This document shows, one piece after another, positions 1 through 55,690 of a stretch of 55,690 bases of DNA (positions are counted from its first letter, which is position 1; each line of letters begins with the position of its first letter). A program made the position numbers and the translations under genes. The notes under the pieces are model-generated. The model had not been told where the DNA came from. It saw only the letters and a program-made list of their open reading frames with translations, and ran no database searches. The stretch is from assembly GCA_964576475.1 (NCBI GenBank), contig CAZNVG010000005.1:1-55690 (forward strand). The letters are read 5' to 3'. This DNA comes from an uncultured Candidatus Saccharibacteria bacterium. Its GTDB lineage: Bacteria; Patescibacteriota; Saccharimonadia; Saccharimonadales; CAZNVG01.

Positions 1-834
1 TTCATCACCAGGTAGTGCAACGTTCATTCCATAGAGTCCTGCGAGCATTGTCGGGATTGTGAGTGCAAGCGTAATCACTGTCAGTAATCGAATAGTTTCG
101 TTAAGACGTGTATCCATGACGGCACGGTATGAATCCCGCACATTGGTGATTGTTCGCAGTAAGCTCTTGCTACGCGTAATAACCTGCTGAAACTCAATAA
201 CGAGGTCCTCAACCAAATCTCGGTCGTCCTCGAAAAGCTTAATGAGATGACCGCTGAGAAGTCGCTCGATTATGTCGTTAGTAGGAAACAGTGCATCGAG
301 ATAATCGTTAAGTTTGCGTTCGTATTCGACGAAGATGGATATATCGCCCGGGCGCAAACGTGTAATATCGCTGGTTGCAGCTCTCATTTGACGGTTGATA
401 GTAGCAACTTTTGATTGGTATTCGAACACGATCGATTCCAGCATCTGCAGCATGGTTCTGCTCTGCATAGTTGTTGCAATTTCTGTTTTATCAATAAATG
501 GCTGCCATAAACGGCTCAAGGATTCTTGGGAGAGTGTCACAATATACTTGGGCTTTATGATGAATAGGATTGGTGTAGTGAAATCGTTGAAGTCGTCATC
601 TGTGTCTGGCAATCGAGACATGAAATATAATGTATCGCCAACTGTTTCGACTCGTGGAACTTCATGAGGATCGAGTGCGTCAGTAACGATGTCGGGGTCT
701 AGCGAAAACTGCGTAATAATTGATGCGACCTCATCGGGAGTTGGGCGTTCGACTCGAACCCAACTTCCTTCCTGAAGGTCGGCAATCTTAGTGGCTTTGG
801 GCGACTTGCCCGAACTGTGATAATACTGAATCAT
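1..834 (-). CDS. corA: CorA-family Mg2+/Co2+ transporter (C-terminus runs off the window)
   Basis: Hand translation of the minus strand from ATG at 834 is open to position 1: MIQYYHSSGK...DALDPHEVPRVE...RLNETIRLLTVITLALTIPTMLAGLYGMNVALPGDE. Contains the CorA GMN signature after TM1. Missing from the ORF track because it is truncated. Confidence 0.88.
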   Translation of the reverse strand, partial: MIQYYHSSGKSPKATKIADLQEGSWVRVERPTPDEVASIITQFSLDPDIVTDALDPHEVPRVETVGDTLYFMSRLPDTDDDFNDFTTPILFIIKPKYIVTLSQESLSRLWQPFIDKTEIATTMQSRTMLQMLESIVFEYQSKVATINRQMRAATSDITRLRPGDISIFVEYERKLNDYLDALFPTNDIIERLLSGHLIKLFEDDRDLVEDLVIEFQQVITRSKSLLRTITNVRDSYRAVMDTRLNETIRLLTVITLALTIPTMLAGLYGMNVALPGDE

Positions 835-877
835 TAATCTAAGTCTAACGCGCTCAGCTCAATGATTGAAATTAATA

Positions 878-935
878 TGGGATTGCGCGCCTGACAGTTA
901 GTACCAGAGGCACCAAAGGTCAGGCGGCAATCCCA
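878..935. terminator. Long imperfect inverted repeat downstream of the kinase/vWA/PK-like operon
   Basis: Arms TGGGATTGC(G)CGCCTGAC (878-895) and GTCAGGCGGCAATCCCA (919-935), one bulged base, 23-nt loop. Lies between the operon stop (954) and the corA start. Confidence 0.55.
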
Positions 936-953
936 CTTTTGTTCTCGTCATTC

Positions 954-1955
954 CTAGTGACGAGAGGTCGTTTTTCGTGAACCGAGCAGTCGCTCGCGCA
1001 ACGACAGCTGTACTGTCGAATTGCTAGCTACTGGCGTGTAGTCGTCGGCTACCGCCGCGAAGACGTTGACCGCGAGAGCGAGTTTGTCTTCGAGAAGGCA
1101 AAGATCATCGCAGAGCATGTATCGCTTGTATCCGATCTCTCGGAGCCAAGCAAGCTCGCTCAGATCTGCACACGACGGGCCTGGTTCGTTGACAGTGGAC
1201 AGCAGGATCCGTGAGCCGGCGACGGCGTGAGGATCTTTGCTGATGATGAGCTGTAGTGCCCGAAGAATTCGATGCTCCGGCTTCAGCTCAACAAAAAGAT
1301 CGCCGCGTGCGGCAACAAGCGTGAGATTGTCACGCTTAGAGAATTCCTGCTCGACGAAGCCGAGACCACGCTCGTTCTCGATCTTCAACCAAACCTCAGC
1401 GTTGTCGCCGACAAGCTCCAAGAACTCATCGACATCGCGCATTGATTCGGTATAAGACAAGCACCAGCGAGAAATCCCGGCTGCTTTCGCCATCTCGATT
1501 CGCTTCTTCTCCCAGTCGTTGAACTGTTCGCCTTGGAGGACGAACGAGCTGTCCACGACATGAAGTGATTCTCCTGATCGGACCAGATGTTGAGGTCCGC
1601 CCAAGAAAACCAAGCGAGTGCCGTCCACCACACGGTCAAGCAGCGCACCATCATTGCCGGCCTTGAAAAGCACCAGCGAGTCGGGTTGCGCTGCGATTGG
1701 GTGGTTGATGATGATCTCGAGATGATCACCGCAGTCGATTGCTTCCAGTACACGAAGCTGGCGACCCTTGACGTCGAAAAACGTCTCAGGTGGAGCCGGC
1801 CCCGTGGACAGAAGATCGAACTCCGTCTGCAGTTCTGCTTCGCTCAGCATGGGCGTGTTCAGTCGAACGCCTTGGATACGAGGATCCTTAGCAAAGCGAC
1901 CAAAATAACTCATGCTTGGAAGCAATGTGCAGTACAGCTGTAGATCTGGGTTCAT
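954..1955 (-). CDS. Pyruvate-kinase-like TIM-barrel protein (A and B domains only, no C-terminal allosteric domain)
   Basis: PK motifs recognisable: RLN (RLNTPM vs RLNFSHG), DVKGRQLR (DxKGPxIR), LKIEN (KIE), AARGDLFVE (ARGDLGVE), SRILLS (TQMLES). 333 aa is far shorter than a canonical Pyk. Confidence 0.75.
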   Translation of the reverse strand: MNPDLQLYCTLLPSMSYFGRFAKDPRIQGVRLNTPMLSEAELQTEFDLLSTGPAPPETFFDVKGRQLRVLEAIDCGDHLEIIINHPIAAQPDSLVLFKAGNDGALLDRVVDGTRLVFLGGPQHLVRSGESLHVVDSSFVLQGEQFNDWEKKRIEMAKAAGISRWCLSYTESMRDVDEFLELVGDNAEVWLKIENERGLGFVEQEFSKRDNLTLVAARGDLFVELKPEHRILRALQLIISKDPHAVAGSRILLSTVNEPGPSCADLSELAWLREIGYKRYMLCDDLCLLEDKLALAVNVFAAVADDYTPVASNSTVQLSLRERLLGSRKTTSRH

Positions 1956-1964
1956 GGTCCGTCC

Positions 1965-2957
1965 CTACGCCAGGGGTGTCGAGGCGTCGCCGTCTCCCAG
2001 ATCCTTCAGCATCACCGAATTGCCGCTGCGAAGTGCCTTGCGCGAACCGGCCGTCACCGCGTGGATCGTCTCGAGAGACTTGTACACGGTCTTGACCTGT
2101 CCTGGCTTCTGTCGACCCTCGATCTCCTCTCGGAAGTCGTCGATTCGATCGACTTCTGCCGCGAGGATGCCGAAGATCACATCGACGACGCGGTTGGGGT
2201 CGGGGAGCATGGCGATGTGGCTCTCGCCAACCAGCGGCACCCACTTGTCGTGAGCTCGCTTGGTCTCACCATTCCACGAGTTCCCTGAGCCGGCATCGCT
2301 GCTGCCATATGGCTTCTGGATGAAGTAGACGGATGCGGTTCGCTGCAACTCGGCGAAGACCTGCTTGGTCGTGAGCGAGCGGTCGAGCTTGACGCATGCG
2401 TACTTGGCAGCGTGCTCGACACTGACTGAGTCGAAGCACGGCTCGTCACCGATGAAGATGACGATGGGCTCTGCCATGGCACTGACGCTCAGGTTGTGAG
2501 CGAAGTACAGCGCTGCGAGTTCGTACGTCTCTCCACCGTTACCGCCACCCTTGTTCTCGATGGTCAGCTGCTTGAGTCGGACCTCAAGGTCCTTGCCGGT
2601 GGCGAAGGGTCGAACCTGCAGTGCGTAGGTCTCGTTCTTGTGCGCATCGCCGATCGCCGCGAAGCAGATCTCAGCGTCGTCGCCCAGGTAGTCCCGCACC
2701 TCATGGTCGAGATACGGCAACTTGGAGAACATCGTCGCCGGCCAGTCACCCATCGAGGATGTCTCGTCGATGACGATGATCAGTGGACGCTGCGCCTTGG
2801 ATGACACCTTCTTCTCTCGCTTGGAGTCGAGGGAGGCACCGCTGTCGACCGCTTCTTGGTAGCTACTGCTGACGTGTTGATCGTAACGCGCTCGTGCGCG
2901 TTGGAAGTCATGCCCCTGCCATTGTGGGGCTGGGACATAGTCGTGTGATTCACTCAC
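1965..2957 (-). CDS. von Willebrand factor A (vWA) domain protein
   Basis: MIDAS motif IIVIDETSSMG (DxTxS), GGGNGGE loop, VIFIGDEP. GTG start with AAGGAG SD. Confidence 0.85.
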   Translation of the reverse strand: MSESHDYVPAPQWQGHDFQRARARYDQHVSSSYQEAVDSGASLDSKREKKVSSKAQRPLIIVIDETSSMGDWPATMFSKLPYLDHEVRDYLGDDAEICFAAIGDAHKNETYALQVRPFATGKDLEVRLKQLTIENKGGGNGGETYELAALYFAHNLSVSAMAEPIVIFIGDEPCFDSVSVEHAAKYACVKLDRSLTTKQVFAELQRTASVYFIQKPYGSSDAGSGNSWNGETKRAHDKWVPLVGESHIAMLPDPNRVVDVIFGILAAEVDRIDDFREEIEGRQKPGQVKTVYKSLETIHAVTAGSRKALRSGNSVMLKDLGDGDASTPLA

Positions 2958-2981
2958 GTGATTCTCCTTGGTTGGTTCGGA

Positions 2982-4004
2982 CTAAGACTTGATCTTCTTG
3001 TGACGGATTGGCTTCATGCCAGAGCGACGACGACCAAACGATGCCTGGCGGGCAGCGATCAGTGTGTCGTCGAGAGTTTCGGTCGACCAATTCGGTCGGT
3101 CGAGAGGGTTGGTCTTCAGCAACCTTCGAAGTAGATCGCACAATGGGTCTGGAAGATCGCTTGGGACTCGACGACGAGCAACTGCTTCCAGGTCGTTGCT
3201 AAACGCAAACAGCATGGTTGCTGCCAGCGAGTAGAAGTCGGATTCTGGAATCAGCGGCAAGCCTTTCTTCGATTCCGGGGAGCCGAAGTGTGGTGTGTAG
3301 CCGAGGCTTGCTGCTGTGTCGTCAGGGCGAACCGCTGCCAGGCCGAAGTCAACCAACACTACCTCGTGAGAGCTTGGCTGGACAATGATGTTCTTCGGCT
3401 TGAGGTCGCCGTGGATGATGCCGTTGTAGTGAAGATATTTGAGTGCATTGAGAATGCGCTCGGCAATCCACGCAACATCTTCCGCTTCGATCGGGCCCTT
3501 TTGCTCGACGAGATCGTGTAGGGTTGGCCCCTCCACGAAACCCATGACCAGCGCCACACTGCCGTCATCCAATCGGACGTAGTCACGAATGGCTGGAATG
3601 GCATGGTGGCGGAGGTCCCACATGGCTTGTGCCTCGTGGCTCATCACTTCTTCGTATTCCGGGGAGATCTGCTTGGCGTGTTTGATGCACACAAAACTAC
3701 CCGGCAACTCGATGTGCTCTGCCTTGTAGGTGACACCGATTGCCCCCTCGGCGATCTTGTTCACGATCCGATACTTGCCTCCAATCAATCCGCCGGGCGG
3801 ATGGATGAGAGTGCTGTCGTACTCGGATCGCTTGTCTGGATCGGTCAGGATGCTGTGCGCGTCGTTGACTCGAGCGGCCATGGCTGCGTGCTTGGAACTG
3901 TGATCCGGATGGATCTTCTTCATGCGTGCACGATACGCCGCTTCGATCACCTCGGGGCTTGCTGTTGGCAGAACCTCGAGGACCTGATAGTGCGTGAGGC
4001 CCAT
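2982..4004 (-). CDS. DnaJ (J-domain)-Ser/Thr protein kinase fusion
   Basis: Start moved to ATG 4004 (AAGGAG SD upstream). J-domain THYQVLEV...HPD...LTDPDKRSEYD is followed by Hanks kinase motifs IAEGAIGVTYKA, CIK, HGDLKPKN, DFGLA, SPE, DFYSL. Confidence 0.9.
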   Translation of the reverse strand: MGLTHYQVLEVLPTASPEVIEAAYRARMKKIHPDHSSKHAAMAARVNDAHSILTDPDKRSEYDSTLIHPPGGLIGGKYRIVNKIAEGAIGVTYKAEHIELPGSFVCIKHAKQISPEYEEVMSHEAQAMWDLRHHAIPAIRDYVRLDDGSVALVMGFVEGPTLHDLVEQKGPIEAEDVAWIAERILNALKYLHYNGIIHGDLKPKNIIVQPSSHEVVLVDFGLAAVRPDDTAASLGYTPHFGSPESKKGLPLIPESDFYSLAATMLFAFSNDLEAVARRRVPSDLPDPLCDLLRRLLKTNPLDRPNWSTETLDDTLIAARQASFGRRRSGMKPIRHKKIKS

Positions 4005-4396
4005 TCGGGATACTCCTTGTCTGTTGTCGGTTTTGAAAAACGATGTAAACGAACTACCTACGATGTTAGTCTCGACGCTGTTTTGCGCACGCAGTTCTAT
4101 CGCCGTAAATATACTTAAATTGTACGCTCGACACTTTGTATTGCCATGAGCATTACAAGCTGTATTTAGAATTTTAAGCAAACTTTCATGTTGGCTGAGT
4201 AATATCTCTAGTATCACCTTGTAAGCGTAGCCGGTGCGCAGAGGGCAAGGTGAGCAACAGTTTCGTCACAATACGGCGTATCTTGGCTGAGCAGATATGT
4301 AGAGTAAAAGTGTCAGACGGCATGAAAGACATGTACATACAGCAAAGAAAACCCCGTAGATAATGACGAGCAGTAATACACGTAAACGGAGGATAA

Positions 4397-4882
4397 ATGA
4401 GAAAGAAACTAATCGTACTCAGCGCCATTGCTGCAGTCACTGCAACGACACTTGGTGGTGTGGGTATTGTTTCTGCGCATTCGCAGCTCAATGGATCTTC
4501 TGATCTTGTAGATAAGATCGCTACAACGTTTAAGCTAGACAGGAATGAAGTGCAAAAAGTGTTTGATGAAGATCGTCAAGCACATCAAGCAGAGCGTGAA
4601 CAGGCCATGAAAGATCGTCTTTCTCAGGCTGTTAGCGACGGAACGCTTACTCAGGAACAAGCCGATAAGATAACAGCTAAACAAACTGAGATGAAAGCTT
4701 TTCGTGACACGCTAAAGGACAAGACAGATGATGAACGAAAAGCTGCCATGGACAGCAAGCGTGAGGAGCTAAAACAGTGGGCTAAAGACAACGGGATTAG
4801 CGACGAAGCTGCTCGATTCTTGGGTCCTGCCGGCGGACATGGACCGCGTGGTGAAGGTCATATGATGAAAGGGGGTATGTAG
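4397..4882 (+). CDS. Secreted/membrane-anchored helical hypothetical protein
   Basis: N-terminal signal-like segment, charged helical body (LVDKIATTFKLDRNEVQKVF; GTLTQEQADKI), G/H/M-rich tail, GGAGG SD. Confidence 0.75.
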   Translation: MRKKLIVLSAIAAVTATTLGGVGIVSAHSQLNGSSDLVDKIATTFKLDRNEVQKVFDEDRQAHQAEREQAMKDRLSQAVSDGTLTQEQADKITAKQTEMKAFRDTLKDKTDDERKAAMDSKREELKQWAKDNGISDEAARFLGPAGGHGPRGEGHMMKGGM

Positions 4883-4923
4883 AAATAGATAACGTTATAG
4901 CCTGATAACAAGCCAGCCAAAAA

Positions 4924-4965
4924 AAGAAGTCGCTCATGCTGAACCGCATACGAGCGACTTCTTTG
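4924..4965. terminator. Probable bidirectional intrinsic terminator
   Basis: 13-bp perfect arms AAAGAAGTCGCTC / GAGCGACTTCTTT, with an A-tract on the left and a T-rich end on the right, downstream of 4882. Confidence 0.7.
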
Positions 4966-4976
4966 ATATAAAAAAG

Positions 4977-5005
4977 TTGACAGGATTACAACTCTGTATG
5001 ATAAT
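4977..5005 (+). promoter_or_regulatory. sigma70-type promoter
   Basis: TTGACA (4977-4982), 17 nt, GATAAT (5000-5005). A second TATAAT lies at 5108-5113. Confidence 0.55.
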
Positions 5006-5274
5006 CCATTTACATCAGGAGACGAGCGTGCGGTCTCACCTCTCCACTGATCCGATAAAGGATTTCTACGCACGCACTTAATTGAGCATACTGAAATCTT
5101 GTATTTTTATAATCTGTTCGTCCTTCTAATCTTTGGCCGCACACGACGAGTAACGAGGTAGCGGAGTGATCATGCCGGTCTGGATGATTGTTCCGCTACT
5201 CTCGGTACCGAGTGGAGCCAGCCGCGCGACTGCCTCGCGTTTGAAAGTCTATCCAATCTGGGGATGGAGTGCTC

Positions 5275-5865
5275 ATGAAGATTCAGAAGAAGATTGTGGC
5301 GATTGCGATGTTCGCAGTCGTGGCAATGGTGGTGCCGACAGGTGCTGCTGGAGCAAGCGGTGCTGCGGCACCCAATCGGCTCATCGTGGAGCGCGCATGG
5401 TCGCACACGAAGTCGAACACTTCCAGTCAGCCGACGACATCGCGTTCGTCGTACCGATTCGCGCCGGCGGCGTGGGAGCTTGCCGAAGCGCGTGCGTCGC
5501 GTATCATCGCGGTGACTCCGATGGGTGTGGCAACCTGTGGGCGCATCACGTGCACGTTCACGTGGGATCGTGACGACTGGACGCCTCGGCTCAACCAGTG
5601 GTACGGCGGTGACTACACTGGAACGAAGGCCATCGCCGTCGGTGTGGTGGTTGGGCTCGCATGCTTGCCCTTCACCGGTCCGTATGCAGTTGTGTGTGGC
5701 GGTGTCGGTGCCATCAGTTTCTCCTACGTTCAGGAGACGCTTGCCAAGGCTGTTCGCGAACGCTCGTGCATGGCTGTGAAGTTCATCAACTGGGGTGGTG
5801 TCTGGCTGCCGTACAAGCTGGATGTTGTCCCGGTGTCGTCCTTCGATTGCTGGAGGAACTCCTGA
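5275..5865 (+). CDS. GC-rich secreted Cys-containing protein (possible bacteriocin/toxin-like)
   Basis: Sec signal MKIQKKIVAIAMFAVVAMVVPTGAAGA, CGRITCTFTWDR, Gly-rich hydrophobic segment AVGVVVGLACLPFTGPYAVVCGGVGAI, C-terminal SCMAVKF. GC3-rich codons. Confidence 0.75.
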   Translation: MKIQKKIVAIAMFAVVAMVVPTGAAGASGAAAPNRLIVERAWSHTKSNTSSQPTTSRSSYRFAPAAWELAEARASRIIAVTPMGVATCGRITCTFTWDRDDWTPRLNQWYGGDYTGTKAIAVGVVVGLACLPFTGPYAVVCGGVGAISFSYVQETLAKAVRERSCMAVKFINWGGVWLPYKLDVVPVSSFDCWRNS

Positions 5866-6035
5866 TGAGCAAGCAGATGCGACTTCTCGTCGGCATTGTG
5901 TTGGTGTTGTCCGGCCTCGTCGGCAGCGCTCTCAACGATGCACTCGTCAGCGGCAACTTCATGCTCTTCATCGTGTGTGGATGTGTCGCGCTGGGAGGTA
6001 TCGGCTTGATCGGGGTTTCGCTCCGAACTCGCTGA
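5865..6035 (+). CDS. 56-aa two-TM membrane protein, translationally coupled to the upstream gene
   Basis: TGATG stop/start overlap at 5863-5867, GGAGG SD, MSKQMRLLVGIVLVLSGLVGSALNDALVSGNFMLFIVCGCVALGGIGLIGVSLRTR. Confidence 0.75.
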   Translation: MSKQMRLLVGIVLVLSGLVGSALNDALVSGNFMLFIVCGCVALGGIGLIGVSLRTR

Positions 6036-6053
6036 TGTTCTTCAGCTAAAAAT

Positions 6054-6107
6054 GTTGTCTGGCCAGTGGCTGTGCTCGCTTTTGCGAGAACCCACTGGCC
6101 AGACAAC
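6054..6107. terminator. 16-bp perfect inverted repeat closing the GC-rich two-gene cassette
   Basis: GTTGTCTGGCCAGTGG (6054-6069) / CCACTGGCCAGACAAC (6092-6107), with inner CTCGC-TTTT-GCGAG. Confidence 0.6.
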
Positions 6108-6198
6108 GAGATTATTAAAATTAGTTTTGTTGCACTTTTATAAACAACGCATAGCATACTTAGCATCAGATTTGTTATCGTAAGGACAGAGGAGTTGT

Positions 6199-7074
6199 AT
6201 GATGATGACACCAAAGCAAATGTCCGATCGTATAGAGAGCGAGCTGTTAGCTTGTGGTCTCCCAAAGCGGGAGTTGCAAAAAGCAGAGAGTAAATACCTT
6301 ACACAAATTATTCACGAAGATGAGCACATTATTGGAGCAGTAGGTGGTATGTACGACGATTCCCTACACGCAATGTTAGTAGCCACCGATAAGCGAATCT
6401 TCTTTTTGGACTGTAAGCCAATGTACACAGTTAGCGATGAATTGACCTATGAAGTGGTTAGTGGGGTGAAGCACTCACATCATGGACCAGTAACTAGAGT
6501 GACCTTGCACTCAAGAGTCAGCGATTATTCGTTGGTGCTGACAAATAAGAACGCTGCAGATAATTTCGTACGAGCAGTTGAGACGCGTCGACTCGAGACG
6601 AACGTTTTAAACCAAGATGATAAAGAAAAACCAAAGTCAGAAATGAACCCAAAGTTAGTACTCGATGATGCGGTGGTTGCGTTTTTGCAGTCACGCGAAC
6701 TCGGAGTTTTATCGACAGTCGATAGGACAGGAGTAGTTGCTGGAGCGGCAGTGTATTATGTGCTTGCATCGGATGGTTGTGTGTATCTAATGTCACGTTC
6801 CAATACCCTTAAACTTCACAATGCGGTCGAAACGCATATGGTAGCACTGACGGTTTATGATGAGAAGATTTTGCAGACTGTTCAGCTTCAAGGACATGCA
6901 GAGATTGAGATTGATGATAAGAAAAGAGAGATGATCTTCGAGCGACTTATGCGACCAAGACCGGTTGAGGGTACAGTGTCGCTGCCGCCAATTACGAAAC
7001 AACATAGCGGCACGCCGATGATACTTCGCATTGATCCCTTTGCGGCAAAGTTTACAAACTTCCTAGAAAAATAA
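6199..7074 (+). CDS. Bacterial PH-domain / pyridoxamine-5'-phosphate-oxidase-like (FMN split barrel) fusion protein
   Basis: N-half EDEHII...MLVATDKRIFFLD is bPH-like. C-half FLQSRELGVLSTVDRTG...KLHN...VALTV...QTVQLQGHAEI is PNPOx-like. Confidence 0.7.
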   Translation: MMMTPKQMSDRIESELLACGLPKRELQKAESKYLTQIIHEDEHIIGAVGGMYDDSLHAMLVATDKRIFFLDCKPMYTVSDELTYEVVSGVKHSHHGPVTRVTLHSRVSDYSLVLTNKNAADNFVRAVETRRLETNVLNQDDKEKPKSEMNPKLVLDDAVVAFLQSRELGVLSTVDRTGVVAGAAVYYVLASDGCVYLMSRSNTLKLHNAVETHMVALTVYDEKILQTVQLQGHAEIEIDDKKREMIFERLMRPRPVEGTVSLPPITKQHSGTPMILRIDPFAAKFTNFLEK

Positions 7075-7129
7075 TCAGTGCAGATTGCCGTTAGTAGTAT
7101 GCTGAGGCAATAAGGCCTATTATAGATAC

Positions 7130-7735
7130 ATGACTCAACATGGTTTTAGTGAGGATTTGGAAAAATGGTTAAACGGTAAGCAGAAGAAAACACTGCATAG
7201 TTTAGGCGAAGTTTTTGCTGAAAAGAGCTTTGCTGTTTTGTTTCTCGTTCTTATGTTCTTCCCGTCGTTGCCTATTCCAACTGGTGGTGTAACTCATTTT
7301 GTCATGCTACCTATCGCAATGTTATTGTCGCTTGAACTTATAATAGGCCGTGACCATATTTGGCTTCCCGCCAAAGCAAAACAGCGTCGTTTGGGTGGTC
7401 TCACTGAGAAGCGAGTGTTGCCCTTTATGATGCGCAGGATTCGTTGGTTCGAAAAATTTGCACGACCTCGTTTCACTGGAATCATGACCAATCACCGGTT
7501 TGGGCAGGCTTATGGTCTGACGGTTTTGATATATGCACTTGCTGCTTTCTTTGCACCACCGTTTTCTGGACTCGATACACTACCCGCATTCGGAGTTGTC
7601 GTTATGTCCTTAGGAATAATTCTGGAAGACGGCTTGATTTACGTAATAGGTTTCATAAGTGGGGTCATTGGCATTACGCTAAGTGTTTTGTTTGGCGCTG
7701 CAATAGCTAAAGTCGTCGCCGGTATATTTACCTAA
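7130..7735 (+). CDS. exoD: ExoD-family exopolysaccharide synthesis membrane protein
   Basis: TLHSLGEVFAEKSFAVLFLVLMFFPSLPIP...QLIIGRDHIWLP...PFSGLDTLPAFGVVVMSLGIILEDG matches the ExoD pattern. Confidence 0.8.
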   Translation: MTQHGFSEDLEKWLNGKQKKTLHSLGEVFAEKSFAVLFLVLMFFPSLPIPTGGVTHFVMLPIAMLLSLELIIGRDHIWLPAKAKQRRLGGLTEKRVLPFMMRRIRWFEKFARPRFTGIMTNHRFGQAYGLTVLIYALAAFFAPPFSGLDTLPAFGVVVMSLGIILEDGLIYVIGFISGVIGITLSVLFGAAIAKVVAGIFT

Positions 7736-7792
7736 ATAAATACGGTCAAATGATCAGTTTATAAAGTTAAAGTCAGGTATGAGTGTGGGTCG

Positions 7793-7873
7793 GGGAGGGA
7801 TCGGGTGCGTGCTGGCCAAGGAGTCGAATCGTCGACGTATCCTTAGCGAGCCTTATAGCTCCCGATCCCTCCC
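7793..7873. terminator. 13-bp perfect inverted repeat downstream of the LAxTG gene
   Basis: GGGAGGGATCGGG (7793-7805) / CCCGATCCCTCCC (7861-7873). Confidence 0.5.
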
Positions 7874-7897
7874 AGCTGCGTTCCCCAGCCGCGATGT

Positions 7898-8614
7898 CTA
7901 CCGCTGACGCGGCGTGAAGTACTTGCGCACCAGCTTGTCGCGGTAGGCGAAGATCATCAGGCCGATGCCCAGGACGACGAGGAAGACGCCGAGGTAACCG
8001 AGGGGCTTGGATGCCTTGCCGGTGACGGCGAGCTGGTCACGACGCGGAGTCGTAGACGGCGCGACAGTCGTCGGCGTGACCTTGATGGTCGTCGTGGTGT
8101 CGAGCTTGATCGGCACCGTGGTGCTGGTCGTGCTCGTCGTCGACGGAGCTGCGGTGGTCGTCGTGGCCGGCACCGTGGTGCTGGTCGTGCTCGTCGTGCT
8201 GGTCGTCGACGGAATCGTCGTCGGCGGCGTTGACTCGCAGTTGATCGACTCGTAGCTGGCCTGACGCCCGAGCAGCTGACCCTGGTACTCGACCTCGAAC
8301 CCGATGACACCGCCGAGAATCGAAGTCTCGTTGGTGGTGATCGTGAAGGGGACGAGCTGACCAGGCATGATGACGCCGAGGCTCTTCTTCTCGAAGGGCG
8401 TGACTGCGTCGACCTCCATCTGCGCGTTCGGCTTGCCGATCTTCTCCGAGTTCTTGAAGTAGGACTCGATGATGACCTTGCCGTCGACGCACTTGCTCGT
8501 CGCCTGCTGGTAGGTGTCGCATGCACCCGCCACACCCGCGAGGATGAAGAGGGAGACTGCGGATGCCAACAGGATGAACGGCAATCGCTTGATGGTCTGC
8601 ATTGTGTTGCTCAT
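7898..8614 (-). CDS. GC-rich cell-surface protein with Thr-rich linker and LAxTG sortase-type sorting signal
   Basis: Signal peptide, small Cys-containing domain, TSTTSTT stalk, then LAVTG + hydrophobic TM (LGYLGVFLVVLGIGLMIFAY) + basic tail (RDKLVRKYFTPRQR). Confidence 0.85.
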   Translation of the reverse strand: MSNTMQTIKRLPFILLASAVSLFILAGVAGACDTYQQATSKCVDGKVIIESYFKNSEKIGKPNAQMEVDAVTPFEKKSLGVIMPGQLVPFTITTNETSILGGVIGFEVEYQGQLLGRQASYESINCESTPPTTIPSTTSTTSTTSTTVPATTTTAAPSTTSTTSTTVPIKLDTTTTIKVTPTTVAPSTTPRRDQLAVTGKASKPLGYLGVFLVVLGIGLMIFAYRDKLVRKYFTPRQR

Positions 8615-8689
8615 TTCTGCTTCTGCATGTCAGCGCCATAATGGCACTGAAGGGAACATGCATTAGCTTGGTAGGGAAGTTGCTTGTCG

Positions 8690-8743
8690 GGTACGGTACC
8701 CGTACAGCTTGCGAATGTTCGTAAACTCTACGGGTACCGTACC
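8690..8743. repeat. 15-bp perfect inverted repeat / long hairpin upstream of the LAxTG gene
   Basis: GGTACGGTACCCGTA (8690-8704) / TACGGGTACCGTACC (8729-8743). Inner pairing TTGCGAA/TTCGTAA. Confidence 0.8.
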
Positions 8744-8799
8744 TTCACTTTTCATACCTGACTTGTTAAGGTTCGTTCTGCTCCTAGAGAAAACTCTAG

Positions 8800-8959
8800 A
8801 AAAACAAAACCTCCGAGATCGCTTAGTGGAGCGGACCGGAGGTATGGACAATAAACATATTGCATCCTCGGTTTCGCTACTGACTCCCCGATTGCCCAAG
8901 CGACCAAATACAGGCAAAAGGATCATAGTCCGGATGGTTCTCTCACAATAAGATAACCA
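8800..8959 (-). ncRNA. Putative structured RNA / riboswitch-like leader, copy 1
   Basis: Promoter (8966-8994), then the 77-nt conserved multi-stem element (8939-8863), then hairpin ACCTCCG/CGGAGGT (8809-8843) with a U-tract on the minus strand. Confidence 0.55.
8863..8939. repeat. 77-bp exact direct repeat, copy 1
   Basis: CATCCTCGGTTTCGCTACTGACTCCCCGATTGCCCAAGCGACCAAATACAGGCAAAAGGATCATAGTCCGGATGGTT is identical at 8863-8939 and 9229-9305. Confidence 0.97.
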
Positions 8960-8965
8960 ACCGAC

Positions 8966-8994
8966 ATATTACAACAAAATATCATAAAAGTCAA
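8966..8994 (-). promoter_or_regulatory. sigma70 promoter for RNA copy 1
   Basis: Minus strand TTGACT (8994-8989), 17 nt, TAATAT (8971-8966). Confidence 0.65.
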
Positions 8995-9003
8995 TATTAT
9001 GTA

Positions 9004-9107
9004 TGCTATAATACATATAAGCCAACAGTAGTAGATACGTAAATAGGACCCGTACTAGCTACCTCAAGCGGTCTCTTGAGGTAGCTCATGCGAGCCCTAT
9101 TCTTTTT
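9004..9107 (+). ncRNA. Possible ~90-nt small RNA with extended -10 promoter and intrinsic terminator
   Basis: TGcTATAAT at 9004-9012. 12-bp perfect stem AGCTACCTCAAG/CTTGAGGTAGCT (9057-9086) inside ATAGG/CCTAT, followed by TCTTTTT (9101-9107). No ORF. Confidence 0.4.
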
Positions 9108-9170
9108 ACAGAGGTAGATAGCACTAGCGGTAGCGGGTTGAATGGACCGTACAACCCTAGCCGTAGAGTC

Positions 9171-9316
9171 AAAAAAACCTCTGATCTGGCCACTTATGGA
9201 GCGCAAAACAGAGGTAGACATAGAGATCCATCCTCGGTTTCGCTACTGACTCCCCGATTGCCCAAGCGACCAAATACAGGCAAAAGGATCATAGTCCGGA
9301 TGGTTTGTAATAAACC
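9171..9316 (-). ncRNA. Putative structured RNA / riboswitch-like leader, copy 2
   Basis: Promoter (9323-9351), then the same 77-nt element (9305-9229), then hairpin ACCTCTG/CAGAGGT (9177-9215) with a U-tract on the minus strand. The stem covaries with copy 1. Confidence 0.55.
9229..9305. repeat. 77-bp exact direct repeat, copy 2
   Basis: Identical to 8863-8939. Confidence 0.97.
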
Positions 9317-9322
9317 GAACTT

Positions 9323-9351
9323 ACAATAAACTACTTACAATAATCTGTCAA
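9323..9351 (-). promoter_or_regulatory. sigma70 promoter for RNA copy 2
   Basis: Minus strand TTGACA (9351-9346), 17 nt, TATTGT (9328-9323). Confidence 0.55.
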
Positions 9352-9388
9352 TACTACTTTAACAATAGGCAGTTGTTATACTAAGCAC

Positions 9389-10618
9389 ATGCCAGATACT
9401 ACATCACCAATTGACCAGCAACCATCGACAGATGAGACTTCGGAGACTGCAGTCAAACAGCCAGCGGGCAGATCGAAACGTAAGTTTTTCGTAGCCGGTG
9501 TTGTACTCATTATTGTACTGATCGTAGCCTCGGCTGGGGCCGTAATTATAACCCGCAGGAGCAACGAAACTACTCATTCTTCACTCAAGGCACTAGATTC
9601 AAATGACGCACAAGAAGTATTTGAATTAATAACAGCGAACAAGTGGTGTACGGGTATTACCAATGAGGAGTTTGGAGATCATACCGATACTGCTTACATG
9701 CCAGACGGTAGCTATCTGCAACAAAGCTACTCTGACTATCCAATAGAGCCTGTGAATCTGCAGTGGACGCTAGCTCCAGGCGAGAATCGTGAATGGTACA
9801 TAGTGCTTAGCGACGGAACACGAACTAAAGTTGAGATCGATTCTGCTCAGAATCTTTTCGGCCTAAATAAGTGCGAAAAGATACAGAACAAAGGATATAG
9901 CGCTCGCAGTCTTCCTACGATCGAACCGTCAGACATTCAAAAAAATTTGATGGTAAAACTGCAGAGTACAAAATGGATGAGAACTGATTCGTTTGACACC
10001 GAAAGAGAGCCGATGACAATGGTGTTCGGCGATTCTTATGTCGCGACGGCGACATACAGGAATGAGTCTTGTGTGAATAAGGGCTACTGGTATGTACGGA
10101 ACAATCAGATCGCAGTAAAATTTAATCCCGATAACTGTGACCCAAGAGATAACACAGACACAGCGGACTTTGTGTTTATGTTTGATAGCACAGGAAGGCT
10201 CGTTGAGGACTCGGAAGTCTTGTTTGTGGCGGAGAAGGATTACAATTCATCAAAGTCGACTTTCAGAATGTTTGGAAATGAAGAAATTGAGGTAGAAATT
10301 ACGGTGCCGGCTCCGCTGTTGCTCGATACGGAACAAAAAGCAAAGGTGCGTGTGACCAATAACGTTGCGAAATACAGACAGCAGAAGAGAAGTCTGCGAG
10401 TTACTTCGTTTGGTGTTTCAGATAGTCCTCGGATGAGCGGCGTAATGTCAGATGAGAAAGTCCAGGGTGTCGCGATAGATAAGGGTGAGTCGTATGATTT
10501 TGAAACCACAATTCGTATAGACAGTCAGAAGCTAAAATCAAAACAAGTATACTTTAACCTTTCGGTAGAGATTGATGGTTCGGAAGCTCAGGTAACTGAC
10601 TCAATTGGACTTCCGTGA
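9389..10618 (+). CDS. Membrane-anchored extracellular hypothetical protein
   Basis: 409-aa ORF, basic patch plus a single N-terminal TM (FFVAGVVLIIVLIVASAGAVII). Extended -10 TGtTATACT lies 6 nt before the ATG (leaderless). Confidence 0.8.
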   Translation: MPDTTSPIDQQPSTDETSETAVKQPAGRSKRKFFVAGVVLIIVLIVASAGAVIITRRSNETTHSSLKALDSNDAQEVFELITANKWCTGITNEEFGDHTDTAYMPDGSYLQQSYSDYPIEPVNLQWTLAPGENREWYIVLSDGTRTKVEIDSAQNLFGLNKCEKIQNKGYSARSLPTIEPSDIQKNLMVKLQSTKWMRTDSFDTEREPMTMVFGDSYVATATYRNESCVNKGYWYVRNNQIAVKFNPDNCDPRDNTDTADFVFMFDSTGRLVEDSEVLFVAEKDYNSSKSTFRMFGNEEIEVEITVPAPLLLDTEQKAKVRVTNNVAKYRQQKRSLRVTSFGVSDSPRMSGVMSDEKVQGVAIDKGESYDFETTIRIDSQKLKSKQVYFNLSVEIDGSEAQVTDSIGLP

Positions 10619-10624
10619 TACTGC

Positions 10625-11845
10625 CTATTCTCTCCTAAGGGCGTCGATTGGGTTGATCCTTTGTGCGCGCCGGGCGGGGAAGTAAACTACGGCTAGACCG
10701 ACAACGATCATAAATAGAATAAGTACAACCGCCAGCCAGAATGGCATAGAGAATACGTTGAACATCTCAGTAGAGCGATCGGCAGCGTTTTGGTTGAGCA
10801 ACTTGTTCACGATAGTGGCTCCGAGTAGCGACAGAAGCAGGCCACAAATAGCGCCAACTACCGATAGCATAACGGCCTCAAACATAAACAGCCGACGCAT
10901 ATCTTTTGGTCGACCCCCCATGGTTATCATGAGTCCGATTTCCTTTGTGCGCTCCAAAAGAGAGATGGTAAGTGTGTTAAACATACCTAGTATAGCTACG
11001 ATCATACCAATGCCACCGAAGCTTGCGAGAATAATATTGAAGAATTTAAACAGCTGATTTATCTGATCAAGCGTGTCTATTGGCGAGTTGGTTTGGAAGC
11101 CGCTCCCTTCAATCTGCTTACGTAGTGACGTGACGTTTGCGAGGTCATCGCTGACGACTTTCATCTGCTTGTACGTAGGAACGCCCGCAACGTCAAATAC
11201 CGCACTCGATACGAATATCTCACTGTTATTGCCCGAGTCTACAACACCGATTATTTTGAAGACATCACGGAGTTCTGACTTCTCTAAATTAGCGCCAATT
11301 AGCGGAACTACTACTTTAAGATCTTGACCAACAGCTTTCTTTTGGTCGGCAAGGCCGAGGTTTTTAAGTGCTGACTTGCTGACAACTACCGATTTAGGGT
11401 CTTCGTCCTTCTTGAGCAGTCGACCTTCGATAAGATCTAGTTGTGTCAGTTCTTGAAACGTATAATCCCAGCCGTAGATGACGCTGTCTACTTCGCCACC
11501 TTGCGCAGAGATGCTCGTAGGGAATGAGTATTCTAGTCCGGTTCTAGATACGTGTGGATAGGTTTTGATTTTGTTAACCGCAGCAGCATCGAGCTTTATG
11601 ATGCTAGAGTTGGGGCTTGAGACATCGAGTGCTTTTAGTGATTTGTCGCCAATAACTTGGTTTGTGACGACATTCTGTAAGCCAAGGCCAAATGACACTA
11701 AGAATGCAATTGAGCCAATGCCGATCACAACACCAAACATGGTGAGAAAAGAGCGGAGCTTTCGGCTGACGATATTTCGCCATGCCATATAAAGCAAAGT
11801 GCTAAGTGGAATGTGTGCTTTCTTTGGGCCGGCGTCTTCGATCAT
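10625..11845 (-). CDS. MacB/FtsX-family ABC transporter permease
   Basis: RSFLTMFGVVIGIGSI, large extracytoplasmic domain, MFNTLTISLLERTKEIGLM..MG, YFPARRAQRINPIDALRRE. Confidence 0.93.
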   Translation of the reverse strand: MIEDAGPKKAHIPLSTLLYMAWRNIVSRKLRSFLTMFGVVIGIGSIAFLVSFGLGLQNVVTNQVIGDKSLKALDVSSPNSSIIKLDAAAVNKIKTYPHVSRTGLEYSFPTSISAQGGEVDSVIYGWDYTFQELTQLDLIEGRLLKKDEDPKSVVVSKSALKNLGLADQKKAVGQDLKVVVPLIGANLEKSELRDVFKIIGVVDSGNNSEIFVSSAVFDVAGVPTYKQMKVVSDDLANVTSLRKQIEGSGFQTNSPIDTLDQINQLFKFFNIILASFGGIGMIVAILGMFNTLTISLLERTKEIGLMITMGGRPKDMRRLFMFEAVMLSVVGAICGLLLSLLGATIVNKLLNQNAADRSTEMFNVFSMPFWLAVVLILFMIVVGLAVVYFPARRAQRINPIDALRRE

Positions 11846-12615
11846 TTTTGTTTTACCTTTGATAGTCTTATGATTCTTTGCTTCATCTCGCGCATTAGTC
11901 GGTCGGTCGTTTGCAGGGCGTCCTTATTTTCCAGTAGGGTACCTTGCCCGTCTTGGATATGAATAAGGAAATCTCCCAGCGGTAAATATTCAATGTTGTG
12001 TGTCACTAATATTATGGTGCGGTTAAGGTCGCGGTTATAACTTTCCAGCAACGCCATAATCATGTCGCCATTTTTACTATCGAGGTTTCCAGTTGGCTCA
12101 TCGGCGATTATGTACATTGGGTTATGAACAATTGCTCTCGCCATTGCAACACGTTGTTGTTCTCCGCCAGACAATACGAGTTGGTTTTTCTTAGCATATG
12201 GAGCCATGTCGACTCGCTGCAATGCGTCCATGGCTTGCTTGGCGGCTTGCTTGCGAGAATAGCCGAGGAAGTGCAGGGGGACTGCGACGTTTTCGAGTAC
12301 GCTAAGACTGCTCACCCAGTAATTCTGCTGGTAAACGATACCGATACGATTTGCGCGAAAATGTGCCAACTTCTCGGGACTCAGGGTGTATATATCGTCT
12401 CCCTCGAAATAAACGTCACCTGTTGAAGGCGACTGTATGCCGCTCAGGATATTAAGAAGCGTGGATTTACCGGAGCCAGATGGTCCGTAGATGATATTGA
12501 AAGAACTACTATGGATGTTGAAACTTATCGGTTTCAAAACTTGCAGAGTCTCTTCACCGACCTTAAATGATTGGGTGATATTGGTCGCTTTTATGAGGAT
12601 GTTTTTGTCGTCCAT
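11842..12615 (-). CDS. LolD/MacB-type ABC transporter ATP-binding protein
   Basis: GPSGSGKST, LSGGEQQRVAMARA, IIADEPTGNLD, VTHN. ATGA overlap with the permease. Confidence 0.95.
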   Translation of the reverse strand: MDDKNILIKATNITQSFKVGEETLQVLKPISFNIHSSSFNIIYGPSGSGKSTLLNILSGIQSPSTGDVYFEGDDIYTLSPEKLAHFRANRIGIVYQQNYWVSSLSVLENVAVPLHFLGYSRKQAAKQAMDALQRVDMAPYAKKNQLVLSGGEQQRVAMARAIVHNPMYIIADEPTGNLDSKNGDMIMALLESYNRDLNRTIILVTHNIEYLPLGDFLIHIQDGQGTLLENKDALQTTDRLMREMKQRIIRLSKVKQK

Positions 12616-12618
12616 AGC

Positions 12619-15600
12619 TTAGAAACCAAATACCTTTCTGAGTGTATTTAGCACTATATTGAGGACACTGTCGGACGCACGACCAATGATAGAAGGCTGG
12701 CTCTCGCCTTGGCCGGCATTGCCTGAGCGGTCTTTAGAAATTGGTTTTATGGTATAGACTTTACTAGTTGGCAGATCCGAAATGATCACAATATGGTCAG
12801 TTGTTAGGGCTGCGTCTTCGGCTGTACGACTATTGAATTCAGTCGCGTTTGATCCTTCAGCGAAGGCCACCTGGCTCGTTGATGGTTCATCGGTCTTCCA
12901 GGAGACGACAATCTGTCCTCGTGCCTCAGCTCCCGATCCTCGTACTGTCGGCTCTATCGTTATCGCAGTAACTTTTGGAGGACGTGTATCGAGTGCTGTC
13001 TTGAAAGATTGGCGATCTGAAGCTGCAAGGTTCCCGTCGGCATCACGTCCTTGCGCTAAGAGGAAATACTCACTGTTATCCTCCAGACCCTTGATGATCA
13101 TCTCGTGCGAGGTCTTAAGTTCGTTCAAGCTTACGTCGATTCCATTTGAACCAGATTTACCATAGGTGACAATGCTGTTCGTTGGAATGTTGGTTGACCA
13201 TGTGATTTGCTGTGTGCTTGTTGGTTCGCCAGCAACGGGCTGGAATCTAAGGTTGGCAATGCGCGGACGTTGCGGCGTGGTGAGTGAAAAGATACTGCTT
13301 TGGTATTCTCCGCCCTCAGAATCAAACATGATAATCTTGTAGAAGTATTTTGTTCCGTCATCAAGGCCGTCGAGTGATGTGCTGTAAGTCGACTCGCTCA
13401 TGGAAGTATTGATCGTCTTTACACCACCAAATGAGTCAGACTTACCATATATAAAGTTAACTTTGACAGCATCTTTGACGGTGAACTGAATTGTCGCACC
13501 GCTTAGATTTACCTTCAGCGATTGAACTTCTTTCAGCACAGGAGCGGGTGCTGTCGTGAAAGTGTATTCTTGGCTTGTTCCCGTATTACCGTCCTCGTCA
13601 GTCCAACGTGCTTTGAAGTAATAGGTTGTACCTGCTGCGAGGTTGTCGAGCTCAAGTTTGTGGGCACTCACCTGTGAGCTATTTCCGATTTCTGATGCAC
13701 TATACTCGCCGCTTGTTGTACCTATCTGGATTTTACTGTCTGAAGCGCGGTCGGTGTTCCAGGCGATCGTTGCGCGTTTTGTAGTTATTTCACTCACGAC
13801 TGCGTCGGATGTTTGAGTGGCAGGTGCAGTGAATTTACCTGTAGGGGTTTCTGATACGACAGTACTCTCTGCGCCGCAGTTGTTTGCGCTATCACAGGCT
13901 TTGACTTTGTAGAAATATTCCTGCTGGCTCAGTCCAGTGTCGACATACGAGGCACTAGTGCTCGTTCCGATTTGTGTGAAGTTACTGTTGTCGGTCGAAC
14001 GCATAACTCGGTATTGAGCAATGCCAGCGCCTAGTGATGAAGGCTGGTCCCAAGTGATTGCAAGTCGCCAGTTACTATTTGCTTTGATCGAGACATCGAC
14101 GACATCAGCATTTGTTGGAATTCCTGGCGCAGACGTATTTGCCGTAAAGGTGACCGATGCGAGACTTGAGTAGTTGATTGCACCGAAGTCATCCTTACCA
14201 ACTACGTAGAATGTGTTGTCGCCAGGCTGTGTTGCATAAGCACCTGGTCCGATCGATGTTTGACCCTGTGACGTGTAGTTACAACTATTTACCGTTGGCA
14301 GGGTGTTCACGGTGTAGCAGTAGATCAGTTTGTCGGCATTGCCTGTAGTGGTATTGAACGTTGACGGCGCATCCCAATCAAATGAGAATTCATTAGTGGT
14401 GTTGGTGCTCGGATCGGCAGTTAGGTTTTGTGGCGGGGTAGGCGCACCGCTTGTATTGATCTTTAGGGCGGCAGTGACGTAGTTGGTTGTTACGTTGCCG
14501 GCTTCGTCCCACGTGCGGAAGTAGATCGTATTGATGCCGTCGCTAAGATTGTCGTAGTCTGTAGGATCAACAGTGTCGTAGCTGCCATCGTTATTCAGTA
14601 GATCAGAAGTATTTCCGCTGCCGTTATGGCTGTCGCCATACCATGTGCCGCTTGCACCTATACGATACTGCAGGCCGATAACTCCTGAGTTATTATCTGA
14701 CGCTGCTTGACCGCCACTCGTTGGCCATGTAAGTGTGGCAGCCTTAGAGTTTAAGAATCCGGAAGGAGCGGAGATAAACCCTGGGTTTGATGGCGCAGTG
14801 TTATCAAATCTGAACTGGAATTGCTCGGCAGTAGCGAAGAGGTTTCCCGCGTTGTCGATTGCTTTGATGCGCAGATAATAGGGGTCGCTTGAGCTAGACA
14901 GAGCGGTTCCGAGTAGACCCGCCGTTGCAAGGTCGAGATTAGTCGAGCTTACCGCGAACGGGCAATTGCCACCCGTATTGGCTGTGCCGGTACCAAGCAT
15001 GCCTTTAGTCGTGGCAGGATCGGCACTGGCGGTTTGTCCGAGGTAGAGACAATACCCGAGCACTCCCGCACCGCCGTCAGTAGCGGCATCCCATGAGAAG
15101 TAAGGCGACGCACCGTTTGTCCAGTCGTTGCTACTCAAGGTTGAGCCAGCGTTTGCCTTGAGGGCCGTAATGTTTGTTGCGTTAGTATCTGGGCCGTTGA
15201 CGTCAGATGTTGCAGACAGTGTCACGGAATCTAGTTGTACACGTTGCGTGCCATCGCCCGTCAAGACTGCCTGCCATTTAATGCCATTAAATGTAACGGG
15301 GAAGGTGGCGATGTTTGTATTGATTGTGGCTATCGTGTTCGTGTCGGACGTGGAGTTGGAAGCGCCCCAGGCGCTGCCGGTCCAATACTTCCATGTAGCA
15401 CCGGCGTCATCGCTGAGGCGGTATTTAATTGTTCCACCGTTTGCGGTTTCGCTAGCAGCTAGTCCGTCCCAATGATCCACTCCTGTCGTACGAACCGCGC
15501 TATTCAGTACTATCGACTGGGCAGTATTGGCATAAGGCTTCGTTGTGAAGCTAGACCGCGCAGAGTTACTGAGGCGTATTTCATCAAGCGATCCAGCAAA

Positions 15601-18600
15601 GAAACCTTGGCTCTCACCGGCGTTGTTTGAGCCATAACCAGAACCTATTAAGAGTGGGATGTTTGTGTCGGTTGTGTTTGAGCTTCCTCCAGATGCTTCT
15701 TGGGTGCCATCTATATACAGCTTTGACACTCCACTACCTGAGCTTGCTGCAAAGTGGTGCCATCCGTTATCAAAGCTCGTTGTAGTCGACTCGAGGTAGG
15801 TGTTGTCACCCATTGACCAAACTGAAGCGTCAAAGTCGACCGTGGTGCCTGTTCCAGCATACAATTTGCCCTTAAAAGGAGTGAGTGTGGAAACTCCTTC
15901 TATAGTATTTGCTGCCCAAGCACCATTTAGCCCATCGCCAGCTACTTGCGACCAGCTCGTTCCGTCATAACGCCATACGTCGCCGCTACCAGCGCTAGTG
16001 ATTCCCGTACCTACATAAAGTAGGCCATTATAGACCGCCATTGAACTTATTCGAGAATAGGTGCCATCCGCCCAGCTTCCCCCTGCTGACGCTCCGCCAA
16101 CCTTAGACCACGTACTGCCGTTCCACTTCCACACGGCGCTGTTTGTTGTATTAAGTTCCGCTACCCCTGCATATAAGTTACCATTGTACGAAGCGAGCGC
16201 TCCTACGGCATCTGATACAGATGCGTCCCAGCCACCATTTAAATTAGTCCCACCACCAATCTGTGTCCAGGTGCTGCCGTTCCAGCACCAGACCCCGCTA
16301 AAGCCAGGAGTAGATACAAGCTCAACACCGGCACATATTTGATTATTAAACACTGTCAATGCAGGTACATTTCGAATAGTAGTCGACCACCCATTATTTA
16401 GGCCATCGCCTCCAATCTGTGTCCAGGTACTCCCAGTGAGACGCCACAAGTCTCCAGCATGCAAGCTCGTGCGACCTGTGCCGACATATAAGCTGTCACC
16501 GAGAACCGCCATACTGCTTACCGTGTCATTTCCCGGCCAGCTGCCGTTCAGTCCATCACCTGCTTCCTTCGTCCAACTCGATCCATTCCAGCTCCACAGT
16601 TCAGCATCCAGGGCGTTCCAACCAAGTCCTACATATAGCTTCCCTTTATAAGAGATCATCGAATCAACGGTTTCATAAGTATTTGCTGCCCAGCTACCGT
16701 TTAGGCCTCCGCCTCCAATTCGGGTGGCAGTTGCACCGTTGTATTCATACACTTCAACCGCAGAAGCTACCGTGCCGACACCAAAATATAGTTTGCTATT
16801 GTGTACCGCGCTACTGCCCACGGAACCTATTCGAGCCCCACCCCAACCGCCATTGAGAAACTTTCCACCTATCTGTGTCCAGTTGCCAGTTCCCGACCAT
16901 TCGTAGAAAAAAGAGCCGATATTTGTCGACCAAGCACCTGAGTAAACTTTTGAGTTAGCTACAACAACGGGGCTTGCAATAGAGGAAGACCAAGACCCGT
17001 TAACTGAGCCTCCAGCCACCTGTGTCCACGTAGAGCCGTTCCAGCGCCACAGACCGGCGCCTGAGTTATATAATCCGGCATACAAATATGTTCCGTCCCA
17101 TACCATGGTAGCTATTTCATTTGCCTGGCCACCACCACCCCAACTTCCATTTAGACTAGATCCACCTATCTGTGTCCACGTAGAGCCGTTCCAACGATAA
17201 ATCAAACCATCACCACTGCCAGACCCCATACCGGCATACAAATATGTTCCGTCCCATACCATTGATCGAACGTATTCAAATGTCGTAGTCCAGCTCCCAC
17301 TCAAACCGTCGCCACCTATTTGAGACCAGGTGGTGCCGTTGAACCTCCAGACCTCGGCTTCTGTTGCGGTGTCGCCAAGGCCTGCATACAGGTAGGTACC
17401 GTCACTTGCGAGTGAACGAACAGACTCATATCCTGTATTCCAACTACTGTTCACTGCCGTACCGCCAACTTGCGTCCAGGAAGACCCTCCGTTATATTTC
17501 CATACTAGACCGTCGTTGCCGGTTATGCCGGTACCGATATACAGGGAGCCGCTATGTACAACCATGCTCTGTATAGACTCGATAGTTGATGATGGGCCGT
17601 TGTTGTCGCCACCGATTTTTGACCAACTACTACAGCTATCAGCAAGATTGCACGTCCATATTTCGCCATCTCCTGCAGTAGTTCCAAGTCCGGCATAGAG
17701 CGCGGTACCGTTCACTGCAAGCGTTGTAACTTCTTCGTACGTTTGGTCTGCCCAGCTCCCGCTGACGCCGTCGCCTCCTATTTGACTCCATGCTGTGCCG
17801 TTCCATTTCCATACCTCGGCATCGCCCACCGCCTGACCCAGCCCCGTATAAATATCGCTTCCATATGATGTTGCTGCGGTTGTAGCGTAGTGGCCGTGCG
17901 TCCAGCTCCCGTTCAGACCGTTTCCGAGACGTCGAGTCCAGCTATTGCCTGCACTTGAATTAGTTGCTTCGTACGTTAGTTTTCCGCTGGATCTATCTAG
18001 GCCGACTTTGTAGTTGCCCTTATCAAGAATTGTCATGTTCTGACCTGAACTTGAGTTGAAAGTGGCGGTAGGTTTAAACCAGCCCTCGAGCGAGTGTTGG
18101 CCTGTGAAAGAGAGGCTGCTAGAGTCTGGGACGCTAATCTGCTGAGATGTTCCATCTAAAGTAGCTGCGTTATTCATGTTGCCAGCACCCCACGTTGGTG
18201 ACGTGTTTGCCGTAGCGGTGTTATTGTTGCTCGAACTATCTGTAATTGAGGTGCCGCTCGACTCATTCATATGGAAAAGCGCGGCTGTGTCTGCGTCATT
18301 CGTGTATTCCTGAGCCTTCAAGCGGGCAGATGTGCCACTCGTCTCTATGCCGCTGTCCAGCGTGAAATCGCTCGGTGTGCCGAAGTCCCAGTTATTTGAG
18401 AGGTCGGCTGCAAAGACGACGCTAACAGAGTTGAAAACGATCAGACCAACCAAGAATAAATGCGCACTAAGTGCAGCGACGTGAACATGCTTGTGAAACC
18501 GCCATGTGTGCCATCTGCTGTAGTGCTGGCTCTTTTGCATGAGCGCTTCGTGAGGGCGAACCGCAATATGATAATGAGTTGTTTTAGCGACGCGTTTACT

Positions 18601-18717
18601 GAGGTGAGCGGTCTTTTTGGCAGCGCGAATTCCATGACGAGCAGTATGCTTTGCCGCCTTGCGTGCGATGGTACCGCTGTTTCGTGCTAGTTCACGAACA
18701 GGTTTTGTTTTCCTCAC
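12619..18717 (-). CDS. Giant surface protein A (2032 aa): LamG domain with 14 inserted WxxIGG repeats, then FN3/Ig-like repeats
   Basis: Long basic/His-rich N-terminus plus TM. LamG halves (LFHMNESSG..SLEGWFKP / WHHFA..KLYIDG..GSLDEIRLSN) flank ~50-aa WTQIGG repeats. FN3-like modules follow (YYFKARWTDEDGN, YFYKI). C-terminal amphipathic helix. Confidence 0.85.
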   Translation of the reverse strand: MRKTKPVRELARNSGTIARKAAKHTARHGIRAAKKTAHLSKRVAKTTHYHIAVRPHEALMQKSQHYSRWHTWRFHKHVHVAALSAHLFLVGLIVFNSVSVVFAADLSNNWDFGTPSDFTLDSGIETSGTSARLKAQEYTNDADTAALFHMNESSGTSITDSSSNNNTATANTSPTWGAGNMNNAATLDGTSQQISVPDSSSLSFTGQHSLEGWFKPTATFNSSSGQNMTILDKGNYKVGLDRSSGKLTYEATNSSAGNSWTRRLGNGLNGSWTHGHYATTAATSYGSDIYTGLGQAVGDAEVWKWNGTAWSQIGGDGVSGSWADQTYEEVTTLAVNGTALYAGLGTTAGDGEIWTCNLADSCSSWSKIGGDNNGPSSTIESIQSMVVHSGSLYIGTGITGNDGLVWKYNGGSSWTQVGGTAVNSSWNTGYESVRSLASDGTYLYAGLGDTATEAEVWRFNGTTWSQIGGDGLSGSWTTTFEYVRSMVWDGTYLYAGMGSGSGDGLIYRWNGSTWTQIGGSSLNGSWGGGGQANEIATMVWDGTYLYAGLYNSGAGLWRWNGSTWTQVAGGSVNGSWSSSIASPVVVANSKVYSGAWSTNIGSFFYEWSGTGNWTQIGGKFLNGGWGGARIGSVGSSAVHNSKLYFGVGTVASAVEVYEYNGATATRIGGGGLNGSWAANTYETVDSMISYKGKLYVGLGWNALDAELWSWNGSSWTKEAGDGLNGSWPGNDTVSSMAVLGDSLYVGTGRTSLHAGDLWRLTGSTWTQIGGDGLNNGWSTTIRNVPALTVFNNQICAGVELVSTPGFSGVWCWNGSTWTQIGGGTNLNGGWDASVSDAVGALASYNGNLYAGVAELNTTNSAVWKWNGSTWSKVGGASAGGSWADGTYSRISSMAVYNGLLYVGTGITSAGSGDVWRYDGTSWSQVAGDGLNGAWAANTIEGVSTLTPFKGKLYAGTGTTVDFDASVWSMGDNTYLESTTTSFDNGWHHFAASSGSGVSKLYIDGTQEASGGSSNTTDTNIPLLIGSGYGSNNAGESQGFFAGSLDEIRLSNSARSSFTTKPYANTAQSIVLNSAVRTTGVDHWDGLAASETANGGTIKYRLSDDAGATWKYWTGSAWGASNSTSDTNTIATINTNIATFPVTFNGIKWQAVLTGDGTQRVQLDSVTLSATSDVNGPDTNATNITALKANAGSTLSSNDWTNGASPYFSWDAATDGGAGVLGYCLYLGQTASADPATTKGMLGTGTANTGGNCPFAVSSTNLDLATAGLLGTALSSSSDPYYLRIKAIDNAGNLFATAEQFQFRFDNTAPSNPGFISAPSGFLNSKAATLTWPTSGGQAASDNNSGVIGLQYRIGASGTWYGDSHNGSGNTSDLLNNDGSYDTVDPTDYDNLSDGINTIYFRTWDEAGNVTTNYVTAALKINTSGAPTPPQNLTADPSTNTTNEFSFDWDAPSTFNTTTGNADKLIYCYTVNTLPTVNSCNYTSQGQTSIGPGAYATQPGDNTFYVVGKDDFGAINYSSLASVTFTANTSAPGIPTNADVVDVSIKANSNWRLAITWDQPSSLGAGIAQYRVMRSTDNSNFTQIGTSTSASYVDTGLSQQEYFYKVKACDSANNCGAESTVVSETPTGKFTAPATQTSDAVVSEITTKRATIAWNTDRASDSKIQIGTTSGEYSASEIGNSSQVSAHKLELDNLAAGTTYYFKARWTDEDGNTGTSQEYTFTTAPAPVLKEVQSLKVNLSGATIQFTVKDAVKVNFIYGKSDSFGGVKTINTSMSESTYSTSLDGLDDGTKYFYKIIMFDSEGGEYQSSIFSLTTPQRPRIANLRFQPVAGEPTSTQQITWSTNIPTNSIVTYGKSGSNGIDVSLNELKTSHEMIIKGLEDNSEYFLLAQGRDADGNLAASDRQSFKTALDTRPPKVTAITIEPTVRGSGAEARGQIVVSWKTDEPSTSQVAFAEGSNATEFNSRTAEDAALTTDHIVIISDLPTSKVYTIKPISKDRSGNAGQGESQPSIIGRASDSVLNIVLNTLRKVFGF

Positions 18718-18818
18718 TATGTAGTTTCCTCGAATATTTCTCTAGTAAACCTCAAGATTAGTATAGCAAAAATAAGCATAACCAGTACAGAGAATAAGCA
18801 CTATATTATGTGTATGAA

Positions 18819-20069
18819 CTATTCAAATCGAAGTGCATCGATTGGATTGATGCGAGAAGCTCGGCGAGCAGGGAAGTACACCACAATAAGCCCTAGTACG
18901 CCACTTAGCACAATAACAGCCAGTAATAGGAGGGGTGGGAATGAGAAAGTGCTGACTTTCTCGGTGACACCGCGACTATGTGCGAATCGATTCAGGATGA
19001 AGTCAGCGACACTACCGAGCAAAAATGCCCCGATAATGCCGAGGATACCACCAAGCATAGAAAGCAGTAGCGATTCGACCACAAAGAGTCGTTTTACGTC
19101 ACGTTGTCGTGCGCCAAGAGAAATCATGAGACCTATCTCTCTTGTTCTTTCGAGCAGAGAAATCGTAAGGGTGTTAAACATACCTAAGATGGCAATTAAC
19201 ATTCCGATACCGCCAAAGCCTAGTAAGACAAATTTGAGAAGGGTGAATACTTGGTTAATTTGGTCAAGAGTATCAAGAGGAGATGAGGTCGAGAACCCAA
19301 GTGCTTCAATCTTCTTTCGCACATCAGGTATAGCGGTCTGGTCTTTTACGACTACTTTGACTTGTGAAGCCGCTGCCGAACCAGCATCTTGGAATATCTT
19401 TTGATTGATATAGAGTTCCGATCCTGCGCCACTATCAACAATGCCACTGATGGTAACTTCTTTTGAGACAGGCACCTTATCGCCAGCTTCATTCTCCGTA
19501 TTAAACGAAACAGATAGCTTCTTGCCAACAGCCGCTTGAAAATTATTTATACCTGTAGCGGATAACAGAGAAGTGTTAACAACTGCATTATCCAGCTTGT
19601 CAGATTGAAGCGACTCACCACTAACAAAGTTGAGCGAGCTGAGGTCCATGTATTCTTTGCTAGTGCCGTACACAACCGAATCTAGCTGAGCATTGTTAAC
19701 CTTCAGCTTACCGGCTGCAGTGTAGATTTGAGATATTTGATCTACTGATCCTACGGATTCTATGGATTCTACGTTGACATTTGAAAGCTTAAGAAGTTTA
19801 GAGCGAGCCGATGTAACATCAATTGTATTGACGGAATTTGACCCGATAACCTGACTACTGACAAGGTTCTGTAGACCAAAGGCGAAGGATATCAGAAACA
19901 CGACCGAGCCAATTCCGATGACGACACCTATGACAGTAAGGCTGGTTCGTAGTTTTTTAAATGATAGGTTCTTACGAGCAAGCCTAAACAATATGTGAAG
20001 CTGTACAACGCCGCCCTTGTCTTTCGTGAGTGTTGGCGCAACATTGGTGATTTTTGATTTTGTCGCCAT
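18819..20069 (-). CDS. MacB/FtsX-family ABC transporter permease (paralog 2)
   Basis: RTSLTVIGVVIGIGSV, MFNTLTISLLERTREIGLM, YFPARRASRINPIDALRFE. Confidence 0.93.
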   Translation of the reverse strand: MATKSKITNVAPTLTKDKGGVVQLHILFRLARKNLSFKKLRTSLTVIGVVIGIGSVVFLISFAFGLQNLVSSQVIGSNSVNTIDVTSARSKLLKLSNVNVESIESVGSVDQISQIYTAAGKLKVNNAQLDSVVYGTSKEYMDLSSLNFVSGESLQSDKLDNAVVNTSLLSATGINNFQAAVGKKLSVSFNTENEAGDKVPVSKEVTISGIVDSGAGSELYINQKIFQDAGSAAASQVKVVVKDQTAIPDVRKKIEALGFSTSSPLDTLDQINQVFTLLKFVLLGFGGIGMLIAILGMFNTLTISLLERTREIGLMISLGARQRDVKRLFVVESLLLSMLGGILGIIGAFLLGSVADFILNRFAHSRGVTEKVSTFSFPPLLLLAVIVLSGVLGLIVVYFPARRASRINPIDALRFE

Positions 20070-20818
20070 TACTTCTTGCCTTTCGAATCGACTGCCTTAA
20101 CGAACTCGTTACTTTCCTCTGGTAAGTAGCCGCCGGTGTCTTCCTTCACGATTCCGTCTTTGATAAATAGACGATGATCGCTGAGCGGTAGGTATTCTAG
20201 GTTGTGTGTAACTAGGACGATTGTTGAATTATTGTTGTTCTTAAATCCGGTGATGAGCTGCATGATATCGTCGCCGTTTTTACTATCTAGGTTTCCAGTT
20301 GGCTCATCGGCGACGAGTAGTTCAGGGGTTACGATGGATGCTCGTGCCATGGAGATACGTTGTTGCTGACCCGTTGAAAGCACCGAGGGGCGGTAACGGG
20401 CGTAAATGTCCAAGCCCACACGTTTCAAGCTCGCCATAGCTTGCTCTATAGCGCTCTCATGATTTACACCAGCGAGATACAGTGGCAGGGCGATGTTCTC
20501 GACGACACTTAGGCTGGTGATCCAGTTGTTGGTTTGGCTAACCATGCCAAAGTGGCGGGCGCGAAATTTTGCTCTCTCGTCTTGATTCATGGCGTATATA
20601 TCTACTCCGCCGACAAGTACACGCCCCTTGGTCGGTGGTAGCATTCCTAGAAGCATGTTGAGCACAGTTGTTTTACCACTACCACTGGGTCCGTATATGA
20701 TCGAGAAACTATTTGTTGCGATCTCAAAGTTGACGTCTTTTAAAACGGTCACAAGGCTATCTTGTGCCTGAAACGATACGCTCACGTTGTCAAATTGAAT
20801 GATTGGTCTTGTTGCCAT
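20069..20818 (-). CDS. LolD/MacB-type ABC transporter ATP-binding protein (paralog 2)
   Basis: GPSGSGKTT, variant signature LSTGQQQR, LVADEPTGNLD, VTHN. TAATG overlaps at both ends. Confidence 0.95.
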   Translation of the reverse strand: MATRPIIQFDNVSVSFQAQDSLVTVLKDVNFEIATNSFSIIYGPSGSGKTTVLNMLLGMLPPTKGRVLVGGVDIYAMNQDERAKFRARHFGMVSQTNNWITSLSVVENIALPLYLAGVNHESAIEQAMASLKRVGLDIYARYRPSVLSTGQQQRISMARASIVTPELLVADEPTGNLDSKNGDDIMQLITGFKNNNNSTIVLVTHNLEYLPLSDHRLFIKDGIVKEDTGGYLPEESNEFVKAVDSKGKK

Positions 20819-23800
20819 TAGTTTCCGATCCCGAATATTTTTTGTAGAGCACTATAAATAATGCTAAATACATTTTCCGAGCCTCTTCCGATTATAGCAG
20901 TTATGCTTTCCGACTCACTGCTATTTCCACTCCTATCCCCAGAAACTGCTCGTATTTGGTAAATACTAGATGTCGGTATATCCGACACAACAACAGTATG
21001 CTCGAGCGATAGCCGAGCATCCTCTGCTGTTCTGTTGGTCAAATCGCCACCTTCACCTTGTCCAAATGCTACCTGAGAAGTTGCTGGTTCGTCTGTCTTC
21101 CATGACACAATGATCTGCCCACGTGCTTGTCCACCATTGCCTCGTACACTTGTCTCGATGCTGACGTCGCTAATCTTTGGTGGTCGTGTATCCAGTGCCG
21201 TATGGAATGTCTGTGTATCTGACGTAGCAGTGTTACCAGCACTATCTCGAGATGTAGCCACAAGGGTATAGTCGGTGTCATCTTCTAGTCCCCGAATAGT
21301 CAGGGTGTGTTCGGTGGTGAGGGTGGAGCTGAGTAATTCTGTTGATTTTCCTCCCACTGGTCCATAGGCTATTGCGCTCGTAGAAGCTACGTTTGTATTC
21401 CAGCTCACCTGCAAAGTACTACTCGGTTCTCCTTCAATAGGCTGGAAGCGGAGATTATTAATGCGTGGGCGAGCAAGAGTTGTGAATGTATATGTGTTGC
21501 CAGGGTACTCGTTGCCGTCCGAATCTACGCCATTAATCCTAAAGACATACTTTGTGCCGTCCGATAACTCGCTGAGCGGTATTGAGTAGGTCGATTCTCG
21601 ACTCGCTGTATTTATGGATTTTGAGCCACCGAAGTTAGTGTCGCGACCAAAGTACACGTTCACCTTGCTGGCGTCCTTCGAGCGGAAGTTGATGCTTGCT
21701 GAAGTGATAGAAATGTCAGTAGGCTGTACTTCGCTAATGCTAGGCGGTGGGGCGGTGCGTAGGGTGCGCTCGCCAGATTGGCCAGTGTTTCCGTCTGTGT
21801 CTGTCCATTTTGTGACGAAGTAGTAGGTAGTGTCAGGTTGAAGATTTGACAATGTGACAGCGTGGTTTGAGACCTGAGAGGAGTTGCCGACTTCTTCAGA
21901 GAAGTATTGTCCTGGGCTTGTGCCGTAGGCGACTTTTGAATCGCTTTCACGATCTGTAAACCAGTAGACTGTAGCATTTTTAGTGCCAATGTCCTTAACT
22001 TTAGGCTGGTCAGTGTCTGCCGTTAATTTAGCTGGTTCCGTGAAGCGGCCAGTTGGTCTCATCTCTACGGTGTTGCTCGGTGCGCTACAACTGTTGGCGT
22101 TATCACAAGCCTTAACTCTGTAATAGTAGAGAACCTGATCGAGTCCCGAGTCGATGAAGCTGGTGTTGCTCGCTGAGGTACTTCCTACTTCAGTAAACGT
22201 ACTATTGTCAGTTGATCGGTATATCTTGTAGGAGTCGATGCCGCTACCTGGTAGCGACGGTGCAGTCCAGCTCATTGCAAGCTTCCAGCTGCTCGTCGCC
22301 CGAGTAGACACATCGGAGATATCGAGATCCTGCGGGACACCTGGCGCCGATGTGTTCGTTGTGAATGTGATCGATGTGCTTTGTGAACCATCGAAGTTGC
22401 CAGTGATGTCCTTGGTTGCAATGTAGAGTGTGTTTAGTCCTTGTTGCGTGGCATACGCGCCAGCTGCCAACTGGTAGATTCCTTTGCCGGTCCAGTTACA
22501 GTTACTCCCGTTTGAGGCGATAGTGACGTTTACGGTCCAACAATATTCAATGTCGTTTACTGAGCCGAAACGGGTAGTTGGTGGATCCCAAGTAAATGAG
22601 AAGGAATTTTCATTGTTGGATGTAGGTGTGACGTCAAGATTCTCTGGAGGTCCAGTTGCGGCCTGGGTTATGATAACGATTCCTTCAGCACCACCTCCTG
22701 TAGTCACATTACCAGCATTATCAACCCCAATAATTTTGACCATGTTCGCGAAGGCTACTTGATCATCTAGTCTGTCGGCGTCAGCGATACTGGTCGTAAT
22801 TTCTCCGGCCGCAAAGGGAAATACGTCGGTTGGGTCGTTAGCCCGGCCGCTCGTGTGTAACGCACCATAGAAGTTCTGGTCGCTATTTGGGTCACAGCCG
22901 CTAAATCCAAGGAGAGCATTGGATACGCAGTACTTTAGCCCTGCAGCGCCAGAGTAGTTGTCGAAGAATTGTGCGCCTGATATCGTAAGCCAACTACCAG
23001 TGAAAATCTTAGAGTTTGTTGCTAAAGGAAGGCTGAACACTGTCCCTAGTTGAGGGGGTTCATTGTCGTATTTGAAACTGGCCACTGCACCATCACCCAG
23101 ATTTCCGCTCGCATCTATTGCCTTAATGATTACGAAATACTCGTTACCGTTCTGCAGTGAACCATTAACGATTGCAGCAACATCGAGGTCCTGATCGGTC
23201 TGTGCATAGTGACACGCTCCTTGAGTATTGAGGTTGCTCTGATACGAAATAACTCCGGATGTCGTCGATAGATCAGGGTTGCTGTCGGTTCCAACGTATA
23301 AACAGTAACCAGCGATACCGGATTCTCCGTTATCTGTAGCTGCATCCCACGATACTATTGGGTAGGCGTTCGTAAAGCCCCCATCGCTTATAAATTGGCC
23401 ACTGAGTCCGTTTTTCTCCATGACGATATTAGTCGGTGCGTTCGGTGCTTGAGTGTCTACAATATAATTGAGTGAAATAGATTGTAGCTTGATTTCGGTT
23501 GCATCGTCAGCGCTGAGCATTACCATGTATTGGACGTAGCGTCTGCTGTTGTATAGGCAGCTATTATCAGAAAGTACCGATGTGCCAGAAGGTATGTTTG
23601 AGCAGAAATAGTATCCGCTCGCATTGATCATGCCGGCGTCATCGGCGGTACGATAGAGTACGACACTGTCGCCTGTGCCACTGATGGTGTAGTTAGTAAC
23701 GCCGTATAGCGCAGGACCGCCCGTATCAATAACTCTTGACGTTAAATATCCAGATCGTCCACCGACATGCTCAACTAGGCCGTACGCGGCAAAGTTTACG

Positions 23801-24963
23801 TTTGTGGTTGTGACAGTCATGTTTCCGACATAGAGAGTGCCGTTTGCGCTACCGTTCCATGCAGCGGCGTACGCCTTAAAGTCTTCCGTATTTGCATTAG
23901 TGGCGGGGTAGCTTGCGACTTGGCTGAAGTTTTTGCCCTCGTCGGTACTGTAATAGAAATCATGATTTCCGTTACTTCGTGCCAATACGCGCATAGTGTA
24001 GGTTGTGCCAATCTGAAATGTATTCACCGATGCAGGTGTTGAATGGGTGTCTTGGTATGTTGATGCGTCGATATAACTAGAACAATCACTAGCATTTCCG
24101 CCGCTGTTTATCTCATAGAACTTGTTGTTGGTTGTCGCCAATACGCCAGTTGACCATGAGAACTTATTGCTACATTCATAGCCTTCCCAGCGAGCGTCGA
24201 ACTGGTAGACCCTATCAACGGTTCTATCGAAGGTGGCCGTGGTGTATATCTCGTCAGCGTTATTACTTGTCTCAGGATCAAGAGCGATGAAGCCATTATT
24301 GAACGTGTAGCTGGGTGCCGTGGCCGATAGGTCGGCAGTAGACTCATTATCAAAGTTATCGGCGAACGGCACCGCAGAGCGGCTTGATAGGCTTGAGGCG
24401 GCTGGGTTGCCGAAATACATTGTGGCTGTGTACGCCCCGGCGGTCGTAACGTCCTCTAGGGTCAGCCAGACGCGTGCATGGTCTGAATCAGTTTTATCGA
24501 GCAAGTAAAAGGGGAGTTCAGTTCCATTATTCACAATAAAGCGAAGGTCAGAGAAGTCGGATTTCATTTCCGGCCGATAATCTATATGCAGTAAAACAGA
24601 TGGGTTAGGAACTACTTCGCCTACTGCCAAGTGGACTTCTTGTCGCCTCGTCCAGTCGGTCGTGCAGTTTGCGGTGTTACACCAGTTAGAGATTGGTGTG
24701 TTTCCTAGAACGGCTTCGCCCGAGCTGGTATCTATGTTCTCTGAAGATGCGTATTGATCATTAGCAGTTCCAGTGCCCCCCGACCAATCGTTCTGCGTAA
24801 AGGTGGATGCAAGCGCCTTGTTTCCCGGTGTAGCGAACACAAGCACCAAACAGAGGGTTATTGTAAACAGGCTACTAAATCCAAGAAAGGAGCGGCTTTG
24901 ACGTGCGTCTGAACGAATACGTCGCGCTCGTTTGAGAATGGTGTCTTTTTGGATTTTTTTCAT
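20818..24963 (-). CDS. Giant surface protein B (1381 aa): DUF2341-like domain plus FN3/Ig-like repeats
   Basis: Signal/TM, FTQNDWSGG, WTRRQEV..DFSDLRF..LPFYL..VWL..MYFGNP (DUF2341-like), FN3-like modules, tail NVFSIIYSALQKIFGIGN. Confidence 0.85.
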   Translation of the reverse strand: MKKIQKDTILKRARRIRSDARQSRSFLGFSSLFTITLCLVLVFATPGNKALASTFTQNDWSGGTGTANDQYASSENIDTSSGEAVLGNTPISNWCNTANCTTDWTRRQEVHLAVGEVVPNPSVLLHIDYRPEMKSDFSDLRFIVNNGTELPFYLLDKTDSDHARVWLTLEDVTTAGAYTATMYFGNPAASSLSSRSAVPFADNFDNESTADLSATAPSYTFNNGFIALDPETSNNADEIYTTATFDRTVDRVYQFDARWEGYECSNKFSWSTGVLATTNNKFYEINSGGNASDCSSYIDASTYQDTHSTPASVNTFQIGTTYTMRVLARSNGNHDFYYSTDEGKNFSQVASYPATNANTEDFKAYAAAWNGSANGTLYVGNMTVTTTNVNFAAYGLVEHVGGRSGYLTSRVIDTGGPALYGVTNYTISGTGDSVVLYRTADDAGMINASGYYFCSNIPSGTSVLSDNSCLYNSRRYVQYMVMLSADDATEIKLQSISLNYIVDTQAPNAPTNIVMEKNGLSGQFISDGGFTNAYPIVSWDAATDNGESGIAGYCLYVGTDSNPDLSTTSGVISYQSNLNTQGACHYAQTDQDLDVAAIVNGSLQNGNEYFVIIKAIDASGNLGDGAVASFKYDNEPPQLGTVFSLPLATNSKIFTGSWLTISGAQFFDNYSGAAGLKYCVSNALLGFSGCDPNSDQNFYGALHTSGRANDPTDVFPFAAGEITTSIADADRLDDQVAFANMVKIIGVDNAGNVTTGGGAEGIVIITQAATGPPENLDVTPTSNNENSFSFTWDPPTTRFGSVNDIEYCWTVNVTIASNGSNCNWTGKGIYQLAAGAYATQQGLNTLYIATKDITGNFDGSQSTSITFTTNTSAPGVPQDLDISDVSTRATSSWKLAMSWTAPSLPGSGIDSYKIYRSTDNSTFTEVGSTSASNTSFIDSGLDQVLYYYRVKACDNANSCSAPSNTVEMRPTGRFTEPAKLTADTDQPKVKDIGTKNATVYWFTDRESDSKVAYGTSPGQYFSEEVGNSSQVSNHAVTLSNLQPDTTYYFVTKWTDTDGNTGQSGERTLRTAPPPSISEVQPTDISITSASINFRSKDASKVNVYFGRDTNFGGSKSINTASRESTYSIPLSELSDGTKYVFRINGVDSDGNEYPGNTYTFTTLARPRINNLRFQPIEGEPSSTLQVSWNTNVASTSAIAYGPVGGKSTELLSSTLTTEHTLTIRGLEDDTDYTLVATSRDSAGNTATSDTQTFHTALDTRPPKISDVSIETSVRGNGGQARGQIIVSWKTDEPATSQVAFGQGEGGDLTNRTAEDARLSLEHTVVVSDIPTSSIYQIRAVSGDRSGNSSESESITAIIGRGSENVFSIIYSALQKIFGIGN
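20921..21331. repeat. 411-bp near-identical repeat (3' end of giant gene B)
   Basis: Matches 25068-25478 base for base apart from one synonymous difference (21292 C vs 25439 A). Confidence 0.95.
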
Positions 24964-24964
24964 G

Positions 24965-27900
24965 TTAGTTACCTATTCCAAATATTTTTTGTAATGTGGT
25001 GAATATGATGGTGAATACGTTCTCGGATGCCCTACCAATGATGGCGGTTTGTGGATCTGAGAGTGCACTATTTCCACTCCTATCCCCAGAAACTGCTCGT
25101 ATTTGGTAAATACTAGATGTCGGTATATCCGACACAACAACAGTATGCTCGAGCGATAGCCGAGCATCCTCTGCTGTTCTGTTGGTCAAATCGCCACCTT
25201 CACCTTGTCCAAATGCTACCTGAGAAGTTGCTGGTTCGTCTGTCTTCCATGACACAATGATCTGCCCACGTGCTTGTCCACCATTGCCTCGTACACTTGT
25301 CTCGATGCTGACGTCGCTAATCTTTGGTGGTCGTGTATCCAGTGCCGTATGGAATGTCTGTGTATCTGACGTAGCAGTGTTACCAGCACTATCTCGAGAT
25401 GTAGCCACAAGGGTATAGTCGGTGTCATCTTCTAGTCCACGAATAGTCAGGGTGTGTTCGGTGGTGAGGGTGGAGCTGGTTTCTGCTAACTCCTTTCCGT
25501 TGAGCGCAGTATATGTAGCCGTTGAGGTGGTTGGTACGTTAGTCGTCCAGGTGACTTGTTTAGTGCTGCTTGGCTCACCTTCAACTGTGGAGATTCGTAA
25601 ATTGCTGATGCGGGGGCGAGCTGGTGTAGTGAATGAGTAGATGTCGCCCTGATACTCGTTTCCTTCAGGGTCAAGTCCATTCAGCTTGTAGAAGTACTTG
25701 CTTCCATCGTCTAGCTCGCTAAGTCGCATGCTGTAGGAAGATAGCTCGCTGGATGTGTCTATTTCTTTAACTGCACCGAAGGCTTCTGACTTCCCGTAAT
25801 AGAGCTTTACTTTGCTGGCATTGAGCGAAGTCAGGTTAATAACCGCCCCTGACACAGAAACTTCCGAAGCACTTACTTCGCTGAATGTTGGCGCGGGCAA
25901 TGTAACGAAACTATGTTCCTGCGATGTGCCGGTGTTGCCGTCAGAATCTGTCCAGTGCGCAACGTAATAATATCGAGTGCCAGGCTGGAGGTTGGTAAGA
26001 TTCACCGAATGATTGGACGATTGGATTGAATTACCGATTTCAGCAGGGAAGTAGCTTCCAGGTGTTGTTCCGATAGAGACTTTCGAGTCACTTTCTCGAT
26101 CGGTGAACCAAAACAGTGTTGCTTTCCTGGTGGTGATGTCTTTTTCCCGAGGCTGGTCAGTGTCTGCCGTTAATTTAGCCGGTTCCGTGAAGCGGCCGGT
26201 TGGTCGACGACTAGCGGAAGTCGATGGCACGCTGCAATTACCGGCATTGTCGCAGGCTTTAATTTTGTAGTAATACAGCACTTGGTTTAAGCCAGAGTCA
26301 ACGAAGCTAGTATTCGTTGACGACGTTGAACCTACCTCGTCATACGTAGCGTCGTCAGTAGAACGTAGAATTCTGTACGACGCCACCCCAGAACCTTCCT
26401 GCGAAGGTGGACTCCAAGAGGATGCTAGCTTCCAAGTGCTCGTAGCTCTAATTGAGACATCAGATAGCTCAAGGTTTTGAGGTACGCCTGGAGCGGTTGT
26501 CGTGGCGGTGAAGGTTATGCTGGCGACTTTCGTATTATCGAAGTTGCCTGTGATGTCCTTAGTGGCTATATAAAAGGTGTTGACTCCTTGTTGAGTCGCA
26601 TATGGGCCCGCAGCAAGCTGTGTAATACCCGCGCCAGTTAGATTGCAGTTGCTGCCATCCGCCGCAATAGTGACATTTACCGTCCAGCAATAGTTTGTTT
26701 GGCTCGACGAGCCGTATAGCGTTGTCGGTATGTCCCATGTGAATGAGAATGAGTTCTCGGTATTAGACGACGGGGTAACTGAGAGATTGTTTGGTGCATC
26801 ACTTGCGGTGTGCGTGATAAGGAATATTCCCATGTTGTACGCACCGTTTACGTTCCCTGCATTATCCAAGATGATCATTGTGATAGCGTTTACGCCCGCC
26901 ACAGAGTCATCAAGTCTGTCGAAATCGGCAGGTACCGTAGTGAGGCTACCTGCGCTCACAGGTATGACATCAGATACGTCCCGAGGATTGCCGCTTGTAT
27001 GGTTAGCGCCGTACCAGTTCTGGCTAGATGCATCACATCCACTAAATCCTGTAATTGCACTTGTGACACAGTACTTATACCCCGCGATTCCTGACCCGTT
27101 ATCCTGGAAAGAAGCTTGTGATAACCACGTCAAAGTTATGGTTTTAGAATTCACAGCTGAAGGCAGGTTGTATAGCGTTCCTGCTTGAGGTAGATCATTA
27201 TCATAGGAGAAACTTGATGTTGTAGGTGTGCTCAGATTGCCGAAATTGTCGAGCGCCTGAAGTATAACGTAGTAGGTAGATCCTGTGCTGAATGAAGAGT
27301 TGAGCTGGTTAGCAATTTCTAAGTAGGTGCCGGTAATTGCGTACTGGCACGCACCATTCGTGTTTATCTCGCTGGTTCCGCCAATCATGCCAGCTGTGGA
27401 CGAGAGATCAGGGTTGCTGTCTGTACCAACATATACACAATAGCCGGCGGTCCCAGACTCAGCATCAACTACGGAGTCCCACGAGAAGTACGGAATTGTT
27501 CTTGCCCAACCGCCATCATTGATTATTTCTCCACCGTCGCTGTTACGCATGACCAAGTTTTGCGGAGAGGTGGGCGGTTCTTCGTCAACCAGATATTCAA
27601 TCGACACTGCAGAGACATGGAAATCGTTGCTGGAATTTGATGACATTTGCAACAAATACTGTACGTATCGAGCGCCATTCTCGCCACCGCATCTACTGGT
27701 GCTTAAAGCTTGCCCGCTACTGATAAGTCCACAATATCTGTATTCTCCAGTTGCAGCTTCGGTCGTTCCGGTTCTAGCAAATAAGCCGACATTACCAGTG
27801 CCTGAAGTGTCTATAGTAACGTTTCCGAACATAGTTCCTGTCGTTCCGAGGTCATACACGGGAGACTCGATCTGGCCAGTATAGCCACCTTGGAATTCTT

Positions 27901-29953
27901 CAATTGAAAATGCAGTGTTGTTTACGCGTGCGACTGAGTCGTAACTTATTATGCTCCTCACGGTCAGGAAGCCTCCCCAGGCTCGAAGTCTTGCGAGCAC
28001 ATCTCCCGTCTCTGTAGTGTCCTCTACGTCAACTTCCTCGTAACTTCGGCCAGAGTCGGTACTGATGTAATAGTCACTTCCCCCGTCAACTTTTGCAACT
28101 TGCTTAATGCGAACAAAGCTGCCGAATGGCAGTTTCTTGGGGTTGTTAACCACTGAGCTTGTGTTAGCAGGGTAATGATCGAGGTAGCTTGCCGTGTAGT
28201 ACGGCACGGAATTATCGCACTGCCCCGGTTTCGTAAAGTACAGAGCCTCGGAGTAGCTGACGTCAGCGTCAATCTCAAAAAAGCCCGGCGTATCACCACA
28301 GCTGTAATTGTCGTTAGCCACCGATACATCGTATTCAATAGCACGGGGTTTTGACCGATCCCATGTCGCACTATTTGTGAGCCAGCCGTTTGAGTGGTTA
28401 CGTAGTTCCACAAACCCGTTGCTATCAACAGTGTAATCCCATCGGCTACTCCAGCCGTCACCCAAAGTTGGTTGTGCGTATTTCGTGATGGTGCTGTTTG
28501 CAAAATCTGAGACATAGATATTATTGTCTGGACCAATATCAAGTGTCGCTGCGTTGCTATTCCATTTAGACAGAAAGACACCAGCACTGGTGAAAACCTG
28601 CACTCGTCCGTTGCCTCCGTCGCTGACGAATATTTTTCCTGTTGAATCGACTGCAATAGCACCAGGATGATCAAACTGACCATTTCCAGTGCCGTATGAG
28701 CCAAGTTGGTGGAATGGAATATCTCCAGGATTCATAGTCAGGTCGCCACCGATGATGACTATACGGTTATTACCGTAGTCATTTATACCTACCTGATATC
28801 CGCCATCCTTGGGGATACATGTAGCCATGCGCGGATCGTCAAACTTGCCGTAGTCAGTACCATATTCGCCTGCCGAAGCTATAAAAAATCCACCAGTACT
28901 CCACCACTGGATGCGATTATTTCCATTGTCCACAATATAGAGACTGTTAGAATCGCATACTGCAATGCCAGTAGGATTAATCATCTCGCCGTCACCGGTG
29001 CCCGAACTACCAAAACCAAACTGGTATGAGCCATCACTTCCGGAGTACACCTTTACGAAATTTCCCTGGTCAATCACGTAGAGGTTACCATTTCCGGGGT
29101 GTATAGATATTTGTGAAGGGTCGTTGAGCTCGCCCGCTCCTGTGCCGGCTTCACCGATGAGATCGACGAAGTCGCCGCTGCTGTCATATTTTACGACCCT
29201 TGAATTACCAGAATCAGCCACATATACGTTTCCGCTTGAATCAACCGTCACACCTTTAGGATTTTGTAGATTATTGTTACCAGAACCAGCACCGCCCCAA
29301 CTATCCAGCGTGGCAGTAGTTGAGGTGTTGGTTGGAAAATCACTCTTGAGATTGAGAATAGAATCAGTCGCAGTCGAGTTTGCCCCAGCATTGCCGTAAT
29401 ACATGAAGATTGTCTGGCCAGTTTGTATTGGGACCTGGACCAGCACACTGGCCCATTGACCATCGACTTTGTCTATGAGGTAGTACGGAAGGTCTGTATC
29501 GTTTGTATCAGAGGTAAACCTGAGGTCATCGAAGCTTGATCTCATGGCTGATTTATACTGAACAGTTAGCTGTACGTTTACGTTTGTTTCGGCAGCAGGA
29601 ACGATATCTAATAAAACAGATTGACGCCGTGTCCATGACGTGTCGCAAGCACTCGTGTTACACCAAGCAATAGCACCACCCGAGTCATCGAGCGTTAAGT
29701 CGGTGTCTGCAACAACGCCGGTCTTAGAGGCATATTGGTTTTGTGTATTTGTGCCAACACCCCCAGACCAATCTGTCTGAGATAGCTGTGAGTAGGCACC
29801 TAGTTTTGTGGCAGGCGCAAGCGGAATAAGGAGCACGAACGCAAATGATGCGAGAAAGACAAACGACCATAATCGACGAGAACGCCAAAGAGACGCGATA
29901 CCGCGTCCTCTCATTTCAGACCGATCTGTTTTTGACCTCAGTTTCATGTTCAT
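24965..29953 (-). CDS. Giant surface protein C (1662 aa): DUF2341-like domain, NHL repeats, FN3/Ig-like repeats
   Basis: SQTDWSGG, DUF2341-like block, NHL repeats (LQNPKGVTVDSSGNVYVADSGNSRV; FDHPGAIAVDSTGKIFVSDGGNGRVQVF), FN3-like modules, tail NVFTIIFTTLQKIFGIGN. Confidence 0.88.
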   Translation of the reverse strand: MNMKLRSKTDRSEMRGRGIASLWRSRRLWSFVFLASFAFVLLIPLAPATKLGAYSQLSQTDWSGGVGTNTQNQYASKTGVVADTDLTLDDSGGAIAWCNTSACDTSWTRRQSVLLDIVPAAETNVNVQLTVQYKSAMRSSFDDLRFTSDTNDTDLPYYLIDKVDGQWASVLVQVPIQTGQTIFMYYGNAGANSTATDSILNLKSDFPTNTSTTATLDSWGGAGSGNNNLQNPKGVTVDSSGNVYVADSGNSRVVKYDSSGDFVDLIGEAGTGAGELNDPSQISIHPGNGNLYVIDQGNFVKVYSGSDGSYQFGFGSSGTGDGEMINPTGIAVCDSNSLYIVDNGNNRIQWWSTGGFFIASAGEYGTDYGKFDDPRMATCIPKDGGYQVGINDYGNNRIVIIGGDLTMNPGDIPFHQLGSYGTGNGQFDHPGAIAVDSTGKIFVSDGGNGRVQVFTSAGVFLSKWNSNAATLDIGPDNNIYVSDFANSTITKYAQPTLGDGWSSRWDYTVDSNGFVELRNHSNGWLTNSATWDRSKPRAIEYDVSVANDNYSCGDTPGFFEIDADVSYSEALYFTKPGQCDNSVPYYTASYLDHYPANTSSVVNNPKKLPFGSFVRIKQVAKVDGGSDYYISTDSGRSYEEVDVEDTTETGDVLARLRAWGGFLTVRSIISYDSVARVNNTAFSIEEFQGGYTGQIESPVYDLGTTGTMFGNVTIDTSGTGNVGLFARTGTTEAATGEYRYCGLISSGQALSTSRCGGENGARYVQYLLQMSSNSSNDFHVSAVSIEYLVDEEPPTSPQNLVMRNSDGGEIINDGGWARTIPYFSWDSVVDAESGTAGYCVYVGTDSNPDLSSTAGMIGGTSEINTNGACQYAITGTYLEIANQLNSSFSTGSTYYVILQALDNFGNLSTPTTSSFSYDNDLPQAGTLYNLPSAVNSKTITLTWLSQASFQDNGSGIAGYKYCVTSAITGFSGCDASSQNWYGANHTSGNPRDVSDVIPVSAGSLTTVPADFDRLDDSVAGVNAITMIILDNAGNVNGAYNMGIFLITHTASDAPNNLSVTPSSNTENSFSFTWDIPTTLYGSSSQTNYCWTVNVTIAADGSNCNLTGAGITQLAAGPYATQQGVNTFYIATKDITGNFDNTKVASITFTATTTAPGVPQNLELSDVSIRATSTWKLASSWSPPSQEGSGVASYRILRSTDDATYDEVGSTSSTNTSFVDSGLNQVLYYYKIKACDNAGNCSVPSTSASRRPTGRFTEPAKLTADTDQPREKDITTRKATLFWFTDRESDSKVSIGTTPGSYFPAEIGNSIQSSNHSVNLTNLQPGTRYYYVAHWTDSDGNTGTSQEHSFVTLPAPTFSEVSASEVSVSGAVINLTSLNASKVKLYYGKSEAFGAVKEIDTSSELSSYSMRLSELDDGSKYFYKLNGLDPEGNEYQGDIYSFTTPARPRISNLRISTVEGEPSSTKQVTWTTNVPTTSTATYTALNGKELAETSSTLTTEHTLTIRGLEDDTDYTLVATSRDSAGNTATSDTQTFHTALDTRPPKISDVSIETSVRGNGGQARGQIIVSWKTDEPATSQVAFGQGEGGDLTNRTAEDARLSLEHTVVVSDIPTSSIYQIRAVSGDRSGNSALSDPQTAIIGRASENVFTIIFTTLQKIFGIGN
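25068..25478. repeat. 411-bp near-identical repeat (3' end of giant gene C)
   Basis: Matches 20921-21331 with one mismatch. Confidence 0.95.
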
Positions 29954-30012
29954 AAAATGCTTAAGCTCTTAGCGCTTATTCTAACATGAACACTGCCCCG
30001 AGGGCACCCCTT

Positions 30013-30618
30013 TTAATACTGCTTCAGTGTCACCCCTGTTGCAATGCGGAGTAATTTTCTAGAGCTTTGTTGGTGCATGTACACAGCCACGTAGTGAAAT
30101 GCGGTGTCTCGTTTTTTCTCCACAGGAGTATTCCTATCGGCCATCACTGTGAAGTAGTCTTTAGCTACTGATTCCTCATCAAAATAATCAATGAAATACG
30201 AAGTAGCACCATCAGTGTTTTTGTTGTTTTTGAAAGTTTCGAGAATAGTGTCGTTTAGTGAAATAAGTCGGTCAGTGCGACGTTCCGAAGTAACTACCGA
30301 AATTCGTCCGCTCAACGGTTTACCTTGTTCGGGTTGATTCAGAATGGTGTACTGCAACGGACCGTCAGTAGGACCTGTGTTGTCGTTTGCGGAAATAGTC
30401 AGCGACTGAGGTGTTGTCGTTTGTGTGGTGTCTGGAGCGCTATTGTTCGCATAGACAGCGAGAATAGCTACAACCAGCAACATCAAACTACAAAGAATAA
30501 CTCCGCGAGTTTTTGTAAATGCACGACCTAATATTTTTTTGAGTATTTTAGGCTGAAGCAAAGTTAGCACAAGCCCAGGGAGTGCAATACAAAGCAGTAG
30601 ACCAAGTAGATAGGGCAC
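30013..30618 (-). CDS. Membrane-anchored hypothetical protein
   Basis: Two N-terminal hydrophobic segments, Thr-rich linker, soluble C-domain. Confidence 0.65.
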   Translation of the reverse strand: MPYLLGLLLCIALPGLVLTLLQPKILKKILGRAFTKTRGVILCSLMLLVVAILAVYANNSAPDTTQTTTPQSLTISANDNTGPTDGPLQYTILNQPEQGKPLSGRISVVTSERRTDRLISLNDTILETFKNNKNTDGATSYFIDYFDEESVAKDYFTVMADRNTPVEKKRDTAFHYVAVYMHQQSSRKLLRIATGVTLKQY

Positions 30619-30755
30619 CAGTTAAAACCTTTCGTTACCATATGCAGTATATAGTATTTGGCCTGCATGCATGACGACATCATGGTGTCGTTGAAGCTGC
30701 TGTATGTAAGATTCTGTACAGCAGCTAAGTATCCGATCGCTTATCTTAGTTGGGT

Positions 30756-31202
30756 ATGAAAACTCCATATCCACCAACCTACCAAACAGCAAAACTTCAG
30801 ACGAAAGCATATCGCAATCTTAAGCTCGCGGTCGCAGAATTGCTTAAGCCTCATGGGTTGAGCATGATCCAGTGGGCGGCGCTGGGGGTGATAAAAGACG
30901 CTGGCAAGAGAGGCACGCAGATGAGTGATATTGCGAGTGAACTTTCTACTTCTTTGGCTTTTACGACGAACACTATTGATATATTGGCGTCACGTAGACT
31001 TGTCCGACGCAAAGCCAGTCCTACTGATAAACGCGTTAGGACGGTTATTATCACGACAACGGCAGAGAAGATTATTGACGATTATGAACTGCAACTGCAA
31101 AAGTCAGTACGCACTGATTTGTTCGCAAAAGCAGGTATTAGTAAAGACGAACACGACGCGTATTTACATGTGCTTGCCAAGCTTGCTGATGTAAAACTTT
31201 AG
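30756..31202 (+). CDS. MarR-family transcriptional regulator
   Basis: GLSMIQWAALGVI...SDIASELSTS...LASRRLVRRKASPTDKRVRTVIIT (winged-helix DxR motif). ATG at 30756 preferred to TTG at 30750. Confidence 0.88.
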   Translation: MKTPYPPTYQTAKLQTKAYRNLKLAVAELLKPHGLSMIQWAALGVIKDAGKRGTQMSDIASELSTSLAFTTNTIDILASRRLVRRKASPTDKRVRTVIITTTAEKIIDDYELQLQKSVRTDLFAKAGISKDEHDAYLHVLAKLADVKL

Positions 31203-31963
31203 CGTGGTCGGCGGGGAATAAACTTACTAGTGTGTTTAGCGTATTCGCGAAACTCTGGGTTGTTGGACATTTTCTTCTCAAGCAGCGGCACTCCTGAGAC
31301 ATATAGCAGTAAGCCATTGATAGTAAGTGGGCTCGCCAGCAGCCAGATTGCCCATGGCATACTGCCAAGGCTAATAATCCAGATTCCCCACCACATAGTT
31401 GCCTCACCAAAATAATTAGGGTGGCGGGTGTATTGCCAAAGGCCGGTAGTCATTACTTTGCCTTTATTTTTGGGCTTTGCGACAAAATCTCGAAGTTCTC
31501 TGTCTCCAACAGATTCAAAGAAAAATCCAAATATCCATACCAACACGCCACTCAGTAAAAAGTAGTAACCAAGCGTGCTGACGTCATGAGAGTTTACATA
31601 AATGACAGGCTGCACAATGACCCACATTAGTAGTGCCTGAAGCAGGTACACCTGAAGGTATGCTCGAAACAGTGCAGATTTACCCCATTGTTTGCGCCAC
31701 TCGGCGTATCGCCAGTCCTCGCCACGTCCTCGATTTCTTCGAATAATATGCCACGCGAGTCGTACGCCCCAGACTGTGACTAATAGTGTGACGATGAGAT
31801 GATTGACACTAATAACGTCAGTTTTCATAAAGCTATACCAAGCAACCACTACAAAGCCTAAGCCCCAGAGTGGATCGACGATACTGTTATCCTTCAGTAG
31901 CTGACCGATAATAAATGCTCCGTGGAAGAGCGCCAAAATTATTAGTAGACTTGTCCAGATCAT
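31199..31963 (-). CDS. DUF1295 / steroid 5-alpha-reductase-like membrane protein
   Basis: DNSIVDPLWGLGF, GEDWRY, FFESVGD.EL..F, TGLWQYTRHPNYFGE..MWWG, SGVPLLE. Confidence 0.9.
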   Translation of the reverse strand: MIWTSLLIILALFHGAFIIGQLLKDNSIVDPLWGLGFVVVAWYSFMKTDVISVNHLIVTLLVTVWGVRLAWHIIRRNRGRGEDWRYAEWRKQWGKSALFRAYLQVYLLQALLMWVIVQPVIYVNSHDVSTLGYYFLLSGVLVWIFGFFFESVGDRELRDFVAKPKNKGKVMTTGLWQYTRHPNYFGEATMWWGIWIISLGSMPWAIWLLASPLTINGLLLYVSGVPLLEKKMSNNPEFREYAKHTSKFIPRRPR

Positions 31964-32053
31964 ATTGCTAATAGTTTATCATGTGACGTTTATAAAACGG
32001 CCGACCCTTCGCGAGGCAAAAGGCCGGCCGGTAATTGCTCCTCAGCAAGTAGC

Positions 32054-32623
32054 TTAGTTGGGCATTACCACTGTATCTATTACGTGGATAACACCGTTTT
32101 TAGCGGCAATGTCAGCCTTAGACACAGTGCTCATGCCACCTTTGGCGTCTGTTAGTGTGACTGTGCCGTTAGAAATATTTACCTTAAGTTGACCGCCCTG
32201 GACCGTTGTGAGAACTTGTCCGTCCTTCAAATCAGTACTCATAGCTTTAGCCGGTACAACATGATAGGTCAAAATGCCGGCGAGAGTTGTTTTGTTCTCT
32301 GGTTTCAAAAGTGACTCTACTGTTCCTGCTGGCAATTTTTCAAATGCTGCATTGGTTGGAGCGAAGACGGTAAACGGTCCTTCACCGCTCAGCGTCTCTG
32401 CTAATCCTGCTGCTTTTACAGCAGTAACTAATGTACTAAAGTCTGGATTTCCTGCAGCGATTTCGACAATGTTTTGTGTTGGCGCTTGTTGTTCGCTTGT
32501 CATAGATGAGTCGGCTGTCTTAGGTTCGTCTTTGTCATTGCGACTCATTGCGAACCACACGCCTCCTGCGACGACTACTGCTGCTATAATTACTCCGATA
32601 ACTACGTTTGATGATTTTTCCAT
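32054..32623 (-). CDS. Fasciclin (FAS1) domain protein with N-terminal anchor
   Basis: FSTLVTAVKAAGL...GPFTVFAPTNAAF (H1), ILTYHVV, NGVIHVIDTVVMP (H2). Confidence 0.93.
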   Translation of the reverse strand: MEKSSNVVIGVIIAAVVVAGGVWFAMSRNDKDEPKTADSSMTSEQQAPTQNIVEIAAGNPDFSTLVTAVKAAGLAETLSGEGPFTVFAPTNAAFEKLPAGTVESLLKPENKTTLAGILTYHVVPAKAMSTDLKDGQVLTTVQGGQLKVNISNGTVTLTDAKGGMSTVSKADIAAKNGVIHVIDTVVMPN

Positions 32624-32684
32624 ATATCCCCTTTATTTATAATGCCCTTGTTCTGCCAGGTGTACGCTAGCGAAGCGATTACCG

Positions 32685-33257
32685 CTAGTTTCTCCTTTCT
32701 ATTGATCTATAAATGAACGTGACAATACCGTCTACGAGCTCCTTGCGTTCTTTCCCCTTCGGAGGGTTTGGAAAGTATTCCAGAACAAAGCCGTTGATAG
32801 CATGGGTTATTATCTTTGACTGCTCTTCAATATTGAGATTCGGGTCAAGCTCGCCAGCTTCAAGGCCAAGCTTTAATACTTCTTCGATGTGAAGATATGC
32901 TTTTGCTGGCACGTAGCCGTTTTTGAGTTTTGCGAACGTGGGTCGGAAGTGCAGGTAGTATTTCAAGACAAAAACGACATCTTCTGCATGATCAAACTGA
33001 AAGTTTACTCTTTGAGTCAATGCTTCGAGTGTAGATTTGGGTTTTTTGAGCGCGGCGCGTTCGATGCCTAATTTCGTGTTGGTTGAGTCAAAAATCGACT
33101 TAAGTAGCACGTCTTTATCCTTGAAATGGTGATATGTGACTGAGCTTGCAACCCCGGCACTCTGTGCCAATGTGCGCATACTCAATCCTTCGTAACTGCC
33201 TCGCGCAAATATGGACTTGCCGATATCAATCAAATGCTGTTTGGTGTCTGAACTCAT
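32685..33257 (-). CDS. TetR/AcrR-family transcriptional regulator
   Basis: IFARGSYEGLSMRTLAQSAGVASSVTYHHFKDKDVL helix-turn-helix. Confidence 0.92.
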   Translation of the reverse strand: MSSDTKQHLIDIGKSIFARGSYEGLSMRTLAQSAGVASSVTYHHFKDKDVLLKSIFDSTNTKLGIERAALKKPKSTLEALTQRVNFQFDHAEDVVFVLKYYLHFRPTFAKLKNGYVPAKAYLHIEEVLKLGLEAGELDPNLNIEEQSKIITHAINGFVLEYFPNPPKGKERKELVDGIVTFIYRSIERRN

Positions 33258-33263
33258 ATGAGT

Positions 33264-33280
33264 ATTATATCGAACGTTCG
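33264..33280 (-). promoter_or_regulatory. Leaderless -10 box with adjacent palindromic operator for the TetR gene
   Basis: Minus-strand TATAAT (33269-33264) lies 6 nt before the ATG. Perfect palindrome CGAACGTTCG at 33271-33280. Confidence 0.55.
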
Positions 33281-33550
33281 TTCTAATGCAACTAAATGGT
33301 GCAAATTCTACGACAATAAAAATCTGTAAACAAAAGCCCTATGGTGTCATACTACTTTGTATTGACATTACATATGGTGGAATCACGTGAAATTCGTGAG
33401 CTGTGCCGCAACTGTGAACTGTTTTCTCCGTCGAAACCAGGAGCCAGACACACCAAAGAAACGAAAATCCCGAGCAGGATAAAGCGTACTAACCAGTCTT
33501 TGACTGGTGGTTTACCTACCCTCGCTCGGCAAAAAAGCGAGGGTATTTTA

Positions 33551-34885
33551 ATGACATTTTATGAGGGCACTTCTGCAACTATCGAAGCGAAAACGACTCG
33601 CCCTGAGATAGTTGCCGCTTCTGAAGTTATTGATAGAGGAATGATCGAAGAGACTGCTATGCTGCTCATTAATAATCACGAGCAGCTTGAGCGCAACCCG
33701 TGGCATGGTGAAGCAGAAGACAACGCGCGAACCGCATTATTTGAGGCGCTGACAGCAAGCGGCCATCTGAGTACTATTGAGTTAGGTGGCGCCGCAGCAG
33801 AAGCGAATCGTCAAGTTTTGACACGACTACTCAATGGACTTTCTGATGATCTTCCGGAATGGGAAGCTCGACGCAGGTTTTATGAAATTTGTGAGGAGCT
33901 TATTATTCACGAAGTATTTGACGGCATTGTTTGTGGGCAAATCGACGCAGATCTTATGGTTGCAACAATAAGTGACTTTCCTGAATCTGCGCCAATGCAT
34001 GAGATAGAGGCAGTAGGCTACAGAGGGTTGAATAAGAAAGGCATGTGTCGAGTGACGTATTTTTGGCAAGATGAACTTGGCGAGTGGCACCGAAATGTCG
34101 AGCAGATATCTCGAAGTATGAGCACGGACGGTAGTTCACAGCAGGTTCTTAAGCAGCTGGCACAGCAGCCAGTTGAGTGGAATACAACAAGTGAGCGAGT
34201 GCTCGCTCGACAGCTTCTAGCAAGTCGGACAGCCCTACCAGATGGCGCAGTAAGTTTACAGCAGCACCTCGATGAAGCCTCCGGGTCTAATGTGTTATAT
34301 GGCAACCGACTAATCGGTCATCATACATATCCAAGCTACGATAGGCTCCGCGTTGTATCTGCAGAGCGCGAAAAAGCATTAGAGCGTTATGTTGATAGAC
34401 TGGCGGATTATGAACGAATGTTGGATCTGAAACTAGACGCTGGCGATATTAGTTACGACCAGAAACTTCGGCTGTATCATCAAAAGGTCGACACGATGCT
34501 TAATGAAATATGCTTGCTAGACCCTTCGTATGCACATGATGCTAGGGGTGAGAAATCCGCACAGTACTTTGAAAAAGCAGGCAATGCTATGCTTGCAGGT
34601 GATGATTATGCAGCACAAAACTATTTGAAGATGGCTATATCAAACATAGACCCGCGTGCGGCGGCAATTTGCGGTGGCAATGGCAAGCCAAGCGCAGATT
34701 CTGTAGCAGCCGATGCGGCAGAAGCATATGGAAATGCTAAAGAAGATATTGAAACATGGAGCTATAAACCAGGCTACTGTCGTTTAAAAAGCTGCGTATG
34801 GGAAGGACAGATTACGGAAGTTGGTCCATGCAACGTGTGTAGAAGTTGTCAGAGAAAATTTGATGCGGGGGCAAAACCGGAGTAA
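33551..34885 (+). CDS. Hypothetical protein with C-terminal Cys cluster (putative Zn-binding)
   Basis: Long ORF (track starts at 33341; ATG 33551 MTFYEG preferred). C-terminus CRLKSC...GPCNVCRSC. Confidence 0.75.
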   Translation: MTFYEGTSATIEAKTTRPEIVAASEVIDRGMIEETAMLLINNHEQLERNPWHGEAEDNARTALFEALTASGHLSTIELGGAAAEANRQVLTRLLNGLSDDLPEWEARRRFYEICEELIIHEVFDGIVCGQIDADLMVATISDFPESAPMHEIEAVGYRGLNKKGMCRVTYFWQDELGEWHRNVEQISRSMSTDGSSQQVLKQLAQQPVEWNTTSERVLARQLLASRTALPDGAVSLQQHLDEASGSNVLYGNRLIGHHTYPSYDRLRVVSAEREKALERYVDRLADYERMLDLKLDAGDISYDQKLRLYHQKVDTMLNEICLLDPSYAHDARGEKSAQYFEKAGNAMLAGDDYAAQNYLKMAISNIDPRAAAICGGNGKPSADSVAADAAEAYGNAKEDIETWSYKPGYCRLKSCVWEGQITEVGPCNVCRSCQRKFDAGAKPE

Positions 34886-34887
34886 CT

Positions 34888-35043
34888 ATGAATCAAGAAT
34901 CTACTGATATAAACGCGTGCTCGCTCGAATACTTTTGCGAAGTTTGTGATTATTATCCGCTATATCCTGCCCATGGGCATTATCAGTGTCCACAGTGTGG
35001 CTATAAAACAAAATGTTGTGAAGGTATGGCGCAGGAGCTGTGA
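34888..35043 (+). CDS. 51-aa Cys-rich zinc-ribbon microprotein (CPxCG type), not in the ORF track
   Basis: MNQESTDINACSLEYFCEVCDYYPLYPAHGHYQCPQCGYKTKCCEGMAQEL*. Fills the gap exactly: starts 2 nt after the previous stop, and its stop overlaps the nadD GTG. Confidence 0.75.
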   Translation: MNQESTDINACSLEYFCEVCDYYPLYPAHGHYQCPQCGYKTKCCEGMAQEL

Positions 35044-35612
35044 GTAAAATAGGACTGTATTCCGGTACATTCGACCCTGTTCATAATGGCCACTTACGTC
35101 TCGCAGAGCACGCGATTAAAGAGCTTGGTCTGCAACAGATTTGGTTTCTACCCGAAAGGAAACCTCGTCGCAAGCAGACAGTGAGCGATATATCACACAG
35201 GATTGCAATGCTCGAGATTGCTTCAGCCGACAATGAATCAATAAAGATCGTGCAGTTGGCAGAAGATCAGTTTACCTTGCGAGGCAGTCTAGCATTACTT
35301 CAGTCACAGGCACGGTCTGCAGGATTGGTATTACTGATGGGGTCGGATAATGTACCGCATTTACTTGATGCATGGCCTGATTTGGAGCAGTATCAATCGG
35401 CATTCTCAATCGCTGTCGCGCAGCGAGTTGGTCATAGCCAGGACACAATGGCAATACTTAAGAAGGTTGAGTTGCGATTTCCCGAGCTTGATATCACTCT
35501 TTTGTCACGATCAGCAGATGATATGGCTTCATCAAAAGCTCGTTCACATCAATCAACAGATGTGCCTAGGCAAGTACTTGAGTATATGAAAACACACGCA
35601 TTGTATGCGTAA
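35040..35612 (+). CDS. nadD: Nicotinate-nucleotide adenylyltransferase
   Basis: GLYSGTFDPVHNGHL (HxGH), HRIAML, LLMGSD, ASSKAR (SSxxxR). Confidence 0.85.
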   Translation: MSKIGLYSGTFDPVHNGHLRLAEHAIKELGLQQIWFLPERKPRRKQTVSDISHRIAMLEIASADNESIKIVQLAEDQFTLRGSLALLQSQARSAGLVLLMGSDNVPHLLDAWPDLEQYQSAFSIAVAQRVGHSQDTMAILKKVELRFPELDITLLSRSADDMASSKARSHQSTDVPRQVLEYMKTHALYA

Positions 35613-35618
35613 AGTCTT

Positions 35619-37316
35619 TTAGGCTTCTTCTGCTTCGTCATGTTCGTAGTGGCTCTGAAGATAGAGTAAGTGTTTCTCGCGAAACTTCTTGAACTCTGTC
35701 TTTCCGATACCCTTTCGTTTAATGAAGGCGCTGATTTTCTCGCTACCAATGAAGTGTGGCAACATCACATACGACGCATCTTCTGCATATAGTTCAGATG
35801 CATGTTCGGCGCTGTCGGCCGAGCAGATAAAGACTGCCTTCGGATTCTTGTTGCTAAGCCAGTGAGCTATAAATTTGTTAGTTTCGAAATCGCTCATTGT
35901 TGATATGACCATATGAGCTTTATCAAGGTTTAACTCTTCAATTAGCTCTGGATCCGTGGCGTCGCCATACAGGTAATTGACGTGTTGTCTCTCTAGCGTC
36001 TCAATAGCTTCCGGATTATAGTCGACGACAATAAAGCGTCTCCCCATGTTTTTAAACGTTCGGACAAATTCGTGGCCGCCTTTTTGATATCCGAATAAGA
36101 CGACAGGATAATGCGCGCGAGCATCATGCTGTTCGAGCTTTGTGACTTTACGCTCGAATAGACGCAGTCGCTCTTCGATGCGTGAGTAAATCGCGTTGTC
36201 ATATTTTATAAGGTAGGTTGATAGCGCAAAGGTTATGAGAGCGGTCAGTGTTATCGCCGAAGAGGCACGTTCTGACACGACACCAATACTTAATGCAGCA
36301 GCTATGAAGACCAGCGAGAATTCACTTATCTGACTCATCGATATCGCAGATTTAAAGCTGGCACGTTTTGTGTAGCCCATGACACCCATTGAAACGAGAA
36401 CAACAAGCGGTTTAAGGATGAGTACAACTAAACTGAAAGCGACAGCTATACCAAAAACGCTTGGGAGCTTACCTGGAGTCATTGCTTGCCCGAGGGTAAT
36501 AAAGAATATGACAATGAAGAAGTCTCTTAGTGGTTTAAGTCGAGAAGCCATCTCTCCGCTATATGGCAAGCTGGCAAGGCTTACGCCAGCAAACAGAGCG
36601 CCAGTTTCTATCGAAAAGCCGCTTATCTCAAACAGTGTTGCGAAACCTAGACCCCATGCAAGTGCAAAGATCAGCAACAACTCCTTGTTTCCTTCTAGTA
36701 TCTTTGTCAGTGAAGGGACTATGTATTTTCCAGCAAGGAACAGTATCAACATAAGACAACTGCCACGTATTGCCAGCAACTCAACAGTTACTACCGAGCC
36801 ACTCGTGCTTTTGGCGGCAAGTGCTATTTTTGCTACGGTTGCCACCAAATCTTGTAGCAGTAGGACACCGATGGCTATCTGTGCGTATAGTCGAGTGGTT
36901 TCTTTCTTATCATTAAATAGCTTCACGATTATAATCGTGCTGCTCATTGCGAGCGCAAGTCCCAAGACTGCCGATTCTAATCTGTCAAAGTGGAATAACT
37001 GAGATACGAAGAAGCCTACGGCAGAGATTATGGTTATTTGTGAGAGAGTGGTGAAGAAGACTGTTTTGCCTAGCTTTGAAAAGACCCGAATATTAAGGTC
37101 TAGTCCAATGATAAAGAGCAGCAATGCAACGCCCATGCTACTGAGACCGTTAAATGCGGTGTCGGCGTGGATTATCTTTAAAAAAGAAGGGCCAGCAATA
37201 ACGCCAGTAATGATATGGCCAATAATAAGTGGTTGTCGCAGCAAACGCATTGCGAGAGCAATGACTGCTCCCAACGATATGATGATACTGATTTCGCCAA
37301 ATACGTTGCTATGCAT
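35619..37316 (-). CDS. CPA2 (KefB/KefC-like) cation:proton antiporter with TrkA-N/KTN domain
   Basis: About 12 TMs, GVALLLFIIGLDL, SSTIIIVKL, LLLQDL, QISEFSLV, C-terminal FGYQKGG..VVDYNPE..YGDATD. Confidence 0.9.
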   Translation of the reverse strand: MHSNVFGEISIIISLGAVIALAMRLLRQPLIIGHIITGVIAGPSFLKIIHADTAFNGLSSMGVALLLFIIGLDLNIRVFSKLGKTVFFTTLSQITIISAVGFFVSQLFHFDRLESAVLGLALAMSSTIIIVKLFNDKKETTRLYAQIAIGVLLLQDLVATVAKIALAAKSTSGSVVTVELLAIRGSCLMLILFLAGKYIVPSLTKILEGNKELLLIFALAWGLGFATLFEISGFSIETGALFAGVSLASLPYSGEMASRLKPLRDFFIVIFFITLGQAMTPGKLPSVFGIAVAFSLVVLILKPLVVLVSMGVMGYTKRASFKSAISMSQISEFSLVFIAAALSIGVVSERASSAITLTALITFALSTYLIKYDNAIYSRIEERLRLFERKVTKLEQHDARAHYPVVLFGYQKGGHEFVRTFKNMGRRFIVVDYNPEAIETLERQHVNYLYGDATDPELIEELNLDKAHMVISTMSDFETNKFIAHWLSNKNPKAVFICSADSAEHASELYAEDASYVMLPHFIGSEKISAFIKRKGIGKTEFKKFREKHLLYLQSHYEHDEAEEA

Positions 37317-37370
37317 ATGATTCTTGTATATTGTTTATGCTTTTATTATGCATGAAATCCAGCCTACTTG

Positions 37371-39899
37371 TTAATTTACTTCTCGGGATGTAGTACCGAA
37401 AAGACGCGCTAGTAGTTTATGGATATCAGTACTAATCAACACGACCATCACAGAAATGAGTGCGGCAGGAGCTAACTGGGCGAAAGATAAATGGCTCAGC
37501 TCAAGAAGCCTGTGGGCGGGAGTGAAGAGAACGACATACTGAAGGCCGACGGCGAGTACGAGCCCGAGCAATAGTTTGTAGTTTGGTCTTGTGAATATTC
37601 GTAGAAATGATTGGAACTCATAGTTCGCGCTGATTGCATTTGCCCACTGACTGACTACGAGTACTGTGAAGGCAATGGCCTGGGCATACTCCACGCCATG
37701 ATGGAGATTGCGCTTGAAGAATACGAGAGCCAGGATCGCCATTATGGCCGAGACCATGATTAGTCGACTGATCATACGAAAACCAAGCAGTGGACTGTTG
37801 GGTTTCTGAGGAGGTAGGCGCATTTGTTGAGGTTCTGGGTCGCCGAGGCCCAGCGGGATGACCAGCATGCTGTCAGTGACCAGGTTGATCCATAGGATTT
37901 GAGCAGCAGTAACTGGTAGCGGTAGATCAAGTAGTAGCGCGCTGATCATAGTGAGTGCTTCTCCTAGATTGGTAGCAAGCAGGTAAAACAGGACTTTGCG
38001 TATGTTAGATATGATAGAACGCCCGAGGCGTAAACCTTTTATGATAGTACTGAAATTGTCATCAAGTAGAACTAGATCACTCGCCTCCTTGGCGGCATCT
38101 GTGCCGCTTCCCATAGCCAGCCCAACATCCGCCTCAACAATAGCGGGCACGTCGTTAACGCCATCTCCTGTCATGGCGACTATCTCGTGGCCCTTCAGTG
38201 CTTGCATGAAGCGGTATTTGTGAACGGGGAGTACGCGACCAAAAACGCGTTTAGTCAGGAGTGCATGACGAATTCTCCCTCTGCTTTTATCCAATACCGT
38301 AGAACTTGATACCTGCGATTTCGCACTTATAAGCCCTGCGCTCATGCCTATATGACCTGCTGTTTCGATGTGATCACCGGTTAGCATTACCACGCCGACC
38401 CCGGCCATTCGCGCATCCTTTATGGCGTTTTGGACCTCAGGTCGCAGAGGGTCATTAAGCCCAACAATGCCGTCGATCTCCAGTTTATGAAGTAAAGTAT
38501 CTGAAAGATTTTCAGGTATTTTATGTAACTTTAGATGGCCAATGGCCAATGTGCGGTAGCCTTGTTTGGCATATTCTGCACTTTCGTTCTCTAGTGTTAT
38601 GTCGCCTTTTTCGAGTAATGCCTCAGGAGCTCCCTTTACGTAGAGCGTGTAGCCAGTGGTTTCTTTCCATAGCGCCCCGCTCACTCGAAGTTCTTGGTCA
38701 AAAGGAAAATCCTTTATTTTCTTGCCAAGAAGTCTTGAAGATCCTGCTTTGCTAAAGTTGTTGTGAATTATTGTGTCTATGACATCGGCATGTTTGTCAC
38801 CAAAACTAGTGACGCTTTTTCGTGCCGCGGCAGCAAACTCCGTATCATTATTTAAAACGTGGGATGTCGCAGCAACCGAAAGCCTATTCTTTGTCAGCGT
38901 GCCGGTTTTGTCTGTTGCGATGAGAGTTAGCGCACCAAGCGTCTCAATGCTGGCAAACTTTTTAACAAGCACCTTTGCTCTCGCCATTCGTTTAGCACCT
39001 ATAAATAGCATGACAGTCATCGCGATTGGCAGGCCTTCCGGCACGGCAGATACGATTATCGAAAGACTGAAGCGTAGTGCTTCTTCTGTCTCTATGCCTC
39101 GATATATTGCCAAGCCAAATACTAGGATGGCTAACGCGCAAATAGCGTAGATTAGTTTTCGGGCAAGCCTATCGATTTTGTGCTCGATAGGACTTTTGTC
39201 TATGTGTGCGTCTGTCACCAAAGCATTAATTGCGCCCAAGGCGGTTTTGCTACCGATGGCGCTCACCACCATCTGACCGACACCACTTTGTACAAGTGTG
39301 CCTTTAAATAGCATGTTTTTCTGGTCATATAGTTCAAGGCTGCCGTGGAGTGGTTCAAGAGTTTTATGAACAGGCAAAGATTCTCCAGTCAGGATAGATT
39401 CATCGACGCGCAGTTGTTCAAGAGCGACCAGTCTACCGTCTGCAGGCACTTTCATTCCTTCTTCGATGAGCACGAGGTCGCCAGGCACGAGTTCGGTCGA
39501 ATCAATTCTCGCTACCGTATTTTCTCTGCGAACATGTACCTTCAAAACGTCTTGCGAACGAAGCGCCATAAGCGCTCGCTCTACAGAAAACTGCTGAACA
39601 TAATAGATGCCGACATCGAAGATGATAACTAAGCCAATAATAATGGCGTCTAGCGACTCGCCGGTGAAAAAACTGATGAGTGCCGCAATGATAAGGACGC
39701 AGACAAATACATTTGCAAAAGGTTCTAAGACTCGAGACCAGAACGGGCGCTTGATAATAGGTAGTTCGTTTTTGCCAAACTGAACAGTTCTCTTTTTGAC
39801 TTCACTACTGCTTAAGCCTGACAGACCAGAGTTAAGTTCGTGAAGTGCACTAGCGGCGTCTTTTTCGTAAAGTTTTCTGTTTTCTGTTTTATCTCTCAC
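37371..39899 (-). CDS. Cation-transporting P-type ATPase (type II, Ca2+-like)
   Basis: VDESILTGES, VPEGLP, DKTGTLT, KGAPE, MLTGDH, MTGDGVND, WINLVTD. Confidence 0.95.
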   Translation of the reverse strand: MRDKTENRKLYEKDAASALHELNSGLSGLSSSEVKKRTVQFGKNELPIIKRPFWSRVLEPFANVFVCVLIIAALISFFTGESLDAIIIGLVIIFDVGIYYVQQFSVERALMALRSQDVLKVHVRRENTVARIDSTELVPGDLVLIEEGMKVPADGRLVALEQLRVDESILTGESLPVHKTLEPLHGSLELYDQKNMLFKGTLVQSGVGQMVVSAIGSKTALGAINALVTDAHIDKSPIEHKIDRLARKLIYAICALAILVFGLAIYRGIETEEALRFSLSIIVSAVPEGLPIAMTVMLFIGAKRMARAKVLVKKFASIETLGALTLIATDKTGTLTKNRLSVAATSHVLNNDTEFAAAARKSVTSFGDKHADVIDTIIHNNFSKAGSSRLLGKKIKDFPFDQELRVSGALWKETTGYTLYVKGAPEALLEKGDITLENESAEYAKQGYRTLAIGHLKLHKIPENLSDTLLHKLEIDGIVGLNDPLRPEVQNAIKDARMAGVGVVMLTGDHIETAGHIGMSAGLISAKSQVSSSTVLDKSRGRIRHALLTKRVFGRVLPVHKYRFMQALKGHEIVAMTGDGVNDVPAIVEADVGLAMGSGTDAAKEASDLVLLDDNFSTIIKGLRLGRSIISNIRKVLFYLLATNLGEALTMISALLLDLPLPVTAAQILWINLVTDSMLVIPLGLGDPEPQQMRLPPQKPNSPLLGFRMISRLIMVSAIMAILALVFFKRNLHHGVEYAQAIAFTVLVVSQWANAISANYEFQSFLRIFTRPNYKLLLGLVLAVGLQYVVLFTPAHRLLELSHLSFAQLAPAALISVMVVLISTDIHKLLARLFGTTSREVN

Positions 39900-40062
39900 G
39901 GTCAGTTCAGTCTATCAAATTGCTAGTGGTAGAGAAACCACTAAAGCATATGCAATTTGACACTATGCCAGCATCATGCGAAACTATCTTGGTTTTATGT
40001 GAGTGATTTGCATGCAAAAATTCTTGCGAGTCGCGAAAAATCAAAACAAAGTGGAGAAAAAA

Positions 40063-40326
40063 ATGAGTGGTTTTGCTGTATTGTTTACGGCTGTATTTAC
40101 GTGTACGTGGAGTTCGCTGCGTCTAGTGCAGGGTCCTCGCCCGAGGTTGCGTGCGCGAATGCCGGTAGTCGATAGTATTCAGTTTACTGAAAGAATGGAG
40201 CAATTAACGTTGCCCATAGGGAAGCGTATATCTGTGCATGTTGCCTCGTCACGGAAAAGTCATTTAAAAGTACGGATTGAGCGCCCCCAATGGGCGCAAT
40301 ACATCCAGAGCGATCTACAGACGTAA
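40063..40326 (+). CDS. Possible small hypothetical protein
   Basis: GGAG SD 7 nt before ATG 40063, N-terminal hydrophobic stretch, fills an otherwise empty gap. No recognisable motif. Confidence 0.35.
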   Translation: MSGFAVLFTAVFTCTWSSLRLVQGPRPRLRARMPVVDSIQFTERMEQLTLPIGKRISVHVASSRKSHLKVRIERPQWAQYIQSDLQT

Positions 40327-40393
40327 AAACCGCACCAATTATTGGCAAAAAATACCATTTTAGAGTATGATATGTTTCTTAAAGCTAATTATC

Positions 40394-40840
40394 ATGACGA
40401 ACTTCGCGCATCCAATAGAATTCATCCACTCAGCGGACAGTCGGACACGGCCTGAGCACCGAAGCAGACTGGTGTCTGCTTTAGGCTTCTTGGCCAGAAA
40501 GAAAGTCGAGTTTTCGGAAGCCAATACACCAGATACTATCGAATCGATCGCCGCTGTGTTTGATGCATATATGCATGACGAGGTTGCCGCACCACCACAG
40601 GTGGAAATGGAAGCACGATTGCTGAAGTTCATAGAAGCACAGCCCAAGGGTATTTATGATACGCGCGATATTACTGCTGCCTTAGGCGTTTGCTTTGAAA
40701 ACCGCATGAACCCTTTTAGGCCAGGCGTGTCGCTTGATGACATAGTTGAGACTTCCGACTCTCTACGAGACACATGGTATGTTTCTCACAGAAGCGAAAT
40801 TTCAGAGGCTATTTCGGCTAATCGCGTAGATCAAGACTAG
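40394..40840 (+). CDS. Hypothetical protein
   Basis: Open frame with protein-like composition. Start uncertain (40367 or 40394). Confidence 0.6.
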   Translation: MTNFAHPIEFIHSADSRTRPEHRSRLVSALGFLARKKVEFSEANTPDTIESIAAVFDAYMHDEVAAPPQVEMEARLLKFIEAQPKGIYDTRDITAALGVCFENRMNPFRPGVSLDDIVETSDSLRDTWYVSHRSEISEAISANRVDQD

Positions 40841-40841
40841 A

Positions 40842-41546
40842 TTATTGGGCGGGTGCAGGGGTAGGTTCGCTTACTGGCGCAGGTGTGCTGACGGGGTTTG
40901 CGTCAGCAATGGCTTTATCAATGAGTTGTTTGAACTCCTCGTACGATGCGGGTGAGTCAATTTGTTTACCGTTCACGAAAATAGTTGGCGTGCCAGTTAC
41001 GCCGGTTTTCTTGCCACTCTCTAGGTCATCATTGATAGCAGTGTTGATGGCTTCGCTACTGTAGTCTGATTTGAACTGGTCCATATTTAGACCGAGCTGT
41101 GATGCAAAGTTTTCAAAGATTGCTTGCGCTTCTTTGCTGCCGCTCCATTGCTCTTGTGTTTGGTAGAGCTGTGAGTACATCTGTTCGAATTTACCTTGTT
41201 TTGCAGCGGCTTCTGCAGCCCGGGCCGCAGCTTGAGCGTTTGGATGAATGCTAATGAGCGGGAAGTTACGGAAGACGAATTGAATGTCGTCTTTATACTC
41301 AGCACGAGCCTGCTCAATGATGGGGAAGAATCTTCCACAGCTTGGGCATTGGTAGTCGCCATATTCAATAATTGTTACTTTTTTTGTACCTGCTCCCAGT
41401 TTATGGTCGCTTTCCTTTACTTCAAGTATGTTTCCGTTGCTGTATTTGTTTCCTTGCGGTGTTTTTGCCTTACCTCCACTGAGTGCGAAGATACCGATGA
41501 GTGCTGCAACGACAACGACTAAAATAATCCAAAAGTTTTTCGACAT
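40842..41546 (-). CDS. DsbA/thioredoxin-fold disulfide oxidoreductase
   Basis: N-terminal TM, EYGDYQCPSC, FRNFPL..HPNA, GVTGTPTIFVNG. GGAGG SD before ATG 41546. Confidence 0.92.
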   Translation of the reverse strand: MSKNFWIILVVVVAALIGIFALSGGKAKTPQGNKYSNGNILEVKESDHKLGAGTKKVTIIEYGDYQCPSCGRFFPIIEQARAEYKDDIQFVFRNFPLISIHPNAQAAARAAEAAAKQGKFEQMYSQLYQTQEQWSGSKEAQAIFENFASQLGLNMDQFKSDYSSEAINTAINDDLESGKKTGVTGTPTIFVNGKQIDSPASYEEFKQLIDKAIADANPVSTPAPVSEPTPAPAQ

Positions 41547-41641
41547 GATTCCTCCATAAATTTGCCCTTCTATCATAACTGCTGGCTAGTTTTAATGCTA
41601 GGGCTGGCAAAAAGTTAGACAATCAGGCTATCATAAGTGCA

Positions 41642-42685
41642 ATGAAAGCATTTCTTGTTTTACTTCTTGCACTCACGCTTATCGCAGCACTTACTATAGC
41701 CGCGGCCTTACTGCGAGTATTACGTCGGCAAAGTCTCTTTGAGATGCAACTACGATCTAAAGAGAAAGACGACCCTGCTGCACATTTATTACCATTGTTT
41801 TTAAAAAGAAATCAGACTGCATGGCTAGCACGCGCAGTCGTTGTTGTTTCTGAATTGAGCCTCGTTATAGTACTTGCCTGGAGATGGTGGGCGCCCTTTG
41901 CCGTCGTTGCTACGTCTGCAGGACTTTTGGTCGGTAGCTATATCATAAATTACTTTTTGCCATATGAGCGAGTTGAGTTATTTGCCGCGAAGTCAGCAGC
42001 CTATGTCAACTCGGTGCTTGTGTTTCTAACTCCAGTAACTGCCGTGCTGAGAAGCTGGTTTGTTCGCAAGCCTATTGATGTATCTTTGCCGTTTGTGAGT
42101 AAAGAAGAGTTGATAGAGTTGGTTCGCGCGAGCGAGTCCTCCCACGCGAGTCTTAGTGGCGATGAGCGCAGCATCGCTGTGCATGCACTGAGTTTTAGCG
42201 ACAAAATTATTGCTGATGTTATGGTTCCTCGTCGAGTGGTTAAGGGTGTTGATGTTAAGGCGCAGGTGAACCTGAAACTTATGAGTGAATTGCACGAAAG
42301 TGGGTTTTCACGCTTCCCCGTGTACGAGGAAAATCTCGATCATATAGTTGGCACCCTGTATCTGAAGAATCTGGTTGGTGCGGCAAAAAGTGACACACGT
42401 CGCGTCAAAGATGTATTTGATAAATCGGTTTACTTTGTCAACGAGAGCCAAACACTTAACCACGCGCTTAATGCCTTCCTACGCACCAAGCACCATCTGT
42501 TTATTGTAGTAAATGAGTTTCAAGAAATGACAGGCGTGATTACAATCGAGGATGTTATCGAGCAGCTTATTGGACGCAAAATAGTTGATGAGTTTGATAA
42601 GTACGATGATCTACGTGAAGTCGCAGCTCTCGCTGCAAAAAAAGACAAGAAGTCACATACTGATCCGACAGAAGTAAAAGATTAA
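41642..42685 (+). CDS. CNNM/CBS-pair (TlyC/CorC-like) membrane protein
   Basis: N-terminal TMs, ADVMVPR, SGFSRFPVYE..DHIVG, HLFIVVNEF..MTGVITIEDVIEQLIG. Confidence 0.88.
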   Translation: MKAFLVLLLALTLIAALTIAAALLRVLRRQSLFEMQLRSKEKDDPAAHLLPLFLKRNQTAWLARAVVVVSELSLVIVLAWRWWAPFAVVATSAGLLVGSYIINYFLPYERVELFAAKSAAYVNSVLVFLTPVTAVLRSWFVRKPIDVSLPFVSKEELIELVRASESSHASLSGDERSIAVHALSFSDKIIADVMVPRRVVKGVDVKAQVNLKLMSELHESGFSRFPVYEENLDHIVGTLYLKNLVGAAKSDTRRVKDVFDKSVYFVNESQTLNHALNAFLRTKHHLFIVVNEFQEMTGVITIEDVIEQLIGRKIVDEFDKYDDLREVAALAAKKDKKSHTDPTEVKD

Positions 42686-43581
42686 TCCTCGAGATACTGA
42701 CCAGCCTCAATGAGTCCGAGCGCATCTTCGATTTGCACTAAAATGCTTTTACTTAACGCTCGGTCGCCGATCGCACGTTCGGCCTCAATCTGAATCTCCT
42801 GCTCTATGAGATTTCCAGACATACCAAGAACTTCCCCGGTCTCCTCGTCACGGTCAACTTCTTCAGGCCGGCAATATCGCGCCATACATTCAATGATGCT
42901 TGATGGCCTAATATAGCTCTCTAGATCTCCGGCTTCTGTTCGCTCCAGCTGGTACCGAGTCTCGTCGTAGCTTCTACCAATTCCCAGAGGAGGGTTCATT
43001 GAATCGGTCAGCTTGTACATGGGGTGTCGTGCACCTTGAAACCTTCGTGAGCTAATTTCGACACGACTATCATCACTCAGCCTCCATATCTTTGAGCGAT
43101 CTTCGACACTATGCGCGTCTTCCATGAGCATAGAAAAGAACGATAACACCCGAGAAACACGAGCAATGCCGATATCATGCAGGACGTCTTGCTGTTGTGC
43201 GCAATGAAAAGATGTTTCTAACAACTCATGCATTGGGGTCTCGACTTCAACTCCATCCAGCAACTCACCCAGTCCTATCGGTTGATTGATGTGTCCTCGA
43301 TATATGCCCTTAGTTAGATCCTGAATGCCTGCGAACATAACTGGAGGCGCGTATGTATCGGATTCAGCTTGTTGCCTATGGACATACAGTCTTTGTTGGC
43401 CCGCCATCGCAGAATCAAACAAAGCGTCTAGATGGAGTTCGAATTCATTTGGCAGCTCTATCTTTCTGAAAGCTTGAATTCTCAGGCGCGTAGCCTCGTT
43501 TTGCATAAGTTTAGCTTCTGCTTCTGTGATAAGCGCTTCCGCCATCGACTCAAGTTCGCCAAAACCTTCATGTGATTCCAT
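42682..43581 (-). CDS. Hypothetical acidic protein
   Basis: 299-aa ORF. TATAAT lies 9 nt upstream of the ATG on the minus strand. Confidence 0.65.
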   Translation of the reverse strand: MESHEGFGELESMAEALITEAEAKLMQNEATRLRIQAFRKIELPNEFELHLDALFDSAMAGQQRLYVHRQQAESDTYAPPVMFAGIQDLTKGIYRGHINQPIGLGELLDGVEVETPMHELLETSFHCAQQQDVLHDIGIARVSRVLSFFSMLMEDAHSVEDRSKIWRLSDDSRVEISSRRFQGARHPMYKLTDSMNPPLGIGRSYDETRYQLERTEAGDLESYIRPSSIIECMARYCRPEEVDRDEETGEVLGMSGNLIEQEIQIEAERAIGDRALSKSILVQIEDALGLIEAGQYLED

Positions 43582-43747
43582 AATTTACTTATTATACAAT
43601 AGTTTAGCGTTCGTGACCCCAGATATTTTCCGAACAGTACGATGTGGCAGACGGTCTAAACAGCGTCGTCTCAACGGGCAATCCTTGACCCTGAGGCATA
43701 TACTATATGTAGAGGGTTTTTCTAAAAAAAAGAAGGACAAATAAGCG

Positions 43748-44746
43748 ATGATTGAGCTTTGTATTGAACCTGGCCGTACTGTTACGTGGGAAGAATTTAA
43801 ACTAGAGAGCACTGCACGAGATGTCGGATCTATCGGACTCGATGGATACGTGAAAGGTCAGCCACGCTTTGAGCGCGTCATAAATGAGGCGGGGCACTGT
43901 ATTGGTGTGCAGAACTTTAATCACCACGAGGAAGTGAATCGGCTTGCTACGCTGGCAACTTGTCAGCAAGTAGACATAGCCTTGAAGTCTGGATTTGTTG
44001 ACGGATTTCGTGAGGAACATGGACGGTTTATGGCGAACGTCTATGTTAATGATTCCGATCAGGATGTATGCGCTGCCGTTTGGCTATTGCGCAATAAACA
44101 TCTCGTGCACGACCAGGGCAGCCCGGTGATAAATAGATTTGTTACCGTTGCCGGACTCATGGACATGACCGCAGGAAGTTATCCGTTTGATCAAGACACA
44201 CCTTTCTTGGAAACACTAAACTGGATCAATCAACCATACAATCAAGCACGACTGAATGGCGAAGCGACGTCTAACGATCCAGAAGTGCATCGTATGATTA
44301 TCGATGCGGTAGGCAGTAGGATTGATAAATATATCGTAGGTCGTGATGAAAAGGTGCCGCTTGATACACGCTATACACCTCTCGAAAAAGGAAAGGGGTG
44401 GATGATGATCAGGGAAGTAGGTCCGCAAGGTAAACTAGGCGCGATTAATGACGGAGCTGATGCATTAATTCAGGTACGCGATAACGACCCTGAGCATATG
44501 CACGTAAGTTTCTGGCGCAAGAGCGAATGGATTCCCATAGATTTCCACCACATTATGGAACGATTGAATGAGGCAGAGCTTGCGCGACTTAAAGAGCTGA
44601 AACTTATTGATCACGATGTTGATTCGCTGGATGCGACCAGAGCATGGGGTGGGGGCAATACGACTTTCGGCTCTCCGCGAGTTATAGGCACGCGACTTGA
44701 TCTCTCAGAAATTGCCGAAATTGCCGATGAATTCTCAAACATCTGA
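43748..44746 (+). CDS. Divergent DHH-superfamily-like phosphoesterase (tentative)
   Basis: NFNHH, NDSDQD and DMTAG resemble DHH metal-binding motifs. C-terminal WGGGNTTFGSPR resembles the DHHA1 GGG motif. Confidence 0.5.
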   Translation: MIELCIEPGRTVTWEEFKLESTARDVGSIGLDGYVKGQPRFERVINEAGHCIGVQNFNHHEEVNRLATLATCQQVDIALKSGFVDGFREEHGRFMANVYVNDSDQDVCAAVWLLRNKHLVHDQGSPVINRFVTVAGLMDMTAGSYPFDQDTPFLETLNWINQPYNQARLNGEATSNDPEVHRMIIDAVGSRIDKYIVGRDEKVPLDTRYTPLEKGKGWMMIREVGPQGKLGAINDGADALIQVRDNDPEHMHVSFWRKSEWIPIDFHHIMERLNEAELARLKELKLIDHDVDSLDATRAWGGGNTTFGSPRVIGTRLDLSEIAEIADEFSNI

Positions 44747-44782
44747 ATATACGACATCATCATCTGAGAAATGCGCTCAATC

Positions 44783-44791
44783 TGTTATAAT
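44783..44791 (+). promoter_or_regulatory. Extended -10 promoter of the aspS leader
   Basis: TGtTATAAT, 7 nt upstream of the leader ORF ATG (44799). Confidence 0.65.
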
Positions 44792-44798
44792 CGAGATT

Positions 44799-44873
44799 AT
44801 GATACGTTTTGGCAGCAATAATATGAATCCATGGGTCGATGCAAGCGCGACTCAGGCGCACGCTATTGCATAA
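44799..44873 (+). CDS. Putative leaderless 24-aa leader peptide (Asn-rich) of aspS
   Basis: MIRFGSNNMNPWVDASATQAHAIA*, with three AAT codons in four positions, overlapping hairpin 44831-44882. Confidence 0.55.
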   Translation: MIRFGSNNMNPWVDASATQAHAIA

Positions 44874-44882
44874 ACGACCCAT
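44831..44882 (+). promoter_or_regulatory. Leader hairpin (putative attenuator)
   Basis: ATGGGTCG/CGACCCAT outer stem, ATGCAA/TTGCAT inner stem. Confidence 0.55.
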
Positions 44883-44922
44883 ACGAAGCCAGATCTATTA
44901 GCTAAACAATTAGGAAAAAACA

Positions 44923-46233
44923 ATGAGAATTCTCAGTAAAGATGTTTCGTCCAAGCCTAACGAGACAGTAACGATTCAGGGATGGCTACATAAGAAACGC
45001 TTACTAGGCGGCTTAAACTTCATCAACATTCGAGATCGAAGCGGCCTTACGCAGGTGCTTGTCGAGAAGGGTGAAGAAGTAGAGAAGCTTCGTGGTATGC
45101 AAATAGGGACTGTACTTTCAGTTACTGGCACTGTTTTTGCAGATGAGAGAGCACCGGGTGGCGCAGAATTACACGATCCTGAAATCACTGTGCTTGTGCC
45201 AGTAGTTGACGAGCCGCCAATTGAAATTGATAAGCCACTCAATCACAAATCTGAAAACCTAGATACCCTCTTTGATAATCGCGTACTGGGACTAAGAAAC
45301 CTGCAGGAAAAGGCGATATTTGAAATCCAGTCTACTATTTGCCGCGCAATGCGTGAGTATTTCTATGCAAACGACTTTACTGAAATGCATACGCCAAAAC
45401 TATTAGCCGAGCCAACTGAAGGTGGAGCAGAGGTATTCCAGTTAGACTACTTCGGAAAGACCGCTACGTTGGCGCAAAGTCCGCAGTTCTATAAACAGAT
45501 GATGGTTGGCGTGTTTGAGCGTGCCTTTGAAATAGCTCCGGTGTATCGAGCGGAGCCGAGTGCGACAACCCGACATATGACTGAATATACGTCTGTTGAC
45601 GGAGAGATGGGCTTTATTACACTGGACGATTTGCAGAATTTCCTGTCGGGACTACTAAATGCTGCCTGTGATGCAGTTTGGGAGAAACACGAAACAGAAC
45701 TAAAGCGTTGGAATGCGACAAAGCCTGTTATTCCAAAAGAAATACCAGTCATGAGTATGGCGGAAATCCATGAGCGATACAGTAAAGCCAACGCAACTAG
45801 CACAGTTGGAGAGAAAGACCTCCGCCCTGACGAGGAGCGATGGATTTGTGAATACGCGAAGAAAAATCTCGGCTCAGAAGCGATCTTTGTGAGTGAGTGG
45901 CCTGCAAGCGAGATGAAGTTTTACCATAAAGCCAACGAACAAAATCCCGAAATCGCTGATAGGGTTGATCTACTGTTTCGTGGTGTTGAAATCACCACAG
46001 GATCAATGCGAGAAAACCGTTACGAAGTTGTCGTCGAGCAACTTAGAAAACTTGCCGGTGGCGATCCAGATGATCCCGGATTCACACCTCTGCTTACAGC
46101 TATGAAGTATGGCATGCCGCCTCATGGAGGATTTGGCTTGGGGCTCGAACGAGTTACGCAAAAGCTACTTGGATTCGGCAACATTAAAGAAGCAACATTA
46201 TTCCCTCGTGACCTGAATCGACTTGCACCCTAA
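44923..46233 (+). CDS. aspS: Aspartate--tRNA ligase, archaeal/non-discriminating type
   Basis: OB fold (GWLHKKR..FINIRDRSG), LAQSPQFYKQ, FEIAPVYRAE..RH..EY, GMPPHGGFGLGLER. 436 aa with no bacterial GAD insertion. Confidence 0.93.
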   Translation: MRILSKDVSSKPNETVTIQGWLHKKRLLGGLNFINIRDRSGLTQVLVEKGEEVEKLRGMQIGTVLSVTGTVFADERAPGGAELHDPEITVLVPVVDEPPIEIDKPLNHKSENLDTLFDNRVLGLRNLQEKAIFEIQSTICRAMREYFYANDFTEMHTPKLLAEPTEGGAEVFQLDYFGKTATLAQSPQFYKQMMVGVFERAFEIAPVYRAEPSATTRHMTEYTSVDGEMGFITLDDLQNFLSGLLNAACDAVWEKHETELKRWNATKPVIPKEIPVMSMAEIHERYSKANATSTVGEKDLRPDEERWICEYAKKNLGSEAIFVSEWPASEMKFYHKANEQNPEIADRVDLLFRGVEITTGSMRENRYEVVVEQLRKLAGGDPDDPGFTPLLTAMKYGMPPHGGFGLGLERVTQKLLGFGNIKEATLFPRDLNRLAP

Positions 46234-46712
46234 CAGCGTGCAGAGCGAATCCTGCTTCTTTCCATGGATGGCCATTGCTCGTCGTCGACGTGAAGAATTG
46301 TATGAACCATAGCGTACCGATATTCAGTATGAGCATTGTCGTTGGCGCAGATTTCTTCTAGACCAAGCAGATTTAATGCTCGAGATCCAATAGACTGGCA
46401 GTCAATATTGAAGCTGTCTCGATGGTAACGGACTTCTTCGCCGTCAGCTGGAACAGTGATCCTGTGTGATCGACTCTCCAAAAAGGCCTCAGTAGTGAAC
46501 AGAATCGCTAACCCATTCTCAAGTAATTCGTACTTATAGCTTGATCGTCTCGTCAAGTGATCGGGTCTAGTTCTATCGCAGTACAGCATTGTGTCCATGG
46601 TGTGCGTGGTGGGTTCGTTTGCAATTAAAGGAGCTATGTTCCCTTGAAGCTGCTGTAGAAAGACCCGAGCCGTTTCGACGTTTCGCTCAAAGACGCTTTG
46701 TTGTGATTCCAT
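46230..46712 (-). CDS. Hypothetical protein
   Basis: Open frame convergent on aspS with a 4-nt stop overlap. ATG 46712 preferred. Confidence 0.55.
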   Translation of the reverse strand: MESQQSVFERNVETARVFLQQLQGNIAPLIANEPTTHTMDTMLYCDRTRPDHLTRRSSYKYELLENGLAILFTTEAFLESRSHRITVPADGEEVRYHRDSFNIDCQSIGSRALNLLGLEEICANDNAHTEYRYAMVHTILHVDDEQWPSMERSRIRSARC

Positions 46713-46802
46713 ACGATTGTTATAGCACGACACTATTTGCTAAACATGACCATAATTCCTTTTGCCTATAGGGCGTATACTTAAAGTAGGAAGGAGATCA
46801 AT

Positions 46803-47066
46803 ATGTCAAAACGTGAATTTACTCCCGAGGAAGCAATGCTCATAGGAGAGCGAGTTGGTATTGATTTTACTAAGATTGACCTAGAGCAGTTCCGACTTGG
46901 GCTCGCAGTAGAAATGGAGCATGGTTCGCATGACCCAGAGACCAATGTTACTGACAATAGCGTCAGTTTAACCGCAAAGATTGCATGGGCTCATTTAAAA
47001 GAAATTCCCGATTACTATACACGACTGTCAAAAATGGAAGCCGAGGGAGAAGCAGCCTCAGCGTAA
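46803..47066 (+). CDS. DUF5661-like small protein
   Basis: EQFRLGLAVEMEHG...TAKIAWAHLKEIPDYYTRL. AGGAG SD. Confidence 0.8.
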   Translation: MSKREFTPEEAMLIGERVGIDFTKIDLEQFRLGLAVEMEHGSHDPETNVTDNSVSLTAKIAWAHLKEIPDYYTRLSKMEAEGEAASA

Positions 47067-47141
47067 AGTTGACTAGGTGTTTTTCGTGCGAATTAACCGC
47101 TTCTGATACATAACAAGTTTCTCATTCGTGCCAGATTCGTC

Positions 47142-47684
47142 GTGCTCATGTACAATCAGCGTGTGAGTAACTATGCTTTTATCGATTCACAAAATCTCAA
47201 TGTTGGGATTCGCTCACTTGGATGGCACCTCGACTGGCGTAAATTTCGTCAATTTCTCATCGATCAGCACAATTGCGAGAAAGCCTATATCTTTATTGGA
47301 TTTACTCCCGGTAACGAAGAACTGTACACGTATTTGCAAAAGGCTGGATTTGAAGTTATATTCCGTCACACATTAGAGCATGATGGAACAGTCAAGGGAA
47401 ACACCGATGCTGAGATGGTGTTGCACACCATGATTGAGTACCCAAACTATGAGAAGGCTGTCATTGTGTCCGGAGATGGCGACTTCTTTAGTTTAGTAGA
47501 GTACCTTCATCATAACGATAAGCTTGCTCGCATCCTTGTGCCTAATCGTAAATACTCAGCGCATTTGCGAAATTACGACTCGTTCGTCACTCGTTTGGAT
47601 GAGATGAAGCGCGAACTACAATACAAACCGCACAGACCAAAACCAAAGCAAGATCAAGACGGCGCTAAACCACACCCCCAGTAA
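47142..47684 (+). CDS. NYN domain (LabA/DUF88, PIN-like) protein
   Basis: AFIDSQNL, KGNTDAEM, IVSGDGDF acidic motifs. Confidence 0.88.
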   Translation: MLMYNQRVSNYAFIDSQNLNVGIRSLGWHLDWRKFRQFLIDQHNCEKAYIFIGFTPGNEELYTYLQKAGFEVIFRHTLEHDGTVKGNTDAEMVLHTMIEYPNYEKAVIVSGDGDFFSLVEYLHHNDKLARILVPNRKYSAHLRNYDSFVTRLDEMKRELQYKPHRPKPKQDQDGAKPHPQ

Positions 47685-48231
47685 AGCCATCTGTTGACGC
47701 GCCCGTAGGGGGATTTTTTGAGGTAGGCATAGTAAGTACTTCCGTCTGCGTGTTGTCGTTGAATCCGAGCTCCTCGGCCTCATAGCTTAACTCAATAACT
47801 TTACTGAAATTTAGACCTTCGCCGAGCATGAAAACTCGCCGGTATGTTTCCATGAGCTGTGAAGTGATCAATGGTTTTGGTTGACCCTCAGGCTGCTTTC
47901 GAAGTAAATCCTTTATCATTAAAACCGCAAAACCTACGAGCAATAATGGTGACTCAAGTACTCCAAGCAATCTGTTGTAGGCGCGATACCAAGAGGTTCT
48001 GGTGCGCAAATTGACGTACTCGGACGCCACGTTCAACCCTGTGATAACTAGTAGCACGATTGTAATAATCGGTTGTCTGCCGAGCACATTTGGTTTCTGC
48101 GTGAAAGGATAGCGATTGTAGTCACTCAATGCGAACGCGTACTGAAGACCGATCATCAAAACTACGACCGCAAGTATGCTTGCTGCAATGATGAGTCGGA
48201 TTTGCACGACGCGTTTAGGGTTGGCAGCCAT
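47665..48231 (-). CDS. Hypothetical membrane protein
   Basis: Three hydrophobic segments. TATAAT lies 10 nt upstream. Confidence 0.6.
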   Translation of the reverse strand: MAANPKRVVQIRLIIAASILAVVVLMIGLQYAFALSDYNRYPFTQKPNVLGRQPIITIVLLVITGLNVASEYVNLRTRTSWYRAYNRLLGVLESPLLLVGFAVLMIKDLLRKQPEGQPKPLITSQLMETYRRVFMLGEGLNFSKVIELSYEAEELGFNDNTQTEVLTMPTSKNPPTGASTDGFTGGVV

Positions 48232-48283
48232 ATTGCTTATGATTATAAGCCAAAGCGTCTAAAAATACTGCTTCTGTGGAAAA

Positions 48284-48652
48284 CTACTTCTTTTTCTTAA
48301 TTGCCTGTGTAATTTTCTCTATATCGACATGCCATTGGTCTACTGCAAAAGCAGTTGCCGCAAAAGCGAGAATCATGAACACTGCGATAACTTTTAGAGC
48401 CATCGTTTGGTCAAGTTGTAGCCAAGTAAAGAGAAGCCACAGTGGTCCTACGAACACAACGAAAGCGATAACTGATACAAAGTAACTCTTCGCTCGAGTG
48501 TCAATGTTTACAGGCAACTCTTTATATTGTTTTCCGTCTCGATAGGCGATAAGTCTTCGCAATTTTTCGCGCATGTTCTGTACTTCCCAGAAGTTGTGAA
48601 TTAATTCATTGAGTGAAAGTGCAAGGATAAGGTTTAGTAGTGTTTGGTTCAT
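48284..48652 (-). CDS. Small membrane protein
   Basis: Start reassigned to ATG 48652 (GGAG SD), MNQTLLNLIL..., 2-3 TMs, basic tail. Confidence 0.7.
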   Translation of the reverse strand: MNQTLLNLILALSLNELIHNFWEVQNMREKLRRLIAYRDGKQYKELPVNIDTRAKSYFVSVIAFVVFVGPLWLLFTWLQLDQTMALKVIAVFMILAFAATAFAVDQWHVDIEKITQAIKKKK

Positions 48653-49022
48653 GTGGGTTTCTCCGTTAATGGCTATTAGCATACACCAAAAAAGTTGATA
48701 GCGAGGCAATAGCCATAAATTGAACCACAATGCCCAGACCCGCAAATTGATGGTAGAATACTTTAAGCTGTTCTGGGGATATGTATAGGCGAGCCATCTG
48801 CCGCGCGCGCTAGGTAAGATCGAGATCGAGCGAAAAAGGCGCGCTTCGCTTTGCCTAAAAATCAACTAAACAGCTAGTAAAAAATTATGGATAGTTCTGC
48901 GTATAAAATTCTAGTTCTGGTGTTCGCCTTTTTTCTGGGTACAGTGATTTTGTCTAACATTCTCGCGTTACTGACTACGGCTACTTTAAAACTGGTTGCT
49001 CGACGAAGAGCAAGGCGGATGC

Positions 49023-49664
49023 ATGGTTAAGAAGCGCACAAAACACCTATCACAGAACACGAAGAAGCTGCTGGGGTACGGCATGATGTTTCTTTGCGGC
49101 TTCTTAAGTGTGTATATCTTTGCGGCAAGCTATGAGACAACTTTCAGCGCTGACCTGCCAATCGTAAATTCAGTAAGTAAAGTGACGACACCGCCCGTGT
49201 CTAGGTTGCTAGAAACAGGAAGCAAGACAAATCAACTCGACAGTGGAAATTATGGCAAGCCAGCAGTGTTGAAAATACCGAGTCACAATTCAAAAATAGT
49301 TCTTGCCCCACAGATCGATCGATCGGGCATATTGCTTGCACGCGCCAACACGGCACATTACACCCTGCTTTCAAGTCCCAAGAACGGAAATCTCGGCAAT
49401 ATTTTTGTTTATTTTATGACTAGCTGGCGCACGGACGCCCATATCGAAACACTCAAAGCTGGTGACAATGTATTCATAGATACCGACAGAGATTGGCGAT
49501 ACTTTTTCAGGGTGGACAGCACAAAGAACGTGGACAAAACTCAGACTTTTGTTATGCGAGAAGCTGTCGCCTCTCAGCTGATTCTGGCAGCTCAGAAAAG
49601 CGACAGTAGCTCGTTATTTGTTATAGAGGCATCGCTCGTAAACGTACAGAATGTGAGGCAATAG
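49023..49664 (+). CDS. Sortase-fold protein lacking catalytic His/Cys/Arg (pseudo-sortase)
   Basis: N-terminal TM, PAVLKIPS, GNLGNIFV (GNxVIAGH position without His), LKAGDNVFI, YFFRV, LILAAQ (TLxTC position without Cys), FVIEA. Confidence 0.6.
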   Translation: MVKKRTKHLSQNTKKLLGYGMMFLCGFLSVYIFAASYETTFSADLPIVNSVSKVTTPPVSRLLETGSKTNQLDSGNYGKPAVLKIPSHNSKIVLAPQIDRSGILLARANTAHYTLLSSPKNGNLGNIFVYFMTSWRTDAHIETLKAGDNVFIDTDRDWRYFFRVDSTKNVDKTQTFVMREAVASQLILAAQKSDSSSLFVIEASLVNVQNVRQ

Positions 49665-50936
49665 ATGGACGGAGCATGGTTTTACACTTTTCGAAATATT
49701 GCAGTATTTTTTGCTGCTGTTATGTTACTCAAATACTATGTGTTTCTAATTTTGGCACCTTGGTACGATGTTAAGGATGCTCGTCGTCGTCTCAGGAACT
49801 TGCAACAGTTTTACAATGACCCTAAAAAAGCACCGTATCAACCGCGCGTTTCGGTGATTATTCCAGCCTGGAATGAGGAAGTCGGTATACTGCGCAGCGT
49901 TGAATCAATAATCCGCAGCACATATCACAATATTGAAGTAATCGTTGTAAATGACGGATCAACTGATCGGTCACATAGAATGATGCAGAAGTACATGCTC
50001 AATCAGCGCGCCCATCGGAGAGGCAATGAGGTGCGGGTTCGATATTTCTATAAGAACAACGGCGGTAAGGGCGCGGCATTGAATCATGCACTGGCGCGCG
50101 TGCGCGGAGATATTGTTGTTACTATGGACGCCGACTCGCTATTTTCAAAGTATGCTGTGGAGCGCTTGGTGGGGTACTTTGCCGATCCTGATGTTGACTG
50201 TGTTGTTGGCAATGTCCGCATAGCCAACCGATCGACACTGATAGGAAGACTTCAGGCATTGGAGTATATGTTCGGGTTTTACTACAAGCGCGCTCACTGC
50301 GTACTTGGAGCGGAGTATATATATGGTGGCGCATGCTCTGCGTTTCGCAAGGCAACTACCTTCGATAAATTTGGATTGTTTGACGCTGCGAACAAAACTG
50401 AGGATATCGAGATGAGTATGCGTACAAAATTCTTTGGGCTTAAGAGTTGTTATGCCGAGGACGTCGTCTGTTACACAGAAGGAGCCTCAACGATTCAAGG
50501 GTTACTCAATCAACGCCTGCGATGGAAAAAGGGTCGGTTTGATACGTTTGCGAAGTACCGCACAATGTTCTTTTCCCGTGATAAGCAGCATAAACGCTCA
50601 CTGGGTTGGTTCGTGCTGCCGTTTTCACTTCTCGCCGAGTTGCAGCTTCTGTTCGAACCAATTAGCGTTACCTTGCTTGTAACATACAGCATTATCAGCA
50701 ATGACTTTGTCTCGCTTGCACTTGGTACTCTGTTTATCGCGGTCTCCTATTTGGTTGTCGGGTTGTTCAGTAGAACACTACGACCGTCACTACTGTTTAT
50801 GTACCCTTTTACGTGGCCTTTGTTCTATGTGTTGGTTTGGATAGAATACATTGCACTCATTAGAAGCGCCTACATGTCTCTTCGAGGGAATGACATCGAG
50901 TGGCAACAGTGGGATAGAAAGGGAATTAGCGCCTAA
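49665..50936 (+). CDS. Processive GT2 glycosyltransferase (PgaC/IcaA/cellulose-synthase-like)
   Basis: VIIPAWNEE, VNDGSTD, GGKGAALN, MDAD (DxD), TEDIE, QRLRW (QxxRW), C-terminal TMs. Confidence 0.92.
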   Translation: MDGAWFYTFRNIAVFFAAVMLLKYYVFLILAPWYDVKDARRRLRNLQQFYNDPKKAPYQPRVSVIIPAWNEEVGILRSVESIIRSTYHNIEVIVVNDGSTDRSHRMMQKYMLNQRAHRRGNEVRVRYFYKNNGGKGAALNHALARVRGDIVVTMDADSLFSKYAVERLVGYFADPDVDCVVGNVRIANRSTLIGRLQALEYMFGFYYKRAHCVLGAEYIYGGACSAFRKATTFDKFGLFDAANKTEDIEMSMRTKFFGLKSCYAEDVVCYTEGASTIQGLLNQRLRWKKGRFDTFAKYRTMFFSRDKQHKRSLGWFVLPFSLLAELQLLFEPISVTLLVTYSIISNDFVSLALGTLFIAVSYLVVGLFSRTLRPSLLFMYPFTWPLFYVLVWIEYIALIRSAYMSLRGNDIEWQQWDRKGISA

Positions 50937-50937
50937 T

Positions 50938-52119
50938 ATGAAAACAAAACATATTATTCTAAACACCGCTATCTTTGCTTTTGTTATGTTATTGGCGGTC
51001 CATGTCACCTGCATGGCACTCATTAACCGTTCTCCATTTAGTAATCTTTCCAAATTTAGTTTCCGACGAGAAAAAACATATATTCTAAATGGCCAATGTG
51101 GCGGAGGGAATAGTCTGCAAGGCCTTGCCGAGAGTACTGACCCACAATTATCAAAACTTCTCCAATATCAGGATGTTTGCGGTAGCATGCCGGCAACACG
51201 CACTATGTTGTTTACGGATATGCCAAATAGCGAAACAGACGCACGCGAAAAAGCTACCAAAATGGCGGGCACACTTAAAGAATTTGATCGAGTTAAAATG
51301 GCGCCACTCATAATCATGGAGCCAGTTACTGCATGGGGGTCAATTGACTTTAAGGAGTTCCGGAGTGGGTTGTATGACTCGTGGATTGACACGTACTTTA
51401 TGACGTTAAAGAGCGAGGGAGTGAGTGATGCGCAAATGGGCATGTGGACACCATTCCCTGAAGCGAATCTTCCATACTGGAATCACCAGAACTCTAAACC
51501 TGATGACTTTGCGGTGAATGTGAGCAAGGTAGTTCAGGCTCAGAAAAAATATTTCCCTACCAGCAAAGCAAGTGTGATGCTCAATTCCGCAACGTATGAA
51601 AACGATGATTTTGACTGGGCAACGGGCGACTATACGAGTCTAGTCCCATATCTTAAAGATATTCCTAAAGGACTGATAGACAGTTTTGGATATCAAGGTC
51701 TGCCGTGGTTGCCACCGGCCACGCAGTCTGGTGTTGGTGTGGTTGATACGAATGAATACTTAAACCCTAAACTAGCAAAAGAAGCCGCTGATCAGCTAGG
51801 GGTTAAGGAAATATGGTTCAATACCGGCACCTTTGGAGCGAAGTACACACTAGATGACCTGAAGACAATTCACCCACTTCCTGAGCAGCGCAAAGATCTA
51901 CTTGCCGGAGTTTTAGTGCAAGCCAAGAAACTCAAAGATGATGGTTATAAAGTTTCCATAAACTTATTTGCACAAGATAAGTCTGCAACAGAAGAGGCCA
52001 CAGACTGGTCGTACTGGCAGTCAGATCCCAAGACTTCGCCGGCATCAATAGTATTCAGTGATTTTGCTCGTGACGTTAAAGCAAACAACATGGAGCTGTG
52101 GCTGTTTGACAGGAAATAA
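50938..52119 (+). CDS. Membrane-anchored glycoside-hydrolase-like TIM-barrel protein (GH26-like, tentative)
   Basis: N-terminal TM, IIMEP and PFPEANLPYW resembling GH26/GH-A WEP and HEMNGxWY motifs, IDSFGYQG, IWFN. Start at ATG 50938. Confidence 0.55.
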   Translation: MKTKHIILNTAIFAFVMLLAVHVTCMALINRSPFSNLSKFSFRREKTYILNGQCGGGNSLQGLAESTDPQLSKLLQYQDVCGSMPATRTMLFTDMPNSETDAREKATKMAGTLKEFDRVKMAPLIIMEPVTAWGSIDFKEFRSGLYDSWIDTYFMTLKSEGVSDAQMGMWTPFPEANLPYWNHQNSKPDDFAVNVSKVVQAQKKYFPTSKASVMLNSATYENDDFDWATGDYTSLVPYLKDIPKGLIDSFGYQGLPWLPPATQSGVGVVDTNEYLNPKLAKEAADQLGVKEIWFNTGTFGAKYTLDDLKTIHPLPEQRKDLLAGVLVQAKKLKDDGYKVSINLFAQDKSATEEATDWSYWQSDPKTSPASIVFSDFARDVKANNMELWLFDRK

Positions 52120-52294
52120 TTATTCGCTTTCGTCTTATAAGACTCATCAGTATGAATTTGAGCTTTAGCTCGATTCATAGAGCGAAGTAGACAAGCAGAC
52201 ATCAATGGGGAGAGACGAGGGTGTGCGCTAGGTAAGCGACATGTCTCGTATATCTCTATACCATTCATGCTGCTTGTCTAGAATCGCTTTTCGA

Positions 52295-52783
52295 TCAGCC
52301 TCCGGTGGAGTAGGGGTCGGTGGTGCTCGGAGGGGGCTGCTTCAGGTTGGAACCACCGGCCGAGGCGAGGTCGAGCAGCTCGTTGGCTGCGTTGATCGCA
52401 TCGGCGCTGTTGCCCGAGGCAACGGCGGACTGGTACCTGATGTAGGCGGCGAGCTTGGCCTGATCGATGTTGCCGTTGGTGTCGAAGACGCCGAGGCAGT
52501 AGGGATCCATGAACTGCGGTTCTGCCAGCGAGCCAGCGTTGCCGTCACCCTTGGTCGAGGAGAAGTACGCGGTCGGACCGACACACTTCACGCCAACGTT
52601 CAGGTATCCATCGGCCATCTCGAGTGCCAGATCCATGCTGTCCTGGTTCAGATCGCCGAGCTCGGTGTCGCCTCGACCGCGGTCGGACTCCCAGTTCTCC
52701 TCGATGCCGCAGCCCGAGATGGTGCTGAAGCCGAAGACCAGTAGCACGGCGGCCAGTAGCAGTTGATAGTTTCGTGTACGCAA
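52295..52783 (-). CDS. GC-rich predicted lipoprotein
   Basis: TTG start with GAAAGG SD, signal ending in lipobox-like ISGC, paired Cys (NVGVKC...DPYC), GC3-rich codons. Confidence 0.75.
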   Translation of the reverse strand: MRTRNYQLLLAAVLLVFGFSTISGCGIEENWESDRGRGDTELGDLNQDSMDLALEMADGYLNVGVKCVGPTAYFSSTKGDGNAGSLAEPQFMDPYCLGVFDTNGNIDQAKLAAYIRYQSAVASGNSADAINAANELLDLASAGGSNLKQPPPSTTDPYSTGG

Positions 52784-52969
52784 CAGATTGCCTTTCGTTC
52801 CTCACTCGACCCGAATGTCGAACAGTCATGCGGACTGCCTAATGTCTCCCGACGCTAGATGAGATATAGATATTCAAAAACGACGAAATACCTATAACTC
52901 ACCTAGCTTGTATTGATGTAGCTTGTCAAAAGTCATCTTTGCAAAGTCACCTCAACAAAGACAATCAGG

Positions 52970-52998
52970 ACTATACCATGTTTATGTTAAAAAGTCAA
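52970..52998 (-). promoter_or_regulatory. sigma70 promoter for the lipoprotein gene
   Basis: Minus strand TTGACT (52998-52993), 17 nt, TATAGT (52975-52970), with TG extension. Confidence 0.7.
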
Positions 52999-53068
52999 TA
53001 ATCCTACTCGAGGTGAATAGAGTGTTTGGGCATTTACATTGCCTATGCAACCTTGTATAAAACTAGTA

Positions 53069-53689
53069 ATGAATGAGCGGATATCCCACCACGATAGTTA
53101 CGACGATTGTATTGCCATAACGGCGCGTGCGGTTGTCAGGGAGCTTGAGAATGTCAATGAGCAACAACGCGTAACTCATGAACTTCGCTCGACAGAAGGC
53201 ACTGATCCTGAGTATGTTTTTGGAATAGAGGGTACACACCTTTTACTGAAGTTCATCGAAAACATGGAAGCTCATAACATGCCAGGTTCATCAGTAGTAT
53301 GGACCGAGCTTCCGCACAAAGAAACTACGCCAGTGCGAAGATTTTCACTAAAAACTCCTGAGGTCACTTTGCGAGGAGGAAAATCGGTATTAGGCTACAA
53401 GATTGGTCAGACGGAGTTCTTCGCGCCAGAGAATGATGGTGGCACTATGGTTAGTGCTCGAGTATTCATTTGTAACGACGGTAAACTTCGTTGTAGCTAC
53501 GGTAGTGGCAGTGACGCAGGTCTTGGCCGAAACTTACCTTATCACTCGGTCACTACAGGGAGGATGCATAAGCGAAATTTTGGTGTAAAACATGACGGCT
53601 CACCGGTCGCATTGCCACGCTTTGAGCCGTTACCGCTCGAGCAGACGCTCTATGATATCGAAAAAATGTTGACAGTTCGGAGTGCATAA
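53069..53689 (+). CDS. Hypothetical protein
   Basis: Open frame. ATG 53069 preferred over TTG 53039. Confidence 0.6.
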   Translation: MNERISHHDSYDDCIAITARAVVRELENVNEQQRVTHELRSTEGTDPEYVFGIEGTHLLLKFIENMEAHNMPGSSVVWTELPHKETTPVRRFSLKTPEVTLRGGKSVLGYKIGQTEFFAPENDGGTMVSARVFICNDGKLRCSYGSGSDAGLGRNLPYHSVTTGRMHKRNFGVKHDGSPVALPRFEPLPLEQTLYDIEKMLTVRSA

Positions 53690-53770
53690 AAGCTATTTAA
53701 GCAATGATTCAGCAACATTGACAAATATTTCATCGACATCTATTATGTAGATAATAAACGGAGTTACCAC

Positions 53771-54916
53771 ATGCCTGTTCGAGTGCCTGAAAATCTCATC
53801 GATGTTCCTGAATTTCATCGCCAAAGTGCGCTAGTAATAACTAATTTCGGTGAAGTAGCGCTGAGTAACATTGTGGCGCGAGTCTATGACCCAAGTTCGG
53901 GCGAGTTCGGTGAGCATCTTGATAAGATCTCCTCAGAAATTGGTGAGGTGCTTGATGATGTTAATGACAGGGCACGTGCAAGCACGGTTACCGTCAAGTC
54001 GGTAGTCGACGGATTGGCCGAGGGTGATGTTGGTGAGATTTTTGCAAAAGCACTAAAAGCACCATCTCTGTATTCTGCTCGATCTATCATAGAAGAAGGC
54101 GCAGGCGACGCGGTTCTGCCCTTGAGAGCTGGACTCGATGTACGAGTACTTGGAGAAGCGCTCGGTGCACCTTCTGAGTACAGTGGATCTGATTACATTA
54201 GAAAATATGCATCGCCTCAAGGCAGAAAGATGCTCGCAATGGCTTTTGAACGTCGCGTGTATTTAGCAGGACTGTCTGCGCCTTCGTTGTACAGCGGTGC
54301 GGAAACGATGCAAAAATATGGTCAGCATCCTGAAATTATTCGACAAGGTCTCGATGCAAGAGTATTGCGCGAGGCAGTACATGCACCAAGTCTCTATAGT
54401 GCCAGCGAAGGAATTGAAAAGTACGCGACCAGTAAAGATGTGCGTCGTGCAATGCGCGTAGTGCTAGACGCCCGTGTTGAAACCGAGGCTCAGCATGCGC
54501 CGAGTCTACATTCCGCACGAGAGACAGTTACAAAGTATGGTTCAAGCAATCCTGTGCGTCGAGAAATATTTGAACGCTTAAATCCTAGAGTTGAGGCCGA
54601 AGCGCTGCGTGCAGTAAGTGCGTACAGTGCGCTTAAAACTATTGATGACTATGCGTTCGGTGATGAACGTACACAGATGCGCCGAAAAGTAGCCACACAG
54701 TGGTTGCCGCGAGAACAGAATTCGCTTGCGATTGCCGAAGCTGAACTTCAGTCAATGATAGAAAAAGTAGAAGAACTCGAAGCGAAAACAGGTATTGCTA
54801 AATTTGTAACACGTCGTAAGCTAAAGCGGGCTAGATCTGGTCGTGACTACACGGGGATGATCCGTGATTCGCGTAAACTCTCGGTCGAGCGACTTGAAGA
54901 CATACTTCAACCTTAG
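53771..54916 (+). CDS. Tandem-repeat helical protein (six ~36-aa APSLYSA repeats)
   Basis: APSLYSA, APSEYSG, APSLYSG, APSLYSA, APSLHSA and AVSAYSA, each preceded by LD.RV/LNPRV. GGAG SD. Confidence 0.8.
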   Translation: MPVRVPENLIDVPEFHRQSALVITNFGEVALSNIVARVYDPSSGEFGEHLDKISSEIGEVLDDVNDRARASTVTVKSVVDGLAEGDVGEIFAKALKAPSLYSARSIIEEGAGDAVLPLRAGLDVRVLGEALGAPSEYSGSDYIRKYASPQGRKMLAMAFERRVYLAGLSAPSLYSGAETMQKYGQHPEIIRQGLDARVLREAVHAPSLYSASEGIEKYATSKDVRRAMRVVLDARVETEAQHAPSLHSARETVTKYGSSNPVRREIFERLNPRVEAEALRAVSAYSALKTIDDYAFGDERTQMRRKVATQWLPREQNSLAIAEAELQSMIEKVEELEAKTGIAKFVTRRKLKRARSGRDYTGMIRDSRKLSVERLEDILQP

Positions 54917-54968
54917 TTTCTTTTACGCCAATGAGTCGTTAATTATCATCTTCTTGTAAAATGAAGGC

Positions 54969-55562
54969 ATGATTAATTTTACAGAGAGATTAGATAAGGC
55001 GATTCGGATTTCAGCTTGGGCGCACGAGCAAGCTGGACAACACAGAAAAGGGACAGACATTCCCTATATCATTCATCCTTTTGGCGTCATGATTATTGCG
55101 AGTAACGCAACAGACGATGAAGATGTCTTGATTGCGTGCTTGCTTCATGATGTCCTTGAGGATGTCGGGGATTCCATATACAGCCAAGAAGATATGCTGC
55201 GGGATTTCGGTGAGAGAGTCGTTGGTATCGTTAAAGATGTGACAAAAGATCCAAATCTAAAAGATTGGCATGAGGTATCGCGAGCTTATCTTGATCACCT
55301 TGAGCATCAAGCCAGTGATCAGGCGGTTATCGTCAGCGCGGCCGACAAAATACACAACATCCTATCAGTACATACTGACTTCGATGAACACGGAGATCAG
55401 CTGTGGGAAAGGTTCTCTACTAAGAGCGCAGATGATCAATTATGGTGGTACGGCGAAATAAGTACGTGCGTTGCTAAACGCGAGGCTCCACAAATACTAT
55501 GCGATCAACTATCTGAACAAGTAAGACTATTACGTACGAAATTAGGAGCGATACATGAGTGA
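54969..55562 (+). CDS. HD-domain hydrolase of the RelA/SpoT (Mesh1/small alarmone hydrolase) type
   Basis: AHEQAGQHRKGTDIPYIIHP, ACLLHDVLED, FGERVVGIVKDVT, VSAADKIHN. Confidence 0.85.
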   Translation: MINFTERLDKAIRISAWAHEQAGQHRKGTDIPYIIHPFGVMIIASNATDDEDVLIACLLHDVLEDVGDSIYSQEDMLRDFGERVVGIVKDVTKDPNLKDWHEVSRAYLDHLEHQASDQAVIVSAADKIHNILSVHTDFDEHGDQLWERFSTKSADDQLWWYGEISTCVAKREAPQILCDQLSEQVRLLRTKLGAIHE

Positions 55563-55690
55563 TGACACGATAGATATTAATCAAATAGACACAAGTTTCG
55601 GCGGGGCAAACGAGCCAGAAGATCCGAAACTCATGGAAATACTCCGAAAGGCGTATAGAGGAGAAATTGACTGTCATAACGCAGTTGTGT
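55555..55690 (+). CDS. Partial hypothetical protein (runs off the window)
   Basis: ATG 55555 overlaps the HD stop, AGGAG SD, open to the end (MSDDTIDINQIDTSFGGANEPEDPKLMEILRKAYRGEIDCHNAVV). Confidence 0.6.
   Translation, partial: MSDDTIDINQIDTSFGGANEPEDPKLMEILRKAYRGEIDCHNAVV

What the first reader, a model, noticed from the sequence alone, without database searches (positions are those of the whole stretch)
954..4004. J-domain-kinase / vWA / pyruvate-kinase-like three-gene operon: candidate uncharacterised conflict or stress system
Seen: three tightly packed co-oriented genes (gaps 24 and 9 nt), GC3-richer than the flanks, two with AAGGAG SDs, closed by a long hairpin. They encode a J-domain with intact HPD fused to a non-RD Hanks kinase (HGDLKPKN), a vWA with intact MIDAS, and a truncated PK-fold enzyme. 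Established: kinase+vWA+phosphatase triads (TerY-P; YegI/YegK/YegL) are stress/conflict modules, and J-domains recruit DnaK. Inference: here a PEP-binding PK-fold protein takes the place of the PP2C phosphatase and the kinase is tied to Hsp70. This suggests a system that senses proteostasis or invader proteins and signals through phosphotransfer, possibly anti-phage.
Basis: partly seen in the sequence, partly recalled or inferred. Interest (0 to 1): 0.8.

Follow-up and report, generated by a model that had tools for sequence, protein, structure and literature searches.

The report
Conserved J-kinase, vWA, mini-pyruvate-kinase cassette
Three tightly linked genes (a chaperone-recruiting protein kinase, a metal-site adaptor protein and a pyruvate kinase without its regulatory domain) form a recently imported copy of an apparently undescribed cassette shared by ultra-small bacteria, ultra-small archaea and huge phages. 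The evidence points to nucleotide or NAD metabolism rather than phage defence.

Summary
Window 954-4004 (minus strand) carries three co-oriented genes with gaps of 24 and 9 nt. They encode a J-domain plus active non-RD Hanks kinase, a protein with a vWA fold and all five MIDAS positions, and a pyruvate-kinase A+B-domain enzyme lacking the C domain. A strong hairpin closes the set (-47 kcal/mol).

Both refutation conditions fail. The trio keeps the same order in about 75 of 83 loci from CPR bacteria, DPANN archaea and huge phages. The host also has a separate canonical pyruvate kinase.

This copy is foreign and maintained:
- GC is 57% against 47% for the rest of the window.
- Only 2 of 41 related genomes carry the cassette.
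- Independent metagenome contigs span both junctions.
- Strain differences are 29 synonymous to 7 non-synonymous.

The "defence system" reading is not supported. PADLOC gives no system-level hit and neighbours show no defence enrichment. A J-less archaeal clade places the trio inside NAD-salvage operons, and phage copies often lie near an ADP-ribosylglycohydrolase gene.

It is not a TerY-P triad. No PP2C is adjacent here, and the PK-like gene is the constant partner of the vWA gene, not a phosphatase substitute.

Most likely it is a kinase- and Hsp70-controlled, PEP-dependent phosphotransferase module. I found no published description.

The parts
2982..4004 (-). J-domain + Hanks-type Ser/Thr protein kinase gene (340 aa; P0001). 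The J domain covers aa 4-63 (nt 3995-3816) and the kinase domain about aa 78-317 (nt 3773-3054).
   Evidence: Pfam DnaJ 1e-14 and Pkinase 4e-32, both above cut-off. HPD 32-34, K108, E124, HGD 198-200, N205, DFG 219-221 and SPE 242-244 are present here and nearly invariant in 75 cassette kinases.
3006..3050 (-). Conserved basic C-terminal tail motif of the kinase, R319...F-G-R-R-R-S328-G-M-K-P-I. It is a candidate autophosphorylation or docking site.
   Evidence: R319 75/75, F323 74/75, G324 72/75, R325 69/75 and S/T328 67/75 across cassette kinases, including the J-less clade. The function is inferred only.
1965..2957 (-). Divergent vWA-fold protein with a complete MIDAS-type metal site (330 aa; P0002) and conserved, low-confidence N- and C-terminal tails.
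   Evidence: No Pfam, NCBIfam or PADLOC hit; phrog_2971 at 1e-20. AlphaFold pLDDT 85.5; Foldseek to integrin beta-I, SpaC and NorD vWA at E about 1e-6. D64, T66, S68 and D171 are invariant, and T/S144 is in 60/63. The N-terminal tail MSESxDY..W..GHDF and S314 are invariant.
954..1955 (-). Mini pyruvate kinase: PK A (TIM barrel) + B (lid) domains, no C-terminal allosteric domain (333 aa; P0003).
   Evidence: PF00224 at 20.6 bits, below cut-off. PDB pyruvate kinases by sequence at 2e-6. AlphaFold pLDDT 93; Foldseek to pyruvate kinases at E 3e-18, TMq 0.60-0.73. hhalign to the host's own PK at 97.4% probability, ending at PK residue 326 of 479. R31, N33, D61, K63, R68, K191, E193, G218, D219, S248 and R249 are invariant in 75 homologs.
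877..936 (-). Long imperfect hairpin directly downstream of the mini-PK stop codon; probable operon terminator or 3' stabiliser.
   Evidence: RNA fold of 860-960 (minus strand) gives -47 kcal/mol, z = -7.54, with 0 of 200 shuffles as stable. The tail is A/U-rich but has no clean U-run, so terminator function is inferred.
4119..4147 (-). Candidate sigma-70-like promoter (ATGGCA-17-TACAAT) about 115 nt upstream of the kinase start.
   Evidence: Consensus scan only, 9/12 matches, and the number of such sites is not above shuffles. An 'RNA-Seq' contig reaches 4039, upstream of the ATG. Weak.
4013..4018 (-). AAGGAG Shine-Dalgarno of the kinase gene.
   Evidence: Read directly from the sequence.
2964..2969 (-). 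AAGGAG Shine-Dalgarno of the vWA gene.
   Evidence: Read directly from the sequence.

Best explanation
This is a horizontally acquired, expressed and selectively maintained copy of a conserved three-gene cassette found in CPR bacteria, DPANN archaea and huge phages. I found no description of it in the literature I could search.

Proposed mechanism (inferred):
- The mini pyruvate kinase is the catalytic output. It would be a PEP-dependent phosphotransferase that keeps the PEP, metal and phosphoryl-transfer residues of pyruvate kinase. It has lost the allosteric/tetramerisation C domain and has a remodelled nucleotide/K+ region, so it regenerates ATP, GTP or a related nucleotide without sugar-phosphate control.
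- Control is supplied in trans. The vWA protein would dock onto a partner through its MIDAS metal site, whose ligand is an acidic or phosphorylated residue. Candidates are the invariant S314 tail of the vWA protein and the invariant RRxS328 tail of the kinase.
- The active, non-RD Hanks kinase would set that state by phosphorylation.
- Its J domain would recruit the host DnaK to remodel or release the complex.

The biological role would be supply or regulation of nucleotide and NAD(P) metabolism, useful both to energy-poor symbionts and to huge phages, rather than dedicated anti-phage defence.

Shown: gene identities, folds, residue conservation, synteny, co-evolution, horizontal spread, purifying selection.
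Inferred: substrate, who binds whom, phosphosites, the DnaK role, physiological role.
For: Identity and folds.

Catalytic competence under selection: kinase residues K108, E124, D200, K202, N205, D219, G221 and E244 are nearly invariant in 75 homologs, including an APE-like xPE motif typical of protein kinases. The mini-PK counterparts of R73, N75, D113, R120, K270, E272, D296 and T328 (rabbit PK numbering, from memory) are invariant in both clades. MIDAS is complete.

A unit: kinase, vWA and PK-like genes are adjacent in the same order in about 75 of 83 loci and in 19 of 21 IMG/VR contigs. Pairwise-identity matrices of the three proteins correlate at r = 0.73-0.87, against a permutation maximum of 0.26.

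Not glycolytic pyk: the host has a 479-aa canonical PK scoring 337 bits on another contig.

Metabolic link: 13 archaeal loci place the trio inside PncB-PncA-NadE-Nudix-NMNAT-[trio]-ARH-NADK operons, Pfam-verified for L082. Nearest-neighbour tallies are led by NMNAT-type, PhoU, PP2C, adenylosuccinate synthetase, ADP-ribosylglycohydrolase, NadA, NadE and Nudix. ARH lies within 6 kb in 9 of 21 phage contigs.

J-DnaK link: DnaK is in the host. DnaK is present in 16 of 17 archaeal genomes with J-bearing cassettes, while the J-less subclade L048/L053/L070 lacks it.

Reversible phosphorylation: PP2C is adjacent in 4 loci.

Foreign but functional here: GC and GC3 offsets; 2 of 41 relatives carry it; both junctions are confirmed in independent assemblies; 29 synonymous against 7 non-synonymous strain differences; RNA-library contigs fall only inside the island, one spanning the vWA/PK-like junction.
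Against: No biochemical or interaction evidence exists for any step. AlphaFold-Multimer could not be run.

The NAD-operon context belongs to a divergent, J-less archaeal clade at about 31-33% identity. In the main J-bearing clade only 3 of 64 cellular loci have NAD genes within 5 kb, and this window has none.

A dedicated ATP-regenerating enzyme seems redundant beside a canonical PK.

Changes in the nucleotide-side residues (FSH to TPM, GPKIR to GRQLR, ATQ to GSR) may mean a different acceptor or even different chemistry.

The DnaK correlation rests on one co-loss event and on incomplete MAGs.

The RNA libraries may contain DNA.

A patchy, mobile distribution with a GC-anomalous island is also what defence or counter-defence genes look like.
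Confidence: 0.42

Rival explanations
1. Phage-derived host-takeover or counter-defence module. The cassette evolved in, or is mainly spread by, huge phages. There it would keep ATP/NAD-linked metabolism running, or rebuild it, when host NAD-depleting or ADP-ribosylating immunity fires. Cellular copies such as this one would be captured phage genes.
For: The complete trio is in the 485-kb phage LR745208.1 and in 19 of 21 IMG/VR contigs whose CheckV estimates imply 350-485-kb genomes. An ADP-ribosylglycohydrolase gene lies within 6 kb in 9 of these contigs and Thg1 in 6. Phage copies sit at 5 or more places nested in or near the CPR clade. The window copy and its two closest relatives are GC-rich islands of +10 to +14%. 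Mycobacteriophages carry a kinase-like/vWA/PurA-like variant. Phage NAD-reconstitution genes are an established counter-defence theme (PMC9503650, section 3.6).
Against: The deepest branches of the tree are archaeal chromosomal copies, several of them inside housekeeping or NAD operons, and the bacterial and phage copies are nested within them. The window copy has no phage genes around it. It is under purifying selection in a cellular genome. The window's own 3-member clade is not directly sister to phages with support. None of the known NARP enzymes is part of the trio.
Confidence: 0.2
2. Anti-phage, abortive-infection-type defence system. The vWA protein would sense an invader protein or proteostasis stress with DnaK, the kinase would fire broadly, and the PK-like enzyme would act as effector or energy drain.
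For: The kinase domain resembles defence kinases at domain level: PADLOC mad6 2.5e-40 and PD-T4-6 1e-36. The distribution is patchy (2 of 41 relatives), the island is GC-anomalous, and horizontal transfer is frequent. Kinase + vWA (+PP2C) triads are discussed as conflict or stress modules (my recall of Anantharaman, Iyer and Aravind 2012; PMC7159879 for vWA in conflict systems).
Against: vWA and PK-like proteins have no PADLOC hits. NCBIfam defence-kinase cut-offs are missed: 107 against 460 for MAD6, 69.5 against 990 for PglW. Among 150 nearest neighbours the only shared PADLOC matches listed are ThiF-type E1-E2 hits in 3 genes. Copies are embedded among ribosomal, eIF2alpha and GINS genes and in NAD-salvage operons. 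The cassette is carried by huge phages. The PK active site is strictly conserved, and no toxic effector domain is present.
Confidence: 0.13
3. Dedicated chaperone or activase system for an enzyme. By analogy with MoxR-vWA pairs, the vWA protein would be a MIDAS adaptor that targets a remodelling ATPase to the mini-PK to assemble, activate or rescue it. Here the ATPase would be DnaK, recruited by the J domain, rather than an AAA+ protein. Phosphorylation would be secondary.
For: The vWA model matches NorD, the vWA partner of the MoxR-type NorQ (9qh6, 9qhd). The vWA and enzyme genes are the most constant and best co-evolving pair, r = 0.87. In a variant, the vWA gene pairs with a different enzyme, a PurA-like protein. 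J-domain presence tracks DnaK presence. Jumbo phages are reported to carry J-domain co-chaperones and MoxR-vWA pairs (PMC7824862, section 3.4.5).
Against: The J domain is absent from a whole clade that keeps kinase, vWA and mini-PK. Its HPD is degenerate in roughly a quarter of J-bearing copies. The kinase catalytic residues are nearly invariant everywhere. So phosphorylation, not Hsp70 recruitment, is the constant feature.
Confidence: 0.15

Closest known systems
TerY-P triad and E. coli YegI/YegK/YegL
   Same: An adjacent Hanks-type kinase and a MIDAS-bearing vWA protein lie in one operon. A PP2C is an extra neighbour in 4 of about 77 loci.
   Different: No PP2C is adjacent here, and the host's only PP2C_2 hit is on another contig. 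No Ter genes were seen nearby. The vWA protein is too divergent for the Pfam vWA models. The kinase carries an N-terminal J domain. A conserved PK-fold enzyme is the third constant member.
Canonical pyruvate kinase (PykF/PykA/PKM; PF00224 + PF02887)
   Same: It has the same A (TIM barrel) and B (lid) domains, and the PEP, Mg and phosphoryl-transfer residues are conserved.
   Different: It lacks the C-terminal allosteric/tetramer domain. It scores below the Pfam and NCBIfam cut-offs. The nucleotide/K+-side motifs are changed. It is always encoded next to the vWA and kinase genes. The host keeps a separate canonical PK.
Mycobacteriophage cluster C (Bxz1/Catera) gp249-gp252: kinase-like protein, vWA-like protein, small ORF, adenylosuccinate-synthetase-like protein
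   Same: The gene order is kinase-like then vWA-like. The vWA protein is homologous (30% identity, phrog_2971), and the kinase-like protein has an N-terminal HPD-containing segment.
   Different: The enzyme partner is PurA-like instead of PK-like. The kinase-like protein has HGA in place of HGD, so it is probably inactive.
MoxR AAA+ / vWA chaperone pairs (CbbQ-CbbO, NorQ-NorD, RavA-ViaA)
   Same: A MIDAS vWA adaptor is encoded next to a client enzyme and linked to an ATP-driven remodeller. NorD is among the top structural matches.
   Different: No AAA+ gene is present. The only link to a remodeller is the J domain, which would recruit Hsp70. A protein kinase is the constant partner.
Sulfolobus Arn network (ArnB vWA and ArnA FHA proteins phosphorylated by ArnC/ArnD Hanks kinases; from my own knowledge)
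   Same: It pairs an archaeal Hanks kinase with a vWA protein, and the vWA protein is a phosphorylation target.
   Different: It contains no PK-like enzyme, no J domain and no conserved three-gene operon. It regulates archaellum expression.
Phage NAD+ salvage and reconstitution genes (NadV/NadM/NadR, NARP pathways; PMC9503650 section 3.6 and my own knowledge)
   Same: They are found in large phages and share the NAD/ADP-ribose theme. The trio neighbours NadE, NMNAT-Nudix, PncA/B, NADK and ARH genes in some loci.
   Different: None of the trio proteins belongs to those enzyme families. No NAD gene is adjacent in this window.

Membership tests
TerY-P triad (vWA + PP2C + Ser/Thr kinase) | Adjacent PP2C-family phosphatase | tested here: not met
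   Window neighbours are CorA, unknowns, a PNPOx/bPH protein and ExoD. The only PP2C_2 hit in the genome is on contig C2. PP2C is adjacent in only 4 of about 77 homologous loci.
TerY-P triad (vWA + PP2C + Ser/Thr kinase) | TerY-type vWA protein with MIDAS | tested here: inconclusive
   The vWA fold and a complete MIDAS are present. No Pfam or NCBIfam vWA/TerY model matches. Specific kinship to TerY was not tested.
TerY-P triad (vWA + PP2C + Ser/Thr kinase) | Adjacent Hanks-type Ser/Thr kinase | tested here: met
   Pkinase at 112 bits, 24 nt upstream of the vWA gene.
Canonical pyruvate kinase | PK barrel plus lid with catalytic Arg/Asn/Asp/Lys/Glu/Asp/Thr(Ser) set | tested here: met
   Foldseek E 3e-18 to PKs. 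hhalign to the host PK at 97.4%. These residues are invariant in 75 homologs.
Canonical pyruvate kinase | C-terminal alpha/beta allosteric domain (PF02887) and a score above family cut-offs | tested here: not met
   The protein is 333 aa and the alignment stops at host-PK residue 326 of 479. PF00224 scores 20.6 bits against a cut-off of 30. NCBIfam PK models score 17-21 bits against cut-offs of 306-686.
Canonical pyruvate kinase | Being the genome's glycolytic PK | tested here: not met
   A separate 479-aa PK scoring 337 bits lies on contig C72.
J-domain co-chaperones of Hsp70 | J domain above cut-off with an HPD motif | tested here: met
   PF00226 at 54.8 bits against a cut-off of 27.8, over aa 4-63. 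HPD at 32-34.
J-domain co-chaperones of Hsp70 | Hsp70 partner encoded in the genome | tested here: met
   DnaK at 871 bits on contig C11.
J-domain co-chaperones of Hsp70 | Stimulates Hsp70 ATPase | not testable with these tools
   Needs a biochemical assay.
Hanks-type (eukaryote-like) Ser/Thr protein kinases | Pkinase above cut-off with VAIK Lys, alphaC Glu, HxD-x4-N, DFG and APE-like motifs | tested here: met
   The family is non-RD (HGD) throughout: G199 in 65 of 75.
Known anti-phage kinase systems (PD-T4-6, MADS MAD6, BREX PglW) | Full-length match at the family cut-off | tested here: not met
   NCBIfam MAD6 107 bits against 460; PglW 69.5 against 990. PADLOC matches cover only the kinase domain.
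Known anti-phage kinase systems (PD-T4-6, MADS MAD6, BREX PglW) | Partner genes of those systems, or a defence-island neighbourhood | tested here: not met
   vWA and PK-like proteins have no PADLOC hit. Window neighbours are not defence genes. Among 150 nearest neighbours of homologous loci the only shared PADLOC matches listed are ThiF-type E1-E2 hits in 3 genes.
MoxR-vWA chaperone pairs | Adjacent MoxR-type AAA+ ATPase | tested here: not met
   No AAA+/MoxR family appears among the window neighbours or among the top neighbour families.
NAD-salvage operon accessory cassette (undescribed; seen in archaeal relatives) | Embedded among pncA/pncB/nadE/nadM/nadK/ARH genes | tested here: not met
   This holds for 13 archaeal loci but not for this window. 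The host's NadE is on contig C8.

The most novel reading that the evidence does not exclude
The trio is a previously unrecognised kind of enzyme-control device. A pyruvate-kinase-type, PEP-driven phosphotransferase has shed its allosteric domain. It is switched instead by a dedicated MIDAS-vWA adaptor that reads a phosphoserine written by a partner Hanks kinase, with Hsp70 recruited through the kinase's J domain to reset the complex. The same kinase-vWA control pair can dock onto alternative nucleotide enzymes (mini-PK or a PurA-like ligase). It has been exchanged between DPANN archaea, CPR bacteria and huge phages as a portable booster of NAD/nucleotide regeneration.
Probability: 0.25. Interest if true: 0.85.

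Novelty: new variant of a known kind. Interest (0 to 1): 0.66.

Why it matters
CPR bacteria and DPANN archaea are energy-poor, mostly uncultured symbionts, and little is known about how they regulate metabolism. This three-gene cassette is about 45-50% identical across the two domains and also sits in 350-485-kb phages. That makes it one of the clearer examples of a shared, mobile functional module linking these groups.

If the mini-PK is a PEP-driven nucleotide or NAD-related phosphotransferase controlled by a kinase, a vWA adaptor and Hsp70, three things would follow:
- a new way of regulating a central-metabolism fold;
- a new client-specific use of J-domain/Hsp70 in prokaryotes;
- a candidate phage auxiliary or counter-defence function.

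The proteins are small and soluble-looking, so the hypotheses can be tested directly in vitro.

Tried and rejected
1. Ordinary glycolytic pyk. Rejected: the host has a canonical 479-aa PK elsewhere.
2. Chance adjacency. Rejected by synteny in about 75 of 83 loci and Mantel r of 0.73-0.87.
3. Assembly chimera as the cause of the GC jump. Rejected: a 14-kb contig from another run, and contigs of a roughly 97%-identical strain from another study, span both junctions.
4. Membership in a known defence system. PADLOC and NCBIfam give only sub-threshold, kinase-domain-level similarity.
5. Defence-island context. Nothing beyond generic ThiF-type hits was found.
6. HpcH/CitE-type lyase instead of PK. 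Rejected: all top structural and sequence hits are pyruvate kinases with the B-domain insertion.
7. Flanking repeats, tRNA or integrase marking a mobile element. No meaningful terminal repeats were found, and no integrase-like neighbour appears among the scanned ORFs. tRNAs were not scanned.
8. Literature. Five full-text searches and three papers read gave no description of the trio. One paper mentions the cluster C mycobacteriophage kinase-like protein only in passing (PMC12363180).
9. Terminase search to confirm the phage nature of the IMG/VR contigs. It hit only 1 of 21, so phage status rests on IMG/VR/CheckV classification and on the GenBank huge-phage record.
10. A vWA/PK-like fusion suggested in L054. 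This is an artefact of overlapping open frames.

Full report
**1. What is in the sequence**

Three co-oriented genes lie on the minus strand at 2982-4004, 1965-2957 and 954-1955. The gaps between them are 24 and 9 nt. The longer 411-aa frame that starts at 4217 is not the gene. The J domain begins at the ATG at 4004, which follows AAGGAG at 4018-4013. The vWA gene (GTG at 2957) also has AAGGAG, at 2969-2964.

The trio is 57.3% GC, against 47.1% for the rest of the window. GC3 is 0.61-0.77 in the trio and 0.39-0.50 in neighbouring genes. Directly after the last stop codon, 877-936 folds into a long hairpin of -47 kcal/mol with z = -7.5.

**2. The three proteins**

P0001 has a J domain (PF00226, 54.8 bits, HPD at 32-34) fused to a Hanks kinase (PF00069, 112 bits). 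It carries K108, E124, H-G-D 198-200, N205, DFG 219-221 and SPE 242-244. Across 75 cassette kinases these catalytic residues are nearly invariant. The family is non-RD throughout and keeps an APE-like xPE motif, which points to a protein kinase rather than a small-molecule kinase. A basic C-terminal tail motif, R..FGR[RK][RH]S-x-MKP[IL], is almost invariant.

P0002 matches no Pfam, NCBIfam or PADLOC model, and only the function-less phage family phrog_2971. Its AlphaFold model (pLDDT 85.5) matches integrin beta-I, SpaC and NorD vWA domains. D64-x-T66-x-S68, T/S144 and D171 form a complete MIDAS-type site. Its low-confidence N-terminus (MSESxDY..W..GHDF) and a C-terminal G-K-S314-V motif are invariant.

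P0003 is a pyruvate kinase A+B-domain protein. The evidence is a PDB PK match by sequence at 2e-6, a model with pLDDT 93, and Foldseek E 3e-18 with TMq up to 0.73 against PKs. A profile alignment to the host's own PK stops at residue 326 of 479, so the C domain is missing. The PEP, metal and phosphoryl-transfer residues are invariant in 75 homologs. Nucleotide/K+-side positions differ: FSH becomes TPM (consensus SAM), GPKIR becomes GRQLR, and ATQ becomes GSR.

**3. Is the trio a unit?**

Yes. Homolog searches returned 726 vWA-like and 554 PK-like proteins, many on shared contigs. A scan of one genome per species found 220 genomes encoding the vWA-like protein. Across 83 loci, 82 have the PK-like gene, normally directly downstream, and 75 have a kinase gene, normally directly upstream. 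Pairwise-identity matrices of the three proteins correlate at r = 0.73-0.87, with a permutation maximum of 0.26. A profile search of 1.84 billion cluster representatives found 328 vWA-like clusters at E <= 1e-30 and 1133 at E <= 1e-10.

The host genome has a separate canonical PK scoring 337 bits on contig C72.

**4. Who carries it**

The carriers are overwhelmingly CPR bacteria (Saccharibacteria, Parcubacteria and many other candidate phyla) and DPANN archaea (Woese-, Pace- and Nanoarchaeota, including the complete AR15 chromosome). A few bins carry other labels.

In a vWA + PK-like tree the archaeal copies form a basal clade and a grade, and the bacterial copies are nested within them. Only 2 changes of the domain label are needed, against a shuffled mean of 23. 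The root is a midpoint root.

The full trio is also in the 485-kb phage LR745208.1 and in 19 of 21 IMG/VR contigs (two further contigs carry disrupted copies). CheckV completeness estimates imply genomes of 350-485 kb for these contigs. Phage copies sit at 5 or more places in or near the CPR clade.

Mycobacteriophage cluster C carries a variant: a kinase-like protein (HPD present, HGA instead of HGD), a vWA-like protein, a small ORF and a PurA-like enzyme. Six IMG/VR contigs have vWA plus PurA-like genes.

**5. This copy**

Named homologs of a flanking P-type ATPase come from Saccharimonadales or Saccharibacteria. Runs that hold the stretch are from activated sludge, wastewater and freshwater.

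- Only 2 of 41 related genomes have the cassette.
- The window copy and its two closest relatives (L001, L008) all exceed their flanks by 10-14% GC, against a mean of +3.4% over 72 loci. They lie at unrelated chromosomal sites.
- The island is not an assembly artefact. A 14-kb contig from another run, and contigs of a roughly 97% strain from another study, span both junctions.
- Between those strains the island differs by 1.4% and the flanks by 3.7-4.0%.
- Of the 36 listed in-gene differences, 29 are synonymous.
- Contigs from three wastewater 'RNA-Seq' libraries map only inside the island. One spans the vWA/PK-like junction and one reaches 35 nt upstream of the kinase ATG. This is weak evidence for co-transcription, because DNA carry-over is possible.

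**6. Functional context**

In a divergent archaeal clade (L075-L087; kinase without a J domain) the trio lies inside co-directional NAD-salvage operons. The order is NAPRTase, nicotinamidase, NAD synthase, Nudix, NMNAT, kinase, vWA, (small ORFs), PK-like, ADP-ribosylglycohydrolase, NAD kinase. This was Pfam-verified for L082.

A Saccharibacteria locus (L016) has PncB, PP2C, ARH and NadE around the trio, and L009 has NadE. ARH lies within 6 kb in 9 of 21 phage contigs.

Among the 150 nearest neighbours of 77 loci, the commonest Pfam families are CTP_transf_like (9), PhoU (8), PP2C (4), adenylosuccinate synthetase (3), ThiF (3), ADP_ribosyl_GH (3), radical SAM (3), NadA (2), NAD_synthase (2) and NUDIX (2). 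The only shared PADLOC matches listed are ThiF-type E1-E2 hits in 3 genes. Another archaeal copy lies between S27e/eIF2alpha/Nop10 and L44e/GINS genes.

In this window the neighbours are CorA, unknown small proteins, a bPH-PNPOx protein and ExoD. The local context is therefore uninformative, and the NAD link is inherited only through homology. In the main J-bearing clade just 3 of 64 cellular loci show NAD genes within 5 kb.

**7. J domain and DnaK**

The host encodes DnaK. Among archaeal genomes with J-bearing cassettes, 16 of 17 have DnaK. The J-less subclade L048/L053/L070 comes from genomes with no detectable DnaK, while the J-less NAD-operon clade mostly has DnaK. This fits a real J-DnaK link, but it rests on essentially one co-loss event in incomplete MAGs.

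**8. Interpretation**

The constant features are:
- an active protein kinase;
- a MIDAS vWA protein;
- a catalytically intact PK-type enzyme without its allosteric domain.

The variable features are the J domain, PP2C, an alternative PurA-like enzyme and surrounding NAD genes.

The best reading is a regulated enzyme module, in which the mini-PK is the output, the vWA protein is the adaptor and the kinase is the switch. A J domain, where present, adds DnaK recruitment, and PP2C in some loci would act as the reset. The candidate MIDAS ligands or phosphosites are the invariant S314 tail of the vWA protein and the invariant RRxS328 tail of the kinase.

The role would lie in nucleotide or NAD(P) supply, which would suit both energy-limited symbionts and huge phages. 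I put 0.42 on this reading. The rivals are a phage takeover or counter-defence module (0.20), a chaperone/activase system analogous to MoxR-vWA (0.15) and anti-phage defence (0.13). None of the mechanistic steps is shown.

**9. Comparison with known systems**

It works somewhat like TerY-P or YegI/K/L triads and like the Sulfolobus Arn kinase-vWA pair, but it is not a member of those systems. PP2C is absent here, no Ter genes are nearby, and the vWA protein is not recognised by the family models.

It is not a canonical PK, because the C domain is missing, it scores below the cut-offs, and the host has a separate pyk. It does not meet any defence-family cut-off.

Five literature searches and three papers gave no description of the trio.

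Earlier AI notes from this scan describe the same cassette in other genomes and reach similar conclusions. I read them after finding the synteny and the NAD context myself, and I treat them as leads, not as support.

**10. Verdict**

This is an undescribed variant of the kinase-vWA signalling theme, coupled to a mini pyruvate kinase and Hsp70, and imported horizontally into this Saccharibacteria-like genome. Interest is 0.66.

Noticed in passing
window 5100-5900 and 7750-8650: Two further GC-rich islets lie within 5 kb of the trio, separated by AT-richer native DNA. GC3 is 0.71 for the ORF at 5269-5865 and 0.89 for the ORF at 7898-8614. The first 9 kb of the window looks like a hotspot for foreign insertions.
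   Followed up: partly
window 1-6500 against runs X5/X11: Between this strain and a roughly 97% relative from another study, the trio differs by 1.4% while both flanks differ by 3.7-4.0%. Either constraint is stronger on the island or it was acquired or exchanged more recently than the strains split.
   Followed up: partly
L008 4142-4988 and L090 639-1485: In the nearest Saccharibacteria relative(s) of this cassette, the kinase gene is split over two frames and no J domain was detected. This could be a frameshifted pseudogene or a sequencing error. The vWA and PK-like genes are intact.
   Followed up: no
L048, L053, L070 (genomes G057, G058, G060): One archaeal subclade has lost the J domain from the kinase, and its genomes show no DnaK. 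This looks like co-loss of J domain and Hsp70.
   Followed up: partly
13 archaeal loci, e.g. L013 2798-3748, L014 2881-3828, L064 6794-7921: An AbrB/SpoVT-PhoU-type regulator gene lies next to the trio in 13 DPANN loci; 8 scored as Pfam PhoU. This could be lineage synteny or a link to phosphate metabolism.
   Followed up: no
L034 3987-5945, L062 3896-5969, L046 257-7114: Some loci carry tandem duplicates of the vWA gene, or a second, more divergent vWA + PK-like pair.
   Followed up: no
L006 9398-10291; L002-L004; L093-L095, L097, L108, L113: A Thg1-like (tRNA-His guanylyltransferase family) gene lies 0.3-2.5 kb downstream of the trio in the huge-phage copies.
   Followed up: no
L024 2224-3132, L044 6151-7035, L068 5904-6839, L077 4076-4966: An uncharacterised roughly 300-aa family ('f20') is inserted inside or beside the cassette in four archaeal loci, between kinase and vWA or between vWA and PK-like.
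   Followed up: no
L007 2667-3740 (mycobacteriophage Catera gp249): The annotated 'kinase' has an N-terminal segment with an HPD motif (AVHPDR). Its catalytic loop reads HGAITPDN, lacking the catalytic Asp, so it is probably a pseudokinase. It is followed by the vWA-like gp250 and a PurA-like gene (gp252).
   Followed up: partly
window 1915-4039 in runs X25-X27: Contigs from wastewater 'RNA-Seq' libraries cover parts of the trio but none of the 1-950 or 4124-6500 flanks.
   Followed up: partly

What the first reader, a model, noticed from the sequence alone, without database searches (positions are those of the whole stretch)
954..1955. Minimal pyruvate-kinase-fold enzyme with retained metal/PEP residues but a remodelled nucleotide site
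Seen: the KIE (Lys/Glu) and RGD motifs that bind Mg2+/PEP are intact. RLNFSHG becomes RLNTPM (His lost), TQMLES becomes SRILLS, and the whole C-terminal allosteric/tetramer domain is absent (333 aa). Inference: it may be a PEP-dependent phosphotransferase for a non-ADP acceptor, or a PEP sensor, rather than a glycolytic enzyme.
Basis: partly seen in the sequence, partly recalled or inferred. Interest (0 to 1): 0.55.

Follow-up and report, generated by a model that had tools for sequence, protein, structure and literature searches.

The report
Mini pyruvate kinase with vWA-kinase partners
The gene encodes a stripped-down relative of the glycolytic enzyme pyruvate kinase that is not the cell's normal pyruvate kinase but the enzyme part of a mobile, apparently undescribed three-gene unit (protein kinase, metal-site adaptor, mini pyruvate kinase) shared by tiny symbiotic bacteria, tiny archaea and giant phages, with sister versions sitting inside NAD-making operons.

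Summary
Observation confirmed. Window 954-1955 (minus strand) encodes a 333-aa protein with a pyruvate kinase (PK) A barrel plus a small B cap and no C domain. All cited motifs are present.

The model has pLDDT 91. It matches only PKs (VIA Z 26; hhalign probability 98%), not HpcH aldolases. The phosphoryl-transfer set is invariant across the family. The K+ site, the ribose-contacting His and the B-domain face are replaced by other invariant residues.

The Saccharibacteria genome has a separate canonical pyk.

New here: the gene is the last of a GC-rich three-gene cassette, J-domain Ser/Thr kinase, then vWA/MIDAS protein, then mini-PK.
- The vWA gene lies directly upstream in 68/71 cellular and 21/21 phage-contig loci.
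- The kinase is present in 55/63 and 21/21.
- Only 2 of 61 related genomes carry the family.

Paralogous subtypes sit in NAD operons: nadM-vWA-miniPK-nadE in all 10 positive Anaerolineales-type genomes, and nadE-nudix-nadM-kinase-vWA-miniPK in archaea. Phage copies often lie near ADP-ribosylglycohydrolase genes.

Missing-enzyme tests for NadA, NadC, PncB, NadK and Prs were all negative.

Best reading: a trans-regulated PEP-dependent phosphotransferase, possibly tied to NAD/ADP-ribose upkeep. The acceptor is unknown. No paper describing it was found. Earlier notes of this scan report the same trio on other DNA.

The parts
954..1955 (-). Mini pyruvate kinase (mini-PK, 333 aa): PK A-domain TIM barrel plus a shortened B cap (about residues 64-135), no C domain. 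Third gene of the cassette.
   Evidence: ORF and translation. PK-only sequence matches in PDB. Model pLDDT 91.2. Foldseek and VIA top matches are all PK, Z 26.4. hhalign to PykF, probability 98.1%. Invariant residues.
1965..2957 (-). vWA/MIDAS adaptor protein (330 aa). It has a D64-x-T-x-S68 MIDAS motif, a conserved N-terminal peptide (MSESxDY...W) and a helical C-terminal part. Second gene; 9-nt gap to the mini-PK start.
   Evidence: No Pfam hit for the window's copy. Alignment A2 shows the DxTGSM motif. Model pLDDT 88.5. Foldseek: NorD vWA and integrin I domains, E about 2e-6. phrog_2971, E 1e-20. Directly upstream of the mini-PK in 68/71 cellular and 21/21 viral loci.
2982..4001 (-). J-domain (DnaJ, HPD motif present) fused to a Ser/Thr protein kinase; first gene. 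The longest ORF starts at GTG 4217 (411 aa). Comparison with homologues of about 340 aa suggests the real start is the ATG near 4001 (Met73 of that ORF).
   Evidence: Pfam Pkinase E 8e-32 and DnaJ E 1e-14. Alignment A3: K179, E195, H-G-D271, N276 and D290-x-G conserved, so it looks active. Present in 55/63 cellular and 21/21 viral loci.
4119..4158 (-). Candidate promoter (ATGGCA-17-TACAAT, 4147-4119). Its -35 region is overlapped by a 23-bp palindrome (TTGTAATGCTCATGGCAATACAA, 4136-4158) that is unique in the genome: a possible operator of the cassette.
   Evidence: Promoter-like scan (no more sites than in shuffles, so weak). Palindrome search and genome-wide scan: one site with 1 mismatch, and the five others with 2 mismatches look like chance.

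Best explanation
The gene encodes the catalytic subunit of a three-protein module.

Shown:
- It is a pyruvate-kinase-family enzyme reduced to the A barrel and a small B cap.
- It keeps the full PK machinery for binding Mg2+ and PEP/pyruvate and for moving a phosphoryl group: the two Arg, the catalytic Lys, the Glu and Asp metal ligands, and Ser in place of the proton-relay Thr.
- It has lost the allosteric/tetramerisation C domain.
- It has a family-specific, invariant set of residues where PK binds K+ and the nucleotide.
- It is encoded with, and almost never without, a vWA/MIDAS protein, and usually a Ser/Thr kinase (here with a J domain).
- The cassette is a GC-rich, patchily distributed, mobile unit shared by CPR bacteria, DPANN archaea and large phages.
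- Its deeper-branching paralogues are built into NAD-synthesis/ADP-ribose operons.

Inferred:
- The enzyme transfers phosphate from PEP (or runs the reverse reaction) to an acceptor that is probably not free ADP. The acceptor is more likely a phosphate or hydroxyl group of a nucleotide-like metabolite of the NAD/ADP-ribose/adenylate pool.
- Its activity is gated in trans by the vWA protein. MIDAS-mediated binding would take over the regulatory role of the lost C domain.
- vWA binding is in turn switched by phosphorylation from the kinase, whose J domain could recruit Hsp70.

It is not the housekeeping glycolytic pyruvate kinase of this bacterium.
For: Fold and family:
- Foldseek's first 50 matches are all PKs, E about 1e-17.
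- VIA Z 26.4, about 300 aligned residues covering the A and B domains.
- hhalign to PykF/own pyk: probability 98.1%.
- The PDB profile search finds only PKs.

Catalytic set invariant in 55 sequences of three subtypes: R31, N33, D61, K63, R68, K191, E193, R217, D219, S248.

Family-specific invariants at the K+/nucleotide side: M36, R65, Q66, E129, R249, D283, C286.

Separate canonical pyk in the same genome and in two CPR genomes that carry the cassette.

Module:
- vWA directly upstream in 68/71 cellular and 21/21 viral loci; kinase in 55/63 and 21/21.
- 9- and 24-nt gaps in the window.
- vWA fold with MIDAS motif.
- Kinase catalytic residues kept.

Mobility:
- GC 0.56-0.59 against 0.44-0.46 in the flanks.
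- Only 2 of 61 related genomes carry it.
- Different flanks in the one relative that has it.
- Real phage contigs: major head protein, helicase, DNA polymerase. One 485-kb GenBank phage.

NAD link:
- nadM-vWA-miniPK-nadE in all 10 positive genomes of one order.
- nadE-nudix-nadM-kinase-vWA-miniPK in archaea, including the complete AR15 genome, which also has a window-type trio.
- NrtR next to one such locus.
- ADP-ribosylglycohydrolase within 8 kb in 7/18 viral loci.
- In a tree rooted with canonical PKs, the window-type clade (support 100) nests within the NAD-operon types.
Against: - No activity data. The acceptor is unknown, and ADP is not excluded. PK binds the nucleotide mostly through phosphates, and both phosphate-binding Arg are kept.
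- The window-type (J-kinase) trio itself is not next to NAD genes in any of the 80 cellular loci. Its NAD link therefore rests on paralogy, on rooting through a very long outgroup branch, and on phage ARH neighbours that amount to only about three independent lineages.
- All 'missing enzyme' tests failed. Genomes with the family still have NadA/NadC (7 of 10), NadK (149 of 151 in the sample, no positive genome among the two lacking it) and Prs (5 of 5). PncB-type PRTases are rare in that order whether or not the family is present.
- No shared NrtR-type operator was found between this cassette and the genome's NAD cluster.
- The vWA-enzyme contact and the kinase target are inferred from gene order only. 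No complex model could be run.
- The J-domain HPD motif is lost in several Saccharibacteria copies.
Confidence: 0.45

Rival explanations
1. It is a true pyruvate kinase (PEP + ADP -> pyruvate + ATP) that has swapped its allosteric C domain for regulation in trans. On this reading it is a dedicated, switchable ATP-regenerating unit that phages and small-genome cells use, for instance, to power ATP-costly NAD resynthesis.
For: - Every residue needed for PK chemistry is kept, including both phosphate-binding Arg.
- PK is known (own knowledge) to be loose about the nucleotide base.
- Three DPANN genomes with the cassette have no canonical PK.
- NadM and NadE both consume ATP, and in the NAD operons they flank the pair.
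Against: - This genome and two CPR genomes have a canonical pyk as well.
- AR15 carries two paralogous trios, which would be redundant.
- In the class of AR15, the mini type is found in only 2 of 71 genomes, while 48 have no PK hit at all. So it is not the usual substitute.
- The His, the K+ ligands and, by my motif reading, the B-domain Lys region are replaced by other invariant residues.
- A third subtype pairs with a PurA-like ligase, which suggests diversified substrates.
Confidence: 0.27
2. It is the effector of a phage-host conflict system, either defence or counter-defence. The kinase-vWA pair senses infection or host attack and switches on an enzyme that drains or restores PEP, ATP or an NAD-derived metabolite.
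For: - The architecture resembles TerY-P triads (vWA + kinase + PP2C), some of which act as stand-alone antiphage systems (PMC11090510).
- The kinase hits defence-kinase models mad6 and PD-T4-6.
- The cassette is mobile, GC-rich and patchy and frequent in large phages.
- ADP-ribosylglycohydrolase neighbours in phages fit counter-defence against ADP-ribosylation or NAD depletion.
- An integrase lies next to two NAD-type loci.
Against: - The vWA protein and the mini-PK match no PADLOC model. The kinase hits are generic kinase-domain matches.
- Sequence conservation is unusually high for a conflict system: about 50% identity across bacteria, archaea and phages.
- The NAD-operon subtypes look like metabolic operons with tight gene spacing.
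- No known defence genes recur beside it.
Confidence: 0.15
3. It acts on protein rather than on a metabolite. It would be either a PEP-dependent protein phosphotransferase or a phosphatase-like partner that takes the place of PP2C in a TerY-P-like switch, with the vWA protein or the kinase as substrate.
For: - The triad has the TerY-P layout with the PP2C slot filled by the mini-PK.
- The vWA protein and the kinase both end in a similar short conserved tail: G-[KR]-S-x-M-K in the vWA protein and FGRxxSxMKP in the kinase. The vWA protein also has a conserved Ser/Tyr/Asp-rich N-terminus.
- PEP-utilising barrels that phosphorylate proteins exist (PTS enzyme I; own knowledge).
Against: - PP2C genes do occur next to the full trio in 3 loci, so the mini-PK is not a simple replacement.
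- The Anaerolineales-type operons have no kinase at all.
- The closed PK-type cleft under a B cap suits small molecules (own knowledge).
Confidence: 0.08
4. It is a non-catalytic PEP/metabolite sensor (pseudoenzyme) that reports energy state to the vWA-kinase pair.
For: Loss of the C domain and obligatory pairing with signalling proteins.
Against: Complete invariance of the catalytic Lys, both metal ligands, both Arg and the proton-relay position over three subtypes and about 34% identity is what is expected of an active enzyme, not of a binding module.
Confidence: 0.05

Closest known systems
Canonical pyruvate kinase (EC 2.7.1.40; e.g. E. coli PykF 1PKY/4YNG, T. cruzi PYK 4KS0, PKM)
   Same: Same A-domain TIM barrel with the B cap inserted after strand 3 (Z 26.4, about 300 aligned residues). 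Same catalytic constellation (R, N, D-x-K, R, K-x-E, G-D), placed by profile alignment.
   Different: - About 17-20% identity.
- No C domain, hence no known allosteric or tetramer interface.
- B cap about 30 residues shorter.
- K+ ligands Ser and Thr lost; His37->Met, Pro70-Glu71->Arg-Gln, Thr278-Gln279->Ser-Arg, Ser312-Gly313->Cys-Asp.
- Below all curated PK thresholds.
- Always encoded with a vWA protein.
TerY-P triad (TerY-like vWA + PP2C phosphatase + Ser/Thr kinase; Anantharaman et al. 2012, as summarised in PMC11090510)
   Same: A three-gene unit built on a vWA/MIDAS protein and a Ser/Thr kinase. Mobile; hypothesised to be a phosphorylation-dependent switch.
   Different: - The third member is a PK-like enzyme, not PP2C.
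- The kinase carries an N-terminal J domain instead of a C-terminal zinc ribbon or OB fold.
- The vWA protein matches no TerY or PADLOC model.
Archaeal Arn network (vWA protein ArnB with kinases ArnC/ArnD; own knowledge, also named in earlier scan notes)
   Same: A vWA protein that is partnered with, and phosphorylated by, Hanks-type kinases.
   Different: Arn controls archaellum expression and has an FHA partner and no enzyme output. No sequence relationship was tested here.
NAD salvage / NrtR-type operons (pncA, pncB, nadM, nadE, Nudix; Rodionov et al. 2008, own knowledge) and phage NAD reconstitution pathways (bioRxiv 10.1101/2024.02.11.579819, listed, abstract only read)
   Same: Paralogous mini-PK/vWA pairs are embedded between nadM and nadE and next to Nudix and NrtR genes. 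Phage copies lie near ADP-ribosylglycohydrolase genes.
   Different: No PK-like or vWA protein is part of any described NAD pathway. The window's own cassette is not next to NAD genes. This genome's nadE-nrtR-ARH-pncA-pncB cluster is on another contig.

Membership tests
Pyruvate kinase (EC 2.7.1.40; Pfam PF00224 + PF02887; NCBIfam TIGR01064) | Match to the PK barrel model above the curated threshold | tested here: not met
   PF00224 gives 20.6 bits against a cut-off of 30, covering only residues 149-268. TIGR01064 gives 18.2 bits against 306. Many homologues do carry a precomputed PF00224 hit.
Pyruvate kinase (EC 2.7.1.40; Pfam PF00224 + PF02887; NCBIfam TIGR01064) | A-domain (beta/alpha)8 barrel with inserted B (cap) domain | tested here: met
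   Model pLDDT 91.2. Foldseek E about 1e-17 to PKs only. VIA Z 26.4, model 1-326 aligned to 4ks0_A 18-377. hhalign probability 98.1%.
Pyruvate kinase (EC 2.7.1.40; Pfam PF00224 + PF02887; NCBIfam TIGR01064) | C-terminal alpha/beta (allosteric, tetramer-forming) domain | tested here: not met
   The protein ends at residue 333. The last roughly 25 residues have low confidence. There is no PF02887 hit.
Pyruvate kinase (EC 2.7.1.40; Pfam PF00224 + PF02887; NCBIfam TIGR01064) | Catalytic Lys, Glu/Asp Mg2+ ligands, and the two phosphate-binding Arg | tested here: met
   K191, E193, D219, R31 and R68 align to PykF K220, E222, D246, R32 and R73. They are invariant in 55 sequences.
Pyruvate kinase (EC 2.7.1.40; Pfam PF00224 + PF02887; NCBIfam TIGR01064) | Monovalent-cation site (Asn, Ser, Asp, Thr) and nucleotide-side His | tested here: not met
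   Asn and Asp are kept (N33, D61). Ser36->Pro/Ala/Val, Thr67->Val/Ile/Leu and His37->Met are fixed family-wide. The residue roles are from my own knowledge of PK structures.
Pyruvate kinase (EC 2.7.1.40; Pfam PF00224 + PF02887; NCBIfam TIGR01064) | PEP + ADP -> pyruvate + ATP activity | not testable with these tools
   Needs an enzyme assay.
HpcH/HpaI aldolase / citrate lyase beta (Pfam PF03328) | Sequence match to PF03328 | tested here: not met
   No PF03328 hit at E <= 0.01. Only PK chains appear in the PDB sequence searches.
HpcH/HpaI aldolase / citrate lyase beta (Pfam PF03328) | Barrel without a PK-type B-domain insertion; best structural neighbours are aldolases | tested here: inconclusive
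   All 50 listed Foldseek and VIA rows are PKs, and the model has a beta-rich insertion at residues 64-135. Aldolases further down the list were not inspected.
TerY-P triad | vWA/MIDAS protein | tested here: met
   D64-x-T-x-S68 motif. vWA fold.
TerY-P triad | Ser/Thr protein kinase | tested here: met
   Pkinase E 8e-32. Catalytic residues kept.
TerY-P triad | PP2C phosphatase as third member | tested here: not met
   No PP2C in window 1-8600. PP2C lies next to the trio in only 3 of 80 loci.
Known anti-phage defence systems (PADLOC-DB 2.0) | Match of the non-kinase components to a defence-system model | tested here: not met
   No hit for the mini-PK or the vWA protein. The kinase hits generic kinase models.
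NAD-operon type of the mini-PK family (nadM/nadE-linked) | Adjacency to nadM, nadE, Nudix or NrtR genes | tested here: not met
   Window neighbours are CorA, an unknown protein, a PNPOx-like protein and ExoD. The genome's NAD genes are on contig C8. The protein falls in the separate J-kinase clade.

The most novel reading that the evidence does not exclude
The mini-PK/vWA pair catalyses a so far unknown, PEP-driven step in NAD / ADP-ribose / adenylate recycling, for example phosphorylation of a pyridine or ADP-ribose-derived intermediate. Large phages and ultra-small symbionts would carry a kinase-switched version of it to keep or restore NAD during infection or host dependence: a new arm of NAD metabolism and of phage counter-defence.
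Probability: 0.25. Interest if true: 0.85.

Novelty: new variant of a known kind. Interest (0 to 1): 0.66.

Why it matters
- PK is one of the best-studied enzymes. A compact, sharply separated offshoot would be a new example of how a central metabolic enzyme is re-tooled. The family has 147 clusters at 50% identity with E <= 1e-30. It keeps the chemistry but loses the allosteric domain and gains an obligatory vWA partner and a protein kinase.
- The family is shared by CPR bacteria, DPANN archaea and huge phages, groups whose metabolism is full of gaps. Its sister types sit inside NAD operons. The unknown acceptor may therefore mark a missing reaction or control point in NAD/ADP-ribose upkeep, which is a current topic in phage-host conflict.
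- The hypothesis is directly testable with three small soluble proteins.

Tried and rejected
1. HpcH/citrate-lyase reading: rejected. There are no sequence hits, and every listed structural neighbour is a PK.

2. Housekeeping PK: rejected for this genome, which has a canonical pyk on C72. As a general PK substitute in DPANN it is not supported: 2 of 71 genomes have the mini type, 22 have a canonical PK and 48 have none.

3. Non-orthologous replacement of an NAD enzyme. This was tested in one order of 151 genomes. The 10 genomes with the family include 7 with both NadC and NadA. No positive genome is among the two lacking NadK. PncB/NadV-type PRTases are near absent in that order regardless. 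My first result, 4 of 4 genomes lacking PncB and NadC, was only the background.

4. Alternative PRPP source: Prs is present in all 5 genomes tested.

5. Shared NrtR operator between the cassette and this genome's nadE-nrtR-pncA-pncB cluster: none found. The only palindrome upstream is unique.

6. Known defence system: no PADLOC match for two of the three proteins.

7. Literature: four full-text searches found no paper on a PK-like/vWA/kinase module. The eLife 2020 paper on vWA ternary systems has no mention of pyruvate kinase.

8. ARH next to the trio in cellular loci: none in 80.

Neighbourhoods came from the search for related loci, the genome search and my own ORF calling, so gene boundaries are approximate.

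Full report
**1. The observation**

Window 954-1955 holds one ORF of 333 codons on the minus strand.

Standard libraries see it only weakly. Pfam PK barrel gives 20.6 bits, under the cut-off of 30. NCBIfam pyruvate kinase models give 17-21 bits against cut-offs of 306-686. The relationship is nevertheless real:
- phmmer and a family profile against all PDB sequences find only pyruvate kinases (best E 2e-6 and 1e-8).
- An AlphaFold model built on 35 homologues has mean pLDDT 91.2.
- Foldseek's first 50 matches are all PKs, at E about 1e-17.
- VIA-align gives Z 26.4 with about 300 aligned residues. Model residues 1-326 align to residues 18-377 of T. cruzi PK. That span is the A barrel plus the B cap, and the chain stops where the C domain would begin.
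- hhalign of the family against E. coli PykF plus this genome's own pyk gives probability 98.1% and E 7e-14 over PykF 2-315.

**2. Which PK residues are kept**

From the profile alignment, and from conservation in 35 close and 55 broad family members:

Kept and invariant:
- R32=R31, N34=N33, D66=D61, K68=K63, R73=R68.
- K220=K191, E222=E193, G245-D246=G218-D219.
- E250=E223, kept in the two main subtypes.

Changed, but fixed within the family:
- S36->Ala/Pro/Val, H37->M36, T67->Val/Ile/Leu.
- P70-E71->R65-Q66, T278->S248, Q279->R249.
- S312-G313->(Cys/Gly)-D283, plus an invariant C286.

In the B cap, an invariant G128-E129-S130 sits where, by my motif reading, PK has its Lys-Gly-Val-Asn segment. 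hhalign does not align this stretch with confidence.

By my own knowledge of PK structures, the kept set is the Mg2+/PEP/phosphoryl-transfer machinery. The changed set covers two K+ ligands, the His that touches the nucleotide ribose, and the B-domain face over the acceptor.

This pattern fits an active phosphotransferase with altered acceptor or cation requirements. It does not fit a dead sensor domain.

**3. A separate canonical pyk**

The genome is 1.47 Mb in 135 contigs and 97% complete. Earlier scan notes call it Saccharibacteria, which I did not verify independently. It has a standard pyk on contig C72 (337 bits, 497-aa frame).

Two CPR genomes that carry the cassette also have a canonical PK. 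Three DPANN genomes with it do not. In a sample of 71 genomes of AR15's class, 22 have a canonical PK, 48 have no PK hit, and only 2 have the mini type. The mini type is therefore not the usual stand-in for PK.

**4. The gene is part of a three-gene cassette**

I fetched 80 cellular loci encoding relatives, called ORFs and clustered the neighbours. Only two neighbour families are conserved.

The first is a protein of about 325 aa directly upstream:
- It has no Pfam match in the window's copy.
- It carries a D-x-T-G-S-M MIDAS motif.
- Its model (pLDDT 88.5) matches vWA/integrin I domains and NorD.

The second, one gene further upstream, is a protein of about 340 aa made of a J domain and a Hanks-type Ser/Thr kinase:
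- The kinase keeps the ATP-binding Lys, the alpha-C Glu, H-G-D, Asn and D-x-G.
- The window's copy keeps the J-domain HPD motif. Several Saccharibacteria copies have lost it.

By tblastn, the vWA gene is directly upstream in 68 of 71 cellular loci with enough sequence, and the kinase in 55 of 63. In 21 IMG/VR contigs both are present in 21 of 21.

In the window the gaps are 24 and 9 nt. The kinase ORF most likely starts near 4001, not at the GTG at 4217. A promoter-like site at 4147-4119 and a unique 23-bp palindrome at 4136-4158 lie upstream.

**5. Mobility and range**

- The cassette (about 954-4001) has GC 0.56-0.59, against 0.44-0.46 around it.
- Only 2 of 61 genomes of the same order carry the family.
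- The one relative that has it also has a GC-rich copy, 65-70% identical at the DNA level, with different flanks.
- Hosts named in the records are Saccharibacteria, many other Patescibacteria, Woese-, Pace- and Nanoarchaeota, and some other phyla.
- The viral contigs are real phages: a major head protein directly upstream of one trio, plus a helicase, a DNA polymerase III alpha and an HNH nuclease.
- One 485-kb GenBank phage has a copy.
- An ESM Atlas cluster of 741 members lists Uroviricota as its commonest phylum.
- A profile search of 1.84 billion representatives finds 147 clusters at E <= 1e-30 and only 1137 at E <= 1e-3. The family is compact and well separated from the many canonical PKs.

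**6. Link to NAD and ADP-ribose**

More distant relatives (34-38% identity) sit in NAD operons.

In one Anaerolineales-type order:
- 10 of 151 genomes have the family.
- Where the contig allows, the order is nadM (archaeal-type NMN adenylyltransferase) - vWA - mini-PK - nadE, with no kinase.
- In one genome both the mini-PK and nadE are broken by insertions.

In archaea:
- The order is nadE - Nudix - nadM - kinase (no J domain) - vWA - (unknown gene) - mini-PK, once with NrtR nearby.
- The complete AR15 genome has this operon and, elsewhere, a window-type trio.

A third type pairs vWA and mini-PK with a PurA-like ligase.

In a quick maximum-likelihood tree rooted with canonical PKs, the window type forms a clade with support 100 that mixes phage, CPR and DPANN sequences. 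That clade nests among the NAD-operon types. The outgroup branch is very long, so the root is uncertain.

For the window type itself the link is indirect:
- No NAD gene is adjacent in any of the 80 cellular loci.
- In phage contigs an ADP-ribosylglycohydrolase (PF03747, E 5e-65) lies within 8 kb in 7 of 18 non-redundant loci. That amounts to about three independent lineages.
- This genome's own NAD cluster on contig C8 reads nadE - nrtR - ARH (opposite strand) - pncA - pncB.

**7. What it is not**

I tested whether the pair fills a missing step.
- In the 151-genome order, NadC and NadA are present in 7 of the 10 positive genomes, against about 30% overall.
- NadK is found in 149 of 151 genomes, and no positive genome is among the two without it.
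- PncB/NadV-type enzymes are nearly absent there regardless.
- Prs is present in all five genomes tested.

So the pair does not replace NadA, NadC, PncB, NadK or Prs. No PADLOC model matches the mini-PK or the vWA protein.

**8. Mechanism**

Shown:
- A PK-family catalytic core.
- The C domain is lost.
- The acceptor/K+ side is altered.
- The gene is obligately linked to a vWA/MIDAS protein and, in this clade, to a J-domain kinase.
- The unit is mobile.
- Paralogues are embedded in NAD operons.

Inferred:
- The enzyme moves phosphate from PEP to an acceptor other than free ADP, probably a nucleotide-like metabolite.
- The vWA protein binds it and takes over the regulatory role of the lost C domain.
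- The kinase switches that binding.

I give this composite 0.45. The rivals are:
- A plain but trans-regulated PK: 0.27.
- A conflict-system effector: 0.15.
- A protein-directed phosphotransferase: 0.08.
- A sensor: 0.05.

**9. Comparison and novelty**

The closest enzyme is canonical PK. It shares the fold and chemistry, but this protein fails the membership tests on the C domain, the K+ site and the curated thresholds. The closest system is the TerY-P triad (vWA + kinase + PP2C; PMC11090510), where the third member and the kinase fusion differ.

Four full-text searches found no description of the module.

Earlier notes of this scan (AI notes) describe the same kinase-vWA-mini-PK trio on other DNA, next to NAD genes and in huge phages. 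They also describe a kinase/PP2C/vWA/nicotinamidase module elsewhere in this genome. I reached the trio, the phage occurrence and the NAD link independently before reading them. They agree with my results but are not independent evidence.

I rate this a new variant of a known kind, with interest 0.66.

Noticed in passing
window 4136-4158 (with promoter-like site 4147-4119, minus strand): A 23-bp near-perfect palindrome, TTGTAATGCTCATGGCAATACAA, overlaps the -35 of the only promoter-like site upstream of the cassette. It is unique in the 1.47-Mb genome and unlike anything upstream of the nadE-nrtR-pncA-pncB cluster. It may be the operator of an unknown regulator.
   Followed up: partly
window 2982-4217, minus strand: The longest kinase ORF (GTG 4217, 411 aa) carries about 70 N-terminal residues that no homologue has. 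The likely true start is the ATG near 4001 (about 339 aa), which is also where the GC-rich block begins.
   Followed up: partly
G000 contig C8:12980-18690 (outside the window): This genome's NAD salvage genes form one cluster: nadE, nrtR, an ADP-ribosylglycohydrolase homologue on the opposite strand, pncA and pncB. The same ARH family is the commonest neighbour of the trio in phage contigs.
   Followed up: partly
L120 (G017:C1:2104000-2123000): In one Anaerolineales-type genome both the mini-PK and the adjacent nadE are split by inserted DNA of about 1.5-1.8 kb that carries ORFs. The two neighbours appear to be decaying together.
   Followed up: no
L003:2881-3831, L006:6836-7942 and 11 further loci (mostly DPANN): A protein with an AbrB/MazE-type N-terminal domain and a PhoU domain lies next to the trio in 13 of 80 loci, mostly divergently upstream. 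It is a candidate phosphate-responsive regulator of the cassette.
   Followed up: no
L063:5066-5929, L069:4926-5816, L049:4242-5120, L066:5035-5901 (also L071, L076): A conserved protein of about 290 aa with no Pfam, NCBIfam or PHROG match sits between the vWA and mini-PK genes, or just after the mini-PK, in several archaeal loci.
   Followed up: no
L034, L042, L043, L128 (e.g. L128:7782-11278): A third arrangement is vWA - mini-PK - PurA-like adenylosuccinate-synthetase homologue, sometimes next to a full trio. In these mini-PKs the G of the R-G-D motif is Asp and E223 is lost.
   Followed up: no
alignments A2 (vWA) and A3 (kinase), C-terminal ends; window 1965-2010 and 2982-3030: The vWA protein and the kinase both end in a similar short conserved tail: G-[KRN]-S-[VI]-M-[KL] in the vWA protein and F-G-R-x-x-S-x-M-K-P in the kinase. 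This may be a shared docking or phosphorylation motif.
   Followed up: no
G275:C5:3892-4827 and G251:C5:23370-24296 (DPANN genomes, not fetched): Some DPANN genomes encode near-canonical PKs (169-219 bits to PF00224 over the whole barrel) in frames of only 338-353 aa. These lack the C domain too but belong to the ordinary PK family: a second, independent kind of minimal PK.
   Followed up: no
window 1-834, minus strand: A CorA-type Mg2+ transporter gene with its own promoter-like site lies 120 nt downstream of the mini-PK. The adjacency is not conserved in other loci.
   Followed up: yes

What the first reader, a model, noticed from the sequence alone, without database searches (positions are those of the whole stretch)
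7766..8768. Transposase-free cassette with 13-bp terminal inverted repeats, GTTA flanking duplication and subterminal hairpins, carrying a surface-protein gene
Seen: GTTA-[AAGTCAGGTATGA ... TCATACCTGACTT]-GTTA encloses 995 bp. It holds one GC-rich LAxTG gene and a strong hairpin near each end (13-bp and 15-bp perfect stems). Inference: a MITE-like mobile insertion cassette moved in trans, inserted just downstream of the terminator of RNA copy 1. Chance coincidence is not excluded.
Basis: partly seen in the sequence, partly recalled or inferred. Interest (0 to 1): 0.65.

Follow-up and report, generated by a model that had tools for sequence, protein, structure and literature searches.

The report
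Covarying end-pairing repeat around riboswitch gene
The 13-base inverted repeat is real, but it is not the end of a jumping element: it is a conserved pair of matching sequences bracketing a c-di-GMP-riboswitch-controlled surface-protein gene at the same site in three genera of tiny symbiotic bacteria (Saccharibacteria), and it most likely pairs the two ends of the RNA.

Summary
The sequence is as described: GTTA | AAGTCAGGTATGA ... TCATACCTGACTT | GTTA, 995 bp. It holds one GC-rich LAVTG gene and a hairpin near each end.

The MITE reading fails.
- The unit lies at the same site (c-di-GMP-II riboswitch and terminator, then unit, then exoD) in a second strain and in two other genera.
- The arms differ between genera but stay complementary: 4 double changes in one genus; 2 double changes plus one G·U in the other.
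- The 3' GTTA/TAAC copy is absent in every relative, so the "target duplication" is chance.
- I found no transposase with these ends, no dispersed copies and no empty site.

The same arm sequence closes a 570-1480-nt highly folded non-coding unit next to metG in all three genera. That unit has its own conserved promoter and terminator. Genome-wide, 8 of 42 GC-rich islands are bracketed by perfect 12-14-bp inverted repeats of unrelated sequence, against 1 of 420 random segments.

Best reading (about 50%): a long-range RNA helix joins the 5' leader to the 3' end of the message, as a processing or stabilising stem. Rivals: a DNA-level cassette footprint, or an invertible segment.

The parts
7130..7735 (+). 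exoD (ExoD family membrane protein), convergent neighbour; marks the syntenic site
   Evidence: Pfam PF06055, E 1.2e-30. The same neighbour is present in L001, G001 and G002.
7766..7769 (.). GTTA, the left copy of the supposed target-site duplication; a chance match
   Evidence: At this position relatives have GTTGTG (L001), AAAT (G001) and GGGT (G002), read on the window's + strand.
7770..7782 (-). 3' arm of the unit (UCAUACCUGACUU on the transcript strand)
   Evidence: 13/13 complementary to 8752-8764. Orthologous arms covary in G001 and G002.
7793..7873 (-). Conserved 3'-UTR hairpin with a G-rich/C-rich stem (GGGAGGGAUCGGG / CCCGAUCCCUCCC), followed by a C/A-rich linker to the arm
   Evidence: the repeat finder I4. 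Alignment and RNAalifold of 5 orthologues: 22 predicted pairs, 6 with changes on both sides.
7898..8614 (-). Gene for a 238-aa secreted, probably sortase-anchored surface protein (signal peptide, small beta domain, Thr-rich linker, LAVTG, membrane helix, basic tail)
   Evidence: ORF and translation. No Pfam match. Only one real homologue among 5.8 billion proteins. Sortase genes present in the genome. AF2 model of low confidence, pLDDT 53.5.
8185..8580 (-). Hypervariable part of the gene (mature N-terminal domain), replaced between two strains whose flanks are 85-100% identical
   Evidence: Sliding identity of window against L001 falls to 0.23-0.48 only in this stretch. ExoD is 100% identical in protein between the two. 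The surface proteins are 45% identical.
8615..8751 (-). 5' leader inside the arms. Holds hairpin 8690-8743, whose loop motif ACGAACAU is kept in G001 and G002 while the stem changes.
   Evidence: the repeat finder I2. Sequences of the orthologues read by eye.
8752..8764 (-). 5' arm of the unit (AAGUCAGGUAUGA on the transcript strand)
   Evidence: It lies about 35 nt downstream of the riboswitch terminator. No promoter-like site lies between it and the aptamer.
8765..8768 (-). TAAC on the transcript strand: part of the conserved riboswitch leader (CCTTAAC), not a duplication
   Evidence: CCTTAAC/CATTAAC precedes the arm in L001, G001 and G002. It also follows paralogous riboswitch terminators that lack these arms.
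8800..8842 (-). Intrinsic terminator (expression platform) of aptamer copy 1: CCUCCGG...CUCGGAGG followed by UUUUGUUUUU
   Evidence: Read from the sequence. The same arrangement is seen in L001, G001 and G002.
8857..8942 (-). c-di-GMP-II-type riboswitch aptamer, copy 1, directly upstream of the unit
   Evidence: RF03169 40.5 bits (gathering score 40). RF01786 48.7 bits, E 3.6e-9.
8966..8994 (-). Promoter-like site (TTGACT-17-TAATAT) serving aptamer copy 1 and the gene
9223..9308 (-). c-di-GMP-II-type aptamer, copy 2 (tandem), with its own promoter-like site at 9323-9351
   Evidence: RF03169 43.6 bits; RF01786 51.5 bits. Promoter-like site.

Best explanation
The two 13-nt arms are the halves of a conserved long-range helix. 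The helix brackets a transcript-shaped unit that has been inherited vertically at one chromosomal site.

Order on the minus strand:
1. promoter
2. c-di-GMP-II aptamer (two in tandem in this strain)
3. intrinsic terminator
4. about 35 nt of leader ending in TAAC
5. 5' arm
6. leader hairpin
7. ORF for an LAVTG, sortase-type surface protein
8. conserved G/C hairpin
9. C/A-rich linker
10. 3' arm

Shown:
- the unit, its position and its orientation are the same in two strains and three genera;
- the arms change on both sides together;
- the same arm sequence closes an independently transcribed, very strongly folded non-coding unit beside metG.

Inferred:
- When c-di-GMP lets RNA polymerase pass the terminator, the 5' arm is transcribed first. 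It pairs with the 3' arm once the whole message has been made.
- The resulting 13-bp duplex, stacked on the two subterminal hairpins, works like the processing stems around ribosomal RNAs. It is cut by RNase III or simply clamps the ends.
- This would free the message from the riboswitch leader and define its 3' end before transcription runs antisense into exoD. It would also protect both ends from exonucleases.
- The helix may also help termination, because U-rich sequence follows the 3' arm.
For: 1. Synteny and orientation. The order riboswitch, terminator, unit, exoD is found in L001/L003, G001 and G002. Partial contigs L049, L074, L076 and L079 show the same 3' end next to exoD.

2. Covariation of the arms.
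- Window: AAGTCAGGTATGA / TCATACCTGACTT.
- G002: ACGTCAGGCATTC / GAATGCCTGACGT, 13/13 with 4 double changes.
- G001: AAGTCAGGCATGG / CTATGCCTGACTT, with 2 double changes (positions 9 and 13) and one G·U on the gene strand.

3. A second locus beside metG has the same type of arms, again compensated.
- G000: AAGTCAGATATGA.
- G002: AAGTCAGATACAT.
- G001: AGTTAGGTGTTTT. All three are perfect.
- The unit has a conserved promoter-like site, TTGAC[T/G]-17-TATATT, whose -10 box ends 40-70 nt upstream of the 5' arm. It has a CGCC-loop-GGCG + U7-8 terminator 15-19 nt after the 3' arm.
- It folds with z = -10.8.
- It is 24-45 kcal/mol more stable on that strand than on the other in all three genera. The arms form the closing helix in the minimum-energy fold.

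4. A third bracketed island (C3:29247-31625) has an orthologue in G002 with a compensated change. Its helix extends 4 further pairs through a G·U on the gene strand.

5. Both arms lie inside the predicted transcript. There is no promoter-like site between aptamer and gene.

6. The UTR elements are better conserved than the coding region.

7. Arms of different islands share no sequence. This fits pairing better than recognition by a protein.

8. RNase III is encoded in G000 and G002.

9. G002 keeps perfect arms at three loci. It has no serine recombinase, no reverse transcriptase and a single tyrosine recombinase.
Against: - Transcription, pairing and cleavage are therefore all inferred.
- The arms are perfect Watson-Crick cores with abrupt ends. 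Only one G·U occurs inside 65 orthologous pairs. At the positions next to the cores, G·U (5) is no commoner than A·C (7) on the gene strand. This looks more like DNA-level copying than like a typical RNA helix.
- Half of the double changes are transversion pairs with no wobble intermediate.
- The arms sit exactly at GC/AT composition boundaries. Other bracketed islands are absent from relatives. This points to an insertion process as the origin of the repeats.
- In three other islands (E1, E2, F) the 5' arm contains the ribosome-binding site. Pairing there would repress rather than protect.
- A 13-bp helix spanning about 1 kb must compete with strong local structure.
- RNase III was not detected in G001, a 93%-complete assembly.
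Confidence: 0.5

Rival explanations
1. DNA-level cassette ends. The inverted repeats are made or required by an unknown, transposase-independent process that inserts transcript-shaped GC-rich DNA into native promoter-proximal sites. That DNA might have been taken up from high-GC hosts. The repeats would then be kept perfect by DNA-level copying, for example template switching between the arms during replication, and would have no role in RNA.
For: - 8 of 42 GC-rich islands are bracketed at their composition boundaries by perfect 12-14-bp inverted repeats. The figure is 1/420 for random segments and 8/420 for permuted boundaries. No direct repeats are found at the boundaries.
- The arms have native-like composition and narrow length range (12-14 bp).
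- The cores are sharp and perfect, with no wobble bias.
- Islands D and E1/E2 are missing at the syntenic sites of G002, and D also at that of G001.
- The first bases of the 5' arm (AAG after TTAAC) are shared with paralogous riboswitch leaders that lack the unit.
Against: - No known mechanism makes 13-bp inverted target copies.
- Arms 1-2.4 kb apart are far apart for template-switch correction.
- Three loci are stably syntenic over genus-level divergence with compensated changes.
- The metG unit is a complete promoter-to-terminator gene whose closing helix is the arm pair.
- No empty site holding one arm copy was seen. The G002 junction at the E locus shows none.
Confidence: 0.25
2. Invertible segment (inverton). 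The arms are crossover sites for a site-specific recombinase. The recombinase flips the promoter-less gene relative to the riboswitch promoter, giving on/off phase variation of a surface protein.
For: - Perfect inverted repeats flank a promoter-less surface-protein gene. Recombination needs identical crossover sites, which could explain the perfection.
- G000 encodes 10 large serine recombinases.
- Assemblies often break inside the unit (L002, L074, L076, L078).
Against: - The orientation is the same in all independent assemblies: window, L001, L002, L003, L049, L074, L076, L079, G001 and G002.
- G002 has perfect arms at three loci but no serine recombinase and only one tyrosine recombinase.
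- Arms of different islands share no sequence, so one invertase could not serve them all.
- The metG unit has its own promoter outside the arms and its terminator beyond them, with a fixed orientation in three genera.
- The contig breaks are explained by two allelic N-domains sharing conserved ends in one sample.
Confidence: 0.07
3. MITE: a non-autonomous transposon with 13-bp terminal inverted repeats and a 4-bp target duplication, moved in trans by a transposase encoded elsewhere.
For: - Terminal inverted repeats, no transposase inside, and a GTTA repeat in this strain.
- A second element with near-identical ends exists in the genome.
Against: - The duplication is absent in every relative.
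- Only two copies exist, and both are fixed at syntenic sites in three genera.
- No autonomous partner is present in the genome, in 401 genomes of the order or in IMG/VR.
- The arms covary between orthologues.
- The strain-level variation has its breakpoints inside the gene, not at the arms.
Confidence: 0.05
4. Chance: an unrelated 13-mer match with no function.
For: Perfect 13-bp inverted repeats at this spacing occur 62 times in the genome and six times in this window's contig, which is about the random expectation.
Against: - Complementarity is conserved through 4 double substitutions in G002 and 2 in G001.
- The same arm sequence is found at a second locus.
- The boundary enrichment is 8/42 against 1/420.
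Confidence: 0.02

Closest known systems
Processing stems of bacterial rRNA operons: long-range inverted repeats flanking 16S and 23S rRNA, cut by RNase III (own knowledge)
   Same: - Two short complementary stretches 0.6-2.4 kb apart bracket a functional RNA.
- Complementarity is kept by double changes while the sequence drifts.
- The helix lies inside a longer primary transcript.
   Different: - Here the helix brackets an mRNA and a non-coding RNA of unknown function.
- It is only 13 bp long and nearly free of wobble pairs.
- Cleavage has not been shown.
c-di-GMP-II riboswitch units ahead of sortase-anchored adhesins in Clostridioides difficile (CD2831, CD3246). This includes the riboswitch-plus-group-I-ribozyme leader of CD3246 described by Lee et al., Science 2010 (own knowledge).
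   Same: - A class-II c-di-GMP aptamer sits upstream of a cell-wall-anchored surface protein.
- In one known case riboswitch control is coupled to an RNA-processing step.
   Different: - No ribozyme is present; Rfam finds nothing besides the aptamers.
- The aptamers are in tandem, each with its own promoter and terminator.
- The organism is a Saccharibacterium.
- The aptamer scores lie just under the RF01786 gathering score and just over that of the RF03169 GAG variant.
MITEs, for example Neisseria Correia elements, whose terminal repeats form RNase III-cut hairpins when transcribed (own knowledge)
   Same: Terminal inverted repeats, no transposase, location in transcribed intergenic DNA, and a possible RNase III substrate.
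   Different: - No conserved target duplication.
- Not multicopy.
- Carries a whole gene.
- Fixed at one syntenic site in three genera.
- The arms covary.
Invertons: Hin/Gin-type and Fim-type invertible segments and PhaseFinder-type invertible promoters (own knowledge; PMC7672463 appeared in the paper search but was not read)
   Same: Perfect short inverted repeats flank a segment that governs a surface structure.
   Different: - No orientation polymorphism.
- No linked invertase.
- One relative lacks candidate invertases.
- Repeat sequences are unrelated between islands.
Integron gene cassettes (own knowledge)
   Same: Promoter-less, single-gene units of foreign composition placed behind a resident promoter.
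   Different: - An attC site is an imperfect palindrome at the 3' end only, not a pair bracketing the gene.
- No IntI-type integrase array is present. Each genome has only one tyrosine recombinase.

Membership tests
MITE (non-autonomous DNA transposon) | Terminal inverted repeats | tested here: met
   13/13 perfect repeat, 7770-7782 and 8752-8764.
MITE (non-autonomous DNA transposon) | Target-site duplication of fixed length at every copy | tested here: not met
   GTTA/GTTA occurs only in this strain. L001, G001, G002 and the metG copies have unlike flanks.
MITE (non-autonomous DNA transposon) | Several dispersed copies in the genome, with insertion polymorphism (empty sites) | tested here: not met
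   Two units carry these arms in 1.47 Mb. Both are at the same syntenic site in three genera. No empty site was seen for this unit.
MITE (non-autonomous DNA transposon) | An autonomous element with the same ends that encodes the transposase | tested here: not met
   No further arm copies in the genome. No paired arms outside the family in 401 genomes of the order. None among the 45 IMG/VR hits. ISfinder was not available.
Inverton (invertible DNA segment) | Both orientations present in a population or between isolates | tested here: inconclusive
   All ten independent assemblies show one orientation.
Inverton (invertible DNA segment) | A site-specific invertase, usually linked | tested here: not met
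   None lies in the neighbourhood. G002 has no serine recombinase and one tyrosine recombinase, yet keeps perfect arms.
c-di-GMP-II riboswitch-controlled gene | Aptamer matching the class-II covariance model, upstream on the same strand, with an expression platform | tested here: met
   - RF03169: 40.5 and 43.6 bits, at or above its gathering score of 40.
- RF01786: 48.7 and 51.5 bits, below its 53.5 here but above it in the G001 orthologue at 54.3.
- A terminator follows at 8800-8842.
- Ligand binding was not tested.
Sortase substrate (LPXTG-type cell-wall sorting signal) | N-terminal signal peptide; C-terminal LPXTG-like motif, hydrophobic helix and basic tail; a sortase in the genome | tested here: met
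   The translation shows LAVTG, then a membrane helix, then RDKLVRKYFTPRQR. There are 5-6 sortase (PF04203) genes per genome. Anchoring itself was not tested.
RNase III-type long-range processing stem | Complementary stretches flanking the mature RNA, kept by compensatory change | tested here: met
   Double changes at three loci across three genera.
RNase III-type long-range processing stem | Both strands of the helix lie on one transcript, and the helix is cut by RNase III | not testable with these tools
   Promoter and terminator positions are compatible. rnc is present in G000 and G002. No RNA data were available.

The most novel reading that the evidence does not exclude
A previously undescribed habit of this Saccharibacteria lineage. 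Transcript-shaped GC-rich units are each clamped by their own 12-14-bp terminal helix placed about 30-45 nt behind a native promoter or riboswitch terminator. The units include surface-protein and zinc-ribbon genes and a 570-1480-nt ornate non-coding RNA. The arms define and protect the ends of imported or highly structured RNAs, or they mark a new promoter-trapping way of inserting such units. The metG-linked unit would then be a new class of large structured RNA.
Probability: 0.3. Interest if true: 0.75.

Novelty: new variant of a known kind. Interest (0 to 1): 0.55.

Why it matters
If the arms pair in RNA, this is an mRNA whose two ends are joined by a conserved helix, downstream of a second-messenger riboswitch. 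That adds a processing or stability layer to c-di-GMP control of a host-contact surface protein in an obligate epibiont.

The same helix on a large, strongly folded RNA beside metG points to a shared end-recognition module and to a candidate new large non-coding RNA.

The genome-wide link between perfect inverted repeats and GC-rich islands bears on how ultra-small symbionts take in and domesticate foreign genes. It can be tested directly with compensatory mutants and end-mapping.

It also serves as a caution. "Terminal repeats plus a 4-bp duplication" can be mimicked by a functional long-range helix plus chance.

Tried and rejected
- **JGI metagenome scan with an ExoD alignment.** Only one short family-level contig (L049) turned up. 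The genome-contig scan gave only distant ExoD relatives with no riboswitch or arms nearby.
- **Homologue searches for the surface proteins.** They were swamped by Thr-rich words and returned one real homologue and the query itself.
- **Exact look-ups of flanking proteins to find strain-level empty sites for other islands.** They returned only the same strain, or nothing.
- **Pattern TTRACAMGTYAGRYRT across 401 genomes of the order.** The nine hits outside the family are single sites in coding DNA or promoters, with no partner arm.
- **RNAduplex energies between island boundaries.** Useless: long imperfect duplexes gave about -150 kcal/mol for real and control pairs alike.
- **Wobble-bias test next to the perfect cores.** No bias (5 G·U, 7 A·C), so it does not decide between RNA and DNA.
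- **Two-sequence RNAalifold of the metG units.** The sequences are too diverged for a trustworthy alignment; only local helices are comparable.
- **AlphaFold2 of the 238-aa protein without an alignment.** pLDDT 53.5, so no fold search was made.
- **Orthologue of the differently bracketed riboswitch gene of another family (L029).** None was found in its family.
- **Rfam on both units.** Nothing besides the aptamers. No group I or II intron, ROOL, GOLLD or other known large RNA.
- **Integron, IS200/IS605, retron and group II intron readings.** Considered and dropped on anatomy: no attC-type 3' palindrome, and no RT in G001 or G002. The GTGTG next to the left arm is not conserved in orthologues.
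Full report
**1.

On the + strand the window reads GTTA (7766-7769), AAGTCAGGTATGA (7770-7782) ... TCATACCTGACTT (8752-8764), GTTA (8765-8768). The arms and the DNA between them make 995 bp.

Inside lie:
- a hairpin with a 13-bp perfect core (7793-7873);
- a hairpin with a 15-bp perfect core (8690-8743);
- one credible gene, 7898..8614 on the minus strand.

The 238-aa product has a signal peptide, a short domain, a Thr-rich linker, LAVTG, a membrane helix and a basic tail. It has no Pfam match. GC is 0.61 inside the unit and 0.41 outside.

The genome is a 1.47-Mb, 46% GC assembly. The nearest ExoD relatives outside it are Candidatus Saccharibacteria and Solirubrobacterales.

**2. The context changes the picture**

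Two class-II c-di-GMP aptamers lie on the minus strand at 8857-8942 and 9223-9308.
- RF03169 scores 40.5 and 43.6 bits (gathering score 40).
- RF01786 scores 48.7 and 51.5 bits, E about 1e-9.

Each aptamer has a promoter-like site upstream and a terminator downstream. The gene is on the same strand, directly behind the terminator of copy 1 (8800-8842). No promoter-like site lies in between.

Sortase genes are present, so an LAVTG protein can be anchored.

**3. The unit is not a recent insertion**

The same arrangement, riboswitch then terminator then unit then convergent exoD, is present in:
- a second strain, L001/L077. Its ExoD is 100% identical in protein, yet its surface protein is only 45% identical;
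- the two other genomes of the family, G001 and G002, which belong to different genera with ExoD 68% and 63% identical.

Short contigs from further lineages (L049, L074, L076, L079) show the same 3' hairpin and arm next to exoD. The orientation is the same in all of them.

**4. The target duplication is chance**

On the transcript strand, TAAC precedes the 5' arm in every lineage. It also follows the terminators of paralogous riboswitches that have no such arms. It therefore belongs to the leader.

After the 3' arm the window has TAAC. L001 has CACAAC, G001 has ATTT and G002 has ACCC.

**5. The arms covary**

| Lineage | 5' arm | 3' arm | Pairing |
|---|---|---|---|
| Window and L001 | AAGTCAGGTATGA | TCATACCTGACTT | 13/13 |
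| G002 | ACGTCAGGCATTC | GAATGCCTGACGT | 13/13, four positions changed on both sides |
| G001 | AAGTCAGGCATGG | CTATGCCTGACTT | two double changes (positions 9 and 13), one G·U on the gene strand |

. The flanking intergenic DNA between these genera is barely alignable. Independent decay would have destroyed the repeat.

The 3' UTR hairpin and the block GCGGCTGGGAACGC are also conserved, with compensated pairs. The leader hairpin keeps the loop motif ACGAACAU while its stem changes (read).

**6. Strain-level variation does not use the arms**

Between the window and L001 the identity is 85-100% everywhere except 8185-8580. There it falls to random level.

The breakpoints lie in the signal-peptide codons and in the Thr-rich linker. 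The mature N-terminal domain has therefore been exchanged inside an otherwise conserved unit. No silent copy of either domain exists elsewhere in the genome.

**7. A second locus with the same arms**

The genome holds one more pair, AAGTCAGATATGA / TCATATCTGACTT, at contig C3:31922-32503. It encloses 556 bp with no ORF of 60 aa or more and no Rfam match. It lies next to metG.

The same unit sits at the same place in the other two genera:
- G002: arms AAGTCAGATACAT / ATGTATCTGACTT.
- G001: arms AGTTAGGTGTTTT / AAAACACCTAACT, and the unit is 1481 nt long.

All three pairs are perfect and compensated. None has a flanking duplication.

In all three genera a promoter-like site, TTGAC[T/G]-17-TATATT, has its -10 box ending 40-70 nt upstream of the 5' arm. 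A small terminator, CGCC-loop-GGCG plus 7-8 U, lies 15-19 nt after the 3' arm.

The unit folds very strongly:
- -285 kcal/mol for 592 nt, z = -10.8;
- 24-45 kcal/mol more stable on the promoter strand than on the other strand in all three genera;
- the arms form the closing helix.

This is the anatomy of a gene for a large structured RNA whose outermost helix is the arm pair. Its last hairpin (GAGGGG...CCCCTC) and its C/A-rich linker resemble those of the surface-protein unit.

**8. A genome-wide pattern**

A 13-bp inverted repeat at this spacing is ordinary in itself: there are 62 in the genome. Position is what matters.

| Comparison | Boundaries bracketed by a perfect inverted repeat of 12 bp or more |
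|---|---|
| 42 GC-rich islands of at least 350 bp | 8 (lengths 12-14 bp) |
| Random segments of the same lengths | 1 of 420 |
| Left and right boundaries of different islands, permuted | 8 of 420 |

No direct repeats of 12-30 bp bracket the islands; a single 31-bp direct match was seen.

The arm sequences are unrelated between islands. One exception is a pair of neighbouring islands whose 5' arms contain the ribosome-binding site.

A further island (C3:29247-31625) has an orthologue in G002 with a compensated A/T to T/A change. Its helix runs four more pairs outward through a G·U on the gene strand.

Two other islands are absent from the syntenic sites of relatives (G002 for both; G001 for one). 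Such units therefore do come and go on a long time scale.

**9. What is excluded**

*MITE.*
- No conserved duplication, no dispersed copies and no partner with a transposase.
- No paired arms in 401 genomes of the order outside the family.
- None in IMG/VR.

*Inverton.*
- One orientation in ten assemblies.
- Unrelated arm sequences between islands.
- G002 keeps perfect arms at three loci, although it has no serine recombinase, no reverse transcriptase and a single tyrosine recombinase.

*Chance.* Excluded by the orthologues.

**10. What remains**

The best-supported function is pairing of the two arms in the RNA. The evidence is:
- both arms lie within the predicted transcripts;
- the arm pair is the closing helix of an independently defined RNA gene;
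- the sequences are free to vary while complementarity is kept;
- RNase III is encoded in G000 and G002.

I infer a processing or end-clamping stem, like those around rRNAs. It would separate the message from its riboswitch leader and fix its 3' end before exoD.

This reading has real weaknesses.
- The arms are perfect, sharply bounded and nearly free of wobble pairs.
- G·U is no more frequent than A·C beside the cores.
- The arms sit at composition boundaries.
- In some islands the 5' arm covers the ribosome-binding site.

These features fit a DNA-level origin or maintenance, for which I know no mechanism. I put the RNA helix at about 0.5, a DNA-level cassette footprint at about 0.25, an inverton at 0.07 and the MITE at 0.05.

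**11. Literature**

Two full-text searches were run. One combined Saccharibacteria with inverted repeats, horizontal transfer, Actinobacteria and GC content. The other combined the c-di-GMP-II riboswitch with Saccharibacteria. Neither found a description of these units. Comparisons with rRNA processing stems, the C. difficile riboswitch units, Correia elements, invertons and integrons rest on my own knowledge.

**12. Verdict**

Interest is moderate to good, and the mechanism is still unproven.

Noticed in passing
Own genome contig C3:31922-32503 (L004 4923-5504, minus strand); L087 1977-2550 (G002); L086 (G001, about 1480 nt): Candidate new large structured non-coding RNA beside metG. It is 570-1480 nt long with z = -10.8. 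It has a conserved promoter-like site, TTGAC[T/G]-17-TATATT, and a CGCC-loop-GGCG + U7-8 terminator. The closing helix has the same sequence type as the arms of this finding. There is no Rfam match.
   Followed up: partly
Own genome: C9:33537-34376, C9:9112-9675, C9:10355-10858, C3:29247-31625, C2:10042-10998, C15:20048-22399: Six further GC-rich islands are bracketed at their composition boundaries by perfect 12-14-bp inverted repeats of unrelated sequence. Overall this is 8/42 islands against 1/420 random segments. In three of them (C9:9112, C9:10355, C2:10042) the 5' arm contains the Shine-Dalgarno sequence.
   Followed up: partly
window 8185-8580 compared with L001 6030-6460: The mature N-terminal domain of the surface protein is completely replaced between two strains whose flanks are 85-100% identical and whose ExoD is identical. 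Both versions are GC-rich. No donor copy exists in the genome.
   Followed up: partly
window 7736-7769 and the equivalent stretch after the 3' arm in L001, L074, L076, G001, G002; also after the 3' arms at C9:34377, C2:10999 and C9:10355: A short AT-rich motif of the type CTTTATAA / CTTATTAA(C) recurs 1-12 nt beyond the 3' arm of the orthologues and of several unrelated bracketed islands. It was seen by eye only and its significance was not tested.
   Followed up: no
Whole genome G000 compared with G001 and G002: G000 is 1.47 Mb with 10 large serine recombinases and one reverse transcriptase. Its two family relatives are about 0.9 Mb with 3 and 0 serine recombinases and no RT. This suggests many integrated elements, or some contamination (4% estimated).
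   Followed up: no
L029 (G027:C18, another family of the order), minus strand: Another c-di-GMP-II riboswitch-controlled gene is bracketed by a different, longer inverted repeat: TATTCTGATTACAGATTC + GAGTACGAG, 18 + 9 bp with a 3-nt bulge, about 950 bp apart. No orthologue was found for a covariation test.
   Followed up: partly
L038 1012-2300 (G002:C6) and L039 2071-2783 (G001:C16): A paralogous c-di-GMP-II riboswitch unit: the same TTAAC leader, a conserved leader hairpin (GGAGTAGCTTTGTGG...CCACTAAGCTACTCC) and a GC-rich secreted-protein gene. It has no bracketing repeat of 10 bp or more.
   Followed up: partly
window 8943-9222: Aptamer copy 2 is followed by its terminator, a 27-nt-arm hairpin (9042-9101) and then the promoter of copy 1, with no gene in between. 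G001 and G002 have a single aptamer at this locus, so the tandem arrangement is a local duplication (366-bp period).
   Followed up: no
Own genome C9:10950-11300 and G002:C41:1981-2332 (L102): A stretch downstream of pth is 82% identical between genera, far above its surroundings. It may be an RNA gene. In G002 it abuts the pth stop codon, whereas G000 has 1.8 kb with two bracketed islands inserted between the two.
   Followed up: no

What the first reader, a model, noticed from the sequence alone, without database searches (positions are those of the whole stretch)
8800..9351. Exactly duplicated 77-nt structured RNA, each copy with its own promoter and a covarying terminator: candidate new riboswitch or sRNA class
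Seen: 8863-8939 and 9229-9305 are identical while the flanks diverge. On the minus strand each copy follows a 17-nt-spaced sigma70 promoter (TTGACT/TAATAT; TTGACA/TATTGT). The element folds as a multi-stem junction: CAUCC/GGAUG closing stem, GGA/UCC, UUGCCUG/UGGGCAA, and UCGG/CCGA around GGAGUCAGUAGCGAAA. Each copy is followed by a hairpin plus U-tract whose stems covary (ACCUCCG/CGGAGGU vs ACCUCUG/CAGAGGU) and whose loops share CGCUCCA. That loop could pair with GGAGU in the conserved core. Inference: promoter, conserved aptamer, then terminator is the layout of transcriptional riboswitches or standalone ~150-nt sRNAs. Copy 1 lies upstream of the LAxTG surface gene; copy 2 has no obvious gene and reads toward copy 1. 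I could not match it from memory to FMN, ZTP, c-di-GMP, c-di-AMP, T-box, yybP or raiA.
Basis: partly seen in the sequence, partly recalled or inferred. Interest (0 to 1): 0.85.

Follow-up and report, generated by a model that had tools for sequence, protein, structure and literature searches.

The report
Tandem c-di-GMP-II riboswitches, Saccharibacteria
The duplicated 77-nt RNA is not a new riboswitch class: it is two copies in a row of the known class-II c-di-GMP riboswitch, placed ahead of a cell-wall-anchored surface protein gene in a tiny symbiotic bacterium (Saccharibacteria).

Summary
Window 8863-8939 and 9229-9305 are identical, each copy follows a near-consensus promoter, and each is followed by a terminator with a compensatory stem change. 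Independent metagenome assemblies support a real two-copy repeat.

The interpretation as a new class does not hold. Both copies match the Rfam c-di-GMP-II clan over their full length: RF01786 at 51.5/48.7 bits (E about 1e-10) and RF03169 'GAG' at 43.6/40.5 bits. The residues that read the ligand in the solved structure (A69, A70, G73) are all kept. The 'GAG' resemblance rests on one pseudoknot pair (U-A instead of G-C), which covaries freely in canonical members.

A third, weaker copy sits directly ahead of the genome's only GGDEF cyclase. The same riboswitch-then-cyclase layout recurs in at least 18 related genomes.

Tandem c-di-GMP-II riboswitches ahead of surface-anchor genes are already published. 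Folding predicts an OFF switch, with the aptamer's 3' third pairing with the terminator's 5' arm when no ligand is bound. Characterised Clostridioides difficile class-II switches are ON.

Side observation: 20 of 51 riboswitch-bearing Saccharimonadales genomes have no detectable GGDEF gene.

The parts
9323..9351 (-). Promoter-like site of copy 2 (TTGACA-17-TATTGT)
   Evidence: It lies in the divergent intergenic region before the + strand gene that starts at 9389. Not shown to be active.
9223..9308 (-). Riboswitch aptamer copy 2 (c-di-GMP-II type). The identical core is 9229-9305. P1 is CCAUCC/GGAUGG. Pocket residues are A9239 (A69), A9238 (A70) and G9235 (G73).
   Evidence: RF03169 43.6 bits and RF01786 51.5 bits (E 2.3e-10), full length.
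9171..9215 (-). Intrinsic terminator of copy 2 (ACCUCUG ... CAGAGGU + U7). Its 5' arm and loop also form the 3' half of the predicted antiterminator.
   Evidence: Sequence; constrained and stepwise folds.
9042..9101 (-). Long hairpin (27-nt arms, 81% complementary) in the spacer between the two riboswitch units; function unknown
   Evidence: I2.
8966..8994 (-). Promoter-like site of copy 1 (TTGACT-17-TAATAT), homologous to the promoter of copy 2
8857..8942 (-). Riboswitch aptamer copy 1. The identical core is 8863-8939. P1 is C8936-C8932 with G8867-G8863. P2 is G8930-C8928 with G8884-C8882. P3 is 8921-8913 with 8896-8888. The pseudoknot is U8903-U8899 with A8878-A8874. Pocket residues are A8873 (A69), A8872 (A70) and G8869 (G73).
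   Evidence: RF03169 40.5 bits and RF01786 48.7 bits (E 1.4e-9). The structure is supported by covariation in 96 relatives.
8800..8843 (-). Intrinsic terminator of copy 1 (ACCUCCG ... CGGAGGU + UUUUGUUUUU). Positions 8849-8825 also pair with aptamer 8881-8862 in the predicted antiterminator.
   Evidence: Sequence; folds.
8752..8770 (-). Conserved leader motif TTAACAAGTCAGGTATG. It contains the 11-nt inverted repeat AAGTCAGGTAT, whose partner ATACCTGACTT lies at about 7769-7779.
   Evidence: The same pair, with a covarying base, flanks the homologous gene in G001:C20.
8690..8743 (-). Long hairpin in the leader between terminator and gene (26-nt arms, 88% complementary)
   Evidence: I1.
7898..8614 (-). 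Regulated gene: a 238-aa secreted protein with signal peptide, Thr/Ser/Pro-rich stalk, LAVTG motif, hydrophobic segment and basic tail (sortase-substrate layout). GC is 59-68% against 40-47% in the flanks.
   Evidence: No Pfam domain. Only one clear homologue, at 45% identity. Five sortase genes in the genome.

Best explanation
The element is a tandem pair of class-II c-di-GMP riboswitches (Rfam c-di-GMP-II, clan CL00127) in a Saccharimonadales (Candidatus Saccharibacteria) genome. Each unit has a promoter, an 86-nt aptamer and an intrinsic terminator. The aptamer is a three-way junction (P1-P2-P3) with a pseudoknot between the P3 loop and the 3' joining strand. Both units read toward one gene, which encodes an LAxTG sortase-type surface protein. 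The ligand is most likely c-di-GMP made by the genome's single GGDEF cyclase, whose own mRNA carries a third, weaker copy of the riboswitch. The predicted logic is OFF. Without ligand, the aptamer's 3' third (AGUAGCGAAACCGAGGAUG) pairs with the 5' arm and loop of the terminator and acts as an antiterminator, so RNA polymerase reads through. With ligand, that strand is held in P1, the pseudoknot and the binding pocket, so the terminator forms. Two switches in series would sharpen the response for transcripts that start at the upstream promoter. Shown here: family identity, structure with covariation, reality of the repeat, and association with GGDEF genes. Inferred: the ligand (about 0.8), the OFF polarity (about 0.65), promoter activity and read-through from copy 2 into copy 1. 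The confidence given is for the core claim, a tandem c-di-GMP-II-class riboswitch ahead of the surface-protein gene.
For: Identity:
- Both copies give full-length hits to RF03169 (43.6/40.5 bits, cut-off 40) and to RF01786 (51.5/48.7 bits, E 2e-10 and 1e-9).
- The closest orthologue, in the same family (G001:C16, same P1), scores 58.4 bits, above the RF01786 cut-off. In the first sample, 13 of 61 related genomes exceed the cut-off; in the second, 33 of 251 do.

Structure:
- On 96 relatives, 80% of cells pair, against 34-44% when partners are slid. The covariation score is 0.57 against at most 0.19.
- Pseudoknot pair 62-92 is U-A in 52 sequences and A-U in 41. Pair 66-88 is U-A in 65 and C-G in 28.

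Binding pocket:
- In structure 3Q3Z, A69 reads one guanine, A70 intercalates and G73 reads the other (PMC13715770).
- The window has GAAACCG, so A69, A70 and G73 are all kept.

Ligand source:
- The genome has one GGDEF gene, with the GGDEF motif intact, directly downstream of the third aptamer.
- The riboswitch-then-GGDEF layout recurs in at least 18 other genomes.

Polarity:
- Stepwise folds show the antiterminator as the lowest-energy fold before the terminator's 3' arm exists, in copy 1, copy 2 and orthologue L015.
- With the aptamer enforced, the terminator forms.
- The two copies reach this complementarity through different flank sequences.

Precedent:
- 59 doublets and 9 triplets of c-di-GMP-II riboswitches are published, mostly ahead of surface-anchor genes (PMC9481103).
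- C. difficile class-II riboswitches control sortase-anchored adhesins (PMC11477304).
Against: - Both window copies fall 2-5 bits short of the RF01786 gathering score. They pass only the cut-off of the 'GAG' variant model.
- No binding or transcription data exist. The metatranscriptome contigs are shallow, carry no strand, and one runs across the predicted promoter.
- For copy 1, the unconstrained minimum-energy fold of the full leader already contains the terminator. The OFF call therefore rests on folding order, not on equilibrium.
- Characterised class-II switches in C. difficile are ON switches.
- The third copy scores only 36 bits and its P2 is reduced to two pairs.
- The genome has no EAL, HD-GYP (HD_5) or PilZ match, so how the signal is removed is unknown.
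- 190 nt with a long hairpin and an inverted-repeat 'cassette' boundary lie between terminator 1 and the gene. The gene may therefore be a later arrival at this site.
Confidence: 0.88

Rival explanations
1. Same riboswitch class, but an ON switch as in Clostridioides difficile: c-di-GMP binding prevents termination and turns the surface protein on.
For: All characterised transcriptional class-II c-di-GMP riboswitches of C. difficile are ON, and they control sortase-anchored adhesins (PMC11477304). High c-di-GMP usually promotes adhesion. For copy 1 the free minimum-energy fold contains the terminator even without the aptamer.
Against: The terminator hairpin shares no nucleotides with the aptamer. 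Instead its 5' arm and loop are complementary to the aptamer's 3' third. This is the four-element layout of OFF switches. Enforcing the aptamer leaves the terminator intact.
Confidence: 0.3
2. A member of the c-di-GMP-II-GAG variant family (RF03169), whose ligand, as far as I recall, is not established. On this reading it senses something other than c-di-GMP.
For: RF03169 is the only Rfam model whose gathering score is reached. The U-A pseudoknot pair at position 68 is shared with that model's consensus.
Against: The defining change of that consensus, G in place of A69 (GAGACCG against GCAACCG), is absent; the window has GAAACCG. RF01786 scores 8 bits higher on the same stretch. The U-A or A-U pair is common in sequences that pass the RF01786 cut-off, and it occurs across several phyla. 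The element is linked to GGDEF genes.
Confidence: 0.05
3. One or both units, especially copy 2 which has no gene of its own, work mainly as stand-alone terminated small RNAs of about 150 nt. They could act in trans or as a c-di-GMP sink, or copy 2 could be a relic whose gene was lost.
For: Copy 2 has its own promoter and terminator. About 170 nt and a second promoter follow before copy 1. An OFF switch produces an abundant terminated leader when ligand is high.
Against: Tandem complete riboswitches of this class ahead of one gene are a published, common arrangement. Relatives show the same arrangement: G055:C18 has an internal promoter-like site, and G170, G177 and G221 have closely spaced pairs of hits. 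No trans target was sought or found.
Confidence: 0.1
4. A new riboswitch or sRNA class.
Against: Full-length covariance-model matches at E about 1e-10, with the family's junction, pseudoknot and pocket residues all present.
Confidence: 0.01
5. The duplication is an assembly artefact.
For: An exact 77-nt repeat in a short-read metagenome-assembled genome.
Against: In four independent runs the unique spacer contig is bounded by repeat sequence at both ends. In run X2 the repeat contig has about twice the depth of its neighbours. The flanks of the two copies are homologous but diverged, which a collapse or mis-join would not create.
Confidence: 0.02

Closest known systems
c-di-GMP-II riboswitch (Rfam RF01786; structure PDB 3Q3Z from Clostridium acetobutylicum)
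   Same: Three-way junction P1-P2-P3, a pseudoknot between the P3 loop and the 3' joining strand, the conserved UGG...CGC loop, and ...AACCG with A69, A70 and G73. Association with c-di-GMP genes and surface proteins.
   Different: Pseudoknot pair 68 is U-A instead of G-C. P1 is short (5-6 pairs). The unpaired nucleotide at the top of P1 is G opposite A rather than A opposite G. The score is 2-5 bits under the curated cut-off. The host is a Saccharibacterium rather than a Firmicute.
Tandem ('pseudo-cooperative') c-di-GMP-II riboswitches ahead of surface-anchor protein genes in Paraclostridium and relatives (PMC9481103)
   Same: Two complete riboswitches of the same class, each with its own expression platform, in series ahead of a cell-wall-anchored protein gene.
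   Different: The spacing here is wide (366 nt). Each unit also carries its own promoter-like site, so the gene may see one or two switches depending on where the transcript starts. The lineage is different.
C. difficile class-II c-di-GMP riboswitches ahead of CD2831 and CD3246 (sortase-anchored adhesins; PMC4591827, PMC11477304)
   Same: The same riboswitch class controlling a sortase substrate by transcription termination.
   Different: Those are ON switches. The platform here is predicted to be OFF. The regulated protein here has no recognisable adhesin domain.
c-di-GMP-II-GAG variant (Rfam RF03169)
   Same: Overall fold, and the U-A pair at pseudoknot position 68. The window passes this model's low cut-off.
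   Different: It lacks the variant's G at position 69. It scores higher with the canonical model.

Membership tests
c-di-GMP-II riboswitch (RF01786) | Covariance-model score at or above the curated gathering score (53.5 bits) | tested here: inconclusive
   The window copies score 51.5 and 48.7 bits (E 2.3e-10, 1.4e-9), just below the cut-off. Orthologue G001:C16 scores 58.4, and 33 of 251 related genomes exceed it.
c-di-GMP-II riboswitch (RF01786) | P1-P2-P3 three-way junction supported by covariation | tested here: met
   all 20 stem pairs show changes on both sides. 80% of cells pair, against 34-44% in the slid controls.
c-di-GMP-II riboswitch (RF01786) | Pseudoknot between the P3 loop and the 3' joining strand | tested here: met
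   UCGCU/AGCGA in the window. Across relatives, 99.4% of cells pair, with U-A/A-U and U-A/C-G exchanges at the two variable pairs.
c-di-GMP-II riboswitch (RF01786) | Ligand-contacting nucleotides A69, A70 and G73 (3Q3Z numbering) | tested here: met
   GAAACCG in all three copies. The AACCG columns are invariant in all 96 sequences, but this was fixed by the pattern used to collect them. The roles of the residues are taken from PMC13715770. The mapping onto the Rfam consensus is my inference from the A-A-x-x-G spacing.
c-di-GMP-II riboswitch (RF01786) | Binds c-di-GMP | not testable with these tools
   Indirect support only: the riboswitch lies directly ahead of GGDEF genes in this genome and in at least 18 others.
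c-di-GMP-II-GAG variant (RF03169) | Score at or above its gathering score (40 bits) | tested here: met
   43.6 and 40.5 bits.
c-di-GMP-II-GAG variant (RF03169) | G-A-G in place of G-C-A before ACCG, that is G at position 69 | tested here: not met
   The window has G-A-A. Only the middle position matches, and it is a compensated pseudoknot pair.
Tandem riboswitches with separate expression platforms | Two complete aptamer-plus-terminator units, same strand, no gene between them, ahead of one gene | tested here: met
   The only ORFs between the copies are short and overlap the RNA elements.
Tandem riboswitches with separate expression platforms | Both units lie on one transcript | not testable with these tools
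   The RNA contigs are too sparse and carry no strand.
Sortase substrate (LPXTG-type sorting signal) for the regulated protein | C-terminal LPXTG-like motif, hydrophobic segment and basic tail, with sortase present in the genome | tested here: met
   The C-terminus reads ...DQLAVTGKASKPLGYLGVFLVVLGIGLMIFAYRDKLVRKYFTPRQR. Five sortase genes pass the Pfam cut-off. The Pfam anchor model itself gave no hit.

The most novel reading that the evidence does not exclude
Saccharimonadales may run a minimal c-di-GMP circuit that is read only by RNA. It would consist of one small sensor-less cyclase under its own class-II riboswitch, with further riboswitch copies on surface-protein genes. This genome has no EAL, HD-GYP (HD_5) or PilZ match. 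About 40% of the riboswitch-bearing genomes (20 of 51, all at least 90% complete) have no GGDEF gene at all. In those genomes the riboswitch may sense c-di-GMP taken up from the host bacterium. That would make it a reader of a cross-species signal in an epibiont that, from my own knowledge of this group, scavenges nucleotides from its host.
Probability: 0.15. Interest if true: 0.75.

Novelty: new member of a known kind. Interest (0 to 1): 0.3.

Why it matters
For the finding as posed, the value is negative: a high-scored 'new riboswitch class' is an instance of a class described in 2010, in an arrangement (a tandem ahead of a surface anchor protein) already catalogued. What remains useful is the context. 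About a fifth of sampled Saccharimonadales genomes carry this riboswitch, often on the cyclase's own mRNA. The paper library held here has no paper describing c-di-GMP riboswitches in Saccharibacteria. These genomes of about 1 Mb may be a clean natural system for studying a c-di-GMP regulon read only by RNA. The predicted OFF polarity and the cyclase-less carriers are both testable.

Tried and rejected
- New class: rejected by Rfam.
- GAG-variant membership: rejected, because position 69 is A and the canonical model scores higher.
- Assembly artefact: rejected by the contig layout and depth in independent runs.
- Transcription evidence: two RNA-type runs and one run of unknown type hold only short, shallow contigs without strand. 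One contig (9189-9430) crosses the predicted promoter, so it may be DNA carry-over. Inconclusive.
- Papers: Weinberg et al. 2017 (the variant classes) and Smith et al. 2011 (the structure) are not held in the library. I used the Rfam consensus lines and PMC13715770 instead.
- Regulated protein: Pfam gave nothing, and the homologue search found one clear relative.
- Riboswitch presence against GGDEF presence across the order: no association (8 of 17 against 22 of 44). A lenient search found no hidden GGDEF in the nine negatives.
- The simple terminator scanner did not report the two terminators because their loops exceed its limit. I read them from the sequence and from the folds.

Full report
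**1. The observation**

On the + strand, 8863-8939 and 9229-9305 are a perfect 77-nt direct repeat. When the two units are aligned on the minus strand, the homology runs from the -35 box to the terminator tail. Outside the 77-mer it is only about 60-70%. Their number in the region is not above chance, so only their position counts in their favour.

Each copy is followed by a hairpin and a U-run. Copy 1 has ACCUCCG/CGGAGGU at 8843-8800 and copy 2 has ACCUCUG/CAGAGGU at 9215-9171. There is one compensatory exchange between the stems, and the loops share CGCUCCA.

The repeat is real. In Logan contigs of four runs from four studies (freshwater, activated sludge, wastewater), the region falls into flank-repeat, repeat-spacer-repeat and repeat-flank pieces. 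In run X2 the 77-mer is its own contig at 20.4x, against 11.2-12.6x for its neighbours.

**2. What it is**

A gathering-threshold Rfam scan of the whole window gives exactly two hits. Both are on the minus strand over the two copies, full length, to RF03169 c-di-GMP-II-GAG (43.6 and 40.5 bits, cut-off 40). In E-value mode the same stretches score higher with the parent family RF01786 c-di-GMP-II (51.5 and 48.7 bits, E 2.3e-10 and 1.4e-9, cut-off 53.5). The RNA therefore belongs to clan CL00127.

- P1 is CAUCC/GGAUG.
- P2 is GAC/GUC.
- P3 is CC..UUGCC/GGCAA..GG.
- There is a pseudoknot UCGCU/AGCGA between the P3 loop and the 3' joining strand.

**3. Canonical or 'GAG' variant?**

A 2026 structural paper restates the contacts in PDB 3Q3Z. 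A69 reads one guanine of c-di-GMP, A70 intercalates between the two bases, and G73 reads the other (PMC13715770). The A-A-x-x-G spacing places these residues on the AACCG of the Rfam consensus ...GUGCAACCG. That mapping is my inference.

The GAG consensus reads ...GGCGAGACCG, which puts G at position 69. The window reads ...AGCGAAACCG, so A69, A70 and G73 are all kept. Only position 68 differs from the canonical consensus (A for C), and the loop partner changes with it (U for G).

In 96 related sequences this pair is U-A in 52 and A-U in 41. The neighbouring outer pair is U-A in 65 and C-G in 28. The collecting pattern allowed these letters independently, so the co-occurrence is true covariation. 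Many sequences with the U-A or A-U pair pass the RF01786 cut-off. The flavour also occurs in Clostridia, Acidimicrobiia, Chloroflexota and other Patescibacteria.

The 'GAG' hit therefore reflects that model's low threshold, not membership of the variant.

**4. Covariation for the whole structure**

On the MAFFT alignment of 96 sequences, 80% of cells pair, against 34-44% when partners are slid by 1-3 columns. The covariation score is 0.57 against at most 0.19. No shuffle of 500 reaches the observed values.

**5. Organism and distribution**

These records are Candidatus Saccharibacteria, so the genome is in Saccharimonadales. It has 1.47 Mb, 135 contigs and 46% GC. The runs that hold the stretch are sludge, wastewater and freshwater metagenomes.

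RF01786 finds the riboswitch in 17 of 61 genomes, each from a different genus of the order. It finds it in 51 of 251 genomes that are at least 90% complete, with 33 over the cut-off.

**6. The circuit in this genome**

- A third, weaker aptamer (36.2 bits) lies at contig C30:8546-8618. It has its own TTGACA-17-TTATAT site.
- It sits about 50 nt ahead of the ATG of the only GGDEF gene in the genome. That gene encodes 236 aa, has the GGDEF motif intact and scores 105 bits against PF00990. It is divergent from rplJ.
- There is no match to EAL, HD_5 or PilZ.
- Comparing coordinates, a riboswitch lies directly ahead of the GGDEF gene in at least 18 other genomes. These are G001, G002, G052, G061, G072, G099, G102, G119, G144, G163, G174, G193, G205, G219, G235, G239 and G249, and probably G209.
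- This link is the best available evidence that the ligand is c-di-GMP.

**7. The regulated gene**

The first real gene downstream of copy 1 is 8614-7898. It encodes a 238-aa protein with a signal peptide, a Thr/Ser/Pro-rich stalk, LAVTG, a hydrophobic segment and a basic tail. The genome has five sortase genes. The protein has no Pfam domain and only one clear homologue.

In relatives, the genes behind these riboswitches are mostly secreted or anchored proteins. They include LAxTG, LPLTG and SpaA-like prealbumin-fold proteins.

**8. How it probably works**

Stepwise folding of growing transcripts gives the same picture for copy 1, copy 2 and orthologue G001:C16. Once the terminator's 5' arm is made, but before its 3' arm, the lowest-energy fold pairs the aptamer's 3' third with that arm and the loop.

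- Copy 1 pairs AGU/ACU, AGCG/CGCU, ACCG/CGGU, AGG/CCU and AUG/CAU, plus an apical CAAUA/UAUUG.
- Copy 2 pairs GGAGU/GCUCC, GCGAAAC/GUUUUGC, GAGG/CCUC and UGGAU/GUCUA.

The two copies have identical aptamers but different flanks, and both flanks preserve this complementarity. When the aptamer helices are enforced and the joining strand is blocked, the terminator forms. This is the four-element layout of an OFF switch: ligand leads to P1, then to the terminator.

I put about 65% on OFF. For copy 1 the unconstrained full-length fold also contains the terminator, so the argument depends on folding order. The characterised C. difficile class-II switches are ON (PMC11477304).

For the cyclase leader, the folds suggest that CCGAG of the aptamer competes with a CCUC/GAGG hairpin that covers the ribosome-binding site. 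This would give negative feedback. The helices are short, so this is weak.

**9. The tandem**

Copy 2 has no gene of its own. Its terminator is followed by 70 nt, a 60-nt hairpin (9101-9042) and then the promoter of copy 1. Transcripts from the upstream start would have to pass two switches, and transcripts from the downstream start only one.

Tandem c-di-GMP-II riboswitches with separate platforms are catalogued as 59 doublets and 9 triplets, mostly ahead of surface anchor genes (PMC9481103). Relatives show similar pairs. G055:C18 has an internal TTGACA...TAAAAT site, and G170, G177 and G221 have pairs of hits 160-210 nt apart.

The perfect identity of the 77-mer beside diverged flanks fits strong constraint on the aptamer. 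The G002 orthologue differs from it at only three positions, while its platform is barely alignable. Gene conversion may add to the identity, but I cannot separate the two.

**10. Verdict**

This is a new member of a known kind, of modest interest.

The more interesting points lie outside the finding. One is the minimal circuit read only by RNA. The other is that 20 of 51 riboswitch-bearing genomes have no GGDEF match, nine of them checked even at E up to 10.

Noticed in passing
Related genomes G007, G021, G027, G042, G045, G048, G053, G056, G074, G078, G093, G110, G126, G129, G130, G140, G153, G160, G170, G225: Twenty of 51 Saccharimonadales genomes (all at least 90% complete) carry c-di-GMP-II riboswitches but have no GGDEF match; many of these riboswitches score above the Rfam cut-off. 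Eight were searched at E up to 10 and twelve at E up to 0.01. Across the first 61 genomes, riboswitch presence and GGDEF presence are not associated (8 of 17 against 22 of 44). The source of the ligand in these genomes is unexplained; host-derived c-di-GMP is one idea.
   Followed up: partly
Own genome contig C30:8546-8618 (-) and C30:7787-8495 (-): A third, weaker c-di-GMP-II aptamer (36 bits, P2 reduced to two pairs) lies directly ahead of the genome's only GGDEF gene (236 aa), which is divergent from rplJ. The genome has no EAL, HD_5 or PilZ match.
   Followed up: partly
window 8752-8770 and 7766-7780; L022 (G001:C20) 1405-1420 and 2533-2546 in riboswitch orientation: The surface-protein gene is bracketed by the 11-nt inverted repeat AAGTCAGGTAT / ATACCTGACTT, next to TTAAC/TAAC. 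The homologous gene in G001 is bracketed by AAGTCAGGCAT / ATGCCTGACTT, so one base has covaried. TTAACAAGTCAG also follows the riboswitch terminator in G021:C14.
   Followed up: partly
window 7800-8600: The regulated gene has 59-68% GC, against 40-47% in its flanks and 46% genome-wide. The genes behind the orthologous riboswitches in G001 and G002 are also GC-rich (about 70% in the first 100 coding bases shown). This could reflect foreign origin or the Thr/Pro/Ala-rich composition. Not resolved.
   Followed up: no
window 9042-9101 and 8690-8743: Each riboswitch unit is followed, about 65-70 nt after its terminator, by a long near-perfect hairpin (27-nt and 26-nt arms) of unrelated sequence. 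Leaders in G001, G002 and G021 also hold long hairpins at this place. Function unknown.
   Followed up: no
G055 (contigs C9, C17, C18, C21, C24): One genome of about 1 Mb in the order carries nine c-di-GMP-II riboswitch hits. They include a tandem (C18:72062-72144 and 72252-72335) with an internal promoter-like site ahead of a 466-aa secreted protein.
   Followed up: no
window 9189-9430: A 243-nt contig in a wastewater RNA-seq run covers copy 2, its predicted promoter and the start of the divergent gene, at low depth. It may be DNA carry-over or a longer transcript. The strand is unknown.
   Followed up: no
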